64,000 bases of DNA from Planctomycetota bacterium (GTDB lineage Bacteria; Planctomycetota; UBA8108; SXIK01), in contig OZ244999.1 in NCBI GenBank assembly GCA_965223265.1, positions 3,520,001-3,584,000 on the forward strand, given 5' to 3'. The notes beneath the pieces are model-generated. The model was not told the origin of the DNA. It ran no database searches and saw only the letters and a list, made by a program, of their open reading frames with translations. This document shows, piece after piece, positions 1 to 64,000 of this stretch; the first letter of the stretch is position 1; every line of letters begins with the position of its first letter. A program made the position numbers and the translations under genes.

Positions 1-241
1 CCGTGCGTCTGAAGAAAAATCTCAAAGCGCTGTAGGCGATTTTCAAGGACCCGATAGCGAACTGACGCTCGTGCCTGAGGTGGAAAAGATAGTCGCGGAC
101 TTGAGTTTCCGAGAGCGTATCGGGAGACTTGTGATAGTGTTTCGCCAGCTGCCCGACGGCCCAAACGTAGACCCTGCAGGTACCGTCGGCGAGACCGGCA
201 AGTTCCAGATCCTGGAGAAACTTTTGGCGAAGAGGCGTCAT
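1..241 (-). CDS. Tyrosine recombinase/integrase, N-terminal part (runs off window)
   Basis: ATG at 241 corresponds to ATG 49504 of the complete copy (MTPLRQKFLQDLELAG...). Confidence 0.9.
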   Translation of the reverse strand, partial: MTPLRQKFLQDLELAGLADGTCRVYVWAVGQLAKHYHKSPDTLSETQVRDYLFHLRHERQFAIGSLKIAYSALRFFFRRT

Positions 242-424
242 AGCGTGCTCCTTTCTGAGAGGTTGCTTTCTGCAGAAAGAGCATCATCGACGCCTCGACG
301 CCTTTACGCCTCATCGAACGGGCCGCAGAGCGAGCACACCGGTGGCCCGAGGCGGCCGGCGATCGTCACCCAGAACGCCTGAACGAACCGGGCCTGCCGC
401 GAAGCGGCTTCCTTGAACTCGAGG
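1..424 (-). mobile_element. Left end (partial) of tyrosine recombinase + IS91-type transposase element, second copy
   Basis: Reverse complement of 49321-49744. Identity stops after CTCGAGG (424) and the flank is TTAA. The element continues beyond the window start. Confidence 0.93.
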
Positions 425-871
425 TTAAGAATGTCCGTCTCACGGTGAAGACTACCAGCAAATGTACGTGATTGGGCATCACGACGAAGTCGCCCATGTT
501 GTAACGAACCCCATCGAAGTATAGCAAACTATCAGCGACGATCCTCGACAGCTCTGGACGCTGCAGAACGCAGGTTCCACAACCCTTGTCCAGGCTCTCC
601 ATATACCGCTTCGCGAACCTCTCATGATACTCGGTGCGCTGTCGCGTCGTGAGGTTCCATGCTTTCTCTGAGAATCTCTCATGGTCTTCGAGATTCCGTG
701 CTGTGAGAGCCACGTGTCACGGTCCTCGTACCATTGCCGTGCGATCTCCGTTGGGATGGAATCCTCGGTGCGAAATGTAATGAAGTAGGTTGCGGTCGGC
801 TGAAACCAATGTGGAAGGTTGCCACCACCTGTCACGCGCACTTCAACTCTCGGGTCGAAAAGGTCAAACAT
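425..871 (-). pseudogene. REP-associated tyrosine transposase (RAYT, Y1 HUH), frameshifted and interrupted by the element at 424
   Basis: LPHW..TYFITFRTEDS in ORF 479-946 and the HUH motif FVVMPNHVHLLV in ORF 366-713. Frame switch near 655-700, C-terminus missing, REPs immediately upstream. Confidence 0.85.
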
Positions 872-936
872 GCAGAGCGATTTCGAAGACTTGCGATGAT
901 TCACGTACTCGTGCGTGCCGTCCGGGCTCGCGGGGC

Positions 937-1022
937 GACGGCACACGGCGTGTGCCTGCTACTTTACATACCGCTGCCGACTCGATCTTCAAGGTCGCAG
1001 ACACACACCGCTGTGTGTCGTC
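937..1022. repeat. REP doublet (REPIN-like)
   Basis: GACGGCACACGGCGTGTGCCTGCTAC at 937-962 (reverse strand GTAG foot + palindrome) faces a degenerate inverted copy GTCGCAGACACACACCGCTGTGTGTCGTC at 994-1022. Confidence 0.8.
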
Positions 1023-1077
1023 TGGCTTTCGCACGCCGAGGCAACGATACTTTAATGCCGCCGTCGTGCCTCACGGA

Positions 1078-1184
1078 CACGTCCGGAACGGCACACGGCG
1101 TGTGCCTGCTACTATAGACACGAGTCGACGCCAACACGTTCTTCGAAGTACAGAGACACGCCGGAGTGTGCCGCTCCGGACGTG
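1078..1184. repeat. REP doublet (REPIN-like)
   Basis: CACGTCCGGAACGGCACACGGCGTGTGCCTGCTAC ... GTGTGCCGCTCCGGACGTG inverted arms; homologous to 33442-33543. Confidence 0.85.
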
Positions 1185-1333
1185 AACCGACAGTGGACCG
1201 TGTCCGTGAGTTGCGACGGCACGCTCAAGAATCAACAGCCTCTCCGTGTACCGTTCCAGCGCTCGACCGTGACTGTGAGTTAAACTGGCACGCTCAAAGA
1301 ACTTCACAACCGCGAATGCGTCTGCGACTTCAG

Positions 1334-2194
1334 TCAAAACCCAGCCGGATCCAAGTCGCCCTTCACCGCAGCCACGCCGACGACGATAAGTTCCAGGTCG
1401 ACGTTGCCGTCGTTGATCAGAGACTGCGTCTCGCCGAGGAGGATCACAATCGCGTCGCCGGCCTTGAGCGTCGCTGTTTGACCGTCGACCTTGAGCTCAC
1501 CGCTCCCCTTCATGACGTAGAACACCTCCTCGACGCGCTCATGCTTACGCGCGCCACTCGACGCCCCCGGCGGGATCAAAACGTGGTCGACGTAGCTCCA
1601 GTTGGTTTGGAAAACGGCCGGACCGACGCCGCGTCGGTATTTGACAGCCCCTTTGCCGCCGTAGTAGCCGCGCTTTTCTTCAAGGCGCGCGGGGTCGAAG
1701 TACATGTGGACGAACACCGGCTTTGGGTCCAGGTTGACGCCGACCCGATCGTCGCCAAGATCAAACGCATCATACTTGCGCTTCTCGGGTGCTACCGCGA
1801 AGTTGAGGAAACGCGTCGGTTTGTTGGTTGGATTGTAGATCGCGTGCGATTGCCCCGCTTTGCACGGCACCGCGACCGGGCCTTTCAGCCGACTCGTGCG
1901 GCCGTTGATTGTGAACTCCGCCTCGTTGTCGAGGATGACGTACATCTCTTCAGTGCGGTGGTGGAAGTGGTGCCCGATGCCTGCCTTCGGGTCGAGCGTG
2001 GCCGCATGCAGGAAGAGAAAGTTCGTCTTCACCGGTGGGCGGTTCAGAAACTTGTCAAAGCGGAGCGTCCCGGCGCCGCCGTGAGCGTGCGGTGCGTCGC
2101 GGTATTTGGCAGGATCATTGTGGGCGATTCGGTCCTTGAGGGTTGCCGCGCCACCCAAAAAGACGAGCGCAGCGATGCAGACGACGATTTTCAT
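1334..2194 (-). CDS. Secreted bicupin (cupin domain) protein
   Basis: Signal peptide; two cupin repeats (HHFHHRTEEMYVI...GQSHAI and HERVEEVFYVMKGSG). Confidence 0.85.
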   Translation of the reverse strand: MKIVVCIAALVFLGGAATLKDRIAHNDPAKYRDAPHAHGGAGTLRFDKFLNRPPVKTNFLFLHAATLDPKAGIGHHFHHRTEEMYVILDNEAEFTINGRTSRLKGPVAVPCKAGQSHAIYNPTNKPTRFLNFAVAPEKRKYDAFDLGDDRVGVNLDPKPVFVHMYFDPARLEEKRGYYGGKGAVKYRRGVGPAVFQTNWSYVDHVLIPPGASSGARKHERVEEVFYVMKGSGELKVDGQTATLKAGDAIVILLGETQSLINDGNVDLELIVVGVAAVKGDLDPAGF

Positions 2195-3489
2195 GAGTCT
2201 TCCTCGGTATCCTTGATGCGAAATAGCGTGCTTTCGGTCCGCAGGAATAGTGCGCCGTCGCTGACGGCTAGACTGGCAAGAGTGTATTCGTCAACGGAGT
2301 TGGTTGCGAGTAGCTCGAACGTCGTGCCGGCACGAATGACACTCGCTTCGCCATCTTCACTAAGAAAATAAATCCGCTCGGCGCCGTGAAGCGGGGCGGA
2401 GGTGTGGTTGCCGCCGATGCGCTCGCGCCAGTGCTCGTCACCAGTGCGTGCATCGAGACAAGTCGAGATGCCGTTGTCGCTGATGATGAAGAGCTCGTCA
2501 CCCACCACGAGCGGCGCGGCGTTTCTGGGTACGGTTGCGTCGCGCCGCCACTTCACGTGCGTCTCCGTAACGTCACCCGTGCCGCTCGGATCGATGGCCA
2601 TGAGCTGCGGGCGATCGTACCCAGTCGACATGAACACCAGTCCGTGGGCGTACACAGGACGCGGCACGACGGAATAGCCATTTCGTTCGTAGCCGACTCG
2701 CCAAATCTCTCGCCCGTCCTTGGGATCGTACCCACAGACATAGTCGGAGGCTGGCGACACCACCTGCGGCTCGTTGTTCACCTCGATCAGGAGAGGCGTG
2801 CAAAAGGCGAACCCTTTGCCTCGATTCTTCGGACGAGGGGTTTTCCAGCGAAGTTCACCGTCGCTGCGGTTAAGGGCCGCGATGAATTGGACGTCGCCGC
2901 CGTCGCAGCTGACGATGACGGCGTCGGAGGTCAGCACCGGGGAACTACCGCTGCCATGCACAGGGTTGTAGACGAGGATTTGCGTCTTCCAAACGATGTT
3001 GCCGTTGAGATCAAGACATGCGGTGCCGTTGGTTCCGAAGTGTACGTAGATCTTTCCGGCGTCGATCACCGGAGTCGGGCTGGCGTGGCTGTTCTTTTTG
3101 TGGACCCGTTGCTTTTCCTGGTCGAATACTTTGACGTTCCACACGGTTTCGCCGCTCATTTCTTCAAGCGCCAGGACGCGAAGAGCTTGGGGGCCGTCTG
3201 AGTCGTCTGTGGTTGGCACGGCCGTCGTCAGGAAGACACGACCGGATGTGATGACCGGTGACGACCAAGCCTTGCCTGGAATCTCACGGTTCCACGCGAC
3301 ATTTTCCGTGCGGCTCCACTTGAGAGGCAAGGTTTCGTCAGCAGCGTGTCCCTGCCCGGTCGGACCCCGGAACTGTGTCCAGTCTCCCGCGACAATCTGG
3401 AGAAACTGAGCTGGCGCAATGAGCGAAAGCGCGAAGACGAGCGTGTACGAAAGTGGCTGCAGGTGCGCTGGTGGCGAAGATTGCGACAT
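2191..3489 (-). CDS. PQQ-binding-like beta-propeller (BamB-like) protein
   Basis: DWTQFRGP N-terminus, repeated W-x-x..SSP/STP blades, C-terminal LFLRT. Confidence 0.88.
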   Translation of the reverse strand: MSQSSPPAHLQPLSYTLVFALSLIAPAQFLQIVAGDWTQFRGPTGQGHAADETLPLKWSRTENVAWNREIPGKAWSSPVITSGRVFLTTAVPTTDDSDGPQALRVLALEEMSGETVWNVKVFDQEKQRVHKKNSHASPTPVIDAGKIYVHFGTNGTACLDLNGNIVWKTQILVYNPVHGSGSSPVLTSDAVIVSCDGGDVQFIAALNRSDGELRWKTPRPKNRGKGFAFCTPLLIEVNNEPQVVSPASDYVCGYDPKDGREIWRVGYERNGYSVVPRPVYAHGLVFMSTGYDRPQLMAIDPSGTGDVTETHVKWRRDATVPRNAAPLVVGDELFIISDNGISTCLDARTGDEHWRERIGGNHTSAPLHGAERIYFLSEDGEASVIRAGTTFELLATNSVDEYTLASLAVSDGALFLRTESTLFRIKDTEEDS

Positions 3490-3522
3490 GGGTGCTCTCT
3501 GTGGCTAGAAGAAAACCAGGAC

Positions 3523-6054
3523 TCAGTGCTGGAAAAGAAACTCTTTGGCGTTGAGCAGAGACCAGCACAAGTCTTCAAATGCCTCGCGTCGACTTGCCTG
3601 CGCGGTGACGTAGTCCACCGCGTTCTTCACTTCTTTCCCCGACGGCAACCGACCGAACGCCGCCAAGTAGAATTCTGTCACCAGTTCGTCGTCGCTCTGC
3701 TTGGAGGCTAACAACCTGGAGATCCGATTGCCCTCGTCCCGAAGTTTTCGGCGCACCACCTCACCGTTGACCATCTCGAGCGCCGCCGCCAGACTCGCGT
3801 CACCCGTTCGTTCGCATTCGCAAGAGCTTTCACGAGAAGGCTGACCGAACACCTTAAGAAAATCGTGCGAAGCAACAGGGCTCGGCGTCTGCGCGGCGCG
3901 AATCCCTGCAGGAAGGCCCGCGAATGACTCTGGCACTTCCGTGACGGTGCAGATCGCGTCGAGGAGCTGCTCCGCAGAGAGGAGTCGTGCATACGCTCGT
4001 GAAAAGTACTTCTCGTCGTGCCCATTGAATCGATTCGCGCGACTCGAAAGCTGGTAGACGCGACTGTGGAGGATCTCACGGAGGATCGATCTGCGATCGT
4101 AGCCGCGCTCGACAAAAGCATCGGCCAAGTATTCCAGCAGCTCTTCGTGTGCCGGCGGGTTCGAGCTACGAAAGTCATCGACAGGCTCGACGATACCGCG
4201 GCCGAAAAGGTGTCCCCAAATGCGATTGACTTCGACCTTAGCGAAGTACGGATTCGACGGCTCCTGAAGCCAGTCGACGAATGCGCGGCGGCGATCGCCA
4301 CCTGGAGGAACGTCGAAGTCCTCGTGCCCGGGCACCCAAGGCGCGGCGACAACACCGGTCCGCGGCTGCGTCACCTCGCCGGTTCTGGATTGCCAGACGA
4401 CGAGCTCAGACGCCGCCGGTTTCTGCTTGCTCTGGAGGCGCCCAAAGACCGCCGCAATCCCGTAGTAGTTGTCCTGCGTCCAGCGATCGAACGGATGGTT
4501 GTGGCACTTGGCGCACTGAATACGAATGCCGAGAAAAACTTGCGACGTCGCTTCGGCACACTCGGACGGGGACGGCAAGGCGCGAAAATAGTTGGCCGCG
4601 GGGGATGCGAACGTGCTGCCTTCGGCAGTCAAGAGCGCCCCAGCGAATTCATCGTACGGGACGTTGCGCCGAACCGAAGCGACGAGCCAGCGGTGAAACT
4701 TGTGAACACCGGGTGGGGACATCTTCCCCGGTTGAAGACGGAGCAGGTCAGCCCATTTGAGAGCCCAGAACTCCGCGTACTCCGGACGCGCAAGGACGTG
4801 ATCGATCAGATGCGAACGCTTCTCGGGGTCCTGGTCGGCGAGAAACGATCGCGTCTCAAAAGTCGTCGGCAGGATTCCCAAGACATCCAAGAAAAGACGA
4901 CGAATGAATTCCGCGTCCGTACAGAGCGTCGATGGCAAGATATTGAGCAGTCGTAGCTTCTCGAAAACAATGCGGTCGATCGGTTGCGAGGTCTCGACTG
5001 GAGTCCAGGTGAATCCGTCGACGTCCCGCAGCGACATCACAAGCGACGTCTCTGTATGATCTTGAAAGCTCGCTGTGACTGCCGCCTCGCCGCGAGTCTG
5101 TACCTCAATGAGGCCATGTGCGTTGACCGTGGCGACGTTGTCATCCGAGCTCGAAAACACCGCCAGGGGCGTCACATCGCGTACGGACTCATCGGAAAAG
5201 TGGGCCAGCACGGAGAGTTGCTGTCGCCGCGCAGGAAAATGGAAGATGCGCCGGCGCGGGTAAACCTCAATGCTCACGCAGCGAGGCGTTCCGGGCGCGT
5301 CCGGACGGCAACCGGCCGCGATCCAGTCTTCGACGACACGGTACGCGGCGTCGCTCGCCTGTAGTCGTTTGCCGCCGCCGTGAGGCACGCCTTGAGTCCC
5401 CTTGAGGAGAATCAAACTCGCCGCCAAGCGCAGCGTGTGACTGCGCCTGGCGAACGCGTCGCGCGTCAACGTCATCTCGTCACTCGCTGGATCGTACCCC
5501 CGCAAAGAAAGACGAAAGCCCCCCTTGCCGTTGGGGGAACCGTGACAGGCGCCCGAGTTGCACCCCTGCTTTGTCAGAGCCGGGAGCAGCCCGTATTCAA
5601 ACGGAACCGTGTCGGGTTCGGCGACCGACTTCACCACGACGGGCACTCTGACGATGGCCCCCGCGGCCTCGACGGCGACTGTTGTCTCGCCCGGCGCGCG
5701 AGGCTCGGCTCTGCGTCCAGTCATTCGAACGACTGAGGGATCGTCGCTCTCAAATCGCGCAACTTGTGTGAGATCACGCACGACACCGTCGCGCCTGGTG
5801 GCCGTAACGACGAGGTGAGCTCGTGAACGCTGGTTTTGTAGGACCACTCGAGAAGGAAACACCTGCAGCGTGATGGGCTCCGGAGATGACTTCGAATCTA
5901 CCGTCTCGCTGGTGGTGTCGGCGTCACTGCCGCTGACCATCTGATGCGGCAGCACAAGGGCAAGCGGGCTACAAACGACCAGAGCGATCGCGGCATGCGA
6001 AATAGGGCGACATGCCGCGGAACGCGAGTCAAAGCGGCGAACGAAGGAAGGCAT
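3523..6054 (-). CDS. DUF1549/DUF1553 domain protein with Ig-like repeats
   Basis: CNSGACHG, FIRRLFLDVLG, WADLLR, IQCAKCHNHPFDRW, VNRIWGHLFGRGIVEPVDD, C-terminal LLNAKEFLFQH. Confidence 0.92.
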   Translation of the reverse strand: MPSFVRRFDSRSAACRPISHAAIALVVCSPLALVLPHQMVSGSDADTTSETVDSKSSPEPITLQVFPSRVVLQNQRSRAHLVVTATRRDGVVRDLTQVARFESDDPSVVRMTGRRAEPRAPGETTVAVEAAGAIVRVPVVVKSVAEPDTVPFEYGLLPALTKQGCNSGACHGSPNGKGGFRLSLRGYDPASDEMTLTRDAFARRSHTLRLAASLILLKGTQGVPHGGGKRLQASDAAYRVVEDWIAAGCRPDAPGTPRCVSIEVYPRRRIFHFPARRQQLSVLAHFSDESVRDVTPLAVFSSSDDNVATVNAHGLIEVQTRGEAAVTASFQDHTETSLVMSLRDVDGFTWTPVETSQPIDRIVFEKLRLLNILPSTLCTDAEFIRRLFLDVLGILPTTFETRSFLADQDPEKRSHLIDHVLARPEYAEFWALKWADLLRLQPGKMSPPGVHKFHRWLVASVRRNVPYDEFAGALLTAEGSTFASPAANYFRALPSPSECAEATSQVFLGIRIQCAKCHNHPFDRWTQDNYYGIAAVFGRLQSKQKPAASELVVWQSRTGEVTQPRTGVVAAPWVPGHEDFDVPPGGDRRRAFVDWLQEPSNPYFAKVEVNRIWGHLFGRGIVEPVDDFRSSNPPAHEELLEYLADAFVERGYDRRSILREILHSRVYQLSSRANRFNGHDEKYFSRAYARLLSAEQLLDAICTVTEVPESFAGLPAGIRAAQTPSPVASHDFLKVFGQPSRESSCECERTGDASLAAALEMVNGEVVRRKLRDEGNRISRLLASKQSDDELVTEFYLAAFGRLPSGKEVKNAVDYVTAQASRREAFEDLCWSLLNAKEFLFQH

Positions 6055-6059
6055 CGCGT

Positions 6060-8269
6060 TCAGACCCTCACGTCTTCGTTGCGCGGGCGATGGGTGTACG
6101 AAAGATCTGCTGCGAAGATGCGCACGAGGGCGAAATCATCGCCGTGATCCGACGGCTGGGCTGCCTGCTGCTCGATGACGATCGCAACGCCGAGGCCGCG
6201 CCCAACTGCGAAGTTTCGCCCAGGCTTTCCCGAATCGAGATCAGTCTTGAGCTCGAACCGACTTGGTCCCGCGCCCTTTGGGTCGAGAAAAGCCGGTCGC
6301 ACCTCCTGCGTTGCGAGGGTCGTCGCCAGCATCGGGTTCTTCGTCGATTCACTGTAGCGATAAAGGATCAGTTGCATCTTGAACTCGTCGGCAAAGACGC
6401 GTTCGAAGAAGTGCCTAGAGCTACCGTCTCCGCAGCACGCGACACGAAACGTGTACGTGCCGACGCGTGGGTTGCGGATTTCCTGTGCCAAAATTGCGCG
6501 TTTGATGAAGCCGTCCTTGCTGCCTGTGCTGACTTCGCGAGGATCGCTTCCGTCCCCTCCCGTCGAGAAAACGACGTGCGGTTCGCGTAACCGACTGATC
6601 CAACTATCAGCGAGAGAGGCTTCTGGGGAACTCAATGGCTCCAAAGATGTTTCCTGATTCAGCAAAGCCACACTGAACGGCCCCGTGGCGTCGTCATCCT
6701 CGATCGGTGTCGCACGCCATCCTTTAGGTCGTGAACCGAGGTCGACACGGCGCAGCGGCACAGGATCGCGAAATTCCGTGTTTAGCAGCGGCGCTGTGTT
6801 GAGCGAACCGAGCCGCGCGACGTCGCCTTCGGGTTCGCAGCGCTGCGTTGTCGCCGGCGCATCGCCGAGGAGCGTGTAGAGCGGTTCGCCCTCCGTCAGT
6901 TGCAACTCGCGGTCTTCGCGATCGCGAAACTTGCTGCGATGATCGATGCCCAGTAGATGAAAGATCGTCGCGGTCAGATCCTGAGGCTCGACGCGGTCGC
7001 GCGTTGGGTAAGCGCCGTTGCGATCGCTGGCGCCGAACACTTGCCCGCCGGAAATTCCTGCTCCCGCAAGTGCCAAGCTAAACACAGCACCCCAATGATC
7101 TCGTCCAGCAATCGAGTTGATCCGCGGTGTCCGACCGAACTCACCGACGGCGACGACAAGAGTCTCCTCAAGGAGGCCACGCTGTTCGAGGTCATGAATC
7201 AGTGCCGTGAATCCCAAGTCGAATTGAGGGCAAAGTGCGTCTTCAAGACGATCCGCGTTCTGCGCATGCGTATCCCACATCGGGTTATCGACCGCACTGT
7301 CTCCGGGCTCGCGACTCCAGTTGACATGGACGAGGCGCACGCCGGCCTCTACGAGACGTCGGGCAAGCAAGACCGACTGACCCCATTCGCCGCGACCGTA
7401 GCGTTCGCGAACGTTCTTCGGTTCTTGACTGAGATCGAACGCTTTCCGGGCTCGGTCGGAAGTCAGGAGGTCGAGGGCCTGAGTCTGAAAACGATCGTAA
7501 ACGGCGACGGCGGCGCCACGCTCCAGTGCGCCGAAATGCTCGTCGATTTGCTCGAGGAGCGAGACGCGTCGCTTGAGCTGCAGCGGTGGTATGCCGGTTG
7601 GCCGGAGTCCGCGCACCTCGTAAGAGGGGAGGGAGGGATCGCCGAGAAACCGATCTGGCTCCCACTGCTTGCCGAGAAAGCCGGCGGTTTGACCGGCAGG
7701 GGTCACACCTTCGTTCAGGCGCATGATCTCCGGTAACCAGACGCTCGTGAGCGCCGGGATGTCATCGCTCGGACGCAGTTTCTTCACGAGTGAGCCGAAG
7801 TAAGGCCAGTCGGTCGGTTGAATCATGCGTGCGTTCGAGCCGCTGTACTTGTTCCCAGTGAGAACCCAGTAGGCGCTCGACGAATGAACGTTGTCGTTGG
7901 TGGACATCGATCGGATGACCGCCAGACGATCCGCGATTCGGGCCGTGCGCGGCAGGAGTTCACAAAAATGAATCCCGGAACGTTGGTGCGGATTGGGCGG
8001 AACGGACCGCGAATCTCTCGCGGCGCATCAGGCTTGGGATCAAACGTCTCGTGCTGCGGCGGTCCACCTTGAAGCCACAGGTAGATGACGTTCTTCGCGC
8101 GTCCGAACATGGTGCCGCCCGGCGTAGCAGGCGCTGACGTTTGGTCGGTCGAGGCACGCAGCAATTGCGGCAGACCGATTCCCAGAGTCGAAAGCGCGCC
8201 AACGCGCAGGATCTCACGTCGGCTGATTCTGTCGCACAGGCGGGTACTACGGCCTCGAATCGAAAGCAT
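6060..8269 (-). CDS. DUF1501 domain protein with extra C-terminal domain (frameshift at ~7974-7976)
   Basis: SRREILRVG Tat-like start, GGPPQHETFDPKP, GEFGRTP and GRDHW. One extra G restores PGIHFCELLPRTARIADRL and joins ORFs 7823-8299 and 6060-7907. Confidence 0.85.
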
Positions 8270-8596
8270 GGTGGCGGTGGCCCTCTCGTCAACATTCACA
8301 GACGGTTGGAATCGCTACGACACCGATCGCTTACATCTTAGCGAAGCCGGCGATTGTGGACAAGCTGGCGCACGGAGACCTTAGCCACGTTCCCGTGACT
8401 CTTCAGGACCACGCTTCAGGGCACAAAACTGACTACGGTCTCAACCAATCCCGATCTGTACCCGAGTGGCGGCGAAAAGTCGCCGGTGGCGACGACTTTC
8501 GCGTAGCCCCTTCGTCGCCTTCCATGAGAAGGCAACGAAGAGACAGAAAGAAAGAACCGACGCAACGAAACCGACGCGACAGGTTGATAGATTGCG

Positions 8597-10081
8597 CTAA
8601 GCCCGAATCCCGTCGACCGGAGCAAACTCCCGATCCTGCGGCCCCAGGCGCTCTCGGACGCCCATGGCGGTGAGTATGGTGTTGTAGACGTCGAGCCCCT
8701 CGCGCCCGGCGTCGACAAACTTTCCGGTGCGGAAGCGGCCGTTCGCGCCGGTGATCGCGTGGAAGACGCCAGAGAGCTCACGCTTCGAGTCGTTGTGGCG
8801 GCCGTCGCCGGATTCGGTGGAGATTGTGACGAGGGAGTTTTCGAGGAGGCTCTTGCCGTTGACATCCTTCACTGCGTCGAGACGGGAGAGAAAGTAGGCG
8901 ACCTCACGCATCTTCATGTGGGCGTGAGCGCGGAGCTGTTCGTTTGGTTTCTTAGGACTGAACTTATGCCACCATTCGTGACTGCAGCCCTTGTCGCCGC
9001 TGGCACCAAGATCCTTGGCGTCGTCAAAGCTGTAGATCAATCGATCGCCGTAGCGGTAGTCGCCGGTCATACGCAATCGCTCACCCGCCGCGAGAAACGT
9101 CAGCGACCCGAAACGGACGCGGTCCATTTCGATCGCAAGCGCATAGAGGTCCGCCATCAATCGCCACTCGGCCGTGAGATCGTCGAGCTTCATGTCGATC
9201 CCTTGTCCGCCTGGGTCGGCCCGACCACCGTGGGCTAACTGAGAGGCTGCAGGAACGCTCGGAGCGTCTTTAGGCGAGTCCTTCATCTCATACGCGCGCT
9301 GCTCGAATTCGCGAACGCGATCGAGATGCTCTGCGACGCGAGCTTTCGATCTGGCGCCGAGTGGAGAGTTGGCGCCGACAAAGTAGCGATACTGATCGAC
9401 GATGGCGTCGAGAACACTGCGCCGCAGGCGTGCCGTCCGCAAGTCAGACGCGTCACCGGCCGCCGCCACGGTTCCGAAGACCCGATCGAAGAGATCGCGT
9501 GGCCGCTCCTGCATCGCCGCCGCCACAGTACCGTCTGCGTTGTAGCTATGCACGTAACGACAGACGCGGCTGCGACGAAAGAACGTCCCGGCGACCAGCG
9601 TCGGCACCATCGCCGCAGGCAGCCCATCGGGGTAGTGCGCCTGCCGGATCATCTGGTCAATCGACGCGCCACCGGATCTTGCTTCACCGCTCGGTGGCTC
9701 AGCTGTGAAAGCGCCGGCTGCGCCATCGAAGTGGGCGTTGATCCCTGACTCATCGCAGCGCACCTGATCGACGCCGCGCAGGATGAGGAGCTTGTCTGCG
9801 AGCGGCCGCAGAGGTTCCAGGACGCCGTCGAATCCTTCGACCTGCAGTGGCGCTGGAATCCCGAGACCGAAGAAGACGTTGAAAGCTCGCACCGGCACCG
9901 CAGTATCCGACAGTGCAGTATCCGACGCTGCAGTATCCGACGCTGCGGCCGCAGCTGCCGGACTGGCGGTGATCATTTCCTCCAAGAGCGGCAGGCCGAT
10001 CGTGACGCCTCCGAGCCCTTTGAGCCCGAGGTCTCTCAGCATTGTTCGGCGACTGATGGCTCGATCCTGCATGAGCTGCAT
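8597..10081 (-). CDS. DUF1552 domain protein
   Basis: ISRRTMLR..GVTIGLPLLEEM N-terminus, SVLD, HLDRVRE, GKSLLENS; directly downstream of the DUF1592-type gene. Start uncertain. Confidence 0.85.
   Translation of the reverse strand: MQLMQDRAISRRTMLRDLGLKGLGGVTIGLPLLEEMITASPAAAAAASDTAASDTALSDTAVPVRAFNVFFGLGIPAPLQVEGFDGVLEPLRPLADKLLILRGVDQVRCDESGINAHFDGAAGAFTAEPPSGEARSGGASIDQMIRQAHYPDGLPAAMVPTLVAGTFFRRSRVCRYVHSYNADGTVAAAMQERPRDLFDRVFGTVAAAGDASDLRTARLRRSVLDAIVDQYRYFVGANSPLGARSKARVAEHLDRVREFEQRAYEMKDSPKDAPSVPAASQLAHGGRADPGGQGIDMKLDDLTAEWRLMADLYALAIEMDRVRFGSLTFLAAGERLRMTGDYRYGDRLIYSFDDAKDLGASGDKGCSHEWWHKFSPKKPNEQLRAHAHMKMREVAYFLSRLDAVKDVNGKSLLENSLVTISTESGDGRHNDSKRELSGVFHAITGANGRFRTGKFVDAGREGLDVYNTILTAMGVRERLGPQDREFAPVDGIRA
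9900..9944. repeat. 15 bp coding tandem repeat x3 (xSDTA)
   Basis: GCAGTATCCGAC(AGT/GCT) three times, in frame in the DUF1552 linker. Confidence 0.9.
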
Positions 10082-10082
10082 C

Positions 10083-12938
10083 CTACTGTTCGGTTCCCTC
10101 TTCGGTCTGTACTTTTCTGACGAGATCACTCACGACGATCGCCTCGATCAGACTGGTGTATGTACCACCGCTTTTCCTTGCGTGAGCGTGAATACGTGCC
10201 ACTTCGCTAGCGTCGGCCGCGCCGAGCGGTCGACCAAGTGCGAACTGTGTGAGCTTCCAGGTGAGACTCTCGGCCACGCGCTCACTGCCTGCGAGGAGTT
10301 CCATCAATTCTGTCGAAGAGGAGAACTTCCGTGATTCCGCGCGACCCGGGAACAAAATTTCACCGTCGTCGCGGAGCGCGTTGCCGTGCGCGTCGACTTC
10401 GCGAAATGAGCCAAGTCCATCGAACTTCTCAAGACCAAATGCTAGCGGCTCAAATTTTGCATGGCAGCCGCCGCACTTCTTGCTGTTGACGCGCTGCATC
10501 GCAATCTCCCGCTGCGTCAGCCCGGGCTCTGTCGGAATGGGCGTGGCATCGACACAAGGGGGTGGATCCTTGACAACGCCGCGCAGGAGCTCATGAAAGA
10601 CGAAGAGTCCGCGAGTCACCGTTGACGCCTCCATACCACCGATGGTCAAGACGCTGCCGTGCGTCAGCAGGCCGCCGCGTGCGGGGATGGCGGCAAGATC
10701 GTACCGTGAAAGGGACTGGCCGTTTGGTGTGTGGACGGTGGGCGGCACTCCGTAGTGTTTGGCTAACCGCGGCGTCAGAAAAGTGAACTGAGCGTTGAGA
10801 AGATCCGTCAGAGGACGCTTCTCATTCCATACCACCTCACGGCAGAACGCCAAAGTCTCGTCGCGCAGGTCGCTGGTCAGCTGTGGATTCCAGTCAGGAA
10901 AGCGCTCCGGATCCGGGTTCAGGTTTGGCAGTCGGTCAAGGTGAAGCCAGTCGGCGAAGAACCTGAGCGACTGCTCAACTGCACGCGGATCCTCGAGCAT
11001 GCGTTGAACCTGCTCTTTGAGGCTGTCCGGTCCCAGTTCGCCTCTTTCGGCGATCCTTAGAAGCTCCCTGTCGGGCGGGGCGCCCCAAACGATGTAGCTC
11101 ACCCGTGTGGCGAGTTCATACTCGCCCGCCGGGAGCGGCGTGCCGTCGCCGCGCTGGTCTTCGATGCGATAAATGAAACGAGGTGACTGCAGCATCGCTT
11201 CGAGGATGAGACGCATCGCTTCTTCAAACGTGCCACCGGCGCTGGCAACGGTGGTCGAGATGCCGCGGTACGATATGACTTCGCTCTCAACCAGAGGGCC
11301 GCGTAGAACCCACTTTCCCATGCGCTCGATGAGCCGCCCCATGTCTTTGTCAGTGAATCGATGTTTCTTGGAGAAACGGTTTACGAATGCCATCACGTCC
11401 ATGCGCTGAACGATGACTTCGGCCAGACGCGCATACGCGGCGACATGGTCGAAGTCGACGCGCAGGTTGTAAGCGGTGTTACTGAACCCGTCGGCTCGGA
11501 CGTCGGGTGGCAAGGTTTCTTCGGCCAGGTCGCCGATGTCCACACCCACCGCGGTGCGAACGGTGTCGACGTACTCTGGTACTGTGAGCCGGCGTAGAAA
11601 GTGCTCGCGCTGATCGCCACCATGCACATAGACCGCGGGGTCGATCGTCTCGAGGGACCACGTCGCGCCGTCTGCGATCCACTGGCGCACAAGACCTTTC
11701 TCCTGCGCCGAGAGAGGCGGGCGGTCTTTCGGCATGTCGCCGGAGTCGATCGCGTCCCAGAGAGCACTCGCCGCCGCGTCGCCGGGGACGAGTATCGGGC
11801 CACCTCTGCCTCCTTCCAGCGCGGCTTTCTTCTGAGCGAGATTTAAAGCGCCCTTGCGGGTACTGGCGTCGTGACACTCCAGACAGTGCTGCGCGATGAT
11901 CGGTGCAATGCGGGTCTCGAAGTGCTCGGCGCGGACATCTCGCTTGCGCGCGACGGCAACCCGCGGTGCCTGTGCACCCGCTCCTGCCTCGAAGTTTTGC
12001 GTCACTTCGCTCGCAGAGAGACCGCGATCGTAGACGGCGACCAGATAGTAGGTCCCGCGCCAGGGGCGACTGTCGCGCAGTTCATCGCCGAGCGCCAAGC
12101 GCAACTCTGCGTCCCAGTTCCCCGTCGTGCCTTGAATCTCTTTTTGCCTGTTCAATAACCCGTCGACGTAAATCTTTGCACGACCGTCGCGCGCTCGCGT
12201 GTAAACTACGTGCATGAGTTCGGGACGTACGCTTCGCGCTTTCGAAACCAGCGAGGGAATCCCGTTACGGTTGGTCGATGTCGTACGCAGGCGGACGTCG
12301 TACTTGTCGCGCTCTTGACCAAGCGTGAAGTTGCGCGCGCTACCACTCTCCGAGAGTGTGACGATGCGGGCCGGACCTTTCTGCTTCGTGTTCGCTGGAC
12401 GGATCCACGCCTCGATGGTGATTTCGCCCGTGCGGCGCACGGCCTCGGCGATTTTTACTGCGGGCGCGGTCGAACGAATCTGGCTCTTGTCGGTGATTTC
12501 CAACACTCCTACGCTGCGGCTGACTCCCTGAAGGTTGTCGATGCGCAGGTCGAGCGGCTTTCCAGCGCCGGCGCGGTCTTTGACGACCGCTCCGCGCGGC
12601 GAAGCGAAATCGTAGAGGACGAGCAGTCCCTCGCGAACACGGATCGTGCCGGCCGTGGACAATTCTGGAGCGCCGTTGTCGGAAGACGACGGCGCGTCCT
12701 CTTGCGAAGAGTCAGCCGGTGGACTTTTGGTTGCCGGCGAGGTCGACTGAGTGTCGTCGGCATAGGCTCCTGTGAACCCCAAGAGCAGAAAGGCGGCGGC
12801 GACGAGACGGATCGCACGATACTTTGGTCGCGAGTCGCCCGAGGGCGTCGGTCGCGAACGGTCGGGCGAACACTCACCGCGCGCCTGTCGGCGGGCGCAC
12901 AAGCGGCTCGTTGAATCGAGGCCGAGAACGCAATTCAT
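10083..12938 (-). CDS. LamG-like + planctomycete cytochrome c + DUF1587/1592/1588/1585-type protein
   Basis: ITIEAWIRP..HVVYT (LamG-like), CLECH and CGGCH heme motifs, RRLTVPEY, LQSPRFIYR, RGGLLTHGS. Start uncertain (ORF open to 13097). Confidence 0.87.
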   Translation of the reverse strand: MNCVLGLDSTSRLCARRQARGECSPDRSRPTPSGDSRPKYRAIRLVAAAFLLLGFTGAYADDTQSTSPATKSPPADSSQEDAPSSSDNGAPELSTAGTIRVREGLLVLYDFASPRGAVVKDRAGAGKPLDLRIDNLQGVSRSVGVLEITDKSQIRSTAPAVKIAEAVRRTGEITIEAWIRPANTKQKGPARIVTLSESGSARNFTLGQERDKYDVRLRTTSTNRNGIPSLVSKARSVRPELMHVVYTRARDGRAKIYVDGLLNRQKEIQGTTGNWDAELRLALGDELRDSRPWRGTYYLVAVYDRGLSASEVTQNFEAGAGAQAPRVAVARKRDVRAEHFETRIAPIIAQHCLECHDASTRKGALNLAQKKAALEGGRGGPILVPGDAAASALWDAIDSGDMPKDRPPLSAQEKGLVRQWIADGATWSLETIDPAVYVHGGDQREHFLRRLTVPEYVDTVRTAVGVDIGDLAEETLPPDVRADGFSNTAYNLRVDFDHVAAYARLAEVIVQRMDVMAFVNRFSKKHRFTDKDMGRLIERMGKWVLRGPLVESEVISYRGISTTVASAGGTFEEAMRLILEAMLQSPRFIYRIEDQRGDGTPLPAGEYELATRVSYIVWGAPPDRELLRIAERGELGPDSLKEQVQRMLEDPRAVEQSLRFFADWLHLDRLPNLNPDPERFPDWNPQLTSDLRDETLAFCREVVWNEKRPLTDLLNAQFTFLTPRLAKHYGVPPTVHTPNGQSLSRYDLAAIPARGGLLTHGSVLTIGGMEASTVTRGLFVFHELLRGVVKDPPPCVDATPIPTEPGLTQREIAMQRVNSKKCGGCHAKFEPLAFGLEKFDGLGSFREVDAHGNALRDDGEILFPGRAESRKFSSSTELMELLAGSERVAESLTWKLTQFALGRPLGAADASEVARIHAHARKSGGTYTSLIEAIVVSDLVRKVQTEEGTEQ

Positions 12939-13128
12939 GAAACCATTCTCACGGATCGACCCCCGAGTTTCCACGGTGTTCGCAGTGAACGCGGCCACTG
13001 ACGTCCTCATACGGTGTGACGATGAGGGCACCTGAATCGAACTTTCCCGAAAACCGTGTTCCACAGTTTTCGAGTACCATGACGCCAACCGATGCACTCA
13101 TGGTTCGAATTGGAGAGAGTACAGCAAG

Positions 13129-13503
13129 ATGGTAAGAATTAGCTATTTGATGCGACGCCTGCCTCACTTGAGCTTGGAAGAGTTTCAATCCTATTGGAGC
13201 GAGAAGCACCCACAAGCCGCACCGGAGGACGCGTTTTCGACCCTCGGCGTCAAACGCTACGTGCAAGTCCTGCCACTTGAAACGGGCGCTCGCGATCTCG
13301 TGATTGGTCCGCGCACCGGTCTGGTCGAACCGTTCGACGGTGTCGCCGAGCTCTGGGTCGAGAGTCTCGAGACGCTTGAACGCGACTGGTCGACTGAAAA
13401 GGCCAAGGAGTACATCGAAATCTTCTTCAAGGACGAGCAGAACTTCATCGACTGGACACGATCCACGATCCTTGTGTCCAATGAGAACATCGTCATGCCG
13501 TAG
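13129..13503 (+). CDS. EthD domain protein
   Basis: RRLPHLSLEEFQSYWSEKH, FDGVAELW, DEQNFID. Confidence 0.85.
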   Translation: MVRISYLMRRLPHLSLEEFQSYWSEKHPQAAPEDAFSTLGVKRYVQVLPLETGARDLVIGPRTGLVEPFDGVAELWVESLETLERDWSTEKAKEYIEIFFKDEQNFIDWTRSTILVSNENIVMP

Positions 13504-13534
13504 TAGGTCTGCTGGCCGAGATCTGGATGGCGAA

Positions 13535-13610
13535 CGCAGGGCGCACCAGACGCCCCAGAAATCGATGAAGACAAACTTCCCTCGCCAGTCTTGGGAGAGT
13601 GATTGGCTTT
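13535..13610 (-). pseudogene. Fragment of TlpA/thioredoxin-like gene
   Basis: SLSQDWRGKFVFIDFWGVWC resembles xSLxDxRGKVVLxDFWATWC; second Cys and remainder absent. Confidence 0.5.
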
Positions 13611-13637
13611 CGGTCGTGCCAGTTGCCAACGCCCAAT

Positions 13638-13937
13638 AGCCTGTTCGACATGCTGAAAGAGACCGACCGTCGGTCGGCTGCACCGATGAGCTCCAGAGCG
13701 CCTCGTCTCGAGAGGTCCTCAACCCAGCTGACCTTCAGAAACGGCTGCTTCCCAATTCTACGCGCTCTATCGCGTCGAAGGTCGAAGCCCGGTGAGTACC
13801 CGATCCTCCGGCCAGTTCCGACTTGCCCGTTCAACTGAGACCTCATCGCGAAGCAGCACGACGAAATGGTTAAGTAGGTGACCGCTCTGCGGTTTGGGAC
13901 TGTGGAGGCCGAGGCGATTCTTCGTCGGTTCACGTCA
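13638..13937 (+). pseudogene. Tn3-family transposase remnant
   Basis: SLFDMLKETDRR, SSREVLNPADLQKRLL, and YPILRPV..PFN*DLIAKQHDEMVK*VTALRFGTVEAEAILRRFT, with stops replacing the expected W and Y; internally deleted. Confidence 0.75.
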
Positions 13938-14202
13938 CGGTCAAAGGGAACGTTATCCAAGGCCAGAGGTGAAAATGTAAGGACTTGGCTCGCTCCGGAG
14001 TGTCCATTCCAAGCAACGTTTTTAGGAGAATTCGAGAGTTTCATGCCCGGAACCGCCCCCCGACGAGACGCCCAACGCCGAATACGACACACGCGAGCAT
14101 CCGGAGGTGACATGCATTTTCGGGCACAAGAGCGACGGCACACCGTCCGCTACACGGAGCTGTCCTCTGACCGATTCAGCGGATTCTGGGACGATTGACG
14201 CC

Positions 14203-15108
14203 ATGAGTATCTACGTCGAGACTCGCCTCCGCGCTCCCCTTGAGGACCTTTGGGAGTACACCCAGAATCCCGAGCGTCACGAACGCTGGGACCTGCGCTT
14301 CTCCCGAATCGAATACCTGTCCCGCCTCGACGATAGCGAGCCGCAGCGCTTCCTCTATTCGACACGCATCGGCCTTGGCTTGGCGATCCGAGGCGAGGGC
14401 GAATCCGTCGGCGAGCGCGAAGCTCCCGGCGGCACGCGGAACTCTTCGCTTCGATTCTGGTCCAACGATCCCAAGTCGCTCATCCGGGAAGGTTCCGGCT
14501 ACTGGAAGTACATTCCCACCGGTGACGGAGTCAGGTTTCTCACCCTGTACCGCTACGATGTCCGCTTCGGGTGGATCGGCCGTTACTTAGACCGTGCGGT
14601 CTTCCAACCGCTTATGGGATGGGCGACGGCCTGGAGCTTTGATCGCCTGCGACTATGGCTGGAGGATGGGCTCGACCCGAGCATGACCCGCGACCGCACC
14701 GTCGTCTATGCTGCGGCGCGGTGCAGCGTGGCTTGCGTCTGGATTTACCACGGCTTGGTCCCAAAGCTGCTCTTCACACATTCAGACGAACGGCTTTTGC
14801 TCGGGCTCGGTGGTGTTTCCGAGGCGATGATGCCCGGCGCACTCGTTGGCCTGGGGTTGTTGGAAGTGGTTTTCGGGTTTCTGGTGCTTTTCCTCTGGAA
14901 CAAGGCGTGGCCTCTCATAACCACCGTCGTGGCCATGCTCCTGGCGACGGTCGGCGTGGCAGCGACGGCGCCTTCCTTCTTTGTCGCGGCCTTCAACCCC
15001 GTCTCTCTTAACCTCCTCGTTGCAGTGTCGGCAATCATGGCGTTGTTGACGCGCGCGCATCGGCCCTCGGCGCGGTCCTGTCTGCGCAGGGAGCCACACA
15101 AGTCATGA
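14203..15108 (+). CDS. SRPBCC-like/DoxX-like membrane protein (YndG-like)
   Basis: MSIYVET..LWEYTQNPERHERWDLRF, WATAWSFDRLRLWLE, VWIYHGLVPKL, FNPVSLN. Confidence 0.8.
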   Translation: MSIYVETRLRAPLEDLWEYTQNPERHERWDLRFSRIEYLSRLDDSEPQRFLYSTRIGLGLAIRGEGESVGEREAPGGTRNSSLRFWSNDPKSLIREGSGYWKYIPTGDGVRFLTLYRYDVRFGWIGRYLDRAVFQPLMGWATAWSFDRLRLWLEDGLDPSMTRDRTVVYAAARCSVACVWIYHGLVPKLLFTHSDERLLLGLGGVSEAMMPGALVGLGLLEVVFGFLVLFLWNKAWPLITTVVAMLLATVGVAATAPSFFVAAFNPVSLNLLVAVSAIMALLTRAHRPSARSCLRREPHKS

Positions 15109-15785
15109 CCTCGATATATCGCCAAGCTCTTGGCCGCGACTTTGATCGGCTGCATCCAGAGATCCAGCGGCGCTTCGGATTCTCGAGCGAGGACCGCATC
15201 GCCTCGGTCGGTACCGGTGTCATGGAGAAGGTCGAACGTGGGCCGTTTTGGACAATTCCTTTTCTCTGGTTGGGATCGTGGCGGCGAATCCTCCTTCCCC
15301 GCTGCGGCCGGAACGTGCCGTTTCGTATCGAGAACTACGCCTACCGTGACCAGAATGGGCGCGAGACGGTCACCTGGCTGCGCACTTTCGAATTAGCCGG
15401 GAAGCCACACCGTTTCGACGCTTACATGATCTACAGCGATCGTCGCGGCGGGATCGTCGACTACCTTGGCACCCACCAGCATCTCGCCGTCGACCTCGAG
15501 CTCTCGGTAAACGACGCGGGTGGTCTCAAGCTTCGGTCAGGTAAACAGCGCTTCTACGAAGGACCCATCGCCTTCCGCTTCCCGCTTCTCTTCTCAGGCG
15601 TCGCAGAAGTCTGCGAGTGGTATGACGATGAAACTCGGCAGTTTCGTATCAAGGTCGAGGTGCGCAACCGAATTTGGGGGCGCCTCTTTCGATATCAAGG
15701 ATGCTTTCAGGTTGACTGGCACGAGCTCGACCCTACCGATGTCCCACCGGAGGCCAGGCCCCGCCGCGAAGAGCGCAGAGAGTGA
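15105..15785 (+). CDS. DUF4166 domain protein (YndH-like)
   Basis: SIYRQALGRDFDRLHPEIQRRF, IVDYLGTHQ, LFRYQGCF; ATGA-coupled to the upstream gene. Confidence 0.82.
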   Translation: MTSIYRQALGRDFDRLHPEIQRRFGFSSEDRIASVGTGVMEKVERGPFWTIPFLWLGSWRRILLPRCGRNVPFRIENYAYRDQNGRETVTWLRTFELAGKPHRFDAYMIYSDRRGGIVDYLGTHQHLAVDLELSVNDAGGLKLRSGKQRFYEGPIAFRFPLLFSGVAEVCEWYDDETRQFRIKVEVRNRIWGRLFRYQGCFQVDWHELDPTDVPPEARPRREERRE

Positions 15786-15921
15786 AGGAGTCCGAGAAGC
15801 GAAGCGACAGAAGTGGACGGTCGTGAACCACGTGCGCTGCAGCTGACACCAGGTGCCAACTGGTCCAAGAAACTCTACTCCCTCAGAACCCACACGGAGG
15901 ACTCACGATCTCAAGACCGCC

Positions 15922-17458
15922 TCACTCGTGTTGAATCGGCACCTCGAAGTTGCGCTCCAAATCGCCGTCGAGTTCCAGAACCGGCAAAGAGATCGACTGG
16001 ATTTCGCCCCCCGAGTGATCGATCGCCTCAACGTTGTAGGCACCGCTTCGAAGACCGCTGATCTCGAACCTTCCCTCCCGGTCGGCGGATATCATGGCGG
16101 CGAATTCGTCGTAGTCCCACTCGAAGACCGGTTTCAGCGCCAGCAGAGTTCGATCGAGCGGTTTGCCGTCTGCATCGAACACGCGACCGCTGAGCGCAAG
16201 TCTGCCGAGTCCGTCTCCTACGTTCACTTCCTTGTGGTCTCCTTCGCGCAGCTCGAATCTCCGGCGGAATCGAGAGTCGAAATCACGCCTACCCGACGCG
16301 GCCTCGAGAAGATAGGTTCCAGGACTCAAATCATCCCAGGAAAACCTACCGTGTTCGTCGGTCTTGGTGTAGCCGTACACGTCCAAAACCTCTTTTCCGT
16401 CGAACGTCTCTTCAGCCCGAAACAGACCAACCGGGGCGCCTGCCATGACCTCCCCGTTGTCATAGTAGTAGCCTTCAACGGATTCTGCCGGGTGAAGGAG
16501 CACGACGAGATCTCCCGAGTCGCTCCCATGAGTCAGCCTTTCGGCAGGCGGCAAGATGAATCGCCGATACCCAGCTGCTTGAAAGAAGAGGGTGCCTCGC
16601 TCTCCTTCGCGGAACCGAAACACCCCGTCGGCGTCGGTGACCGTCCGCTGACCGTTATGCAACCCCACCGTCGCTCCCCAGTGGAAGCGAGAACCGTCCC
16701 AGACTCCGTAGGTGACACCAACTCCGGCGATCGGCTTCTCGGACGTTCGGTCCGCGACGACGCCTCCAAGAACACCCGCCTCGCTGAGGCGAATGAGCAA
16801 GCGCGCCGTGCCGGTTAATTCCGCACGTCGGAGTCGAGTAGGCGTATACCCCGCGGCCGCAACGAGAAGGTTAAGATCTTCCCCGTCGGGCCCCTCCAGC
16901 ATGAAATGCCCGCTGGCCCGATGAAAAGACTCAGCGGCAAGGACGCGAGAATTGGTCGCCGAACCGTCGAGCAGCTTGACGTCGAAACTCGGAATCGGTT
17001 GACCGCTCGCATCGTCGACGACCCGTCCGCGGAGAGTCAGGCCAGCCAACCGTTCAAGCGTCAGTACGATAGATTGATCGACGCGTGCGGAACGTTTTCG
17101 TATCGATGCCCATTTCTCTGGACGCGGACCTTTCACCCGGACACGCACGACCGGCCCAGGCAAGCGCTCAAGTCGAAAGCGACCGCTTTCGTCAGTCTTG
17201 GTCGAACGGGTACCGGATGACACCCCCTTGGGCGCAGACATCGCCGACGCGGAGACACGAGCGTCCACAACGAAACCCTTCCTGGTCGACGACGCTGCCT
17301 TCCAACCAATGGCCTGAGCTCAACGAGATGCGAACTTCCGTCGGCTGGTCGGGAGTGCCAGGCGTGACGCGGCGGAACGCTGGTCCCCACTGTTCGCTTA
17401 GGAACGCGAGGCGGCACTCGTCAAGTTCGCCACGAAACAGCAGCCGGAAGAGCGGCAA
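15922..17458 (-). CDS. Carboxypeptidase-regulatory-like repeat protein, 5' end frameshifted or degenerate
   Basis: Repeated GxVVD..P..TDxxGRF units. ORF 17192-17458 (LEGSVVDQEG) joins 15922-17268 by a frameshift near 17270. Confidence 0.7.
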
Positions 17459-17581
17459 GCGCTTCGAGCTCGAAGCCTCCGTAGGGATTCACGTGGCTGT
17501 AGATGAGTGGTGTCACCGCACGGAATCCCTCGTCGGTCATGCGGTCCATCCACACTCGTTTTTTCGATTTTCGGTTGGATG

Positions 17582-17597
17582 GACTACATCTGTAGTC
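17582..17597. promoter_or_regulatory. BlaI/MecI/CopY-type operator
   Basis: Palindrome GACTACA-TC-TGTAGTC containing the TACA-N2-TGTA box, 57 bp upstream of the BlaI-like gene; TATACT -10-like hexamer at 17605-17610. Confidence 0.85.
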
Positions 17598-17654
17598 TAT
17601 AGAGTATACTTGTGGTCAACGCTTTGAGATTCGACCTCATGCGAGGGTTCCGCC

Positions 17655-18080
17655 GTGCCTCGTCCAAAGAAGCGAGACGACCCGCCTCCCGCGGTTTCTA
17701 ACGCCGAGCGTGAAGTTCTCCGGTGCCTTTGGCGACACGGGGCCATGGCTGCACGGGACGTCTACGCCGCGCTTCCGGAAGACCACGGGTGGGCGTACAA
17801 GACGGTCAAGACGCTGCTGTCTCGATTGGTGGCGAAAGGAGCCATCGACTACGAACGCGTCGGCAACTCGTATCTCTATCGCGCGGTTTTCTCGCGCGAG
17901 CAGATGACGCGCGAGGAGGTGAAAGGTTTCGTCGACCGGATCCTTGAGGGTTCGTTGACGCCGCTGTTGGCCTACTTCGTCGAGGACCGAGAGCTGGACG
18001 ACGAGGAACTCGCGCAGCTACGCGAAGTCCTCGAAAAGCGCGACCGACCATCGACCTCAGCAAAGCGGAGGAAACGATGA
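17655..18080 (+). CDS. BlaI/MecI/CopY family transcriptional repressor
   Basis: SNAEREVLRCLW, WAYKTVKTLLSRLVAKG, GSLTPLLAYFV. Confidence 0.95.
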   Translation: MPRPKKRDDPPPAVSNAEREVLRCLWRHGAMAARDVYAALPEDHGWAYKTVKTLLSRLVAKGAIDYERVGNSYLYRAVFSREQMTREEVKGFVDRILEGSLTPLLAYFVEDRELDDEELAQLREVLEKRDRPSTSAKRRKR

Positions 18081-20983
18081 CAGGCGAAACGTTCATAGAA
18101 GTTGCGGAAAGTGTCGCGGTGCGGTGGTGGGACTGGGCCGTGGCGATCAGCTGGCAAGTCGCCCTTCTTGTCGCAGTGATCGCCGCCGTGGCTGTTCTTG
18201 GACGGAGAATGCCGGGGCAATTTCGCTACCTGTTGTGGTGCATCGTCCTCATTAAGGTATTCGTTCCACCGTCGCTGACCTCGCCTTGGAGCGTCGGAGA
18301 GTTGTCGGGCACCATCGCGGTGCGAGAACTCGTGCGTGACCCGACGAATGCCAGCGACGACGTCCACCCTGAACGTCCCGTGCCGACATCGACATCGCGG
18401 GCGGCGACTTCAGCTCCCGCGACTCGGTCTCTCCAACTGCCGCCGCAGCGAAACGACGCTTCGACCGAGCGTGCTACTCCTGGGCCGCCGGTCTCCGAGC
18501 CCGCGACTGGACCTTTCGCGACGGTGCCGGCCAAAAGCGACGCGCGCTCGGACAACGCCGACCGACGTGCGGCGTCAATGGCGACGCTGCGCCTCGCGGC
18601 GCTATCTGTGTGGCTGATCGGCTTCGTGGCCATCGTCGGGGTCGTTCTGTTTCGTTATGCGCGGGTTCTGCGCCAGTTGCGCTCGGCGCAGGTGGTTGAA
18701 GAAGGAACGCTTCGCGTGCTCATCGAACGCCTCACGCAGCGGCTTGGACGGAAAGATGCACCGGAACTGTTGCTCTCGGATGACGCGCGCAGCCCATTTT
18801 TCCTCGGCGTCATCCGCCCGCGCATCGTCTTGCCTGCCTCTTTAGCGACGACGCTCGAGCGGAAGGAACTCGAGAGCGTTCTTCTTCACGAGCTGGTTCA
18901 TTGGCGTCGCGCAGACATTTCGGTCGCGTGGTTGCAGGTGCTGGCTCAAGCGACCCTCTGGTTTCATCCACTCGTCTGGTTGGCGAACTCGCGGATTCGG
19001 CGCGAACGTGAAACCGCATGCGACGAGGCGGCGCTCTCCGTCGGGGTCTCACAGCCGCAAGTTTATGGTGAATCACTCTTAAAAGTCCTCTTGGCAGCGC
19101 GCGGGCGTCCAGCGGTGGCCCCCGGTCACTTGGGAATCTGCGAGCGACACACGGATCTTCGCAGGCGATTGGAGAACGTCATGAATCTCGAGAATCGAAG
19201 CACGAAGGTCGGATTCTACAGCTGGCTTTTTCTATCACTTTTTGCGCTCGCATTTTTGCCGATGGCGCGCAGTAGTGGTGACACGCCGCCACCCCTGCGA
19301 TCGGTCCACTTCGTTGTTGGTGCGGACGCGCTGACCTTCGAGGGAGAGGAAGTCGCGCTTGTCGACCTACGCTCTAAACTCGAGCGTGTCGACCACCGTT
19401 CTCGGGTTGCACTCTGCTACGCCGTCGACGACAGAAACATCCCGCCCGAGCGCGTCGACGCCATGAAAACAGTGTTGTTGTCTCTCACTCAAGAACTTGG
19501 CTTTCAGTACCTCAGCGATATCGGACGCCACCCGCTCGGCTCGTATGGCACGGCCGCCACGTCGTTCACCGAGCGCCTGGTGGTGGAGGTGGAGGTCGAC
19601 GTCGAGCGGGATCCGGAGGATACGCGCCTGACGGTGCAGCACGCCTGCGCTTCGATCTGCGCCGCCGCCGGGATTCCGTTCCTCCAAGAAAAAACCGCTG
19701 CCTCAGCAGATCCCGTAGGGCGACGTTACATCTCTCCAGTACGGGTCAAAGGCGTGCTGGCCGAGAAGGCGCTCCTCGACGTGTTGAATCCTGTCGGACT
19801 CCGTTTCGATTTCGATGAGACGGGGCTGTTCCTCTACTTCCCCGGCGAGTTTCAAACGGCAAGAAGAGAAACTGCGCGGGAGCAAACGGAGTCAGGAGCG
19901 ACGGCGAAAAAATCGCTTCAGGGACTCATCAACGACGCGACAAGCGGTCAGGTCGTGCGGGTGCCGGCTGGGACGCACTCGGGGCCGCTCGTCATCACGA
20001 AGCCCCTGACACTCCGCGGTGCAGGTGCCGACAAAAGTGTGATCGAGTTCCTTGGCAACGACCCGGCAGTTCTCGTGCGTGACGTCGACGGAGTGCAGAT
20101 CGAGGACGTGACGGTGCGTTGGAGCCCTATGTCGACCGAAAGGAGGATTGAGTACCCGGCTGCGATCGGCGTACGCGATGCCAAGCTGACCGTTCGGCGC
20201 TGCCACCTAGGGCCGATTGAACGACCTGAGCTCACGCCGTACGGTCTCCTTGCGACCGGGCGCTCAGACGTCACGTTCACCGCTGGGTCGACCACTGGAT
20301 TCGCCTACACACTCATGTTCACAGATGGTGCCCGCGGCACGGTCAGTGACTCTGTTCTCATGAAGGCGGGTCACAGCGTGATCACGCTGCATGAGCACTC
20401 GCGCGTCCGCATCGAGCGGAACATCTTGGCTCGCTGCGGCTACCACGCAGTTCGTAACACTGGCGGTACGATGGAAATGTTGAATAACCTAGTCGCCGAC
20501 AACGTCCGAGCGGGTGCGTACCTGGGAAACAAGCCGGCGCACGGCTCGATCGTGAACAATCTCTTCACCGGGAGCAACGGCGCGATCTGGGGCTATTCCT
20601 ATTCGGACGTCGAGCTGCGAAGCAACCTCTTCTTCAAATCGCGCGGCGCGGCGATCGGCTTTCGTGACACCTGCCGGCTCAAGATCGTCGGCAACAGCTT
20701 CGTGGACAACCCGGTCGCGTTGATCAAGTACGGCGACAAGGACTCGGCCGGAGCCGGTGCGACGGCGCAGCGTAATCACTACTGGCAGAACGCGGAAGAG
20801 ACCCAAAACTTCAACAAAGAGGAATCGGCAGTCACCGGGAATCCACGCTTTGGCAACGCGGCGCAAGGAGATTTCCGCGTCACCGAGAACTCGCCGCTCA
20901 TGCAGGACGGCCAAGTTGTGGGCGGACTGACCGATGCGGAGCTGATTAGCAAGTTGTGGCAGCGCTATACGAACCAAGAGTGA
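18077..20983 (+). CDS. M56 (BlaR1-like) metallopeptidase fused to a right-handed beta-helix domain
   Basis: RYLLWCIVLIK, SPFFLGVIRPRIVLP, HELVH, WFHPLVW, RETACD; C-terminal Asn-rich parallel beta-helix repeats. Confidence 0.92.
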   Translation: MTGETFIEVAESVAVRWWDWAVAISWQVALLVAVIAAVAVLGRRMPGQFRYLLWCIVLIKVFVPPSLTSPWSVGELSGTIAVRELVRDPTNASDDVHPERPVPTSTSRAATSAPATRSLQLPPQRNDASTERATPGPPVSEPATGPFATVPAKSDARSDNADRRAASMATLRLAALSVWLIGFVAIVGVVLFRYARVLRQLRSAQVVEEGTLRVLIERLTQRLGRKDAPELLLSDDARSPFFLGVIRPRIVLPASLATTLERKELESVLLHELVHWRRADISVAWLQVLAQATLWFHPLVWLANSRIRRERETACDEAALSVGVSQPQVYGESLLKVLLAARGRPAVAPGHLGICERHTDLRRRLENVMNLENRSTKVGFYSWLFLSLFALAFLPMARSSGDTPPPLRSVHFVVGADALTFEGEEVALVDLRSKLERVDHRSRVALCYAVDDRNIPPERVDAMKTVLLSLTQELGFQYLSDIGRHPLGSYGTAATSFTERLVVEVEVDVERDPEDTRLTVQHACASICAAAGIPFLQEKTAASADPVGRRYISPVRVKGVLAEKALLDVLNPVGLRFDFDETGLFLYFPGEFQTARRETAREQTESGATAKKSLQGLINDATSGQVVRVPAGTHSGPLVITKPLTLRGAGADKSVIEFLGNDPAVLVRDVDGVQIEDVTVRWSPMSTERRIEYPAAIGVRDAKLTVRRCHLGPIERPELTPYGLLATGRSDVTFTAGSTTGFAYTLMFTDGARGTVSDSVLMKAGHSVITLHEHSRVRIERNILARCGYHAVRNTGGTMEMLNNLVADNVRAGAYLGNKPAHGSIVNNLFTGSNGAIWGYSYSDVELRSNLFFKSRGAAIGFRDTCRLKIVGNSFVDNPVALIKYGDKDSAGAGATAQRNHYWQNAEETQNFNKEESAVTGNPRFGNAAQGDFRVTENSPLMQDGQVVGGLTDAELISKLWQRYTNQE

Positions 20984-21127
20984 GTCGTTCGCTCGTCGAG
21001 CCTTTTTGGACGAGGCGCAGCTTCGTTCCGACATCGCTTACACTATGCGAGAAGAACGACGACCAGCTACTTTCCGGTGGCGACCAGAGACGACGGCAGA
21101 ACTGAACGCCTAACGTGGGAGGGCATC

Positions 21128-22061
21128 ATGCGAAATCTCGTCATTTTCACGTCCGTCACAGTTTTCATCGTGAACCTTCCGTGTCACGGCCAGGATGCGC
21201 CTCGTGACGATGAAAAGATCATTCGCAACTTGACAGACAAATACGTGGCGATGATCCGTACCGAAGATCGCACGTCGCTCGAGGCGATTGAAAGCATGCT
21301 GGCCGATGAGTACACGCAGATTAACTCTTCAGGAAAGGTCTATTCGGGGAAGGCCGCGAACCTCGCGTTCTACGAGGAAGCGTTCGATGACATCGACCGC
21401 AATTTCAAGAGCCTGACGACGAAGTACGACATTCAATCGGTGAAGATCCTTCCACGCTCAGCCCTGGTCTTCGGTCGACTGAAAATGACTGGAGTGCTCA
21501 AAGACCGCAATCGACCGTTCAATTGGGACATACTGGAGTCTCTACTTCGAGAAAACTCCGGACGGCTGGAAATTGACGCATGAACATTCAACGAGGGTGG
21601 ATTCGGATGACTCGCCCCGCGCCGCACTCCGGAAGAAGTTCAGCGCTCGAATGAAGAAAGACAGACAAACCTATACCGCCGAGCAAATCGCAGAGATCGA
21701 GCGCGTCTATCAGGTGGCCGATCAAAAACCGAGGAGCGAAGAAGCGAGAGATGGGTTGAAGAAGCTCGCGGAGAAATACGGCAAGGCCAATCGTGCCGGG
21801 TGTGGTCTCCTCTACCTGGCACGATGGTCCGAGGGGAAAGAGCGAGAAGGCCGTCTCCGAGCTGCCATCGCCAATCACAGCGATTGCATGTATGGTGACG
21901 GCGTTGAGGTCGGTGCCTATGCGCGCTACTACCTAGCGAAGTATTATCAGGGCACTGGCAAGACGGAAGAGGCTCAGCGGCTCTACCAGGAGATTCGCGA
22001 CAACTATCCGAACGCTGTAACGCACGGGGGAGAGCCCTTGAAGGATCACATTCCGGATTAA
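21128..22061 (+). CDS. Secreted NTF2-like (DUF4440) + TPR-like protein, frameshift at ~21545
   Basis: LADEYTQINSSGK (NTF2-like). The missing last strand FEKTPDGWKLTHEHS lies in the next frame and continues into a helical TPR-like domain (ARYYLAKYY..AQRLYQEIRDNYP). Confidence 0.72.
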
Positions 22062-22093
22062 GGAGTGCGAAGCCCGAGAGCGGCGAAACAGAA

Positions 22094-24598
22094 ATGGCGC
22101 AGAATATGATGTCCGTTTCAAAGCCTGCTCTTTGGGCGGTGGGGGGCGCCGCCGTTCTCGCCGTTCTCAGTCTCTGCATTGTCTGGACGTGGGTCGAGCC
22201 GGAGAGAGCTGAGCGGCGATCAGCAATCCCGAACGAATCGCGCGAGTTGTCCAGCGGCGATCAGACAAACGACACGTCGATTGATCGGAACGATCGACGA
22301 GATCAGCACATCGGGACTCCGCTGCCGCCACCGGAGAAAACCGCTGCACTGCGACTCGCCGGGCGCGTCAGGCTGCCGGATGGGTCGCCGGTCGAGCACG
22401 CCGAGGTCTCGATCGCGGGCGGGAACACCTCCAAGACGAGGACGAATGCCGACGGCCTGTTCGAGCTGCGAGACGTTGTGCCGGGCCTGCACGAAGTACG
22501 TGTCCGACGTGACGGGATCGCAGAGACGCTGTTCCGCGGCGTTCGCGTCACCGCGGCGAAGAATGCGTTCATAGAGATGACTGTCGAGATCGGGCGTGTG
22601 CTCGGCGGACGCGTCGTCGACGATGATGGATACGGAATCGACGGAGTCGAGGTCACGGCAGTCGAGCCCTCTTGGAACGAAACCGAACAGGGGCCCGGCC
22701 AGACGCGCGTACACACTGACGCGAATGGGAACTTCGTGTTCGACACGCTTTGGGACGTCACGTACCAACTCTCCACGGCCGCGAAGACTCCGTTTCCACC
22801 GCTGCACTACCCGAGGGAATACGAAACAGGCCGAAGCGACGTCGTGTTGGTCGTGGCACGCGGGGCTGTCTTCGCTGGCAGGGTCGTGAACGCACTGACG
22901 TCGGAAGGCGTCGCGGCGGCGAGTGTGAAATTCACGTGGCGCGGGTCGGGCGACGCTGACTTTCCGGCATCTCACAGTTCCTCCAGCGGCGTCGCCAAGA
23001 CTGACGAACTCGGGGACTTTGCGTTCTGCTTCGGCGCTCCGGGATCGCTCCAGCTCAGCGCGCATCAGCTCGGTTATTCTCGCTCTGACGTATTGGATCT
23101 ACGTGAGGCGCAGCCCGGAGACAAGGTCGAGGGCATCGAAATCATTCTCGTCCCTATCGGGGCAGGTCGTCTCAAGGGGCAAGTCGTCAACACAAACGAG
23201 GCATCTGTCGCAGCGGCGCGAGTTACGCTGGGGCAGCCCGTTCTGTACGTCAACCGAGCAAGCGGAGCGTTCCATCGGGATCGGTCTGCAACTTCGGATC
23301 AGATTCACGTAACCAGTGACACCGAGGGCAGGTTCGAAGTCTCGCTTTCGCGCATCCACCCCCGTCGCTCTTACCTCATCCAGGCGCAGCACGCAGAACA
23401 CGGGATCTCGCAACCTGCCGAAGTGTACTTCGAGCAGCTGACCGAGCCGATCTCTATCCCTCCACTCGTCCTCGAGACCGCAGCAACGCTGAAGGGAGTC
23501 GTCTCTTCCAATGATGGCGCCGACGTTCCGAATGCGCGGGTCGAGCTTGACGCCTGGGATCCACGTGTCACGAAGACAGAGGCAAAGAGGCGTACACTCA
23601 CGAACGCTTGGTGCCAAACCGTATCGACGACGACTAACGCGGCGGGAGAATTCGAGCTCACTTCACTAGCAGCGGGCCGCTACCAGCTCAGGGTCACGGC
23701 TGCGGCGCACGTCGATGTGACAACCGCTCCGATCCTGCTGGAAGCTGGCCGCACGCATGAGGAGAAAGTCAACCTCGAGCCTGCGTTGACGATCGCGGGG
23801 GCGGTCGCCGGCGCGGATGGTCAGTCCGTCGTGGCTGCACGTGTCACCGCAACCCAAACGAACGCTACGACGCATCCCGCCAGACTCGACACAGAGACCG
23901 ATCTTGACGGGATCTACCGGTTCGAGGACGTGCCGCCGGGAATGTATCGAATCGAAGTCCAGCCGCAAGGTTTTGTCAAACAGGCGCGCCTCGGAGTCTT
24001 CGCCGGTGCTGCTGACGTCGACTTCATGTTCGCAGTCTCGGGTGCACTGAATGTTTCGGCCGTGGACGCTTCGTCGAGAAAAGGGCTCACGGACTTTCAA
24101 GTCCGTCTCTGGCCACGGGTGGGCGCGAGCGAGTTTCCTCTGGCGCGAGACACGCTCGGTGAGGACCGCCGCGCCCACCCCGGTAGCTACTCCTTGGAAA
24201 TCTTGGCGGCGGGCTATGTCCCGTGGTGGCTGGACGACGTGTCTGTTGCCTCAGGCGAGACGAAAGAAGTCGAGGCGATCTTGGAGACTGGACTCGTGAT
24301 CGCTGGAACGGTGCTGGATTCCCTCGGTGCCCCAGTCCACGGCGCACGCCTCGACGTTCGCCCCGTTCGCAGGCATCGGCGAACACGTTCACGTGTGATC
24401 ATCTTCACAGATGCGACCGGCAGCTTTCGCGCCTCAGGATTCGTCGCCGGCGACTACCGGATGAGTGTCTTTCATGCCGGGTATGAGGAGCAGCACGCGG
24501 AATTCCGCCTCAGCGACAGCGACGCGGGCGTGCCCCGGCAACCTGAGGATTCGGCGGAGCGACTGAAGGTGTGGCTCACGCCGACCAGTGAACCGTAA
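22094..24598 (+). CDS. Membrane-anchored carboxypeptidase-regulatory-like repeat protein
   Basis: N-terminal TM segment followed by about 7-8 GRV..TDxxGxF..GxY repeats. Confidence 0.85.
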   Translation: MAQNMMSVSKPALWAVGGAAVLAVLSLCIVWTWVEPERAERRSAIPNESRELSSGDQTNDTSIDRNDRRDQHIGTPLPPPEKTAALRLAGRVRLPDGSPVEHAEVSIAGGNTSKTRTNADGLFELRDVVPGLHEVRVRRDGIAETLFRGVRVTAAKNAFIEMTVEIGRVLGGRVVDDDGYGIDGVEVTAVEPSWNETEQGPGQTRVHTDANGNFVFDTLWDVTYQLSTAAKTPFPPLHYPREYETGRSDVVLVVARGAVFAGRVVNALTSEGVAAASVKFTWRGSGDADFPASHSSSSGVAKTDELGDFAFCFGAPGSLQLSAHQLGYSRSDVLDLREAQPGDKVEGIEIILVPIGAGRLKGQVVNTNEASVAAARVTLGQPVLYVNRASGAFHRDRSATSDQIHVTSDTEGRFEVSLSRIHPRRSYLIQAQHAEHGISQPAEVYFEQLTEPISIPPLVLETAATLKGVVSSNDGADVPNARVELDAWDPRVTKTEAKRRTLTNAWCQTVSTTTNAAGEFELTSLAAGRYQLRVTAAAHVDVTTAPILLEAGRTHEEKVNLEPALTIAGAVAGADGQSVVAARVTATQTNATTHPARLDTETDLDGIYRFEDVPPGMYRIEVQPQGFVKQARLGVFAGAADVDFMFAVSGALNVSAVDASSRKGLTDFQVRLWPRVGASEFPLARDTLGEDRRAHPGSYSLEILAAGYVPWWLDDVSVASGETKEVEAILETGLVIAGTVLDSLGAPVHGARLDVRPVRRHRRTRSRVIIFTDATGSFRASGFVAGDYRMSVFHAGYEEQHAEFRLSDSDAGVPRQPEDSAERLKVWLTPTSEP

Positions 24599-25423
24599 GA
24601 CCTCGGACTTCACCTCGGAGAAGGAGCCTGTATAGGGACCGGATTTCCCTCGGTTAACCGTCGGCCCTTCGCCGACAAATCGCCATTTCCCACCGCGCTC
24701 AAGGAGCACGTAGAGGCGCCTCTCCTCCCGATGGTGACCTGACCCGCCGCCAGGAGCTTCTGCCCAACCGATCTCGTACACGACGCCGAGCGACGGATGC
24801 GCCGCTTTGCGAGCGGCGTAATCGCCGGCGCCATGATCGGAGCTGGGCACCTTGTCATGGAGCTTCGCGACGGCACGAATATTGTTGCCGCGAAGGATCC
24901 TGCGCGGTCCGCCAGGTGCCTCCTCCTCATAGCGGAGGAGGACCCAGCGCAGCGGTCTTTCTGCCGGGCGGTACACGTAGGCGCGATCAAGCGTGAATTC
25001 AGGATCTCCGTTCGCGTCGATCGTTATCCACATGAGATCTTGTCCCGCCCAGGCGAAAGTGGGACGCGCAGCGCGCACGAGCTCCTTCCAAGACTCCGCC
25101 TGCAGCCGAAACGCTTTCTCTGGGAGTGTCTGCCCGATCAAAGGATAACAGCCTGCTGAAGAAGTGCTTCGAGCCGAAAACTGGTTCTTCGCGTCCAGAT
25201 CGGCTGCGGCAAACGCAGGTAATCTCCGAGATCTTTGAGTATTGACGCCGTCGAGCTGGGCGTGAAGAGGCCAGTTTCTCGGCCGAATGACTTTTTCAAC
25301 GGGCTGATAAGGTAGAGCAGACTCTTTCTTTGGAGTCTCGACTCCAAAGAGCAGCTGTCCGCTCAAGACACAGGTCAAGAAAACGCGTGTTGTCATAACC
25401 ATACTCTTTAGCTTCTCCATCAC
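24434..25423 (-). CDS. Hypothetical secreted protein carrying an in-frame MITE; 3' end probably truncated
   Basis: Signal-like N-terminus, 329 aa open frame; last ~55 codons overlap the convergent gene. Confidence 0.55.
   Translation of the reverse strand: MMEKLKSMVMTTRVFLTCVLSGQLLFGVETPKKESALPYQPVEKVIRPRNWPLHAQLDGVNTQRSRRLPAFAAADLDAKNQFSARSTSSAGCYPLIGQTLPEKAFRLQAESWKELVRAARPTFAWAGQDLMWITIDANGDPEFTLDRAYVYRPAERPLRWVLLRYEEEAPGGPRRILRGNNIRAVAKLHDKVPSSDHGAGDYAARKAAHPSLGVVYEIGWAEAPGGGSGHHREERRLYVLLERGGKWRFVGEGPTVNRGKSGPYTGSFSEVKSEVLRFTGRREPHLQSLRRILRLPGHARVAVAEAEFRVLLLIPGMKDTHPVVAGDES
25149..25306. mobile_element. 158 bp MITE with 4 bp target duplication ATAA
   Basis: Ends CAGCCTGCTGAAGAAGT and ACTTTTTCAACGGGCTG are inverted repeats; ATAA at 25145-25148 and 25307-25310; homologous to 28811-28892. 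Confidence 0.85.
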
Positions 25424-25599
25424 ATCGCAGGCGATCTGTCGGCGCGTCGTGCCGTGTTCTTTGCAGCATCGCTCGAGGTCAGTGGGGGTAAGTCGAGCAG
25501 CTCAATTCGCTGCGGTCGGCGAGAATGAACGTGCGTGTGCTCCGCCCGCTCGGGTTAGCCCCATCGCGTCTCGAGCTTCAGTGCGTCTCAACACGACAT

Positions 25600-26058
25600 T
25601 CACGCCTCGAAAAAAAAACCAGGCCATAGTGCTTCCCATTCTCTACGGCACCGTAAAAAACCGGCCAGCGCCCCTGCCGCCAACAACGTAGTCAGGAAAT
25701 GACCGAAGGCAAAGTCGCGGTAGGGAGTGACCAGGGCCATGCCCGTTGTCAGAATCACGACGAGACAACATGCCGCTGACGCCCGGAGTGCCAGTCGCCA
25801 CCCGTGCAGCACCGTACACGCGGAAACTCCGATCAGAGTGCACAAGGTCGACGTTGTGATCACAACGGGATGCAGCGTGTTGAGTCCTTCGTACCGCAGG
25901 GCGAAGGCTCGAATGCGGCACGCATCTGCCTCTCCCGTGACCACCAGCAAAATGGGTAACCCCAGCACCAACGGCGTCGATGACCAGGTGAGCAACTTCA
26001 GCCACCAGGGCAAAACTGAAGTGCGAGACCGAATAGCTTCTTTTCGTGGCTTCCTCAT
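25600..26058 (-). CDS. Hypothetical membrane protein
   Basis: 152 aa with four hydrophobic segments; GGAAGG upstream of ATG. Confidence 0.5.
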   Translation of the reverse strand: MRKPRKEAIRSRTSVLPWWLKLLTWSSTPLVLGLPILLVVTGEADACRIRAFALRYEGLNTLHPVVITTSTLCTLIGVSACTVLHGWRLALRASAACCLVVILTTGMALVTPYRDFAFGHFLTTLLAAGALAGFLRCRREWEALWPGFFFEA

Positions 26059-26333
26059 GGATAAGCCTTCCTGGACGGACCCTCACGGACGGGCAGAGTC
26101 TTCGGCTATCAGGCCATCATGTCTCTCCACGTCTTTCCTCGACCGGGTGGTGAATTGTCGCACCTGCGAACCGCAAAGGGTCCGGCCTGTACCAGCGCGA
26201 TCTACGGCAAAAACTTCGCGCAAGCGGAGGCTGCATCGTAAACTGCCGCGATTTCGTCTGCTTCATGAAAATGAGGCCTCAAAGAATCACTGAACCCAAC
26301 AGATCTGGCGCGCGAACCGACCACCGAGGCACC

Positions 26334-27311
26334 ATGAAGGCCATTGTCTACGAGCAATACGGTCCACCGGAAGTGCTTCAATTGTGTGAAGTCGACACCC
26401 CCGAACCCGGCGATGGTGAGGTGCGGATCCGGATGACGGCGGTCGCGGTCAACATGGGCGACTGTGAGATGCGCCGCCCCGAGACCCCGAACTCGATTTG
26501 GGTCCTCGTGCGCCTCGTGTTCGGATGGCGCAGGCCACGAAAACGCATTCTCGGTGCCTACTTGGCCGGCACGGTCGATGCCGTCGGGACTAACGTCAAG
26601 CGGCTACGTGTGGGCGACGAGGTGATGGCGGCATCAGGCGCACGCTTCGGCGCCTACGCCGAATATCTCTGTTTGCCCGAGAGGTATCCGATCGCGATTC
26701 GACCGTCGAACATCAACGCAGCCGAAGCCTCCGGAGTTCCGCTCGGCGGCATCAACGCGCTGCACTTCTTGCGGAAGGCAAAATTACAGCCTGGAGAACA
26801 CGTGCTGGTCAATGGTGCTGGAGGAAGCTTCGGTACGTTTGCGGTGCAGCTCGCGAAGCACTACGGGGCCGAGGTCACCGCAGTCGACCACCATGACAAG
26901 CTCGAGATGATCCGCTCGCTCGGCGCGGATCACGTGATCGACTACACCTGCGAGGACTTCACTGACAACGTCGCGACCTACGACGTGATCTTCAACATGG
27001 TGATGAAGTGTCCCTACTCACGCGCGCTGCGGACGCTCAAACCGGGAGGCCGCTACCTGCTGACGAATCCCGACGGGTTCGGCCAAATTCTGCGTGCTGT
27101 CTGGACCTCGTGGACGAGTAACAAGAAGGTCGTGATCGAGATGGCAAAGGAAACCACCGCAGATCTGGAGCACCTACGAGAGCTGATCGAAGCCGGCACC
27201 CTCCGCTCGGTTGTCGATCGTACGTATCCGCTCGAGCAGGTCATCGAAGCCCACCACTACGTGGAGTCTGGTCGAAAGCACGGCAATGTGGTGCTGACGC
27301 TTGCGGAGTGA
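26334..27311 (+). CDS. NAD(P)-dependent MDR-family oxidoreductase (quinone reductase-like)
   Basis: MKAIVYEQYGPPEVL, VLVNGAGGSFGTFAVQLAK, LGADHVIDY, GNVVL. Confidence 0.93.
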   Translation: MKAIVYEQYGPPEVLQLCEVDTPEPGDGEVRIRMTAVAVNMGDCEMRRPETPNSIWVLVRLVFGWRRPRKRILGAYLAGTVDAVGTNVKRLRVGDEVMAASGARFGAYAEYLCLPERYPIAIRPSNINAAEASGVPLGGINALHFLRKAKLQPGEHVLVNGAGGSFGTFAVQLAKHYGAEVTAVDHHDKLEMIRSLGADHVIDYTCEDFTDNVATYDVIFNMVMKCPYSRALRTLKPGGRYLLTNPDGFGQILRAVWTSWTSNKKVVIEMAKETTADLEHLRELIEAGTLRSVVDRTYPLEQVIEAHHYVESGRKHGNVVLTLAE

Positions 27312-27373
27312 ACCGCCTTCCGAGTTGTCATCCCCCTGCCGCAAGCGCCTCGAGACTTCAGGCGGTGGAACGC

Positions 27374-27441
27374 GGGGTCCGACGATCAAGCGTACGGATA
27401 TCCTGAGCTCAGGATATCCGTACGCTTGATCGTCAGACCCC
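27374..27441. mobile_element. Minimal Tn3-family MITE: two fused terminal inverted repeats
   Basis: 68 bp palindrome with one mismatch, GGGGTC(C/T)GACGATCAAGCGTACGGATATCCTGAG|CTCAG...; flanked by AACGC/AATGC. Confidence 0.8.
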
Positions 27442-28250
27442 AATGCCCACGGAGAGTACCCGATCTTCGCAGTTGGCCCAATCCAACGTCGATACCCAAT
27501 GCCTGAAAAAAGTAACGGCCAAAATGCCTTCGGATCGCCGAAGAGCACGCCATTGAAAGGAGTCTCAATCGAGCCAAGAAAGAGGACCGGGGCGTGGTGC
27601 GGGTCAGCCCACGCCCCAGTCGCAGTCCGGAGGCGTTCTCCCAGGCACTTGAGAGGTGGAGTTTGAATGTGGGGTGGGGAGAGAGAGTTGTGTGCCTTGG
27701 ACGCTTCCGAACCGTTTCCTCTATACCCTCCTTGGGTCAACCTCTGGATCTCTTCATTGCCTCTTTTTCTGGCCGTCCCTATTCCCTCTTCTCGACATTG
27801 AGCGCGTTCGCTACCACGCCGGCGTTCGGGTCTCCTGCGCCCGCGAACGCCAGCGTCGAGGCCGTGCTTTCTGCGGCGGAGTGGGAGGACCTTCCTGCCG
27901 CCAGATTTATCTTTTAATCAATATCAGAATTAAAATCAACGATTCTTTTGGTCGTAAAATGTTCGGGTGGAGCCGCAGCCTTCAACGGTTTCGTCGTTGT
28001 GGCGGTCGAATCCACCGCGGTACCATGTTCGCGCTTCATACGGTGGCTCCTCGCAGTGTGCTCCCTGAGAGATCGCACTGCTGATCCGGCAATCTCTTCC
28101 TGCCCGATTCTTCTCTCCGTTCATCCGGCGCGCAAACGTTCGTTTTCTTGCGGGACGCTCTCGCATGCTCCCGAGGTATGACTCGATATTCACAGAAACG
28201 CTCGTTGGCGCGGCGAATTAGCCGCGGCCGCTATTGGCGTCGATGCGAGC

Positions 28251-28694
28251 TTGAAGGCGGATCAGCTCATGTTCGAGATCGGAAGATCGACTCGCAGCGC
28301 GCGCACCTCCATGGCACGAATCGCCGAGCTACGCCGCGCCCTGATGATCGATGAGGCGCCATCTCCCTCCCGTCGGTTCATGGGTGCGCTGCGTCGAGCC
28401 GCGCCCAGCCTGCCTCTCGTGGCGCTCCTACTCGTCTGCGCTGGCCTGGCACTAGCGGATCTGACGACCATCGTGTTCCTGCCGGACGCTCAGGTCGTCA
28501 TCGTCCAGAAAGCTGGCACCCTCGAGGTCAAATCCGCCGCCAAGGTTCCCACCTTGGAGAGCGAACGGCTCGCCACCATCCGCGGCGCGCGACGTCACGC
28601 AGCCTGGCCTCGCCTTAGCTTCCACGCTCTTTGCGTTGCTCTCGCTCTCTTCGCTCTTCGTTGCCGTCGACGTCACGTGGAGAGGACGGTCTGA
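28251..28694 (+). CDS. Hypothetical membrane protein
   Basis: 147 aa ORF with two hydrophobic segments; no family recognised. Confidence 0.35.
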   Translation: MKADQLMFEIGRSTRSARTSMARIAELRRALMIDEAPSPSRRFMGALRRAAPSLPLVALLLVCAGLALADLTTIVFLPDAQVVIVQKAGTLEVKSAAKVPTLESERLATIRGARRHAAWPRLSFHALCVALALFALRCRRRHVERTV

Positions 28695-28810
28695 TTCGAA
28701 TCGCGCCGCGCCAAGCTGCGAAGTTAGCGTTAGGCAAGATCACTCCCTACGCTGCAGTACGAGCTCTCACTCCGGGTTTCAAGGCAGGGTCCGAAACCGA
28801 ACGCGTTGAA

Positions 28811-28892
28811 CAGTCCGTTGAAAAGTCATTCGGCCGAGAAGCTAGCCCCTTCGCGTCCAGTTTTCGACTCAAGGCACGTTTTCAACAAGCTG
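28811..28892. mobile_element. Internally deleted copy of the 25149-25306 MITE family
   Basis: CAGTCCGTTGAAAAGTCATTCGGCCGAGAA matches the reverse complement of 25276-25306; other end TTTTCAACAAGCTG; flanks TGAA/TTAA. Confidence 0.78.
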
Positions 28893-29165
28893 TTAAGTCG
28901 ACGAGACGATCAAGCGACGGATCGGGAGACGCAGCTGCGGCGTTTCTCGACGTCGTCGCGGCTACGGACACTTCCGAGTGCGTGCGAGCAGTTGCCCGGC
29001 AGCATTGACGGGATCGACACCACGCAATGTCTTTCGGTGCGGCGCGCCGATCGGCACCCTGCGAGGCACTTTTCTCTGAGAATTCATGAAACCACGCCTC
29101 CGCGGTCGAGACAACATGGGGGAGAAAATCTGGAAGGAGGCAGGTGTGAAACTAAGGAGGCGGAA

Positions 29166-29798
29166 ATGAATCAAAGGAGCCCTCTACTCGCTCCCGCCAT
29201 TTTGGGCTTGGGGTTCGTCGTGGTCGTTTCGACGGTCGTCCCACGCTTTGTGACTCGAACGTTCGCCGAAAGTGAAACTCGTGATGCAACGTTCGAACCT
29301 GCGTCCAGCACGTACAATCCAATTCACGAGGACAGCGAGCGGCGCGTCACCATCCTGAGTGTGACGAAGGGACTTGCGTTTCTCAAATCTCAGGAGCCGA
29401 TCGCAGCGCAGTTCGCTGGCGAGCGTCAGCCCGGAGAGAACGTCCTACCATGGTTGCGAGTCAATGTCCTTGTCGAGCGTCTCGACGGACAGACGGGATC
29501 GATCGGGCCGGTTCAATTAGAAATAGAGAGCGACGATTGTGAGGAGTTCGTCGCCACACTCGAAGGCCGGCGAAGACGCGTCTCAGGTTCTGCGGTTGTC
29601 GCCTTGGACCACCACAAACTCGACCTAATGCTCTTTCCGTTTGGTCCTCTAACGGTGAAGGACGCAGATCGATCGCGAGTGTTTTCCTTCAGTGAATCGG
29701 GCCGCTTCTGCGATGCGGACAAGGTCACACTGCGCTTGAGCGTCGGCACTGAAGAAAACCGCAAAGAAGTCCTGTTCGAGAATGTCCCGATTCCTTAG
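29166..29798 (+). CDS. Hypothetical exported protein
   Basis: AAGGAGG RBS, signal-like N-terminus, beta-rich domain ending FENVPIP. Confidence 0.65.
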   Translation: MNQRSPLLAPAILGLGFVVVVSTVVPRFVTRTFAESETRDATFEPASSTYNPIHEDSERRVTILSVTKGLAFLKSQEPIAAQFAGERQPGENVLPWLRVNVLVERLDGQTGSIGPVQLEIESDDCEEFVATLEGRRRRVSGSAVVALDHHKLDLMLFPFGPLTVKDADRSRVFSFSESGRFCDADKVTLRLSVGTEENRKEVLFENVPIP

Positions 29799-29808
29799 CT
29801 TCGAGTTT

Positions 29809-30828
29809 TCACCCCGAAGTCGGTAAAACGTCGAGCCGCCCGTCCTCGCCGGCACGCACCCGCCTCAAGACGGTCGCCTCCACGAGAGCCTCGGTGAGAT
29901 CTTGCCCGCTGCGCACTCCCTCTCCGGCAGCGGCCAGTGCGGCGTCGATCTGCGCAGCCGACGCCGGCGCTGCACACACGTCGACGACGCAAGCGAACGC
30001 CGCCGAGATTTCGCTCAAATCGACCTTGCCGCCCGGCTGCGGCTCGAGCAAAAAAGTGTCCGACTCGTTCGCGTCGAGCGGCGGTAACGGGTCAGGGCGC
30101 GGGGCATCGTCGCAAAGCGTCAACGCTGGAACTTCGCTGACCTCGAACAGGTAGTGTTCAACGTGCTGGATCAGTTCGATGGTGCCTTTCGGGACGGCAC
30201 AAACGCCGACGCCGGGAGCGACGATCCACCCTTGCTCGCCCGGCTTCAACGCGCTGCTACATTTTGGCGACGATCGTCGCGCTCCAGCTTGCAGCGCCGG
30301 ATCACGCCCGCGCCGAGCGTCACGGAGTGCGCGTCTCGACTGCGCCATGGCACCTTCAAGGGTCAATGCCGCGCGGCCCTGGGCGGATGTCAGTCGCTTC
30401 GTCTCAAAGGCGTCCACGAGGTAGGCGACAAACGCGGTGGCCATGTAGCCGCGCCTCTGGACCGCCGCATGAAAGAACTCCGAACCGAAAAAGCTGTCCA
30501 GGAATCCGATCTCGCGACATTCGTTAAGGACGAGAGTCGTCGATACCTTGAACTCTTCGAGGAGCACCTTGAGCGAGCGTCGCCGGCGCATTCTGTCGGC
30601 GTTCCAAAGACGCCGGTCGTTCTCCACCAGCTGGCGGACGAGAGCGTCGTTAAGCTCGAGACCGACCAGTGCTGCCTGGGAATCGTCGTAGACGGCCGCG
30701 GTGAACTGTGGATCGAAGAGCATACGGATCACGACGCGCTGCAGAGCCACGAACGGTGTCACCGGCGCGTCCGGATCAGCCGCCGCGCGGTCGACGAACA
30801 GGGCCTCTTCCAACGGATTCCACGTCAT
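29809..30828 (-). CDS. Putative MNIO partner protein
   Basis: ATGA-coupled to the DUF692 gene; N-terminal helical RMLFDPQFTAAVY domain and C-terminal winged-helix-like segment. Confidence 0.65.
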   Translation of the reverse strand: MTWNPLEEALFVDRAAADPDAPVTPFVALQRVVIRMLFDPQFTAAVYDDSQAALVGLELNDALVRQLVENDRRLWNADRMRRRRSLKVLLEEFKVSTTLVLNECREIGFLDSFFGSEFFHAAVQRRGYMATAFVAYLVDAFETKRLTSAQGRAALTLEGAMAQSRRALRDARRGRDPALQAGARRSSPKCSSALKPGEQGWIVAPGVGVCAVPKGTIELIQHVEHYLFEVSEVPALTLCDDAPRPDPLPPLDANESDTFLLEPQPGGKVDLSEISAAFACVVDVCAAPASAAQIDAALAAAGEGVRSGQDLTEALVEATVLRRVRAGEDGRLDVLPTSG

Positions 30829-31715
30829 GACGCTTTCCCATCGTGCGGGAACATCTGGTTGAGACGCACGAAGGTCTCAACCGTAGCCTGCGGATCGTTG
30901 TGTTCGCATTCGTACATGACCGCCTTGAGACGCGGCGCGCGCGGAACCACATACTCGACGATAGCCCACGTGTCTGGGTGGACTTCGGCTCTGTGGTCAT
31001 CGTCGATGTAGCGATACCCATCGGGAGTCTCCGCCTCGCCACCTCCAGCGACGTGGAGCTCGACGACACGATCGAGCGGCTGGCTGTCGAGCCCTGAGCA
31101 CGGGTCGAGTCCGCGTGCGCGCTGAAAAATCGCCAGGTGCGCCGCGTCGAGCAAGAGCCCACATCCGGCACGTTCGCTCACTTCCGTAAAGTAGTCGAGA
31201 ACGTGCAGATCGCCTAGAAAGTAAAGTGAGGGTGGGTTTTCCGGAAAGACAGGCAGCCCTGTCTTCTCCTGAAGGAGAGCGATACTCTCAGCCGTCTGAG
31301 CTGCTGACTCGCGTGTCAACACTGGCGGCAGCAAGAGACCGTGACCGCGGTCGCGCGGCCCAAAGTGCCACATGCCGGAATCTCCACAGAGCCACGGCGA
31401 CCCAACACGTCGAGCGAACGCCGCGGTCTCGTCGATCCAGCGATCATCCATGTCTTCGAGTTCTTCGAAGTTGACGTCGAGGAAGTGATAAGTCACCGCG
31501 CCACCAGAATCGGCCCACCTCAAGATCGAAGAGTCGAGTCCACGATCGGTGTCGGTGCCGAACTCGACGACGTGGATCAAGTCCGGGTACTGCTCGCGAA
31601 ACGTCGATGGGTCGATCGACGGGCGCACTCCGTACTCGCCGCTGATGCCGACGCCGAGATAGGGCAGCTTGTCAAGCTCTGCCGCGATCGAAGAATTCCA
31701 AGCCATAACGGACAC
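30825..31715 (-). CDS. DUF692 / multinuclear non-heme iron oxidative enzyme (MNIO) family protein
   Basis: LGVG start, LLPP, PENPP, CGLLLD, ELHVAGG, DDH, DTW and YECE in DUF692 order. Confidence 0.85.
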   Translation of the reverse strand: MSVMAWNSSIAAELDKLPYLGVGISGEYGVRPSIDPSTFREQYPDLIHVVEFGTDTDRGLDSSILRWADSGGAVTYHFLDVNFEELEDMDDRWIDETAAFARRVGSPWLCGDSGMWHFGPRDRGHGLLLPPVLTRESAAQTAESIALLQEKTGLPVFPENPPSLYFLGDLHVLDYFTEVSERAGCGLLLDAAHLAIFQRARGLDPCSGLDSQPLDRVVELHVAGGGEAETPDGYRYIDDDHRAEVHPDTWAIVEYVVPRAPRLKAVMYECEHNDPQATVETFVRLNQMFPHDGKAS

Positions 31716-31760
31716 GCTCTGGTTTCAAGAATCCGCTCTGAAAAAAAGAGCGACGCGGAG

Positions 31761-33197
31761 CTATACGAGCTCGCTGATGACACCGCCGCTCGGGAGAACT
31801 CGGAAAGGCCGTCCCTGCGTGTCCGTGGTGTGCGCGGTTGGGTCGATGCCAAGATGGCGATACATCATCCAGACGACATCGTTCGGGTGCACCGGGCGAT
31901 CGTGCGGCTCTTCACCTTTCGAAGTTGACGACCCGATCACTTGCCCGACGCGCAAGCCTCCGCCAGCCATCAGGATACTCATCAACGCCCCCCAGTGATC
32001 GCGACCACCCGTCTTATTGATGCGTGGCGTGCGGCCGAATTCGCCCCAGACGACCAAAAGCACTTCTTCGTCCAACCCACGCTCGTAGATGTCAGTGACC
32101 AGTGCCGACACCATTTGATCGAGCGGCGTACCATGAAGATCCATGCCGCGCGATGGACCCTGGGAGCCGTCGGCGGGGCGCTTGTCATTGACGATATTGA
32201 GGTGCCAGTCCCAGCACAGGCAATCCGGCGCCGTGTTGATCGTCACGAACGTCGTTCCCGCTTCGACGAGTCGGCGTGCGAGAAGCGCCATCTGTCCCCA
32301 GCGGTGCTCTCCGTAACGTCGCCGTACGCTCTTTGGTTCTTGAGTGAGATCGAAGGCGCTGCGCGCCTCACCGCTGACGATCATGTCGAGGGCAGCCGAA
32401 TGGAATTCATCCTGTCCGGCGAGCGTTCGGGCGGTGTCGGCGAGCCGCGACATACGGTCGAGTCCGCGAAGGAGCTGCCGCCTGTGCGTCATGCGTTCAA
32501 GCGTGATGTCCGTGGCGAGCTCCAAGTTGGTCGTCGCGTCGACGACTTTCTGCGCTTGGAACTCATTCTCGTAGGGGCTTTGGAAAACGGTGAACGGGGA
32601 GTGGGCAACGCCGAGGTAGCCTGACCCCATGACGTCTGCGAAACTCAGATTGCGCTCTTGTTCGTGAGAGAGCTGGACGTAGGCCGGTAAGCCGGGATGA
32701 TTCGGGCCGCGCAAAAACGAGGCATTTGAACCAACAGATGGATGCGCGACGACCTGGTCTTCGTAGCCGGTGGCGCACCAGAGGCTACCGGTGTGATGGT
32801 TATTGGTTGAATGGCTGACCGTCCGGATGATGGCGGCGCGGTCAACAACCTGTGCCGTGCGCTGCATGTGCTCGCTGAAGAGCACGCCGGGAAACTTGGT
32901 CTCCACGACACCGTAGGGGCCGCGAAACTCGCGTGGTGCGTCGGGCTTCGGGTCGAACGTTTCGAACTGGCTTGGACCGCCGCCAAGCCAGACTTGAATG
33001 ACAGCCCGGCGTGGCCGTGCGGCTCTACTCTGAGGCGAGCTCGCTGCCTGCAAACGCAGGAGGTCTGCGAGGCTGACGCCAAGTCCGCCAGCGAGCAGCG
33101 AGCAGCTCAGAAACCGTCGCCGACTCAGGTCGCCGCGGCGGGGCTCGCACGTAGCGTCGTGTGAGGCTGAATTCGCCCGGGTGGGAGGTTTCTGCAT
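31761..33197 (-). CDS. DUF1501 domain protein
   Basis: LSRRRFL, GGPSQFETFDPKP, LLARRLVEAG, GEFGRTP, GRDHW. Confidence 0.95.
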   Translation of the reverse strand: MQKPPTRANSASHDATCEPRRGDLSRRRFLSCSLLAGGLGVSLADLLRLQAASSPQSRAARPRRAVIQVWLGGGPSQFETFDPKPDAPREFRGPYGVVETKFPGVLFSEHMQRTAQVVDRAAIIRTVSHSTNNHHTGSLWCATGYEDQVVAHPSVGSNASFLRGPNHPGLPAYVQLSHEQERNLSFADVMGSGYLGVAHSPFTVFQSPYENEFQAQKVVDATTNLELATDITLERMTHRRQLLRGLDRMSRLADTARTLAGQDEFHSAALDMIVSGEARSAFDLTQEPKSVRRRYGEHRWGQMALLARRLVEAGTTFVTINTAPDCLCWDWHLNIVNDKRPADGSQGPSRGMDLHGTPLDQMVSALVTDIYERGLDEEVLLVVWGEFGRTPRINKTGGRDHWGALMSILMAGGGLRVGQVIGSSTSKGEEPHDRPVHPNDVVWMMYRHLGIDPTAHTTDTQGRPFRVLPSGGVISELV

Positions 33198-33441
33198 GCG
33201 GCAGAGTCTCGCTGTCGAAGCCGTCTGAGTCTAAAAAACCGGCCGCACCAGCGCGGCCCATCATACGCACTTCAAATTTTACGAAAAACCACCGAATGCC
33301 GTCAATGCGTTCGGCGAGGTTCGCCGGTCAGTGCTGACGCGTTCGGACAATTGCGGAGGGCGTTGCTCGTGAGTTTGGCGCAACTGTCGCCTCCTCGGAG
33401 AGGCCGCGAACTTTTTACATCGTGGCGTCGTGCCTCAGGGA

Positions 33442-33543
33442 CACGTCCGGAACGGCACACAGGAGTGTGCCTGCGACTATAGGGGACGTCGCCAACACGA
33501 TCTTGAAAGTAGCAGGCACACGCCGTGTGCCGTTCCGGACGTG
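33442..33543. repeat. REP doublet (REPIN-like), same family as 1078-1184
   Basis: CACGTCCGGAACGGCACAC..GTGTGCCTGCGAC and GTAGCAGGCACACGCCGTGTGCCGTTCCGGACGTG arms; shared spacer CGCCAACACG. Confidence 0.9.
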
Positions 33544-33704
33544 AGCGCGAGTTACGCCGGCATGCTCAAAACTGCACAGCCTCGGAGTGTGCTCCGCGCA
33601 GACGTTGACTTCTCGGTGCTTGTACGGTCGAATCGTCGCGGTTGAGCCACGACAAAAAATCAAAAAACGCCTTCGCACAACCTCTGACGTTTTGAAGCGT
33701 CGAA

Positions 33705-34421
33705 ATGTCAAAAACGCTCATCGAAATCTCACGCCATCTGACGAAGGACCTGAAGCCGCTGCGTTTCAAGGCGCCAATCACTCACATCTACAACCCACTC
33801 GACTACGCGCGAGCGCCGCACGAGGAATATTTGAAGCGCTATGCACGCCGCGGTCGGACCGCAGTGCTTCTCGGCATGAACCCTGGCCCTTTCGGCATGG
33901 CGCAGACGGGCGTGCCGTTTGGTGAGGTCGGCTCGGTGCGAGATTGGCTCCGCATCGAAAAGCCGGTGAAGAGACCACGGAACGAACACCCGAAGCGGCC
34001 GGTGCGCGGTTTTGACTGCAGCCGCAGCGAAGTGAGTGGAGCGCGGCTATGGGGCTGGGCACGCGAGCGGTTTGAGTCGCCGAAGAAGTTCTTCGAGCAG
34101 TTCTTCATCGTCAACTACTGCCCGCTGGTGTTCATGGAAGAGTCGGGAAAGAACGTCACCCCCGACAAGTGCCGACGCGAGGAGCGCGAACGTCTCTACG
34201 CCGTCTGCGACGAGGCGCTGCGGCGAACGATCGAGTACCTGCGACCGCAGTACGTCATCGGCATCGGCAACTTCGCCGCCACGCGCGCTCAGGAGGCTTT
34301 GGAGGGACTCCCGATCAAGCTCGGTAAGATGCTCCACCCGAGCCCGCAAAGCCCCGCGGCCAACCGCGGCTGGGCGGAGGCGGCGGAGTGCCAGCTACGC
34401 GAGCTCGGGGTGCTGTCGTAA
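33705..34421 (+). CDS. SMUG1-type (family 3) uracil-DNA glycosylase
   Basis: IYNPLDYA, GMNPGPFGMAQTGVPFG, SEVSG, NYCPL, HPSP. Confidence 0.93.
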   Translation: MSKTLIEISRHLTKDLKPLRFKAPITHIYNPLDYARAPHEEYLKRYARRGRTAVLLGMNPGPFGMAQTGVPFGEVGSVRDWLRIEKPVKRPRNEHPKRPVRGFDCSRSEVSGARLWGWARERFESPKKFFEQFFIVNYCPLVFMEESGKNVTPDKCRREERERLYAVCDEALRRTIEYLRPQYVIGIGNFAATRAQEALEGLPIKLGKMLHPSPQSPAANRGWAEAAECQLRELGVLS

Positions 34422-34625
34422 TTGTGCGTGCTGACAAAGACCTGCGTCACTCGAAGTCGAACCTGTCGCGGAGCTCGGTCAGTCATGGTTCGATCAGCAC
34501 AGCTGCGATCAGCGCGGTCCGATCAACCGCGGCGTAGCTTGTCGAAATGGGGCGAGCCTGGCATCCGAACGCGGTTCCAAGACGCTCTGACGGCGGACAC
34601 ATGGAACCTCGAATTAGAAAGGAAG

Positions 34626-35609
34626 CTAGCGTCTGCAAGGAAACAGGCGCAAGGCGCTCACTCGGTCTTCGGCAGGAGCCGAAGTTGGGTCGAACCCGAA
34701 CTGGCTGTCGACGACGAGAAGACGCCCTTGGACGAACGCCGCCGTCGTGAACGTCCGATCCTCAGGGGTCTGGCGGATAGCGATGAGGCGAGCTCTCGAC
34801 AGGTCTCGGTTGACGACGAACACACTGATCTGGCGTCTAAAGTTCTGCACGACCCAAAGAACACCACCCACGAGGACAATCCCGTCCGCGTTGTTGATGC
34901 GCACTCCGCCCAGATCTACTTCAGCGATCTCTTTGGTGGAGACGTCGATCCGCCAGAGTTGGCCCGTCGTCCCCTGGCTCGTCAGAATGAATCGACCGCC
35001 GCGAGCAACGACGATTCCGCCGAGATCGAAATCTGTGAGCTCTGGAGTGAATTCGATCGTGCCACTCACATCGAGAAACTCGCCTATTGACCATGTGCCA
35101 GCGCCGTGTTGAGTGACTTGCCAAATGATCGGGAGCGACGAGTCCGTGACGAAAGCCGTGCCGTCGGGGGCGATCCAAACATCGTTCAAAAACGAGTCGG
35201 CTTCACCTGTGTCAACGGTGGCAAGTAGCTGAGCTTCACGATCGAAGATTCGAAGCGTTCCGGTTGGTCCACCGGCAACGAATACGCGCCCCTGCGAATC
35301 CACATCGATACCTCGCCCCGTCGTGCCGTTGTCGTCGAACCACAGCTCCAAGTCTTCACTACCGACCCGGCCTCGATAGATATCGCCGCCGTCGTTGACG
35401 CCCGACACATAGAAGACCTGCGTCTCGCGATCGACGCCGATTCCCTCCAGAAGCAGACCTTCTGTCGGCAAGTCAAAACCTTGCATGGCACATTGATTCC
35501 CGTGACCACTCTCTTGCGACCTGAGAGGCAAAAGCGCTAAGGCGAACACAGTGGCGGCAGTGAGACCGAGAACAACACCCGGCATGTGTAGTCGACGAAG
35601 ATCGAGCAT
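34626..35609 (-). CDS. SMP-30/gluconolactonase-like beta-propeller protein, secreted
   Basis: EGI, FLNDV..DGTAFVTDS, NADGI, VVDSQF. Confidence 0.8.
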   Translation of the reverse strand: MLDLRRLHMPGVVLGLTAATVFALALLPLRSQESGHGNQCAMQGFDLPTEGLLLEGIGVDRETQVFYVSGVNDGGDIYRGRVGSEDLELWFDDNGTTGRGIDVDSQGRVFVAGGPTGTLRIFDREAQLLATVDTGEADSFLNDVWIAPDGTAFVTDSSLPIIWQVTQHGAGTWSIGEFLDVSGTIEFTPELTDFDLGGIVVARGGRFILTSQGTTGQLWRIDVSTKEIAEVDLGGVRINNADGIVLVGGVLWVVQNFRRQISVFVVNRDLSRARLIAIRQTPEDRTFTTAAFVQGRLLVVDSQFGFDPTSAPAEDRVSALRLFPCRR

Positions 35610-35657
35610 TTCTCTTTACCTTTTGAGTTGTGTTGAAGGTATCTAAACCAGCCTTAA

Positions 35658-36446
35658 CTACCGCCCCTCGAGCGCACCGCGTAGCGCCTCGCCGTTCTCG
35701 CGCCACCATCGATGCAGAATCATGATGTCCGTGCCGATGCAAAAGTGACGCACACCGAGATCCAGGTAGTACTTGGCCGCGTCCACGGATTCGATTTCGG
35801 CGCGCGGCGGAACCCCTGCTCGCAGGCAGGTTTCGATGACGCGTTTTTCAACTGCACGCGTCTCTGGCGTGAAGAGATCGCCGGGCTTGCCGACGTTGAG
35901 CGCGTAGTCGGCAGGTCCCCATTGAATCATGTCAACTCCATCGACAGCGAGGATCTCCTCCAGCTGCTCAACTGCCGTACGCTTCTCAATCATCAGCGCG
36001 ATCACGACGTCGTCGAGCGCCTGAGCGTATTCGGCGCGGCCGCCGTAGTCCATGTAACTCATGCGGCGGAGCGCGACGCCGTGAAGTCCGCCGGCCTCCG
36101 GGGTCGACGGTTTGGCGGCGCGTACGCACTCGCGTGCCTCCTCCGCAGTGTAGCAGTCGGCGAAAAGAACGCTCTGAAATCCCGCACCGATGCCACGCTG
36201 GGCCAGAAAACGCCTTGGCTCCTGATCGACCTTGATCATCGCCGCCAGATCGTGCAGTTCCACAGCGCGGCAAAAATTGTCGAGCGCGTAGAGATCGTAC
36301 GGGGCGTACTCCGCCACAAACTCGACGTAGTCAAACATCCCTGAATGACCAACCGCTTCGACCACTGACGGCCAGGTGCTGTGGAGATGCGTCCCCAGCG
36401 TCGGTTTGCCTGCTTGGAGAAGTTTGCGAAGTTTATTCTCACGCAT
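35658..36446 (-). CDS. HpcH/HpaI aldolase family protein
   Basis: NKLRKLL..PTLG, FDYVEFVAEY, LMIEK, GVDMIQWGPADY, IGTD. Confidence 0.9.
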   Translation of the reverse strand: MRENKLRKLLQAGKPTLGTHLHSTWPSVVEAVGHSGMFDYVEFVAEYAPYDLYALDNFCRAVELHDLAAMIKVDQEPRRFLAQRGIGAGFQSVLFADCYTAEEARECVRAAKPSTPEAGGLHGVALRRMSYMDYGGRAEYAQALDDVVIALMIEKRTAVEQLEEILAVDGVDMIQWGPADYALNVGKPGDLFTPETRAVEKRVIETCLRAGVPPRAEIESVDAAKYYLDLGVRHFCIGTDIMILHRWWRENGEALRGALEGR

Positions 36447-36576
36447 TCGTTCGTTCCTTGTGTTCGTTTGCGCAGTGTGCTTGAGGAGATAGCGGCACGC
36501 GTCTCCTTGTGCCGCAGCTAAGAAAGTGAACGGAAAGCCTGCAGAGTGCGCCTGCCATTCTGGCGCGCGTCCCGTC

Positions 36577-37941
36577 TCAAATGAGCTCGCGGATCGGCGC
36601 ACCGCTGGCCAGAATCGGCACCGGACGACCTCGGAAATCGAGGAGTGATTGACCCGGGTCAATGCCGAGGTGGCGATAGATCGTCGCAAGGAGGTCCTGG
36701 GGCGAGTAGGGCTGCGCAGTGGGGTACTCGGCCTTCGAGTTCGTCGCGCCGACGATCTGTCCCGTTTTCAGTCCGCCACCGGCGAGCAGCGCTGAGTATG
36801 CCTGCGGCCAGTGATCGCGACCAACGCCGTTCGCGTTGACCCTCAGTTTCGGCGTACGGCCGAACTCACCGACGACGACCACCATGATGCGGCGGTCGAG
36901 CCCGCTCGTATAGATGTCCTCGATCAGCGTGGCCAAGGCGCGGTCGAGGTAGGGGAGTCGCCGCTCCATATACTTGCCAAAGTGGCCTGGGCGACCAGCA
37001 TTGAGGATATGGTCGTCCCAGTTGGTGAACTCTTTGCCGCTTTCCGGCGTGTTCATGAAGAGGCTAATCACCGCGGTTCCCGCTTCAGCCAACCGCCGCG
37101 CCAGGAGGCACGCCTGTCCCCAACGATCGGGTCCGTATCTCTCACGTAGCCGTTCGTCTTCGCGATTCAAATCAAAAGCGTTCGCGGTCTTCGCGCTCGT
37201 GAGGATCTCGAATGCCAAGGAGCGGAACTCCTCCGTAGCGCTGCCTTGACCCGTCAGGTCGAGTTCGCTGCGCAAGCGGTCTAGGTCGCGAAGAAGGCTC
37301 CGGCGTCCGGCGAAACGAGGACCTGTTCCCGGTGCAAGCGCCAGCTGAGGCGGCCGATAGCTGCGTGCCGCCGGATTACCAACCGTCAATGGTGCGTGCT
37401 GAACGCCGAGGTATGTCGGGCGTGTGTAGCTTTGGCTCGGGATCGCCACATACTGTGGTAAACCCGTCTCTGCCACGCCGCGAGCGTGACTCGTGATCGA
37501 GCCGAAATCGGGGTGCGTGCTCTTAGAGCTCGAAGTCGGATCAAGAACGACCGGGCGCTTGCCCGTCAGCACGGTGATGGCGCCATCGCTGTGGATCGAC
37601 ACGTCGTGATGGAGCGATCGAACGATGGCGAACTTGTCAGCGATCTTCGCCTGCCGAGGAAAATGCTCACAAATGTCGATCCCCGAAACGTTCGTCGGGA
37701 TGGCGCGGAAGATGCTCCGATAGTCGCTCGGCGCCTCGGGCTTGAGGTCGTACGTCTCCAGCTGCGACGGACCACCGTGAAGATAGAGCAGGATGACGGA
37801 GGTGTCGTGGCGCGCATTCCCCGATGCAGCGCGTGCTTTCAGCACGTCTGCGAGCGTCAGACCACCGAACGCCAGAGCGCCGACGCGCAGGAATTCACGC
37901 CGTCCGAGCGGAGGGGTGTGAGTGATGTGAGGCTCGTGCAT
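36577..37941 (-). CDS. DUF1501 domain protein
   Basis: GRREFLRVG, GGPSQLETYDLKP, GEFGRTP, GRDHWP. Confidence 0.95.
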   Translation of the reverse strand: MHEPHITHTPPLGRREFLRVGALAFGGLTLADVLKARAASGNARHDTSVILLYLHGGPSQLETYDLKPEAPSDYRSIFRAIPTNVSGIDICEHFPRQAKIADKFAIVRSLHHDVSIHSDGAITVLTGKRPVVLDPTSSSKSTHPDFGSITSHARGVAETGLPQYVAIPSQSYTRPTYLGVQHAPLTVGNPAARSYRPPQLALAPGTGPRFAGRRSLLRDLDRLRSELDLTGQGSATEEFRSLAFEILTSAKTANAFDLNREDERLRERYGPDRWGQACLLARRLAEAGTAVISLFMNTPESGKEFTNWDDHILNAGRPGHFGKYMERRLPYLDRALATLIEDIYTSGLDRRIMVVVVGEFGRTPKLRVNANGVGRDHWPQAYSALLAGGGLKTGQIVGATNSKAEYPTAQPYSPQDLLATIYRHLGIDPGQSLLDFRGRPVPILASGAPIRELI

Positions 37942-38086
37942 CGAACGTCGTTCTCCGAGCAACTCGAGTGGCGTACAACGCCACTTTTTATACTCGAACG
38001 ACAGCTCCGATGCCAACGCTTCCGGCGAAACGACGGGACGTCATCTCGGCTCGAGCGTCGCGGACAAGAGCGGCGACGGACTCGGC

Positions 38087-38878
38087 CTAGTTCGCGTGCG
38101 TTTCCGTTGGTGCCAAGGTCGAGTGACCGCCTGTACTCCCGTCAGTTTCTTCCCAACCTTTGATCTGCACGTCGATCTCGAGCCCGCAGCGCTCACAAAG
38201 TGCGCCACCGAACAAGAGTAGCTGTCGTTTGTGGCAGCGGGGGCAGCTGAGTTGAATCTCTTCGGGCTTCTCAGGCGACGACTGCGTCGTTGCCGGCAAA
38301 GCGGACAGTTTGGAGACGACCGGAATTCCGAGCGTACCAAGAGCGATCAAAACCGACAGAACGCCGGCGACTCGAAAGAAGAACTCTTCGTCGAGTCCAC
38401 GGAGTTCCGTAATCAGCATGTACGAAAAGATCGCAGTAAGGACGAACGCCATCGCGATGACCGTGATACGCATCCACGCGTGCTTCGAGCTCAGGCGTGG
38501 CAGCGTCATAAGGCAGGAGTAACCGAACACCGCCGAAAGCATCCAGAGGATGCCGCAGCTCTTGCCGAACTCTTCACTGTCAAAGAAGTCGGTGAAGATT
38601 CCGACCGCAGTGACGAGAAACGCAATCGTCGAGAGCGCGATGCCCATCTTCGCAAAACGCTGCCAGACGGCGCGCTCGAGCGCGACTGCGCAGCCGAGTC
38701 CGGTGAGACAGAAGTACGCTGTTGACAATCCGAAAGACAAGATGCGCCACGTCATCTCGCCGAATTCAACACCGAGCAGCACGATCACCCCAAGCGCCGC
38801 TGTGATTCCGAGCGTCGTCAGGAGCGAGACGAGTAAGATCCTTGTCAGTCGAACTTTTTTGACATCGATCATGATCAC
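38087..38878 (-). CDS. Six-TM membrane protein with C-terminal zinc ribbon
   Basis: Six hydrophobic helices followed by CPRC..CERC. Confidence 0.75.
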   Translation of the reverse strand: MIMIDVKKVRLTRILLVSLLTTLGITAALGVIVLLGVEFGEMTWRILSFGLSTAYFCLTGLGCAVALERAVWQRFAKMGIALSTIAFLVTAVGIFTDFFDSEEFGKSCGILWMLSAVFGYSCLMTLPRLSSKHAWMRITVIAMAFVLTAIFSYMLITELRGLDEEFFFRVAGVLSVLIALGTLGIPVVSKLSALPATTQSSPEKPEEIQLSCPRCHKRQLLLFGGALCERCGLEIDVQIKGWEETDGSTGGHSTLAPTETHAN

Positions 38879-39051
38879 CTCGTCAAGCTCTCGCCTTCCG
38901 TCTGACCGCGGGGACAGTTTTTCATACCGCGGCGTTGTTTGCTATGCCACAAGTACAGGTCCTGCCTTCGAGCACGTCCCAACAAGAAGGAAGACGCCAG
39001 GAACGGCAGAAAACCACACTTCACCGGCAACGAAAAGCGCTGTGGCTTTTG

Positions 39052-39450
39052 TCACCACGAGAAGAGTCGGGGGGGAATTTCGCGCCGCAGGCGCCAATTT
39101 CCCAGAACGCGTTCAAATTCGAAGTAGTACATCTGCTCGCCGGCACTCGAGACGATCTCGACTCGTACGCTCGCCTTGGAGCCGGGGAAGAACCCGCGTG
39201 GGGTGAACGAAACCAGCTCAAAACTGCGGGCCTGTTCGATCTCAGAAGCCAGCGTTGACGTTGCCGAGGCGCCCTGCATCTTGGTTGCGATCAGATCGTT
39301 CTCGATATGCTTCTGAGCCAGAGCGGTGCCGTCTCGGATGAGCGTTGAGCGCAGGTGAAACTTGTACGCGCCGTACCCCGCGACGATCACGACGGCCAAA
39401 AGAATGCCGAACAGGCCCTTAGCCGAGTCGATTTTCATCTCCATCTTCAT
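39052..39450 (-). CDS. Small single-TM hypothetical protein
   Basis: Hydrophobic [16 protein letters not shown] followed by a soluble domain. Confidence 0.55.
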   Translation of the reverse strand: MKMEMKIDSAKGLFGILLAVVIVAGYGAYKFHLRSTLIRDGTALAQKHIENDLIATKMQGASATSTLASEIEQARSFELVSFTPRGFFPGSKASVRVEIVSSAGEQMYYFEFERVLGNWRLRREIPPRLFSW

Positions 39451-39604
39451 GCTAGGAGAGTACAACTCCTGCGGTGCGGCGCCAAGGGCCGGAAAAGTTA
39501 GAGCATGGGAGGTTGGATGCTGGCTCCCAACGTGGTCAAAACTCCATCGGGCGCCGCCAACTATCCGGCGGTGGCGGAAGTAGCTGCATTCGTACGGCCG
39601 CCGG

Positions 39605-40663
39605 TTACTTCAGCGTCTGTCGCCAGCGCTCGAACTCGGCCTGGCAATCCTCGGGGCTGATGAACTTTTTCCAGACGACGCGGGCGCGAAAGCCGTACTC
39701 CTGCTCGCTCTTGACCCGGTGGATCACGTACTGGAAATCCCAGGCTGGACGAGGAAAATTTCGCAGTTTGAACTTAAAGAGACTGAAACGAATTTGGTCA
39801 AGCTCGCTCACAGCGCGATCAAACATGATGAGATACACCATGTTGTTTGCCGCCCGACCGTAGTAAAACGGCGCCGTGAAGAACGGCCCATCGTAGCTCC
39901 AGGTGTTGAGGTTGAAGCTGACGTCATCGTCGTACTCAAGAGGCGCCGCATCGACGTGGCGATACGTGCCGCCTTGATTCCAGTGTCGATGCCCTCCGGG
40001 CGCGTCGGCCGCGATCCAGCGTTCCTCTTCGCCGGGCGCGTCCACGCCTCGAAAGTGAAGGGCCACGTCTTCGACGTCGTTCATGTAATTCGCAAAGAAA
40101 AAGACGGCGTAGCCTCGCGCGCCGAAAAGTTCCGGCTCGTGCACGCGGCAGCGGAACTCAAAGTCGATCGCGCTGGGCTCACGCAGTGTGTAAGTGAGAG
40201 TGCTGCTCACTCGCCACGGACTATCGGCAGCGTGGCGAACGAGCCGCGCAGAGGTGTCTGAAACTCGCTCGAGCCGGTACGGCCCGTGGCGCGGCGTGAA
40301 CTTATTGTGAGCGTTCAAGTGGCCCGAGATGATGTGCTCAAAGTTGAGGCCAGCCGATGCGCCCGGGGAATCTGGATCAAACGCATCGAACTCTGCCGCG
40401 CTTCTGTGGCGAAGCGACTGGATCCCGCTGAGGACGCGTGGCGATGTGCTGTTATCGCGAAAGACGACCTCCAGAGCACCGCGTTTCAAAATCACCTGCT
40501 GAACGACCTCGGGTTCAGCCGTCATCTCATCTTGCGCCGTGGACGCACCCGTAGGGTTCGCGTGGTCCTTCACGGCGCTCGTTTGGGAAACCTCCCGCCG
40601 GCACGAAGACAGCATCGCCCACGTCACCACCGCAATCACCAACACAGTACTCTGCCGTCTCAC
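39605..40663 (-). CDS. Hypothetical lipoprotein (beta-rich)
   Basis: Lipobox-like LSSC, GGAGG RBS, coupled to the thioesterase gene. Confidence 0.7.
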   Translation of the reverse strand: MRRQSTVLVIAVVTWAMLSSCRREVSQTSAVKDHANPTGASTAQDEMTAEPEVVQQVILKRGALEVVFRDNSTSPRVLSGIQSLRHRSAAEFDAFDPDSPGASAGLNFEHIISGHLNAHNKFTPRHGPYRLERVSDTSARLVRHAADSPWRVSSTLTYTLREPSAIDFEFRCRVHEPELFGARGYAVFFFANYMNDVEDVALHFRGVDAPGEEERWIAADAPGGHRHWNQGGTYRHVDAAPLEYDDDVSFNLNTWSYDGPFFTAPFYYGRAANNMVYLIMFDRAVSELDQIRFSLFKFKLRNFPRPAWDFQYVIHRVKSEQEYGFRARVVWKKFISPEDCQAEFERWRQTLK

Positions 40664-41082
40664 GGCGCCTCCCTGCGTTCGGAGGCGACGACTCGCGCCA
40701 AACGCTCTTGGACTTCCGGAGCAAAACGCCGCGGGCGGCCGGACTCGTCGACGCAGGCATGAACGGTGTGACCATCGGCAAGCACCGCGCCATCCCTTTC
40801 CCGCTGCACGCGATAGTCGAATCGAACGCGAACCCGCGTCGCCTCGGTGACAGTGGTTTCGATCTGCAGGTCGTCGTCGTAAAGCGCCGGTTGGCGCAGG
40901 CGCATTCCGGCTTCGATGACCGGAAGCCGAAGCCCGGACGTTTCAAACGCCGAGTATGCCACGCCCAGGTCGCGAATTAGCTCCGTACGACCGAGCTCGA
41001 AATAGACCAGGTAGTTGGCGTGATAAACCACTCCCATCTGATCGGTTTCGCCGTACCGCACCCGAGTGATGGTGACGTGCAT
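40660..41082 (-). CDS. Acyl-CoA thioesterase (YbgC/4HBT family)
   Basis: RVRYGETDQMGVVYHANYLVYFELGR. Confidence 0.93.
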   Translation of the reverse strand: MHVTITRVRYGETDQMGVVYHANYLVYFELGRTELIRDLGVAYSAFETSGLRLPVIEAGMRLRQPALYDDDLQIETTVTEATRVRVRFDYRVQRERDGAVLADGHTVHACVDESGRPRRFAPEVQERLARVVASERREAP

Positions 41083-41169
41083 CGCATTCGGCTCCTTGAC
41101 GCTTCAATGCGAAGTCGCGGCGTGCGCCGTAAAGACATTCGGCGCGGGGTACAAACCATGGTGCCGCGA

Positions 41170-42072
41170 TCAACGCAGCGCTGCGACGTAGGCGATCCAG
41201 CTCCGCGCGTCGTCCCCCTTGGTGCTCACGCGAAAGACGCCGTTGCCACTCCCCGAATCCTCGTCGGTTCCCTCCCAATAGACGTGAGTCTCACGAAAGC
41301 CGACGTCTTCGAGGAGGTCCAGCACTTCCGGAAGAGTCCAGAGTCGCCAGTCGTAGGTAAACGCGCGTTTCATCCGCTTGGCCTTGGGAAAGTCAAAGTG
41401 AATGTAACACTTCGTCTCGCCCGTGATCGGATTAAAGTGCGCTTGATCCCAAACGTAGTCAAAACCGCTGTCCTGCTCAGTCGTCTCCTCTTGGATGATC
41501 TGGGCTTCCGGTCCGCCATAGAGATCAAGAATGAAGATGCCGTCCTCGAGGAGCGACTCGTACACTTTTTCGAAGTAGCTGCGCAGCTGCCCGCGTTTCT
41601 TAAAGACGAAGTACGAAAAGTTGAGGGCTCCGACAACGTCGGCGCGAAGATCTGTCGCCTCGAGTACGTCGCGCCGTTCAAGCCGAATGCGATGAGCGCC
41701 TGACTTCAGCTGCTGGACGTTGTTCTCGTAACCCCATGCGAGCGTCGGGCCATCCAGGTCAACACCGACCGCAGATCCCTCTTTGACGCGCGTTACCCAC
41801 TCGCAACAGAGCAGCGCAGTGCCGCAGAAATCCTCGCGAAAATGCAGAGGTTCCTTGTTTCGATGTTTACGATAAATCCGCCGAAAGAGTGACACCTCGA
41901 ACGGTGGGTTCTGGACGGACTCCTGATAGAGTTCGAACTTGTCGCGCTCATGTGCCTTCTTCTTTTTCGATTTCTTCTTGCGCCCGCCCTTGGGCGACTT
42001 GTCTTTCTCGGCTTTCTTCTCACCTTTGCTTCGTTTCTCGATGGCTTCCAACGCGCTAGCTCCTCGTAGCAT
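41170..42072 (-). CDS. Class I SAM-dependent methyltransferase
   Basis: LYQESVQ, REDFCGTA, GVDLD, ALNFS, AFTYDWRLW; Lys-rich N-terminus. Confidence 0.85.
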   Translation of the reverse strand: MLRGASALEAIEKRSKGEKKAEKDKSPKGGRKKKSKKKKAHERDKFELYQESVQNPPFEVSLFRRIYRKHRNKEPLHFREDFCGTALLCCEWVTRVKEGSAVGVDLDGPTLAWGYENNVQQLKSGAHRIRLERRDVLEATDLRADVVGALNFSYFVFKKRGQLRSYFEKVYESLLEDGIFILDLYGGPEAQIIQEETTEQDSGFDYVWDQAHFNPITGETKCYIHFDFPKAKRMKRAFTYDWRLWTLPEVLDLLEDVGFRETHVYWEGTDEDSGSGNGVFRVSTKGDDARSWIAYVAALR

Positions 42073-42108
42073 CTATACGTTTCGTGGTTCCAAGATCGTT
42101 CATGTCTC

Positions 42109-44103
42109 TCACCGTCGAGTCGGAAAATTCCTGAGCTCGACGTCTTCAATATCACCCGCCGGCGCGAAGCCGAAAACACGCGCATAAAACGAGAGTTCGG
42201 CTTCAGTGGCACGTTTCACGGTGCTCGCTTGTCGAAATCCGTGTTGTTCCCCCTCGAACGCGATGTACGCGTAGGGGAGTCGATTCGCTTCAAGGGCCTT
42301 CACCATCACCTCGGCCTGTGATGGCGGCACAACCTTGTCCTCGAGCCCCTGGAGAAGGATGACGGGGCAAGAGAGCTGGTCAGCCGAGCGGATCGGAGAA
42401 CGCGATTCGTAGATCTCTTTGGTCTCAGGATACGGCCCAATCAAACCATCGAGATACCTCGACTCGAACTTGTGAGTGTCCGCGGCGAGCGAGGTCAAGT
42501 CGGCGACACCGAAGTAGCTGGCGCCGGCGGCGAAGACGTCGTGAAACACGAGCGCGCACAGGGTCGTGTAACCGCCGGCGCTTCCGCCCCTAATGGCCAG
42601 ACGATCGGCGTCGGCAAGACCTTGATCGACTAGATACTTCGCTGCTTGAATGCAGTCTTCGGTGTCGACGATTCCCCAGGCACCCTTCAATCGCTCGCGG
42701 TAGGCGCGACCATAGCCGGTACTGCCGCTATAGTTCACGTCCACGACCGCGAAACCGCGGCTCGTCCAATACTGCACCTTCATCGACAGCTCCAACGAGG
42801 TACTCCCAGTCGGGCCGCCGTGCGACATGACAACGAGCGGAGGTTTCTCCGTTTCCGGCGCATAGTAATCGCCATTCTGCGGCGGATAATAAATGGCATG
42901 AGCCGTGCGATTCTGTGTCGTCGGAAACTCGATGGGTCGACCGTGCGACACAAAACGCGCGTCGAGCTCAAGATCGATCGAACGGCGAATGACGTCGATC
43001 CGTTCCGTTCGCGCGGCGCCGCCCGACACACCCATCTCCACAACCGCGGCCGGCGACTCCGGCGAACTCGCGATGAAGACGACGCGATCCCCAGCCGCAC
43101 GCACCTCATAGGCGTGGTAGGCGGTGTAGGGAAGGTCGAACTCTTGCAATTGGTCTGCGTCCGGCTCGAGGAGCGCCAACCGATCGATCCCCCCCTGGGA
43201 ATAGGAGCAGACCATGCGGCCGCCGTTGAGAAGCGCGTAGCGACTCATGCCAAAGACCCACTGCGGCGCTCCGAATTCCGCTTCCATAGGGCAAAGAGGC
43301 TTTACGTTACCGTCACAGTGGCGATAGAGGTTCCACCAACCGGTACGATCGGAAACAAAGTAAAGGTCGCCGTCAGGATTCCACTCGGGTTGAAAGACTG
43401 ACTCGCCTTCACCGCCGGCAACGCGGTAGGCATCGCCGATCGCGGCGTCGTGCGAAAGATCGGCAACCCACAGCTCCGTCGCGTCCCACGGCATGTTCGG
43501 GTGATTCCACGATAGCCAGGCGAGGCGCTTGCCATCCGGACTGACACGTGGATTGGAGTAAAAGTCAGCGCCAGTGACAAGTTCGAGCGGCGAGTCCTGA
43601 GCGGCTTCACGACTCGTGCCAAGGCGGGCGACCGAGTTCGTCACCACGCCGCGTTCAGAGTGTGTTTCGAGGACGCAATAGAGCCAAGCACCCGAAGGAT
43701 CGAGACTCATGTCCGCGAACCGCAACGCGCACGGCGAATCTGGCGTTGGGGAGATGGGATAGGGAGGCTCGGCAATACCGCCATCGTTTATGTCGCAGCG
43801 GTAGAGTCGCTGATCCGAAAAATGGACAAAGAAAATGCGCTCTCCGTCGATCGCCACGGCGCCGCCCCCGTACTCGTGAACTCGAGTACGGACATTGAAC
43901 GTCGAAGGCAAAACTTCCACGACGTCGCCACTCGGGGTCTGCCGCATGAGCACGGCTCGGCCAGCTTCGCGAGGCCGGCCCTCCACCCAAAACGTCCCCG
44001 CGCTCGAAAGACGAATGTGGCTGAGGGAGACCCCTGTCGACGACAAGAGCGAGGCTGTAATAGGAGAGGCCCACGATCCGTAGGCCGCTTCGACGGGTGC
44101 CAA
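42109..44103 (-). CDS. S9 family prolyl oligopeptidase/acylaminoacyl peptidase
   Basis: YGSWASPI, HGGPT, GGSAGG nucleophile, DKVVP, EQHGF. Confidence 0.95.
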   Translation of the reverse strand: MAPVEAAYGSWASPITASLLSSTGVSLSHIRLSSAGTFWVEGRPREAGRAVLMRQTPSGDVVEVLPSTFNVRTRVHEYGGGAVAIDGERIFFVHFSDQRLYRCDINDGGIAEPPYPISPTPDSPCALRFADMSLDPSGAWLYCVLETHSERGVVTNSVARLGTSREAAQDSPLELVTGADFYSNPRVSPDGKRLAWLSWNHPNMPWDATELWVADLSHDAAIGDAYRVAGGEGESVFQPEWNPDGDLYFVSDRTGWWNLYRHCDGNVKPLCPMEAEFGAPQWVFGMSRYALLNGGRMVCSYSQGGIDRLALLEPDADQLQEFDLPYTAYHAYEVRAAGDRVVFIASSPESPAAVVEMGVSGGAARTERIDVIRRSIDLELDARFVSHGRPIEFPTTQNRTAHAIYYPPQNGDYYAPETEKPPLVVMSHGGPTGSTSLELSMKVQYWTSRGFAVVDVNYSGSTGYGRAYRERLKGAWGIVDTEDCIQAAKYLVDQGLADADRLAIRGGSAGGYTTLCALVFHDVFAAGASYFGVADLTSLAADTHKFESRYLDGLIGPYPETKEIYESRSPIRSADQLSCPVILLQGLEDKVVPPSQAEVMVKALEANRLPYAYIAFEGEQHGFRQASTVKRATEAELSFYARVFGFAPAGDIEDVELRNFPTRR

Positions 44104-44185
44104 GGGCGGTCGATTCCTTTCACTTCAGATTCATCGGTTAGGAGAGCGAGAGAGTAATTGAACAAACCCATGTCTCTTTCGCAAG

Positions 44186-44845
44186 ATGCTTCCGCCACTC
44201 TTCATCGCCGTCAGCGATGCGTCGTCCTCAAAGGACGCGCGCGATGAGAGATTGCGGGAGTCGAAAAGAACGCCACACGGCAGCGAGTCGAATGGACGCA
44301 CCTTCGCGAGCGAAAAACAAGTGAAAGACCATCAGCCGCAGCGGCTTTCCGATGTTCGACCCAGGAGCCTGGTTGATTCGCTATGGCGACTCGCACTCTG
44401 GTGTGCCTGGCGGGCGTTCCTTGGCTACGCGTTCTTCGCGCGTCCCCGGGTCAACGGCGCGTATGTTGCGGTATGGCTCGGGAGCGACATACTCCTGATT
44501 CGAAACTCCTACCGTGGCGGCCTTAGTTTCCCAGCCGGCAACCTCAGGAAAGGCGAGCAAGCGCGCGATGCAGCCGTCCGCGAACTCAAAGAAGAAGTCG
44601 GGATCGACGTCGCCCCGGGGGAGCTCCAGGAGATCGAACGCTTTCGGTTAAACCATAGCTTCCTGCGTGATCACGTCACAATCTTCGAGCTGCGCTGCGA
44701 CGAAACACCGGCGGTCCGGGTTGACGGCCGCGAGGTCGTAGCGGCGAGGTTCGTAGACGCCGCGGCCGCGCTCTCCGAGCAGTTGGCACCCGTTTGTCGC
44801 GAGTATTTGAATCGCCACCGAGATCGACAGGGGCACAATTGCTGA
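44186..44845 (+). CDS. NUDIX hydrolase (start uncertain)
   Basis: Nudix box GNLRKGEQARDAAVRELKEEVG. Confidence 0.85.
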   Translation: MLPPLFIAVSDASSSKDARDERLRESKRTPHGSESNGRTFASEKQVKDHQPQRLSDVRPRSLVDSLWRLALWCAWRAFLGYAFFARPRVNGAYVAVWLGSDILLIRNSYRGGLSFPAGNLRKGEQARDAAVRELKEEVGIDVAPGELQEIERFRLNHSFLRDHVTIFELRCDETPAVRVDGREVVAARFVDAAAALSEQLAPVCREYLNRHRDRQGHNC

Positions 44846-45021
44846 ACAGCGTCGCCACCTGCGGCCGGGGAGTCGCCCGAGTCGTGTCTTCGTTGACTAC
44901 GACTCGGCAGGGGTTCGATGTATAGTGGACCGTGATCACTTGTGCAGCACCGGGCGCCTCGTCCCTTCGGCGAGCTCATACGGCCGTGCTTCAACCACTA
45001 CGACCGCTGCGAGAACCAGCC

Positions 45022-46362
45022 ATGATGTTTCGAATTCTGCTACTCACTGTTGGCTGTAGCGTTTCTGCCCAGACGCTCGGCGATGACTGGCCACAATGGC
45101 GCGGCTCGCACCGCGACGGCGTCTGGCGCGAAAGCGGCATCGTGAAAACGCTGCCGAAAGAGCTCAAGTACAAATGGCGCACACCGATCGGCGCTGGATT
45201 CACAGGACCAGCGGTGTGGCGTCGGCGGGTTTTTGTCACCGACTTCGTCCGTCAGGGTGCTGAGCCCGGTGACGATGTCACCAACAACCGCGGCAAGGAT
45301 GGACAGGAGCGAGTCATTTGTCTCGACGCCCAGTCAGGGAGTGTGGAGTGGACCTATGACTATCCTTGCCGCTACGAAGTCGACTACGCAAGCGGACCTC
45401 GAGCGACACCCACAGTGCACGAAGGAAACGTTTATTCGGTCGGCGCCATGGGTGATTTCGTCTGCCTCGACGTACTCAGCGGGGAAAAACGTTGGGGATT
45501 CAACTTCGTCAAGGACTACGGCACCAAAATCAACGCCTGGGGGATGGCGGCGGCGCCTTTGATCGACGGCGACCAGGTTGTGCTTCTCGTTGGCGGCGCG
45601 AAGGATGCGCTTGTCGTCGCACGTCACAAACTGACCGGCGAAGAACTGTGGAAATCGGCCTACGAAGAGGATCCCGGCTACGCACCTCCTGTCATTGTCG
45701 AGGCGGGTGGGACGCGCCAACTCATCGTTTGGACGCCGCTAGCGATTCGTTCTCTTGACCCCTCATGCGGCAGAGTCCTTTGGAAGCATGAATTCAAGTC
45801 GAATGCGAGCCTGTCGCTCATGACACCGATTCATGTACGCGACAAGCGGCAACTGTTCGTCTCGTCGTTCTACAACGGTCCGCTCATGCTGTCGCTCAAT
45901 GCGGATCGCCCCGCCGCAGAGGTCCAGTGGCGCGGTACCAGCGACAGCGAGATCAAGACGGACAAGCTGCATTCGCTCATGTGCACCCCGGTCATCCGCG
46001 ATGGCCACATCTACGGCGTCTGCAGCTACGGTCAACTGCGATGCATCGACGCCGCGACCGGCGAACGTCGATGGGAGACGCTGGAGGCGACAGGGAGCGG
46101 GCGCTGGTGGAACGCGTTTCTCATTCCGCACGAAGACCGCTTCTTTATCTGCAACGAGCAGGGCGAGCTGATCATCGCGCGCCTCACTCCGCAAGGTTAC
46201 GAGGAGCTCAGTCGAGCGTTTCTCATCAAGCCGACCCAGACCATCAAGCGTCGGAAGATTGTCTGGTCACACCCAGCTTTCGCCAATCGCTGCGTCTTCG
46301 CCCGCAACGATCAAGAGATCGTCTGTGTCGACCTGACCGACCTGAGTCGCGCATCACGATAG
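45022..46362 (+). CDS. PQQ-binding-like beta-propeller protein
   Basis: DDWPQWRG, GPRATP, WSHPAFANR. Confidence 0.9.
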   Translation: MMFRILLLTVGCSVSAQTLGDDWPQWRGSHRDGVWRESGIVKTLPKELKYKWRTPIGAGFTGPAVWRRRVFVTDFVRQGAEPGDDVTNNRGKDGQERVICLDAQSGSVEWTYDYPCRYEVDYASGPRATPTVHEGNVYSVGAMGDFVCLDVLSGEKRWGFNFVKDYGTKINAWGMAAAPLIDGDQVVLLVGGAKDALVVARHKLTGEELWKSAYEEDPGYAPPVIVEAGGTRQLIVWTPLAIRSLDPSCGRVLWKHEFKSNASLSLMTPIHVRDKRQLFVSSFYNGPLMLSLNADRPAAEVQWRGTSDSEIKTDKLHSLMCTPVIRDGHIYGVCSYGQLRCIDAATGERRWETLEATGSGRWWNAFLIPHEDRFFICNEQGELIIARLTPQGYEELSRAFLIKPTQTIKRRKIVWSHPAFANRCVFARNDQEIVCVDLTDLSRASR

Positions 46363-46406
46363 AGAAGAACAACTCAAAAGTTGGGACGCACAACTGGAGC
46401 TGGCGG

Positions 46407-46811
46407 ATGCACGAGCTGCACCACTGCGGAGTGAAATTCACAGTCACTTACCGTCGCCACGGCGGCGACGAGGGTCCTTCGATCCGTGTCCTGGCTGATG
46501 TTCCTGGCCAAAGTCATGGCGGCCTAACTCAGCTGCTCAGGTTCGACTGCTTCATCAAAGATCCACACTACCACTACGACCCCGACGGCTCGAACATCAT
46601 GTTCCATCTCGACCCGCTGACGATGGGAGATGCCCTGAAGTTCAGCCTCGAGAGTATCCAGCAGCATCTCGGAGCAATGATTGCCAAGGCCGGCTTTGAA
46701 ACGGTCGACGTCAAGGGTTCTGAAGACGACGCTGTCGAGCTGGTCGCCGCGCTACGTGAAGCTGTCGCCAGCGAACAGGCAGACGCGTCGCGGCCCGGCA
46801 CAAGCCAGTGA
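46407..46811 (+). CDS. Hypothetical protein with RFDCF..PHYHY motif
   Basis: GGAG RBS; fills the gap between co-oriented genes. Confidence 0.7.
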   Translation: MHELHHCGVKFTVTYRRHGGDEGPSIRVLADVPGQSHGGLTQLLRFDCFIKDPHYHYDPDGSNIMFHLDPLTMGDALKFSLESIQQHLGAMIAKAGFETVDVKGSEDDAVELVAALREAVASEQADASRPGTSQ

Positions 46812-46881
46812 AGATATGACTCGTAGAGAGCGGAGCCGGATCCGAGCTTCAGCCGAGCCCGTCGACTGAGGACTTAGATCG

Positions 46882-48390
46882 GTGCCGAAAGACCAGCTGA
46901 CCGTCACCTTCAACGAACCGGCACTAAGCGATGGCCGGACCGACCAGGAGCTTCACGAGTTCTTTCGTCGTCGCCTTGGGAAGTTCAGCTTTTTTCTCGG
47001 CGCCGCGCTGCTCGTCTTCATGATCCTTGTGACCGTGGTTGCCCTGGTGACCGGCGATCTTCAGGTCCCAATGATCGCCATTGCACTCACGATCCCGGCG
47101 ATCTACGGCACGGTGTGGTTGGCGGCGGGTCAGCCTCTCCCAATCGCGATCCTGAAGATCCTCGACGGCGGCAGTGCCGTATTCGCCACGGCGGCGCTGT
47201 TGTTGATCGCCTACACCAAAGGGGATTTTCAGATCGCCTTTGCTCCCACTTGCAATTTGCTCACTCTAAGGGCTGTCTTCGTGCCGAGTCGCGCCCGCGA
47301 GACGCTACTGGTGGACGTTTTGGCGTTCGCGCCAGTCATCGTCATGGCGATTCTGCTGCGCCGCCAGTTCCTTGCTGGCGCCGACGTTTCTGTTCCACCG
47401 AGTTACGTTGTTTTTGCAGCGAGCACTGCGCTCTGGCTCGCGATTCCAGTAGTCGTCTCACGCGTGATCTACGGACTGCGTCAAGAAATCCGTGATGCTA
47501 AGAAACTTGGACAATACACACTGCTTGAAAAAATCGGCGCGGGAGGAATGGGGGAGGTCTACAAAGCGCGTCACGCTCTCCTGTCGCGATTGACGGCGGT
47601 GAAACTGATCCATCCAGACCGAGCCGATGAGCAACACAGGGTGCGCTTCGAGCGAGAGGTCGAAGCCACGAGCAAGCTCACACATCCCAACACCGTGTCC
47701 ATTTACGACTACGGGCACACTTCCGAGCAGGTTTTCTACTACGTGATGGAATTTCTGCCGGGAATCTCGCTGGCGGAACTAGTGCAAGACGATGGTCCCC
47801 AGCCGCCGGCGCGGGTCATTCATCTCCTTAGGCAAGTGTGCGGCTCGCTGCATGAGGCACACGCCGTCGGCATCATTCATCGCGACATCAAACCCGAGAA
47901 TCTGATCCTTTGCGAGCGTGGCAGGGTGTATGACGTCGTCAAGGTGGTCGATTTCGGTATCGCCAAAGACCTGAGCGCGAAGGCCGTATCGGTGACGCAG
48001 GAAAATGCCGTCGTCGGCACCCCGCACTATCTGTCGCCGGAGGCGTTCACGTCGAACAATGAAGTGGGAACGGCGAGCGACATCTATTCGGTCGGTGTTG
48101 TTGGCTACTATCTGCTCACAGCGAAGCGTCCATTTACGGGTAAAAACGTCATCGAGATTGCAATGAGCCAGATGAATTCGTCACCAGTTCGCCTGACGGA
48201 GGCCAGAGGTGAGCCGGTTGCGGATGACCTTGAAACGGCCGTCTTCTCGTGTCTCGCTAGGGACGCGACTGCACGCCCCACGGCTCGCGAGCTTGACATC
48301 GCGCTGCAGAAATGTGGCGCCGCGGGGGATTGGTCGCAGGCGGACGCGGAGTCGTGGTGGAGCCGCCGCAGTCGAGCGAGCCAGAGCTGA
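46882..48390 (+). CDS. Ser/Thr protein kinase with N-terminal multi-TM region
   Basis: GAGGMGEVY, AVK, HRDIKPEN, DFG, GTPHYLSPE, DIYSVG. Confidence 0.95.
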   Translation: MPKDQLTVTFNEPALSDGRTDQELHEFFRRRLGKFSFFLGAALLVFMILVTVVALVTGDLQVPMIAIALTIPAIYGTVWLAAGQPLPIAILKILDGGSAVFATAALLLIAYTKGDFQIAFAPTCNLLTLRAVFVPSRARETLLVDVLAFAPVIVMAILLRRQFLAGADVSVPPSYVVFAASTALWLAIPVVVSRVIYGLRQEIRDAKKLGQYTLLEKIGAGGMGEVYKARHALLSRLTAVKLIHPDRADEQHRVRFEREVEATSKLTHPNTVSIYDYGHTSEQVFYYVMEFLPGISLAELVQDDGPQPPARVIHLLRQVCGSLHEAHAVGIIHRDIKPENLILCERGRVYDVVKVVDFGIAKDLSAKAVSVTQENAVVGTPHYLSPEAFTSNNEVGTASDIYSVGVVGYYLLTAKRPFTGKNVIEIAMSQMNSSPVRLTEARGEPVADDLETAVFSCLARDATARPTARELDIALQKCGAAGDWSQADAESWWSRRSRASQS

Positions 48391-48421
48391 TCCGAATGCG
48401 GGTCAAACCGGCTGTTCCCGG

Positions 48422-49204
48422 TTACAAGCCAGGCCGACGCAAAAGCGTCTCCGCTTGCTGCCGCCACGCTACAGCAGCTGACTCCTCGCCCGGTGGTGGG
48501 GGCAATCGCATGACCTCACGCAAATGCTCCCGCGCTGCTTCGATTTGATCGTCCTCGATCAATGCCTGGGCGAGCAACAAGTGATTGCGCGGGTAGTTCG
48601 GAGCCAGGTCGCACGCGCGACGTAGATGGCGCAGCGCATCGTCGAGCGTGCCAATGTGAACGCCGGGTTGACCCTCTGTGCTTTCGTACAGCATGCCCAG
48701 AAACCGGTGCGGCGCCGCATAGTCAAAGCTCTCGTCAAGCTCGATGCAGCGTTTCAAAAGTAGGTGCATCTCGTCGACATGCCCTGGCGAAGAGTAAAGT
48801 TGGCTCAGAATGCCAAGATTGAGTGCCAGAAAATAGGCTCCCTCCACACCATCGGGATTCTCACGCACCGCTTCACGTCCAGTCGCCACACCTTTCTGCG
48901 CATACGCCGTCCGGTGATCCTCGTGGGCGTATTGCGCCAACCACGCGCAGCTGCGACTGGCGCGCCAGAGCACATCGTCAACTGTGCTCGGCCCAAGCGA
49001 CCCGAGACAAATCGTCAGCGATTGCGACACGCGCGTCACGGTTCGCGGTGGCCCGTAGTGCGAGTCGATCATGACGATCCGCTGCGCAGCTTCGTCGTCG
49101 GTCAGGCGAACGGCGTTGTACCGAAACGGACGCACCTCAGGGGTACGGCAACCAACGAGGAGCACCTGCGCGCTGAGGAGAGCAGCAATGACAACTCGAC
49201 ACAT
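48422..49204 (-). CDS. TPR-containing lipoprotein (TatT-like helical)
   Basis: LLVGC lipobox, FDYAAPHRFLG, LAPNYPRNHLLLAQAL; start uncertain. Confidence 0.7.
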   Translation of the reverse strand: MCRVVIAALLSAQVLLVGCRTPEVRPFRYNAVRLTDDEAAQRIVMIDSHYGPPRTVTRVSQSLTICLGSLGPSTVDDVLWRASRSCAWLAQYAHEDHRTAYAQKGVATGREAVRENPDGVEGAYFLALNLGILSQLYSSPGHVDEMHLLLKRCIELDESFDYAAPHRFLGMLYESTEGQPGVHIGTLDDALRHLRRACDLAPNYPRNHLLLAQALIEDDQIEAAREHLREVMRLPPPPGEESAAVAWRQQAETLLRRPGL

Positions 49205-49503
49205 ACATCTACCGTAGAACGAGGCACCAAGAAAGGCAAGCCGTGCTTGCGCGAGCTTCAACGCTCTTCAACGCTCGGTGCACGGCTCCGCTAAGATGAC
49301 CGCGCAACCAGCGCGGCTAGCCTCGAGTTCAAGGAAGCCGCTTCGCGGCAGGCCCGGTTCGTTCAGGCGTTCTGGGTGACGATCGCCGGCCGCCTCGGGC
49401 CACCGGTGTGCTCGCTCTGCGGCCCGTTCGATGAGGCGTAAAGGCGTCGAGGCGTCGATGATGCTCTTTCTGCAGAAAGCAACCTCTCAGAAAGGAGCAC
49501 GCT

Positions 49504-50412
49504 ATGACGCCTCTTCGCCAAAAGTTTCTCCAGGATCTGGAACTTGCCGGTCTCGCCGACGGTACCTGCAGGGTCTACGTTTGGGCCGTCGGGCAGCTGG
49601 CGAAACACTATCACAAGTCTCCCGATACGCTCTCGGAAACTCAAGTCCGCGACTATCTTTTCCACCTCAGGCACGAGCGTCAGTTCGCTATCGGGTCCTT
49701 GAAAATCGCCTACAGCGCTTTGAGATTTTTCTTCAGACGCACGGTGCCGCGCGACTGGAAGACGCTGGAGGATTTGCGAACGCCGAAGGAATCCAAGCTG
49801 CCAGACGTCCTCAGCGTCGAAGAGGTTCACGAGATCATCGCGGCGACCTGCAGCCAGCAGTGGCGCACCTGCTTCTGGATGATCTACTCCCTTGGCCTGA
49901 GGATCTCTGAGGGCATCTCGCTCGAAGTGGGAGATGTCGACGCGGCACGCTCTTTCGTGCACGTTCGTGGCGGCAAGGGTGCCGCTGACCGCTATGTGCC
50001 GCTTCCCCCCGATACTCTCGAAGCGCTGCGCCGCTACTGGAAGACGCATCGCAACCCGCGACTTCTTTTCCCCGCCCGCGGCCGCGGGGACAAGCAGGGA
50101 CGATCGGCCACGCAGCCCGTGTCGAGGAAGACAGCTCAGGCAGCGTTGCGTCGCGTCGCCACGCAGCTTGGCATCAAGAAACGCGTTTCGCCCCACACTC
50201 TGCGCCACAGCTATGCGACACACTTACTCGAGGCTGGTGTCAACCTCCGTGTTATCCAGAAGTACCTCGGCCACAGGTCGCTCAAGGCTACGTCGATCTA
50301 CCTGCACCTTACACGTGATGGCGAAGAGCAGGCCCACGCGACGATCAACGCGCTCATGGTACGCCCTCGCTCAGAGGAGGGCAAAGCGGCGAGGACGAAC
50401 GCCGGCCAATAG
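49504..50412 (+). CDS. Tyrosine recombinase/integrase
   Basis: GLRISE (R), GKG (K), HTLRHSYATH, LGH, TSIY; AGAAAGGAG RBS. Confidence 0.95.
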   Translation: MTPLRQKFLQDLELAGLADGTCRVYVWAVGQLAKHYHKSPDTLSETQVRDYLFHLRHERQFAIGSLKIAYSALRFFFRRTVPRDWKTLEDLRTPKESKLPDVLSVEEVHEIIAATCSQQWRTCFWMIYSLGLRISEGISLEVGDVDAARSFVHVRGGKGAADRYVPLPPDTLEALRRYWKTHRNPRLLFPARGRGDKQGRSATQPVSRKTAQAALRRVATQLGIKKRVSPHTLRHSYATHLLEAGVNLRVIQKYLGHRSLKATSIYLHLTRDGEEQAHATINALMVRPRSEEGKAARTNAGQ

Positions 50413-50418
50413 CGCACC

Positions 50419-51550
50419 GTGGCGTCGCTTGCGGAGATTTTCACGCGCTATGGCGAGGAGTATCTGGAGTGTCACGGTTCCAGCGTGCCTCTGCAGCACC
50501 GTCGTGTCCTGGCGCTGCTGAGCGCCTGTGGCACTGGCGATCTGGGTTACGTGCGCTGGCGCTGCGAGAGCTGCGCTCGCTCTCACCGGACGCCCCGCTC
50601 GTGCGGCAACCGCCATTGTCCGGGCTGTCAGTCCTCCAAGAACGTGCGCTGGCTCGCCGAGCAATTACAGCATCGACTCGAGGTGCCCTACTTTCTCCTT
50701 ACATTCACTCTGCCCGCAACGCTACGACCCTTCGTGCGCTCGCAGCAGCGTGCCTGCTACCGGGCGCTCTTTCGCGCCGCCGCTGAATCGCTTCAGAAGC
50801 TCGCACGCGATCCACGCTTTCTCGGTGCGGCGCGCCTTTGGCTTCACCGCGGTTCTGCACACTTGGGGACGGGCGTTGGCATATCACCCGCACCTGCACG
50901 TGTTGGTGCCGGCCGGCGGCTTGAGCGACGATGGTGCGAGCTGGATCACCTCGCGCCCCGACTTTCTCGTGCCGGTCAAGGCGCTGTCGAAGATCTTTCG
51001 CGCCAAATTCCGCCACGAGCTGCAGCGGGCTGGTCTTCTCAAGGACATTGCGCCTGCGGTGTGGACAGAGAACTTCGTCACCGACTCGCGCGCCGTCGGT
51101 GACGGCGAGTCGACACTCACGTATCTATCACGCTACGTCTTTCGCGTAGCGATCTCCAATGCCCGCATCGTCTCCTGCGACGATGGTCGCGTTCGCTTTC
51201 GCTGGAAGAAGTCGGGCAGTCGGCGGTGGCGGACCATGGAGCTCGATGCTCTGGAGTTCATCCGCCGCTTCCTCCAGCACGTCCTACCTCGGGGGCTACA
51301 GAAGGTGCGTCACTACGGATTCCTCAGTCCGCAAAGCGCCGTCTCCCTCCACGAGGTGCGAGTCTTTGTCGCTAGAGTGAACCCTCCCGCCGACGGCGCA
51401 CAGATTCATTCCGATGCGAACGGAGCCAGGGCGGCGCCGTCGACGACGACGGACAGTCCCACCGAACACCCCTTCTGCTCGTGCTGCGGGGGCCGGCTAC
51501 ATGTCATTGCGATCGTCTTTCATCGCGTCGGTTTCCGCGACTCCCGGTAG
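50419..51550 (+). CDS. IS91-family transposase, frameshift at TTT 50837-50839
   Basis: Zn-binding SCGNRHCPGC, LHTWG..HPHLH (HUH), YLSRY (Y2), VRHYGFL. Removing one T joins ORFs 50419 and 50528 (GAARLGFTAVLH). Confidence 0.9.
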
Positions 51551-51890
51551 AAAGACACCGTGAACACTCTCCCACCGAACGACCCATTGCGCCCGAAAAC
51601 CCGCCATGCCAACGGCGGGGCGCCCCCGGTCTGCTCCCACAGTGAACAGCGCGACTGCCAACGCGAGATTCGGTGCGCTCAGCACGTCGCAGACACCGTT
51701 CACGCGGTTGATTCCGCTCCTGGGGCTCCCTCGCGTGAGCCTTATCGCCGCTGCCTCTCCCTCTGACCTCCCCGTCAAATCGAAGCGTTTCCCATCACGT
51801 CCGACGGTCGCTCCTGCGGCCAACGAGGAGCCGCGAGGCTCCTTGAACTCAGGATTTGGACTCGGCTTCGCTCGCCCAAATCCTCATCCA

Positions 51891-52147
51891 GTTCCAGTTT
51901 GGCCATTTCGCGCCGGCCTGGCCGGACGAGTTTCGCGGGAATTCAAAGGCCTTTCGACTTTTTCGTACCCTGAGAAACCCTTGTGCATATTCAAAAACTC
52001 CTGTCCGGCCCTTCGGGGAACGCCAGGAGCGCCGATGCCTGCGTCGCTCCTCCGCCACGATCGCGGCGGGATCGCGTTGTCGTCGCTCCTTGGCCTCGAC
52101 GCTCCTGGCGTTCCCAGGCTCGACGCGAAATGGCCAAACTCGAGCTA
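51891..52147. mobile_element. Structured MITE-like element
   Basis: 17 bp perfect IR AGTTTGGCCATTTCGCG (51896-51912/52124-52140) and inner 16 bp IR GGGAACGCCAGGAGCG (52016-52031/52100-52115). Confidence 0.75.
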
Positions 52148-52240
52148 ACAGTCCGTTGAGAAGCCATGCAGCGGACTCCACGGTGCGAGATCTCGGCCGA
52201 GAACGCAGCACCGTGAAGCCGCCGGTTAGCTTGTCATCGC

Positions 52241-53551
52241 CTAGTAGCGGTAGTGGTCCGGCTTGAACGGACCCTCCTGCGGAATGCCGAGGTACTCGGC
52301 CTGCTTCTCGGTCAGGCGAGTCAGCTTGACGCCGAGCTTTTCGAGATGAAGTCGCGCGACCTCTTCGTCGAGCTCCTTTGGCAGCATGTGCACGCCAAGC
52401 GGATAATTCTCCGGCTCCTTCCAGAGGGCGATCTGTGCGAGCACTTGGTTGGTGAAGGAGTTGGACATGACGAACGAGGGATGGCCCGTCGCGCAGCCAA
52501 GATTGACCAGGCGCCCCTCGGCCAAGAGAATGATGCCGTGTCCGTCGGCGAAGACGAACTTGTCGACCTGAGGCTTGATATTGATCGCCTCGATGTCGTT
52601 CTGCGACCGTAGCCACGAGACATCGATCTCAGAGTCGAAGTGACCGATGTTGCAGACGATGGCATCGTTTTTCATCGCTTGCATGTGCTCGCCGCAAATC
52701 ACATCGCAGCAGCCGGTGGCAGTGACGAAGATATCGCCGATCGGCGCAGCTTCTTCCATCGTCACGACCTCGTAGCCTTCCATCGCCGCCTGCAGCGCGA
52801 TGATCGGATCGATTTCGGTGACGAGGACGCGGGCGCCAAGGCCGCGCAGGGCGGTCGCACAGCCCTTACCAACGTCGCCGTACCCGGCCACGATGACGAC
52901 TTTGCCTGCAACCATGATATCCGTCGCCCGCTTGATGCCGTCGGCGAGCGATTCGCGACACCCGTAGAGGTTGTCGAACTTACTCTTGGTGACGGAGTCG
53001 TTGACGTTGATCGCCGGCACCTTGAGCTCGCCCTTCTCGTGCATCTGATAGAGGCGGTGGACGCCCGTCGTCGTCTCTTCCGACAGTCCACGGATACCGT
53101 CGAGGTATTGCGGATACTTCTGATGGACGATCGCGGTCAGGTCACCGCCATCGTCAAGAATCAAGTTGAGCGGCTTGCCGTCGGGGAAGACGATCGTCTG
53201 CTCGATGCACCAGTCGTACTCTTCCTCGGTTTCGCCCTTCCAGGCGTAGACAGGAACGCCGGTTGCCGCGATCGCCGCGGCGGCGTGGTCCTGCGTGCTG
53301 AAGATATTACAACTCGACCAAGTGACCTCGGCGCCAAGTGTGCGCAGCGTCTCGATCAGCACGGCGGTCTGAATCGTCATGTGAAGACAGCCGGCGATGC
53401 GGGCGCCGGCTAGGGGTTTCTCGGCGCCGTACTTTTCGCGCAGTGCCATGAGGCCGGGCATCTCCTGCTCGGCCAAGGTGATTTCCTTGCGGCCCCAGTC
53501 TGCCAGACTCATGTCGGCGACCTTGTACTTCGGACGTGCGATCGTAGTCAC
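52241..53551 (-). CDS. ahcY: Adenosylhomocysteinase
   Basis: [50 protein letters not shown]; GTG start with GAGGAG upstream. Confidence 0.98.
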
Positions 53552-53636
53552 GTTTCCTTGCTCCTCAAAGAGTTTGAGATAGGTTAACTGTTCACGAGTG
53601 AGCGCCCATGACGAGCGCGAAGAACGGCTCGCGCAC

Positions 53637-54575
53637 TCAAACATTGAGTGCGCGGGCATGCGCAATGACGACTGACGGCTGCTGCGCTGTCGTCTCGATT
53701 GTTTTCAGCTCCTCTAATGCAAAGCCGCTGGTGTCGAGCCAACTCTCCAGCTCGGCACCCTCGAAACCCAACCACAGATCGCCGAGTTTTTCGCGATAGT
53801 CCTCAACGCTGTGGCGCGCGAAATCCGCTACGACGAGGGCGCCGCCCGATCGCAGTGCCCGCCTCGCTTCCTTCAGCGCGTCGGGAGGGTTCGCGACGTG
53901 ATGAAGCACCATATGCGCCACCATCATATCGGCCATTTCGTTGGCAAGCGGTAGATGTTCTAAGGTTCCAAGCCGAAGCTCGACGTTGGTTAGCTCGCTC
54001 GCTACGCAGTTGCTTCCTGCGACGCGGAGCATTTCGGGGGAGGCATCGATGCCGATGACTTTTTCGGCCCGCGCACTGAGGTGGGGCAGCAAGACGCCGG
54101 TGCCGGTGCCAAGGTCGACAAGCGTCGTCACGGGATCGATCCGTTCGAGAAGTTGCTCGAGATATCCCGACGGTCCCTGGACGGCGTCGCGGCGGCGATC
54201 CCACTGGTCGGCAACCTTGCGGAAGAACCGGCTCGACTGCTCACGCCGCCGCGCTAGACAAGCCTCCACTGCGTCGCGTTCGCCGTTCAGGTTGGTTTGC
54301 AGCTCGTGACCCAAGACGCGTAGGTATCGCAGCGGTGAATCGCCACGCTGCTGCCACCGCTCCGAAAGGCGGTAGTAGACCCACACACCGTCACGCTTTG
54401 CCTCGAGAAGTCCAGCCTCAACGAGAATCCTCAGGTGACGCGACACCCGCGACTGACCAAGCCCGAGAATGCTCACCAGCTCGTTGACGTTGAAGGCGCC
54501 GGACTGTAAGACCGCGGCGATGCGCAGGCGCGTAGGGTCCGCCAGGGCTTTGAAGCTGACCAGGTAGGGCTCCAT
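53637..54575 (-). CDS. sahR: ArsR-HTH/SAM-methyltransferase fusion regulator (SahR type)
   Basis: [38 protein letters not shown]; directly upstream of ahcY. Confidence 0.85.
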
Positions 54576-54585
54576 AACGAAATCA

Positions 54586-54609
54586 ATATATCTGGAATTC
54601 TAGATATAT
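54586..54609. promoter_or_regulatory. Putative SahR operator
   Basis: Near-perfect AT-rich palindrome ATATATCTGGAATTCTAGATATAT, 10 bp upstream of the sahR start. Confidence 0.78.
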
Positions 54610-54751
54610 CAAGCTTGTTTGGGTTAGGCCACGCTCGCTGGAAACCCTTTGCAGAAGCCGGTCATCGGCAGGCTCTTCAGCGCTTGCAGGAAAGCCCCGA
54701 AAGTATCAAAGGGTAGGATTCTGGGAGTAGGCCATCGAAAGAGGCTCCGGT

Positions 54752-56005
54752 GTGAAGAGAAATCCTCAACCTTCGTACAGTCTTCATGTCGGCCCTTTTT
54801 TGGTGCGCACTGTCGCCGTGTTCACGCTGGGTCTCTCCGTTGGCTGCAGCTGCGCGCCGCGTCAATCTGTTGGCCTCGTTTTCGACGCCGCCCTGGCGCC
54901 GTCGTCCAGCGACGAGTGGGCGAAACGGGACGCGTTGGTAGCCAAGGCCAAGACCGACCCGGACCTGCATGCGGACCTCGTCGAGTTTGCTGTCGGCCGC
55001 GTTCGAGCCATCAACAATCCCCAAAGTCAGGGGGGCCGTTTGTTTCGACTGCTACGCGACCTTGAGGCTCGAAGCACCTTGCCGCTACTCGAGGAGTACT
55101 GGGCACGGCTTGACAAACGTGTCTACTCGCAGCTGAAATCCGATCCGCGCACACAGCTGCTTGAGACGATGAGCGCTCTTCGAGATGCCCCCAATCGCCT
55201 GCGATTTCTAAGCCAAGTGTTGGACGACAGTCGAGAGGCGCTTCAGGTGCGCTTCCGGGCGCTCATCCTGCTGGCGAGAGACTGCGGCGAGAAAGGAGCG
55301 CAGCGGGTCGTCGATTGGATCGATGACCGTCAGGAGAAATTCGGCCGAACTCGACGTGGCGCTGAGCCCTCGCAATCCCCGTCCATTGCCAGCGACCAAG
55401 ACGGTGACGGCCTGTCCCACGAAAATGAGGTGACCTGGTTTCTCGACTCTCATGTCGGTGACACCGACGGCGACAATCTACTGGACGGGAACGACCGCAA
55501 TCCGCTCACAAAGCCCGCTAGCACCTACACTGAAGACCACCTCATCGCCCAGCGATTGTTTCTGATATATGCGACATTCCTGGCCGACGACGGGAGTAGC
55601 GAGATATGGCCCGGGCACTCAGGCAAGGCGCCGTTCCCTCAGAACAGTGTGCTCATCGTAGAGAACGTGGACAGCTATGACGGTGAAGGCAATCCCAGTT
55701 TGTTGAGTGGACAAGAACTCACCGGAGTCGACTCCGTGGTGTTAGGAATGAGTGAATTTCAACTGCGGGAGTTTCGTCAACGCCAAGGGCACAGTCGGCA
55801 TGCTCCCATCGTTGGCCTCCATCGTTTCTCGGGCGAGCAATACCGACTGACGGGGTTCGGTACGATCGGTTCGGACGCTCGTGCGTATTCCCTAACGCAG
55901 ACCTTTCGCCGCGGCATTGCCAACAGCTGGAGAATAGTGGTTCGGAAGGTCGGCGGTCATTGGGTGCCCGTCCGTTGGACGATCGGTTACTTGGCATGCG
56001 GGTGA
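54752..56005 (+). CDS. Hypothetical lipoprotein with helical repeats and TSP3-like Ca-binding motifs
   Basis: SVGC/CSC lipobox-like; DQDGDGL..E and DTDGDNLLDGNDRNP. Confidence 0.65.
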   Translation: MKRNPQPSYSLHVGPFLVRTVAVFTLGLSVGCSCAPRQSVGLVFDAALAPSSSDEWAKRDALVAKAKTDPDLHADLVEFAVGRVRAINNPQSQGGRLFRLLRDLEARSTLPLLEEYWARLDKRVYSQLKSDPRTQLLETMSALRDAPNRLRFLSQVLDDSREALQVRFRALILLARDCGEKGAQRVVDWIDDRQEKFGRTRRGAEPSQSPSIASDQDGDGLSHENEVTWFLDSHVGDTDGDNLLDGNDRNPLTKPASTYTEDHLIAQRLFLIYATFLADDGSSEIWPGHSGKAPFPQNSVLIVENVDSYDGEGNPSLLSGQELTGVDSVVLGMSEFQLREFRQRQGHSRHAPIVGLHRFSGEQYRLTGFGTIGSDARAYSLTQTFRRGIANSWRIVVRKVGGHWVPVRWTIGYLACG

Positions 56006-56162
56006 CAGTCCAGTCGTCAGTCCAAAAACTGTCGAAGGGGTCAGAGGTAACGACGTGTATCGGTCGGCGTGATTCCCAGCGGAACGTGAAGGAGTCCCTG
56101 CGCCTCCAGACGACGAGTCGAGCTCAGATCTCGCTTCGGAACTCCCGTCGGGCCCCTCCGCG

Positions 56163-56690
56163 TCACGAGTCGGGCGGCTCGGGCGAGACGTCGTGGACGG
56201 TCACCTCGCGCCGGTGAGTCTTCTCAGGGCGTGTCTTCTCCGTAGTTGGAGGAGTCCGTGACGAAGGCTCGGAGCGGTGCGTCTCGTCCTCCGTGCGATA
56301 CCCGGTGACATGGAAGTGTAGTCTCCCGGTGTCGATCGCGCGCCTGGCCCAGGCGGTCACCGCTTTTCGGATGAGCGCTCGCGTCGGCGGTAACAGACAA
56401 AGGAATCCGACGACGTCAGTGATCACCCCTGGCGTCACGAGAAGAGCCCCCGCGACGAGAATCATCACCCCGTCCAAGAGTGCATTCGCCGGCATCTCGC
56501 CGGCTCCGACCTGCTGCTGCAGCCGAGCCAGGACTCCTGTTCCCTGGCGCCGGGCCAGCCAAGCCCCGGCGACGCCGGTAGCGACGATTAAGAGAAGAGT
56601 TCCCGGGGTGCCGATCAACCTACCGAGTTGGATCAGAAGGACGAGCTCGACGGCCGGAAGAACAATGAAGAGCAGAAAAAAATAGTGCAT
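56163..56690 (-). CDS. fxsA: FxsA family membrane protein
   Basis: FIVLPAVELVLLIQLG, ARRQG, LLVTPGVITDVVG. Confidence 0.9.
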   Translation of the reverse strand: MHYFFLLFIVLPAVELVLLIQLGRLIGTPGTLLLIVATGVAGAWLARRQGTGVLARLQQQVGAGEMPANALLDGVMILVAGALLVTPGVITDVVGFLCLLPPTRALIRKAVTAWARRAIDTGRLHFHVTGYRTEDETHRSEPSSRTPPTTEKTRPEKTHRREVTVHDVSPEPPDS

Positions 56691-56990
56691 GACTGCACTG
56701 TTTCTAATCTCTTTCCCGTCCTCGCGCAACCGTTTCGGAATCACACGATCCGTCTACCCTTTGGGCGTACGGGACGAACGCGTCGTCGAGACGAGTCAGA
56801 GCATACCGCGGCAACCGGGCACCGTATCGTCGGGCACAGTTTTTGGATGATAGTACGGTGTAAACAGTCCGCCTGAGAGACCCGTTGGTCAGGCAGCGGT
56901 TGAGGATTCGGAAAAGGCAGGGTCCGCTCATCAACTCTTTCTGCCGCGGTCTGTGGAGGAAAAGAAGCCGGTAGAGGAAGAGAGCGGAAG

Positions 56991-57377
56991 ATGAGAGATT
57001 CCTGGCTCAAAGCTGGAAGCTGGGTCTGCCTGACCCTGAGCGTGCTGGGGATCGGCATGATCGCCTTCAAAGCCTCCCGGTCGGTGCCAGACAGTGCCGA
57101 TCACACTTCGGCGCACGCTGCGGACACGAGATCCGCGCCTTATCAGCCGAACGTAGCCGCACCAAAGGACGACTCCGCGACGATCCGACGAGACATAGAG
57201 ACGAGTCTCGTGGATGAGTGGCGACGCTCCGGCTACGCAGCGAGCACGCGGTCGCGGCACCGCAGCATCGCCGTTGTGCGTGACGATGAGAAAGACTGCA
57301 ATCGTGAATTCGACGCAGCAAGCCAACGTCGCGTCGCTGAAACCGAAAGACTCCTCGGAGTGTCGAAAGAAAAATGA
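56991..57377 (+). CDS. Small single-TM hypothetical protein leading the pilin-like operon
   Basis: N-terminal hydrophobic helix; ATGA overlap with 57374. Confidence 0.5.
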   Translation: MRDSWLKAGSWVCLTLSVLGIGMIAFKASRSVPDSADHTSAHAADTRSAPYQPNVAAPKDDSATIRRDIETSLVDEWRRSGYAASTRSRHRSIAVVRDDEKDCNREFDAASQRRVAETERLLGVSKEK

Positions 57378-57910
57378 ACAACACCTTCTCGAGTTCACTG
57401 TCCCACCCGCGCCCACGAAACGACGGAACGACGCTCCTGGAGCTCGCCGCAGCGCTCGCGGTTTTCACCACGCTCGTCCTGGTCGCAGTGCAAAGCCTCC
57501 TTCACAGTCGGCGTCTGTCCTTCGAGTCCGAACTCTACAGAATCGCTCGTCAGGCTGCTCACAATGAGCTCGAGCGTCTCAAAAGTCTCCCGTTTCCTGA
57601 GCTGGCGCGAGCGGCCAACGGTCACGAGTTTTCTGTTAACGATCTGCCGGCGCGCAGCGGCGAAGCAGCAGCGATTGGAACGGTTCGCGTCTTTTTGGAC
57701 GAGGACGATAGCGACAGTCCAGCGTTCAGTGGCGCCGGTTTCGATCTCGACGGCAGCGGCACACGAGACGACACGCTGACGGTGGACAGCCGATATCGAG
57801 TTCTCCCGGTGAGGATCGATGTTCTTTGGGAGAGCTCCGGCGTGGTGAACCGATACCGACTTGATGCGGTCGTGAGCTCACGAAACGATTTCATGAGAAT
57901 GGAAGGATGA
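57374..57910 (+). CDS. Prepilin-type minor pilin (PilV/GspI-like)
   Basis: G|TTLLELAAALAVF class III signal; DLDGSG motif. Confidence 0.85.
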   Translation: MNNTFSSSLSHPRPRNDGTTLLELAAALAVFTTLVLVAVQSLLHSRRLSFESELYRIARQAAHNELERLKSLPFPELARAANGHEFSVNDLPARSGEAAAIGTVRVFLDEDDSDSPAFSGAGFDLDGSGTRDDTLTVDSRYRVLPVRIDVLWESSGVVNRYRLDAVVSSRNDFMRMEG

Positions 57911-58599
57911 CGAGGAAAATCATGTCCATGCGACGACTGGTCCCAGGCGTCACGCTCCGGCAAGGCGGCTTCACACTCGTTGAGCTCGTCATTGTGCTTT
58001 TTCTGACGTCCGTGCTCGTGTCGATGATCGGTGTGATCCTGGTCACGGCGAACTGTCTCGGAGTCGACGTTCAAGTGACGACGACCGGCACCGCCCTCAG
58101 CAACCGCGTCGCGGACACACTCGCCCGCCAGCTGAGCTCTGGTGTGGACATCATCAACTCAAACGACACCTCGGTCGTCTTTCAGGAGCCAGTCGACGCC
58201 GATGGCGACGGCGACGTCTTCGACGCGGGTGGCAACATTCAGTGGGGCGCCGAGGGCATTCTCGGCTGGACCTACGAGTATGTCTGGATCGAACGCCGGT
58301 CCGTCGATGAACACAGCGTCGGATTGGATCTCAACTCCGACGGCGACTCGACAGACGAGTTTCCTGCCGGAGAAATCGTGCTACGCGTCCTCGACGCAGG
58401 TGGAGTCGAGCAGGAGCGACGCACCGTCTCTGGCGGCGCCGACGTTCTTCAGAGCAAGACCGACGACATAGAACCGATCTTCGCGATGCCGACTCCGACG
58501 CTTTTGGAAGTCACGCTGACAACACCCGTCTCACGCTTCTCCAGCGGGCGGACGACCTCGCAAAGTTTCTCGAGTCGTCGCTTCATCAGCCTTCAATGA
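57907..58599 (+). CDS. Prepilin-type minor pilin (PilW/GspJ-like)
   Basis: G|FTLVELVIVL; DADGDG and DLNSDGD motifs. Confidence 0.88.
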   Translation: MTRKIMSMRRLVPGVTLRQGGFTLVELVIVLFLTSVLVSMIGVILVTANCLGVDVQVTTTGTALSNRVADTLARQLSSGVDIINSNDTSVVFQEPVDADGDGDVFDAGGNIQWGAEGILGWTYEYVWIERRSVDEHSVGLDLNSDGDSTDEFPAGEIVLRVLDAGGVEQERRTVSGGADVLQSKTDDIEPIFAMPTPTLLEVTLTTPVSRFSSGRTTSQSFSSRRFISLQ

Positions 58600-58627
58600 G
58601 AGTTCAGCAATTGATAACGAGGGAGAT

Positions 58628-60928
58628 ATGTCGACTGTGAAGGTAAATTTCAGTGACCGCAGCGATCGACGCGCTGGCGCCGGCCTCGTGGTCGTTCTCA
58701 TCATCGGAGTTGTGATCGCCGGCATCGTCGGCATCACCACGTTTCTTGCCACCAATGGTAGTGTCGCCAACGCTGAGTGGGACCGTATCGTCAGCGAAAC
58801 AGTGGAGTGCGAGTCTGTCGCCGAACTCATGCGTGCCGAAGTCGTCGCCGACTTCGAAGCGTCGAAGCTGCCGACGGGCATCTGGCTGGAGGAAGTGAGA
58901 TCCGGCCAGCGCTTTGGTTCAGACGATGTGCGGAGTTTCCCCGCTTTTCCTGACGTGCAGGCGTGGGTTGACGAGGTCTCGCCCGTCGGTGAAGGCTCGC
59001 TTTGGGTGGAAGTCGTCGGTGCGACGGTGCTCGGCACGACGCGTGGGGGACAGAGCGTCCGTAAGCGACTCCACTTCGGCGTCGCCGGCGTCATGGAGTT
59101 CGCAATCCTGACCAAGACCGTCAACTGTATGTTTTGCCATGTCAACGTCACAGGGGATGTCGGCTCGCTCGGTCGCTTTCGACCCGGCTGGTCCGCCAAC
59201 AACTCCGGCGTCGGCAAAATCTTTGGCGACCTCTACGTGGCTGCCGACGCGGTCGAAGGCACCGGAAGCTATCGCGACACACTCAACGGCGTCGAATTCG
59301 ATGGCGACCTCCACGAGTACTACGTAGGCCCAAAGCTACCCGAAGACACGAACGAAGACGGCGAGCCTGATTTCCCCGCGATCGATCCTGCCGTGGCACG
59401 CGAGCGAGCTGGCGGCGGTGTTTGGAGTGGTGGCAGCACCAATCAAGCTGGGGATGGTTCTGGCGTCTGGGTGACACCACTTCTTGGCTCCTGGGACCCC
59501 GACGGTCCCGCGCTCAGCACGCCTCCCGCCGGTGCCACCGGCTCGACGTGGAGGCCAGCAAACAGCGACGCCCTCGGATCGGTCGTCGAAGGCAACCTGA
59601 CCATCGTCGGCACCAAAGATCACCCCATCCAACTGAACGGCGATGTTTACGTCACTGGCGATGTGGTGCTGAAGGGTTACGTCTCGGGTCAAGGCGCGGT
59701 CTACTCGGGTCGTAACATCTACTTGGCCGGCGATGTCGTCTACAGCGACGGACCCGATGCCATGGCGAACGACCAAGACGCCATCACCGCCATCAAGTCG
59801 AGGAAGGACGAACTGCGGCTCGCCGCCCGATCGAACATCGTTCTTGGCGACTGGACGTACATGAACGCGGACGGCACTCTTCAAGGCATGCGCGACCGTC
59901 AGGCGCAGTCTTTCATAAGCAGCGCACATGATCTGGATGAGGTGCGTTACTATAAGGCGAGTGACGAGCAGGAATCGTCGATCGAGCTGACGAAGGTGAA
60001 TGAGAAGTTCTTCGACGATCTCGGTAACGAGGTCGCCAGCAGCGATGTGATCAGCGTCGACAGTACGAACTCGATGGGCCCCAGCTCCGGCACGCGCGTC
60101 TATCCCGAGCGCTACGATTCAGTGATCGCTCCGGGGCAGGTGCAAGCCGATGGCTCGTTCAACCAGTGGCTGAGCCAAGAGCAGTTTCGCGACATTCTGG
60201 GAACGAAGAACTACGACGACATGATGTGGCGCGCGAGCCTCCCCAACGATTCGACAATCGTCGACAAGGAACTCGGCGCCGGTTGGAGCAGCAAGCTCAG
60301 TGGAGCGGGCAGAGATGCGGTGTACGATCACGACTTCTACGGTGAACCGGGCCTGGGTCAGTACGTCTCGAAGTCAGGATCGCTGACGCAGGTCATCGAG
60401 ACCGGATCGAAGCCGTGGCCGACCGCGGTCGAACGCGTCGACGCGTTTCTCTATAGCAACCGTCGCATCTCCGGACTGACGCCAATGGTCGCAGGGCTCA
60501 CGGTTAACGGCGGCCTTGTCGCTCGTGAGATTCAGCTCCTGGCGCCGGGACTCGGGAATCACATGAACTGGTTCAAGAAGCCGACGCGCGGCGATGTCGC
60601 AGACTTTCCAGCGATGGCCTGGCAGCAATCGGGCACGACGAGCCAGCACGGCGACGCGCAGGACGCGTTTTACGTCAACTACGACTATCGGCTTCGTAAC
60701 GGCGGCATGGGGTTCAACCTCATTCCCACGAACACGGGCGATGCCATCCTGGCCGTGCGCGGCGGGAAGGAAGTACCGCCCGAGAAGTCAGAAGGGTCGC
60801 CGACCGAAGAACCGGTCGACGGCAGTCGCAGCGACAACTCTGGACCAGGTAGCGACAGCTCTGGGTCTGATAGTGGCAGCGACAACTCCGGCCCCGGAAA
60901 CGCAGAGGAAACCACAACGACGCTATAG
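58628..60928 (+). CDS. Large PilX/GspK-like protein with beta-solenoid region
   Basis: G|AGLVVVLII without Glu5, CMFCH, GDVYVTGDVVLKG..GRNIYLAGDV repeats, acidic SDNSGPG tail. Confidence 0.78.
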   Translation: MSTVKVNFSDRSDRRAGAGLVVVLIIGVVIAGIVGITTFLATNGSVANAEWDRIVSETVECESVAELMRAEVVADFEASKLPTGIWLEEVRSGQRFGSDDVRSFPAFPDVQAWVDEVSPVGEGSLWVEVVGATVLGTTRGGQSVRKRLHFGVAGVMEFAILTKTVNCMFCHVNVTGDVGSLGRFRPGWSANNSGVGKIFGDLYVAADAVEGTGSYRDTLNGVEFDGDLHEYYVGPKLPEDTNEDGEPDFPAIDPAVARERAGGGVWSGGSTNQAGDGSGVWVTPLLGSWDPDGPALSTPPAGATGSTWRPANSDALGSVVEGNLTIVGTKDHPIQLNGDVYVTGDVVLKGYVSGQGAVYSGRNIYLAGDVVYSDGPDAMANDQDAITAIKSRKDELRLAARSNIVLGDWTYMNADGTLQGMRDRQAQSFISSAHDLDEVRYYKASDEQESSIELTKVNEKFFDDLGNEVASSDVISVDSTNSMGPSSGTRVYPERYDSVIAPGQVQADGSFNQWLSQEQFRDILGTKNYDDMMWRASLPNDSTIVDKELGAGWSSKLSGAGRDAVYDHDFYGEPGLGQYVSKSGSLTQVIETGSKPWPTAVERVDAFLYSNRRISGLTPMVAGLTVNGGLVAREIQLLAPGLGNHMNWFKKPTRGDVADFPAMAWQQSGTTSQHGDAQDAFYVNYDYRLRNGGMGFNLIPTNTGDAILAVRGGKEVPPEKSEGSPTEEPVDGSRSDNSGPGSDSSGSDSGSDNSGPGNAEETTTTL

Positions 60929-60964
60929 CGTGTACGTGCGCAGTCGAGACGGTTCAGATTGAGA

Positions 60965-62218
60965 TCAGTCTTCGAGCTGACGCTTGCTCGTGTCAGGCGC
61001 GAAGAGGATGACGATCATGCCGATCATGAACACCCAGCTGGTCACCTGGCCGGTCTTGGCGTAATCACCACCGAACGCGTTGATCACTTCCCCAGCGGCG
61101 AAGACACCGATAGCACTCAGGATACGGCCGAAGTTGAACGCGACGCCGCTGCCCGTGGCGCGCACGCGCGTCGGAAAGAGCTCCGGCAGGTAGTAGGGCA
61201 GCCAGCCGAAGTACATAATGCCGAAGAAGCCGAGAACAAACATCGATGGCTTGAACTGCGGATCGAGGGGTGTGAGGCTGTGGAAGATGTAGAGGCTGAT
61301 CGCGAGCGATCCAAGGCTGATCAAGAAGTACGTGAGCCGCCGTCCCACGTGGCTGGCGATGACACCGGCGAGCAAGCTGCCGAGAACGCCGCCGGCGGAC
61401 TTCCAGGCTTGCACGTCCGCTCGAAGCTCCGGTCCACCTTCGGCCCCTGCCCACGGCACTACCCAGTTGCCGCTTCCCCAACCACCTAGAAGCGGCACAG
61501 TACCGAGAAAGATCCCGAGAATCGTCACGCCAGCGAGTGACCCCGTGAAAAGGGTTGAGAGGGGCGAACTCCTCTCGTGCGGCGCCTCCTCCGGCGTCCG
61601 GCGGGCCGCCAGCCAGCGAGACGACTCCGGGACGGCGATGAACACCCAGACGCCGAGAATCGCTGGTGCGGTGCAAATGAGCATCGCCTCGCGCCAACTC
61701 ACCTCAGTGATCTCGCCGCCCATCATGCGCGCGAAGACGAAGAATCCGACGTTCGCCGCCGCACCGATCACACCTGCGAGAAACGGTCGCGAGACGTTCG
61801 ACCACACCTCAGAGACGAGCGCAACACCGTTCGGCCAGACTCCACCGACTCCCATGCACGCGATGAAGCGGAGCGTCAGAAGCGCCGCCGGCCCGTCGAC
61901 CCAATAAGTCGCCCCGGTGAAAAGTGAATACCAAAGAATACTGAATGCCATTCCCCTGGTGCGACCGAACCGATCGCCCACCCACCCGAACAGGAGTCCA
62001 CCGCACGTGGCGCCAAGAAGAAAGACGGCGATCCACCACGAGAAGATGCGCCCTACGATCGCCTCGTCTTCGAATCCAAACGAACGAATCGCAGCGCGAC
62101 CAACTAGCGGCCCGAGTGACATGATCGTTCCGGCGAACGTCCAACCCAGGAGTGCGACGATGAGAGCGTGGATCTTCTGAGCCGTGGAAAGCTGCGTCGT
62201 CGTTTCCTTTTGCGACAC
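60965..62218 (-). CDS. MFS transporter
   Basis: GDRFGRTR motif A, GVGGVW, PELFPTRVRATG; about 12 TM segments. Confidence 0.93.
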   Translation of the reverse strand: MSQKETTTQLSTAQKIHALIVALLGWTFAGTIMSLGPLVGRAAIRSFGFEDEAIVGRIFSWWIAVFLLGATCGGLLFGWVGDRFGRTRGMAFSILWYSLFTGATYWVDGPAALLTLRFIACMGVGGVWPNGVALVSEVWSNVSRPFLAGVIGAAANVGFFVFARMMGGEITEVSWREAMLICTAPAILGVWVFIAVPESSRWLAARRTPEEAPHERSSPLSTLFTGSLAGVTILGIFLGTVPLLGGWGSGNWVVPWAGAEGGPELRADVQAWKSAGGVLGSLLAGVIASHVGRRLTYFLISLGSLAISLYIFHSLTPLDPQFKPSMFVLGFFGIMYFGWLPYYLPELFPTRVRATGSGVAFNFGRILSAIGVFAAGEVINAFGGDYAKTGQVTSWVFMIGMIVILFAPDTSKRQLED

Positions 62219-62296
62219 GATCGTGATCCCTCTCCGCTAGTGTTGTTCTGAATTTCTTGCGCCGACACCTCGATCGAGACGAGCGCGCACAGACGG

Positions 62297-63271
62297 TCAA
62301 CGGCAGTCAACGATCGCCCGCCGCACCCGGGTTGTCAGCGGACCGCGGCTGGCGCTGCGGGCTGCTGCGTCGACGTGCTGGGGCTCGCCGAAGCCAATAA
62401 TGGCGCTCGCGATCTGCTCGTGCTCGAGCACGAAGCGGACCGCAGTATCGGCGAGAGACTCGCCCGGAGGCAACTCCTTTGCTAATGATTGCGCCCGGGC
62501 GCGGTCGCGCTCGTAGAGATCGAGCGGGAAAAACGGTGTCTTGAGCGTGTGCGGACTCGGCGGCGCGTCGAGAATCGCTCCGGCCCCGAAGACGCGAATC
62601 GCCAGCACACCCATGCCCGCAGCGCGGCACTCGGCGATGACGTTCCCGTAGTCCGTCTCCCGGAATCCTGCAGGAGGCTCGGCACCTGCCGTGGCGTTGA
62701 ACAAGTGATAGGGGACTTGCAGGGTGTCGAATGAGCCGGCGTGAATGACTTCCTTCATCGCTGCCGGTGCGCCAGTACCGGTGAGACCAAGGAGATCAAC
62801 GACCCCCTCGCGGCGTAGGCGCTCAAACGCCGCCAGGACCCCGTTCGCACCCAAGACGTCTTGCGGGGTGATCGACGTCGGCTCATCGCCGCGCTCATGG
62901 GTGATGGCGTTGTGCAGCTGCACGCACGTGACGCGGTCGCATCGCAGACGCTCGAGGCTACCGCACACGGAACGTCGCACCGCGCCGTCAATATCGCTCA
63001 GGTCATCCGCGTCGAGGCGGACTTTCGTGGCGACGTGCACTGGCTGCTGCCAATTGAGACGCTCAAGCGTCGCGCCGAGGCTGCGCTCCGAGGCGCCGCC
63101 CCCGTAGGTTGCAGCGGTATCGAACCAGTTGATGCCGGCTTCGAGGGCTCGGCGCACGACCGCCGTTTGCGCCCCTTCATCAGCGGCAGTCATGAGACGC
63201 GAGACCGGACCCGCTCCGAAAGCGAGCGCCGAGATCGAGAGTGCGGTCGAGCCGAGGGGGCGGTAGTTCAT
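62297..63271 (-). CDS. Aldo/keto reductase
   Basis: GINWFDTAATYG, VATK, SLERL, QLHN. Confidence 0.93.
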   Translation of the reverse strand: MNYRPLGSTALSISALAFGAGPVSRLMTAADEGAQTAVVRRALEAGINWFDTAATYGGGASERSLGATLERLNWQQPVHVATKVRLDADDLSDIDGAVRRSVCGSLERLRCDRVTCVQLHNAITHERGDEPTSITPQDVLGANGVLAAFERLRREGVVDLLGLTGTGAPAAMKEVIHAGSFDTLQVPYHLFNATAGAEPPAGFRETDYGNVIAECRAAGMGVLAIRVFGAGAILDAPPSPHTLKTPFFPLDLYERDRARAQSLAKELPPGESLADTAVRFVLEHEQIASAIIGFGEPQHVDAAARSASRGPLTTRVRRAIVDCR

Positions 63272-63345
63272 GTGCGTCAGACGAGGTCCACCGTTCCATT
63301 CGGGGACGGATGGCGCGGCGTGATCCCTGCCGAGATGACTCTTAG

Positions 63346-64000
63346 TCAGACAAAGAAATCCGGCTGCAGCTCGGCACCGGGCTCGACCGCGTAGCGCTCC
63401 ATGTCCGCCACTCCTTTGGCACGGAGCACGTCTTCGTCGATGAAGAATTGGCCGGTCACCTCGCAGCTCTTTTTAGTGAGAATCGCGTGCGCCGCGTCCG
63501 CCATAATCTCAGGGCGTCGACTGCGCCTGGCCATGGCCTCGCCGCCGAGCAGATTGCGCACTGCCGCCGTGTCGATGGTCGTCTTAGGCCACAGGCAGTT
63601 GACGGCGACGCCGCGATCCTTGAACTCCTCGGCCATGCCGAGCGCGCACAGGCTCATGCCAAACTTCGCGATCGTGTAGGCGACGTGTGGGGCGAACCAT
63701 TTGGGCTCAAGATTCAGCGGCGGGGAGATGTTGAGAATGTGAGGATTCTCCGCCTTCACGAGGTGCGGCAGACAGGCACGCGAGGTGACGAACGTGCCGC
63801 GGGTATTGACGGCATGCATGAGATCAAAGCGGCGCACAGGAGTCTCGAGCGTGCCAGCCAGAAAGATCGCGCTGGCATTGTTGACGACGATGTCGATGCC
63901 ACCGAACTCTTTCACTCCGGCCGCGACCGCCTCTTCGACTTGATCCTCGAAGCGAAGGTCGGCCGCGACAGCAAGTGCCCGACCACCGGCCGCGACAACC
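63346..64000 (-). CDS. SDR oxidoreductase (HSDL2-like), 5' partial
   Basis: GGIDIVVNNASAI, NISPP, YTIAK, PDFF; runs off the window end. Confidence 0.9.
   Translation of the reverse strand, partial: VVAAGGRALAVAADLRFEDQVEEAVAAGVKEFGGIDIVVNNASAIFLAGTLETPVRRFDLMHAVNTRGTFVTSRACLPHLVKAENPHILNISPPLNLEPKWFAPHVAYTIAKFGMSLCALGMAEEFKDRGVAVNCLWPKTTIDTAAVRNLLGGEAMARRSRRPEIMADAAHAILTKKSCEVTGQFFIDEDVLRAKGVADMERYAVEPGAELQPDFFV

What the first reader, a model, noticed from the sequence alone, without database searches (positions are those of the whole stretch)
49305..51900. Tyrosine recombinase + Y2-HUH element with attC-like half-sites at its ends
Seen: the left end reads (YTAR)CCTCGAGTTCAAGGAAGCCGCTTCGCGGC. 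An imperfect inverted partner, GCCGCGAGGCTCCTTGAACTCAGG (51830-51853), lies ~37 bp inside the right end, followed by the hairpin AGGATTTGG..CCAAATCCT. In copy 1 the junction reads TAAC-N5-GTTCAAG followed by a GCCGCTTCGCGGC hairpin. As I recall, this is the layout of the left half of aadA-type integron attC sites; the right motif CTTGAACTCAGG resembles the other half. Established: some IS91-family elements carry an integrase-like ORF of poorly defined role, HUH enzymes generate ssDNA, and IntI recombines folded ssDNA. Inference: the HUH protein peels off a single strand whose ends fold into an attC-like substrate for the recombinase, a hybrid rolling-circle/integron mechanism.
Basis: partly seen in the sequence, partly recalled or inferred. 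Interest (0 to 1): 0.8.

Follow-up and report, generated by a model that had tools for sequence, protein, structure and literature searches.

The report
IS91-type element with integron-like recombinase
This is a jumping gene of the IS91 family that also carries a close relative of the integron integrase; its two ends, once joined, fold like an integron attC site, and its relatives in other bacteria sit inside real attC sites.

Summary
YTAR plus CCTCGAG is the target duplication and inverted-repeat tip of a 253-bp MITE into which the element inserted. The element runs from 49328 to 51897 (TTCAAGG...CCAG).

It belongs to the IS91-family subgroup that carries an upstream tyrosine recombinase. The genome holds four copies that are about 99.8% identical, each in a different MITE at the same position. 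This copy's transposase gene carries a one-base frameshift.

In 79 related loci from several phyla, both end motifs recur. These are TTCAAG-N-AAGCC plus a GC hairpin on the left, and GGCTT-CTTGAAC plus a covarying hairpin and a tip on the right.

A natural head-to-tail junction folds with the same topology as the aadA1 attC.

New result: 11 relatives abut true attC sites inside integron cassette arrays. They sit at a GTTRRRY box, antisense to the cassettes. A covariance model built from those sites recovers the aadA1 attC of R100.

The best reading is a two-enzyme element, with the HUH protein making single-stranded circles and the recombinase integrating them (confidence 0.45). The main rival is that the HUH enzyme does all the cutting (0.35). 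Nothing here shows enzymology.

The parts
1..417 (-). Left 417 nt of a second copy (copy B), cut by the window start
   Evidence: 100% inverted repeat of 49318-49744. The full copy lies at genome 3517830-3520427.
418..428 (-). MITE tip CTCGAG (423-418) and 5-nt flank TTAAC (428-424) next to copy B
49317..49327 (+). Target, not element: MITE target duplication CTAGC (49317-49321) and MITE inverted-repeat tip CTCGAG (49322-49327)
   Evidence: Intact MITE ends read YTARC-CTCGAG-TTTGGCC
49328..51897 (+). The element (copy A), 2570 bp, with boundaries placed after G and before TT. Because the TT is shared, the boundaries could be shifted right by up to 2 nt.
   Evidence: Alignment of four copies and the empty site.
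49327..49339 (+). Left box GTTCAAG-G-AAGCC. The G at 49327 comes from the target. This is the inverted partner of 51837-51848, with one extra base.
   Evidence: Motif found in 56 of 79 homologous loci. Pairing shown.
49337..49349 (+). Sub-terminal hairpin GCCGC-TTC-GCGGC
   Evidence: Stem conserved while the loop varies: TNC or TNNC on the top strand, GNA or GNNA on the bottom strand. Classical IS91 has an analogous palindrome at its left end.
49504..50412 (+). Tyrosine recombinase, 302 aa, intact
   Evidence: PF00589 E 2.1e-37 and PF13495 E 7.4e-19. 31% identical to IntI1 of R100. Catalytic residues R133, K158, H231, R234, H257, Y266.
50419..51550 (+). IS91-type transposase gene (zinc-binding domain plus Y2 HUH domain), broken here by one extra T in the run 50837-50839
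   Evidence: PF14319 and PF04986 fall in two different frames. Copies C and D lack the extra T and give one 376-aa ORF.
51830..51848 (+). Internal inverted repeat: GCCGCGA, GGCTC, and the box CTTGAAC (51842-51848)
   Evidence: GGCTTCTTGAAC-type motif found in 57 of 79 loci. Absent from classical IS91.
51851..51884 (+). Right-end hairpin, arms AGGATTTGG and CCAAATCCT
   Evidence: Five of 8 predicted pairs show compensatory changes across 25 sequences. Classical IS91 has a similar GGATTT..AAATTCC palindrome followed by a short tip.
51885..51897 (+). Right tip CATCCAG, then a 6-nt repeat TTCCAG found only in this copy
51898..52149 (+). Rest of the interrupted MITE (to 52144) and its second 5-nt flank CTAAC (52145-52149)

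Best explanation
The feature is a 2.5-kb insertion sequence of the IS91 family. It belongs to the subgroup in which the Y2-HUH transposase gene is preceded, in one operon, by a tyrosine recombinase from the integron-like branch. I propose a division of labour. The HUH enzyme nicks at the right-end hairpin and peels off a single-stranded copy by rolling-circle replication, as IS91 does. In that strand or circle the box CTTGAAC near the right end pairs with GTTCAAG at the junction, around the right-end hairpin. This gives an attC-like fold. The recombinase then exchanges strands at the G|TT step of that box with a similar box in the target. In bacteria with integrons the target is an attC site. 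This genome has no integron integrase, and the target is GTTTGGC in the inverted repeat of a MITE, next to a YTARC flank. What is shown: the anatomy, the exact insertion site, conservation of both ends and both sets of catalytic residues, the fold, and the attC targets of relatives. What is inferred: that single strands are made, that the recombinase performs the integration, and which strand is used. The copy in the finding cannot make transposase unless its frameshift is read through. Copy C (genome 96675-99245) has both genes intact.
For: Identity. Pfam domains match. HUH histidines H158 and H160 and tyrosines Y235 and Y239 are invariant in 17 aligned transposases. A recombinase match lies directly upstream of the transposase in at least 76 of 79 related loci. 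No target duplication is made. Recent independent insertion. The four copies differ by 5-6 substitutions in about 2525 nt, while the MITEs they sit in differ by 18 of 249 and 15 of 217 aligned bases and lie in both orientations. All 4 full copies, 2 solo 49-nt units and 2 left-end remnants sit at the same step of CTCGAG|TTTGGCC, and the genome has 117 such empty sites against 20,032 GAGTT sites. Ends. The left motif occurs in 56 of 79 loci and the right motif in 57 of 79, in Planctomycetota, Nitrospirota, Desulfobacterota and others, at 40-59% recombinase identity. The hairpin covaries. Fold. The natural head-to-tail junction L059:44-146 folds at -25.2 and -27.9 kcal/mol, z -6.9 and -7.0. It has an outer 12-bp stem with one bulged base, an asymmetric internal loop and an inner hairpin, which is the same topology as the aadA1 attC. 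The element's own ends joined in silico give -25.8 kcal/mol, z -4.4, with 18 inter-end pairs. Recombinase. The catalytic hexad is kept in 58 of 59 homologues, and the best NCBIfam models are XerA and integron integrase. Targets. Model R1, built from 7 sites beside homologues, finds the aadA1 attC of R100 (38.7 bits, E 7.5e-7) as the only hit in 50 kb. It also finds arrays of 2-6 sites spaced 340-900 nt apart in L032, L035, L042 and L046. Eleven element copies in 10 loci start inside the last box of such a site. L035 also has an integron-integrase-like ORF. Boundary. Among 39 distinct right tips the last three bases are GTT in 32, GAT in 5 and ATT in 2, while the left end always begins TTCAAG. 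This places the cut after G, as in the GTTRRRY core (crossover rule from the passage in PMC8876359).
Against: The recombinase lacks the IntI-specific insertion: there is a 33-residue gap against IntI1, and TIGR02249 scores 176.6 bits against a cut-off of 265. Model R1 does not recognise the natural junction (2.4 bits, E 2.1 in 400 nt). CTTGAAC and GTTCAAG each match the degenerate attC box consensus at only 5 of 7 positions. Relatives are not at the canonical integron crossover. On their sense strand the attC reads as its bottom strand, so they lie antisense to the cassettes at the box on the R'' side. Both sub-terminal hairpins occur in classical IS91, which has no recombinase. On the bottom strand the full element ends just after CTTG and the 49-nt unit just after GTTC, the tetranucleotides that IS91 enzymes use (passages in PMC13181058). 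An HUH enzyme alone could therefore set these ends. Only 8 of 26 distinct genomes with both junctions readable show an attC target under R1. In my cruder structural test, 8 of 39 insertion sites passed against 371 of 5146 control GTT sites.
Confidence: 0.45

Rival explanations
1. HUH-only chemistry. The Y2 transposase does all cutting and joining, as in IS91, with the origin at the right hairpin and the terminator at the left hairpin on the bottom strand. Folded hairpins such as attC are hit because they mimic its own origin (AAC, 6-7 nt, then a hairpin). The recombinase is an accessory. It might resolve head-to-tail multimers at the junction site, or it might guide or proof-read termination, as Orf121 does in IS91.
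For: The end architecture is homologous to classical IS91: a left GC palindrome about 8 nt in, and a right GGATT-type palindrome plus a 7-10 nt tip. Bottom-strand ends follow CTTG (full element) and GTTC (49-nt unit), each 3-4 nt after a hairpin. The same kind of unit duplication occurs in L037. The loop of the left hairpin reads GNA or GNNA on the bottom strand, and the bottom strand is the strand reported as the functional IS91 circle (abstract of PMC13181058). Head-to-tail copies exist in L059 and in classical IS91 in L110. The HUH and tyrosine residues are invariant.
Against: It leaves unexplained why a catalytically intact integron-like recombinase is kept in 58 of 59 homologues, and why this subgroup, unlike 4-nt-specific IS91, homes to attC sites. 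The flank next to the origin end shows no conserved tetranucleotide. The GAT tips fit a cut after G better.
Confidence: 0.35
2. Passive cassette. The element is just an integron cassette moved by a host IntI, and its own two enzymes are cargo or relics.
For: The element lies in cassette arrays in relatives, and its boundaries follow the G|TT rule.
Against: This genome has no integron integrase above the cut-off. The best of 41 matches are the element's own recombinases at 96 bits. No attC of that type is present. Yet the genome holds four near-identical copies. The element lies antisense to the cassettes. Both enzymes are under purifying selection.
Confidence: 0.05
3. Composite. One insertion into a MITE was then spread by the MITE's own transposase as a MITE::IS unit.
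For: All four copies adjoin the same MITE family, and copy C has matching 5-nt flanks on both sides.
Against: The MITE lies in both orientations relative to the element. The MITE parts are about 93% identical while the element copies are 99.8% identical. Solo 49-nt units occupy the same site in two further MITEs.
Confidence: 0.02
4. One reading: the left end alone (TAAC-N5-GTTCAAG plus hairpin) is the left half of an aadA-type attC and the right motif is the other half.
For: Real sequence likeness to the aadA1 attC: GTTCAAG plus an identical 13-mer, and GGCT..AACTCA.G on the right.
Against: TAAC is MITE flank and varies between copies. AACTCAGG lies in a spacer that is not conserved in homologues. 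The 13-mer hairpin lies outside the paired boxes in the fold.
Confidence: 0.05

Closest known systems
IS91, IS801 and IS1294 (classical IS91 family)
   Same: Zinc-finger plus Y2-HUH transposase. No target duplication. Two unlike ends with sub-terminal palindromes. An accessory ORF just upstream in IS91 (orf121). Tandem copies occur.
   Different: This element carries a catalytic tyrosine recombinase instead of orf121. It has an internal inverted copy of the left end ahead of the right hairpin. The conserved target bases lie at the left flank. The target is a long specific site rather than a tetranucleotide. Transposase identity to IS91 is about 26%.
IS91-family members with an integrase-like ORF (for example ISShvi3; names recalled from ISfinder/TnPedia, not from a call)
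   Same: Same gene pair. [quoted passage not shown] A preprint groups IS91-borne recombinases with IntI (passage).
   Different: In the papers I could search, I found no description of the conserved ends, of the attC-like junction, or of systematic insertion into attC boxes.
Integron gene cassettes with IntI and attC
   Same: The recombinase is of the same branch. The boundary lies after G of a GTT box. The joined ends form an imperfect hairpin of paired 7-mers, spacer, inner stem and variable loop.
   Different: There is no IntI insertion domain, no attI or Pc, and the element carries its own enzymes. The paired boxes deviate from RYYYAAC/GTTRRRY. Relatives are inserted at the R''-side box and lie antisense.
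CTX phage of Vibrio (recalled; the integration is mentioned in a passage of PMC9345347)
   Same: An HUH replication protein makes single strands that fold into a recombination site used by Xer-type tyrosine recombinases. This is the same logic as proposed here.
   Different: CTX is a phage that uses host XerCD at dif. Here the recombinase is encoded by the element and the targets are attC-type boxes.
Group IIC-attC introns and IS1111-attC elements
   Same: Both are mobile elements that home to attC sites. The introns also lie opposite to the cassettes (passage).
   Different: Their enzymes are unrelated: reverse transcriptase with a ribozyme, and a DEDD transposase.

Membership tests
IS91 family | Transposase with an N-terminal zinc-binding domain and a Y2 HUH domain (HUH plus two tyrosines) | tested here: met
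   PF14319 E 7.3e-25 and PF04986 E 1.6e-59. H158, H160, Y235 and Y239 are invariant in 17 sequences. The gene is frameshifted in this copy and intact in copies C and D.
IS91 family | No target-site duplication | tested here: met
   Occupied and empty MITE tips compared
IS91 family | Two functionally distinct ends with sub-terminal palindromes | tested here: met
   compared with classical IS91
IS91 family | Insertion next to a CTTG/GTTC-type tetranucleotide that abuts the origin end | tested here: not met
   The flank beside the right end varies. The constant bases (GTT) lie beside the left end.
IS91 family | Rolling-circle transposition through a single-stranded circle | not testable with these tools
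   Contigs of four runs showed no joint, which is not informative
IS91 subgroup with tyrosine recombinase | Recombinase ORF directly upstream of the transposase gene and co-oriented with it | tested here: met
   6-nt gap here. Present in at least 76 of 79 related loci.
Integron integrase (IntI) | Tyrosine-recombinase catalytic residues R-K-H-R-H-Y | tested here: met
Integron integrase (IntI) | IntI-specific extra domain; score above the TIGR02249 cut-off | tested here: not met
   33-residue gap against IntI1. 176.6 bits against a cut-off of 265. The same is stated for IS91-borne recombinases in the passage.
Integron integrase (IntI) | Adjacent attI and cassette array | tested here: not met
   No R1 hit in the window or at the other copies. 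No array found by regex in the genome.
attC site (joined ends) | Complementary terminal 7-mers RYYYAAC and GTTRRRY | tested here: inconclusive
   CTTGAAC and GTTCAAG are complementary at 7 of 7 positions, but each fits the degenerate consensus at only 5 of 7
attC site (joined ends) | Imperfect hairpin: outer stem, unpaired spacers, inner stem, variable loop | tested here: met
attC site (joined ends) | Extrahelical bases at fixed places | tested here: inconclusive
   One bulged base (T, G or A) sits at a fixed place in the outer stem. An extra G in the inner stem occurs in some homologues but not here. Equivalence to the attC bases was not shown.
attC site (joined ends) | Recognised by an attC covariance model | tested here: not met
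   R1 gives 2.4 bits on the natural junction in L059. R1 is my own narrow model; IntegronFinder's model was not available.
attC site (targets of homologues) | Recognised by a model that also finds a textbook attC; arranged in arrays with cassette-sized spacing | tested here: met
   ORFs; intI-like ORF

The most novel reading that the evidence does not exclude
This IS91 subgroup is a self-mobilising, self-replicating analogue of an integron cassette. The HUH enzyme makes a single-stranded circle, the junction of that circle is an attC-type fold, and an IntI-like recombinase inserts it into attC boxes or look-alikes. Because these recombinases are reported as the closest relatives of IntI, the integron recombination system (IntI plus folded attC) and these elements would share an origin. 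That would give a concrete model for where attC-type sites come from.
Probability: 0.3. Interest if true: 0.9.

Novelty: new variant of a known kind. Interest (0 to 1): 0.72.

Why it matters
The role of the integrase-like gene carried by some IS91-family elements is unknown. The origin of attC sites and of the integron integrase is a long-standing open question.

This work gives that gene pair a defined anatomy: exact ends, a conserved junction fold, and a defined target. It also shows that relatives in several phyla home to attC sites in integron arrays.

That makes a two-enzyme mechanism directly testable, using one intact copy (copy C), three point mutants and two kinds of target. The HUH enzyme would supply single strands, and a tyrosine recombinase would integrate a folded site.

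The family is large. In one search, 7979 of the 8000 candidates scored had E <= 1e-10. In one search, 518 related stretches were found in representative genomes.

The result also flags a further class of elements that interrupt cassette arrays.

Tried and rejected
**Searches and tests that led nowhere**
- BLAST of the left end against plasmids gave only chance matches. It did not find aadA attC sites, so I fetched R100 by accession instead.
- My first automatic placing of right tips cut many tips short. I replaced it.
- A simple structural test for attC-likeness of reconstructed empty sites discriminated poorly. Eight of 39 insertion sites passed against 371 of 5146 control GTT sites. The controls include real attC sites from the same arrays. 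I relied on the covariance model instead.
- The exact RRRY rule after GTT held in only 8 of 39 sites.
- Rfam gave no match in the element or in L032, L042 and L059.
- Model R1 did not score the natural junction.
- R1 found nothing in the window or at copies B, C and D.

**Sequencing runs**
- No RNA holder is listed.
- Contigs of runs X1-X4 (one study, two samples, possibly the source of the assembly) show no joint between the right and left ends. Contigs drop rare forms, so this says nothing about circles.

**Explanations I considered and rejected**
- MITE::IS composite transposition is rejected.
- I first read the relatives as sitting at the canonical integron crossover. I withdrew this after searches showed that the attC is read on its bottom strand.
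- I could not define the ends of the Rhizobium relative (L111) from a single copy.

**Limits of the literature check**
- Supplements of the papers were closed. Those of PMC13181058 (target tables) and PMC9229058 (Figure S2 with ISShvi3) may bear on the target claims.
- That attC targeting by this subgroup is not in print rests only on searches and the passages read. ISfinder and TnPedia could not be searched.
Full report
**What is in the window**

Positions 49504-50412 encode a 302-aa tyrosine recombinase. Six bases later an IS91-type transposase gene starts and runs to 51550. Its zinc-binding domain and its Y2 HUH domain lie in two different frames.

Window 1-427 is a perfect inverted copy of 49318-49744. 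The genome is a single 9.18-Mb contig with 60.8% G+C. It holds four full copies plus fragments:

| Copy | Location | Strand |
|---|---|---|
| A | this finding | + |
| B | genome 3517830-3520427, which reaches into the window start | - |
| C | genome 96675-99245 | + |
| D | genome 2247720-2250261 | - |

The copies differ by 5-6 substitutions in about 2525 nt.
- Copies A and B have one extra T in the run at 50837-50839, which splits the transposase gene.
- Copies C and D lack the extra T and give one 376-aa protein carrying the HUH histidines and both tyrosines.
- Copy D has a 1-nt deletion near the end of the recombinase gene.
- Only copy C has both genes whole.

**Where the element really ends**

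All four copies lie in the terminal inverted repeat of a MITE. In BLAST, 46 near-full MITE copies were found. With a strict pattern, 33 copies of about 253 bp matched, and 25 of those have a perfect 5-bp duplication.

The empty site reads YTARC, CTCGAG, TTTGGCC. The occupied site reads YTARC, CTCGAG, then TTCAAGG...CCAG, then TTTGGCC.

The MITE lies in either orientation relative to the element. The MITE parts are only about 93% alike (18 of 249 and 15 of 217 mismatches) while the element copies are 99.8% alike. These are four separate recent insertions into one sequence, which has 117 empty instances in the genome. The pentamer GAGTT has 20,032 instances.

In all 8 occupied or once-occupied MITE ends, the 5-nt flank reads NTANC rather than its complement. 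This hints that the flank is part of what is recognised.

The right end varies between copies.
- Copy D stops after ...CTCAGGA.
- Copy B has one 49-nt terminal unit (TTGAAC...CCAG).
- Copy A has one unit plus a 6-nt repeat.
- Copy C has about 3.5 tandem units.

The 49-nt unit also stands alone at the same MITE step at genome 1901796 and 2962046. Left-end remnants lie at 7550834 and 5438757, and a rearranged fragment lies at 5931689-5932136.

**Conservation in relatives**

The transposase has thousands of relatives: 7979 of the 8000 candidates scored had E <= 1e-10. A profile scan of one genome per species found 518 related stretches, of which 79 loci were kept.

A recombinase match lies directly upstream in at least 76 of the 79 loci. 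Its six catalytic residues are kept in 58 of 59 full-length homologues at 40-59% identity; the 59th is truncated.

Seven genomes with several copies fix the ends independently. The same architecture recurs across Planctomycetota, Nitrospirota, Desulfobacterota and others.
- **Left end:** a flank ending in G, then TTCAAG, one variable base, AAGCC, and a GCCGC/GCGGC hairpin. The hairpin loop reads TNC or TNNC. This motif is found in 56 of 79 loci.
- **Right end:** GGCTT, CTTGAAC, 3-4 nt, a hairpin with GGATT/AATCC at its base, and 6-7 nt ending in G. This motif is found in 57 of 79 loci; 71 of the 79 had enough downstream sequence to look.

The hairpin stem covaries: 5 of 8 predicted pairs show compensatory changes in 25 sequences.

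Among 39 distinct right tips the last three bases are GTT in 32, GAT in 5 and ATT in 2. One of the ATT cases is doubtful. In one genome, two sister copies end G|TT and the third ends G|AT. The left end always begins TTCAAG. The simplest reading is that the element ends with G and the next two bases belong to the target.

**Comparison with classical IS91**

Three single copies and one tandem pair of IS91 in E. coli plasmids show related features.
- A GC palindrome lies 8 nt inside the left end.
- A GGATTT..AAATTCC palindrome plus a 7-nt tip lies at the right end.
- CAAG follows the right end in 2 of 3 single copies.

This fits published IS91 biology: a CTTG/GTTC target at the origin end, a palindrome next to the terminator cleavage site, and the bottom-strand circle as substrate (abstract and passages of PMC13181058).

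Both sub-terminal hairpins of my element are therefore family features that the HUH enzyme can account for. What classical IS91 lacks is the internal inverted copy of the left end (GGCTT-CTTGAAC) ahead of the right hairpin.

**The attC question**

I fetched a real aadA1 attC from R100.

When right and left ends are joined, CTTGAAC pairs with GTTCAAG, and GGCTT pairs with AAGCC across one bulged base. These stems enclose asymmetric spacers and the right-end hairpin.

A natural head-to-tail junction in L059 folds this way on both strands (-25.2 and -27.9 kcal/mol, z about -7). The aadA1 attC folded in the same call has the same topology. The element's own ends joined in a script give -25.8 kcal/mol, z -4.4.

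Several results weigh against calling it an attC.
- The 7-mers fit the degenerate consensus at only 5 of 7 positions.
- My attC model gives the natural junction only 2.4 bits.
- The recombinase is 31% identical to IntI1, but lacks the IntI insertion and scores below every NCBIfam cut-off. This matches what a preprint says of IS91-borne recombinases in its 'integron-like' subgroup (passage).

**The unforeseen result**

The left flanks of many relatives looked like attC sites. Seven intact sites next to relatives align to a consensus with a CTAAC box, an inner stem with one extra base, a variable centre of 5-50 nt, and a GTTAGGC box.

I built a covariance model from these seven sites and searched 654 kb with it.
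- It finds the aadA1 attC of R100 at exactly its place (38.7 bits, E 7.5e-7). This is the only hit in that 50 kb.
- It finds arrays of 2-6 sites spaced 340-900 nt apart in L032, L035, L042 and L046.
- In 10 loci, 11 element copies begin inside the last box of such a site.
- Counting distinct genomes with both junctions readable, 8 of 26 show this. The others sit in other sequences, some of them local repeats.

L035 also carries an integron-integrase-like ORF, which scores 222 bits over the first 192 of 315 model positions.

Orientation matters here. The model hits R100 on the strand opposite to aadA1. The cassette-sized ORFs of L035 and L042 lie opposite to the element's genes. The elements therefore lie antisense to the cassettes, in the GTTRRRY box at the R'' side. 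This is the mirror image of the canonical crossover, which lies between the first and second base of GTTRRRY (passage of PMC8876359). Group IIC-attC introns are also reported to lie opposite to cassettes (passage of PMC9229058).

That same paper notes an IS91-like element, ISShvi3, beside an attC in a Shewanella integron. This was the only mention of such a link that my six searches found.

The window's own genome has no integron integrase above the cut-off and no such attC. Here the element uses the MITE tip, where YTARC, a 5-nt spacer and GTTTGGC form a small look-alike of a paired box. That last point is my inference.

**Mechanism**

Both enzymes keep their catalytic residues across phyla, so both presumably cut DNA. 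I favour a division of labour (0.45):
- HUH rolling-circle copying produces a single strand.
- The junction of that strand folds.
- The integron-like recombinase exchanges strands after the G of the box with an attC-type box in the target.

This is the logic known for CTX phage, which pairs an HUH replication protein with Xer acting on a folded single strand. That parallel is recalled; the integration is mentioned in a passage.

The main rival (0.35) is that the HUH enzyme does everything and the recombinase only resolves multimers or aids termination. In its favour, on the bottom strand the full element ends just after CTTG and the 49-nt unit just after GTTC, each 3-4 nt past a hairpin. The left hairpin loop reads GNA or GNNA on that strand. 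I recall these as unusually stable DNA loops; no call tested that.

The shared TT makes the two cut positions (after G, or after GTT) indistinguishable in most copies. Only the GAT tips favour the first.

Movement as a passive cassette by a host IntI (0.05) and MITE-driven spread (0.02) are contradicted.

**Verdict**

The element is a member of a known kind, IS91 with an integrase-like gene.

The ends do join into an attC-like fold, the recombinase is integron-like, and homing of relatives to attC sites gives the idea new support. No experiment-grade evidence assigns the steps to the enzymes.

Noticed in passing
window 51898-52144; about 60-80 further copies across the genome: A MITE family of about 253 bp with the inverted-repeat tip CTCGAGTTTGGCCATTTCGCG and a 5-bp target duplication (YTARC or GYTAR). 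With a strict pattern, 33 copies matched and 25 of them have perfect duplications. No autonomous partner was looked for.
   Followed up: partly
window 25256-25295 and 28821-28860; 242 BLAST pieces genome-wide: A second, shorter palindromic repeat (core ...CCGTTGAAAAAGTCATTCGGCCGAG...) bounded by CTAAC and GTTAG-type ends. The MITE is often inserted at its CTAAC end, giving nested repeats. It may be a REP-like element.
   Followed up: partly
window about 430-700, minus strand: The left flank of copy B reads through an ORF with the motif MPNHVHLL, which looks like an IS200/RAYT-type Y1 HUH transposase. The MITE plus the element appear to interrupt it. This is recognised by eye only; no family search was run.
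   Followed up: no
genome 3517655-3517858; also 1898726 and 5912928: The MITE beside copy B is truncated and joined to a tRNA-like stretch. The same junction occurs at two other genome places, suggesting a segmental duplication.
   Followed up: no
L110:2790-2900 (E. coli plasmid NZ_OQ420465.1): Two classical IS91 copies lie head to tail with no base between the right tip and the left tip, the arrangement expected from failed termination.
   Followed up: no
L034, L037, L057 and L076 right ends: Tandem repeats of the right tip or of the whole terminal unit also occur in relatives from other genomes, as in copy C here. In L037 the unit again starts at TTGAAC of the internal box.
   Followed up: partly
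L075:2879-3007 and L089:2878-3006: In one Desulfobacter genome the two copies share the adjoining 129-nt attC-like site as well as the element. Either the site travels with the element or the region was duplicated.
   Followed up: no
L112:13475-13537 (R100 aadA1 attC): The inner part of this attC (GTTCAAGCC, a 13-mer hairpin, GGCTTAAC) reads like the element's left box, left hairpin and internal right box brought together. Whether this is common descent or convergence on a stable hairpin is open.
   Followed up: partly
window 51240/51241, 50570, 50598 and 51509 (contigs of runs X1-X4): Contigs of the runs break off into unrelated sequence at these places inside the element. This suggests further insertions or rearranged copies in the sampled population.
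   Followed up: no
window 1060-1113, 33414-33460 and 33508-33571: Other inverted repeats (54 nt at 89%, 47 nt at 74%) unrelated to this element.
   Followed up: no
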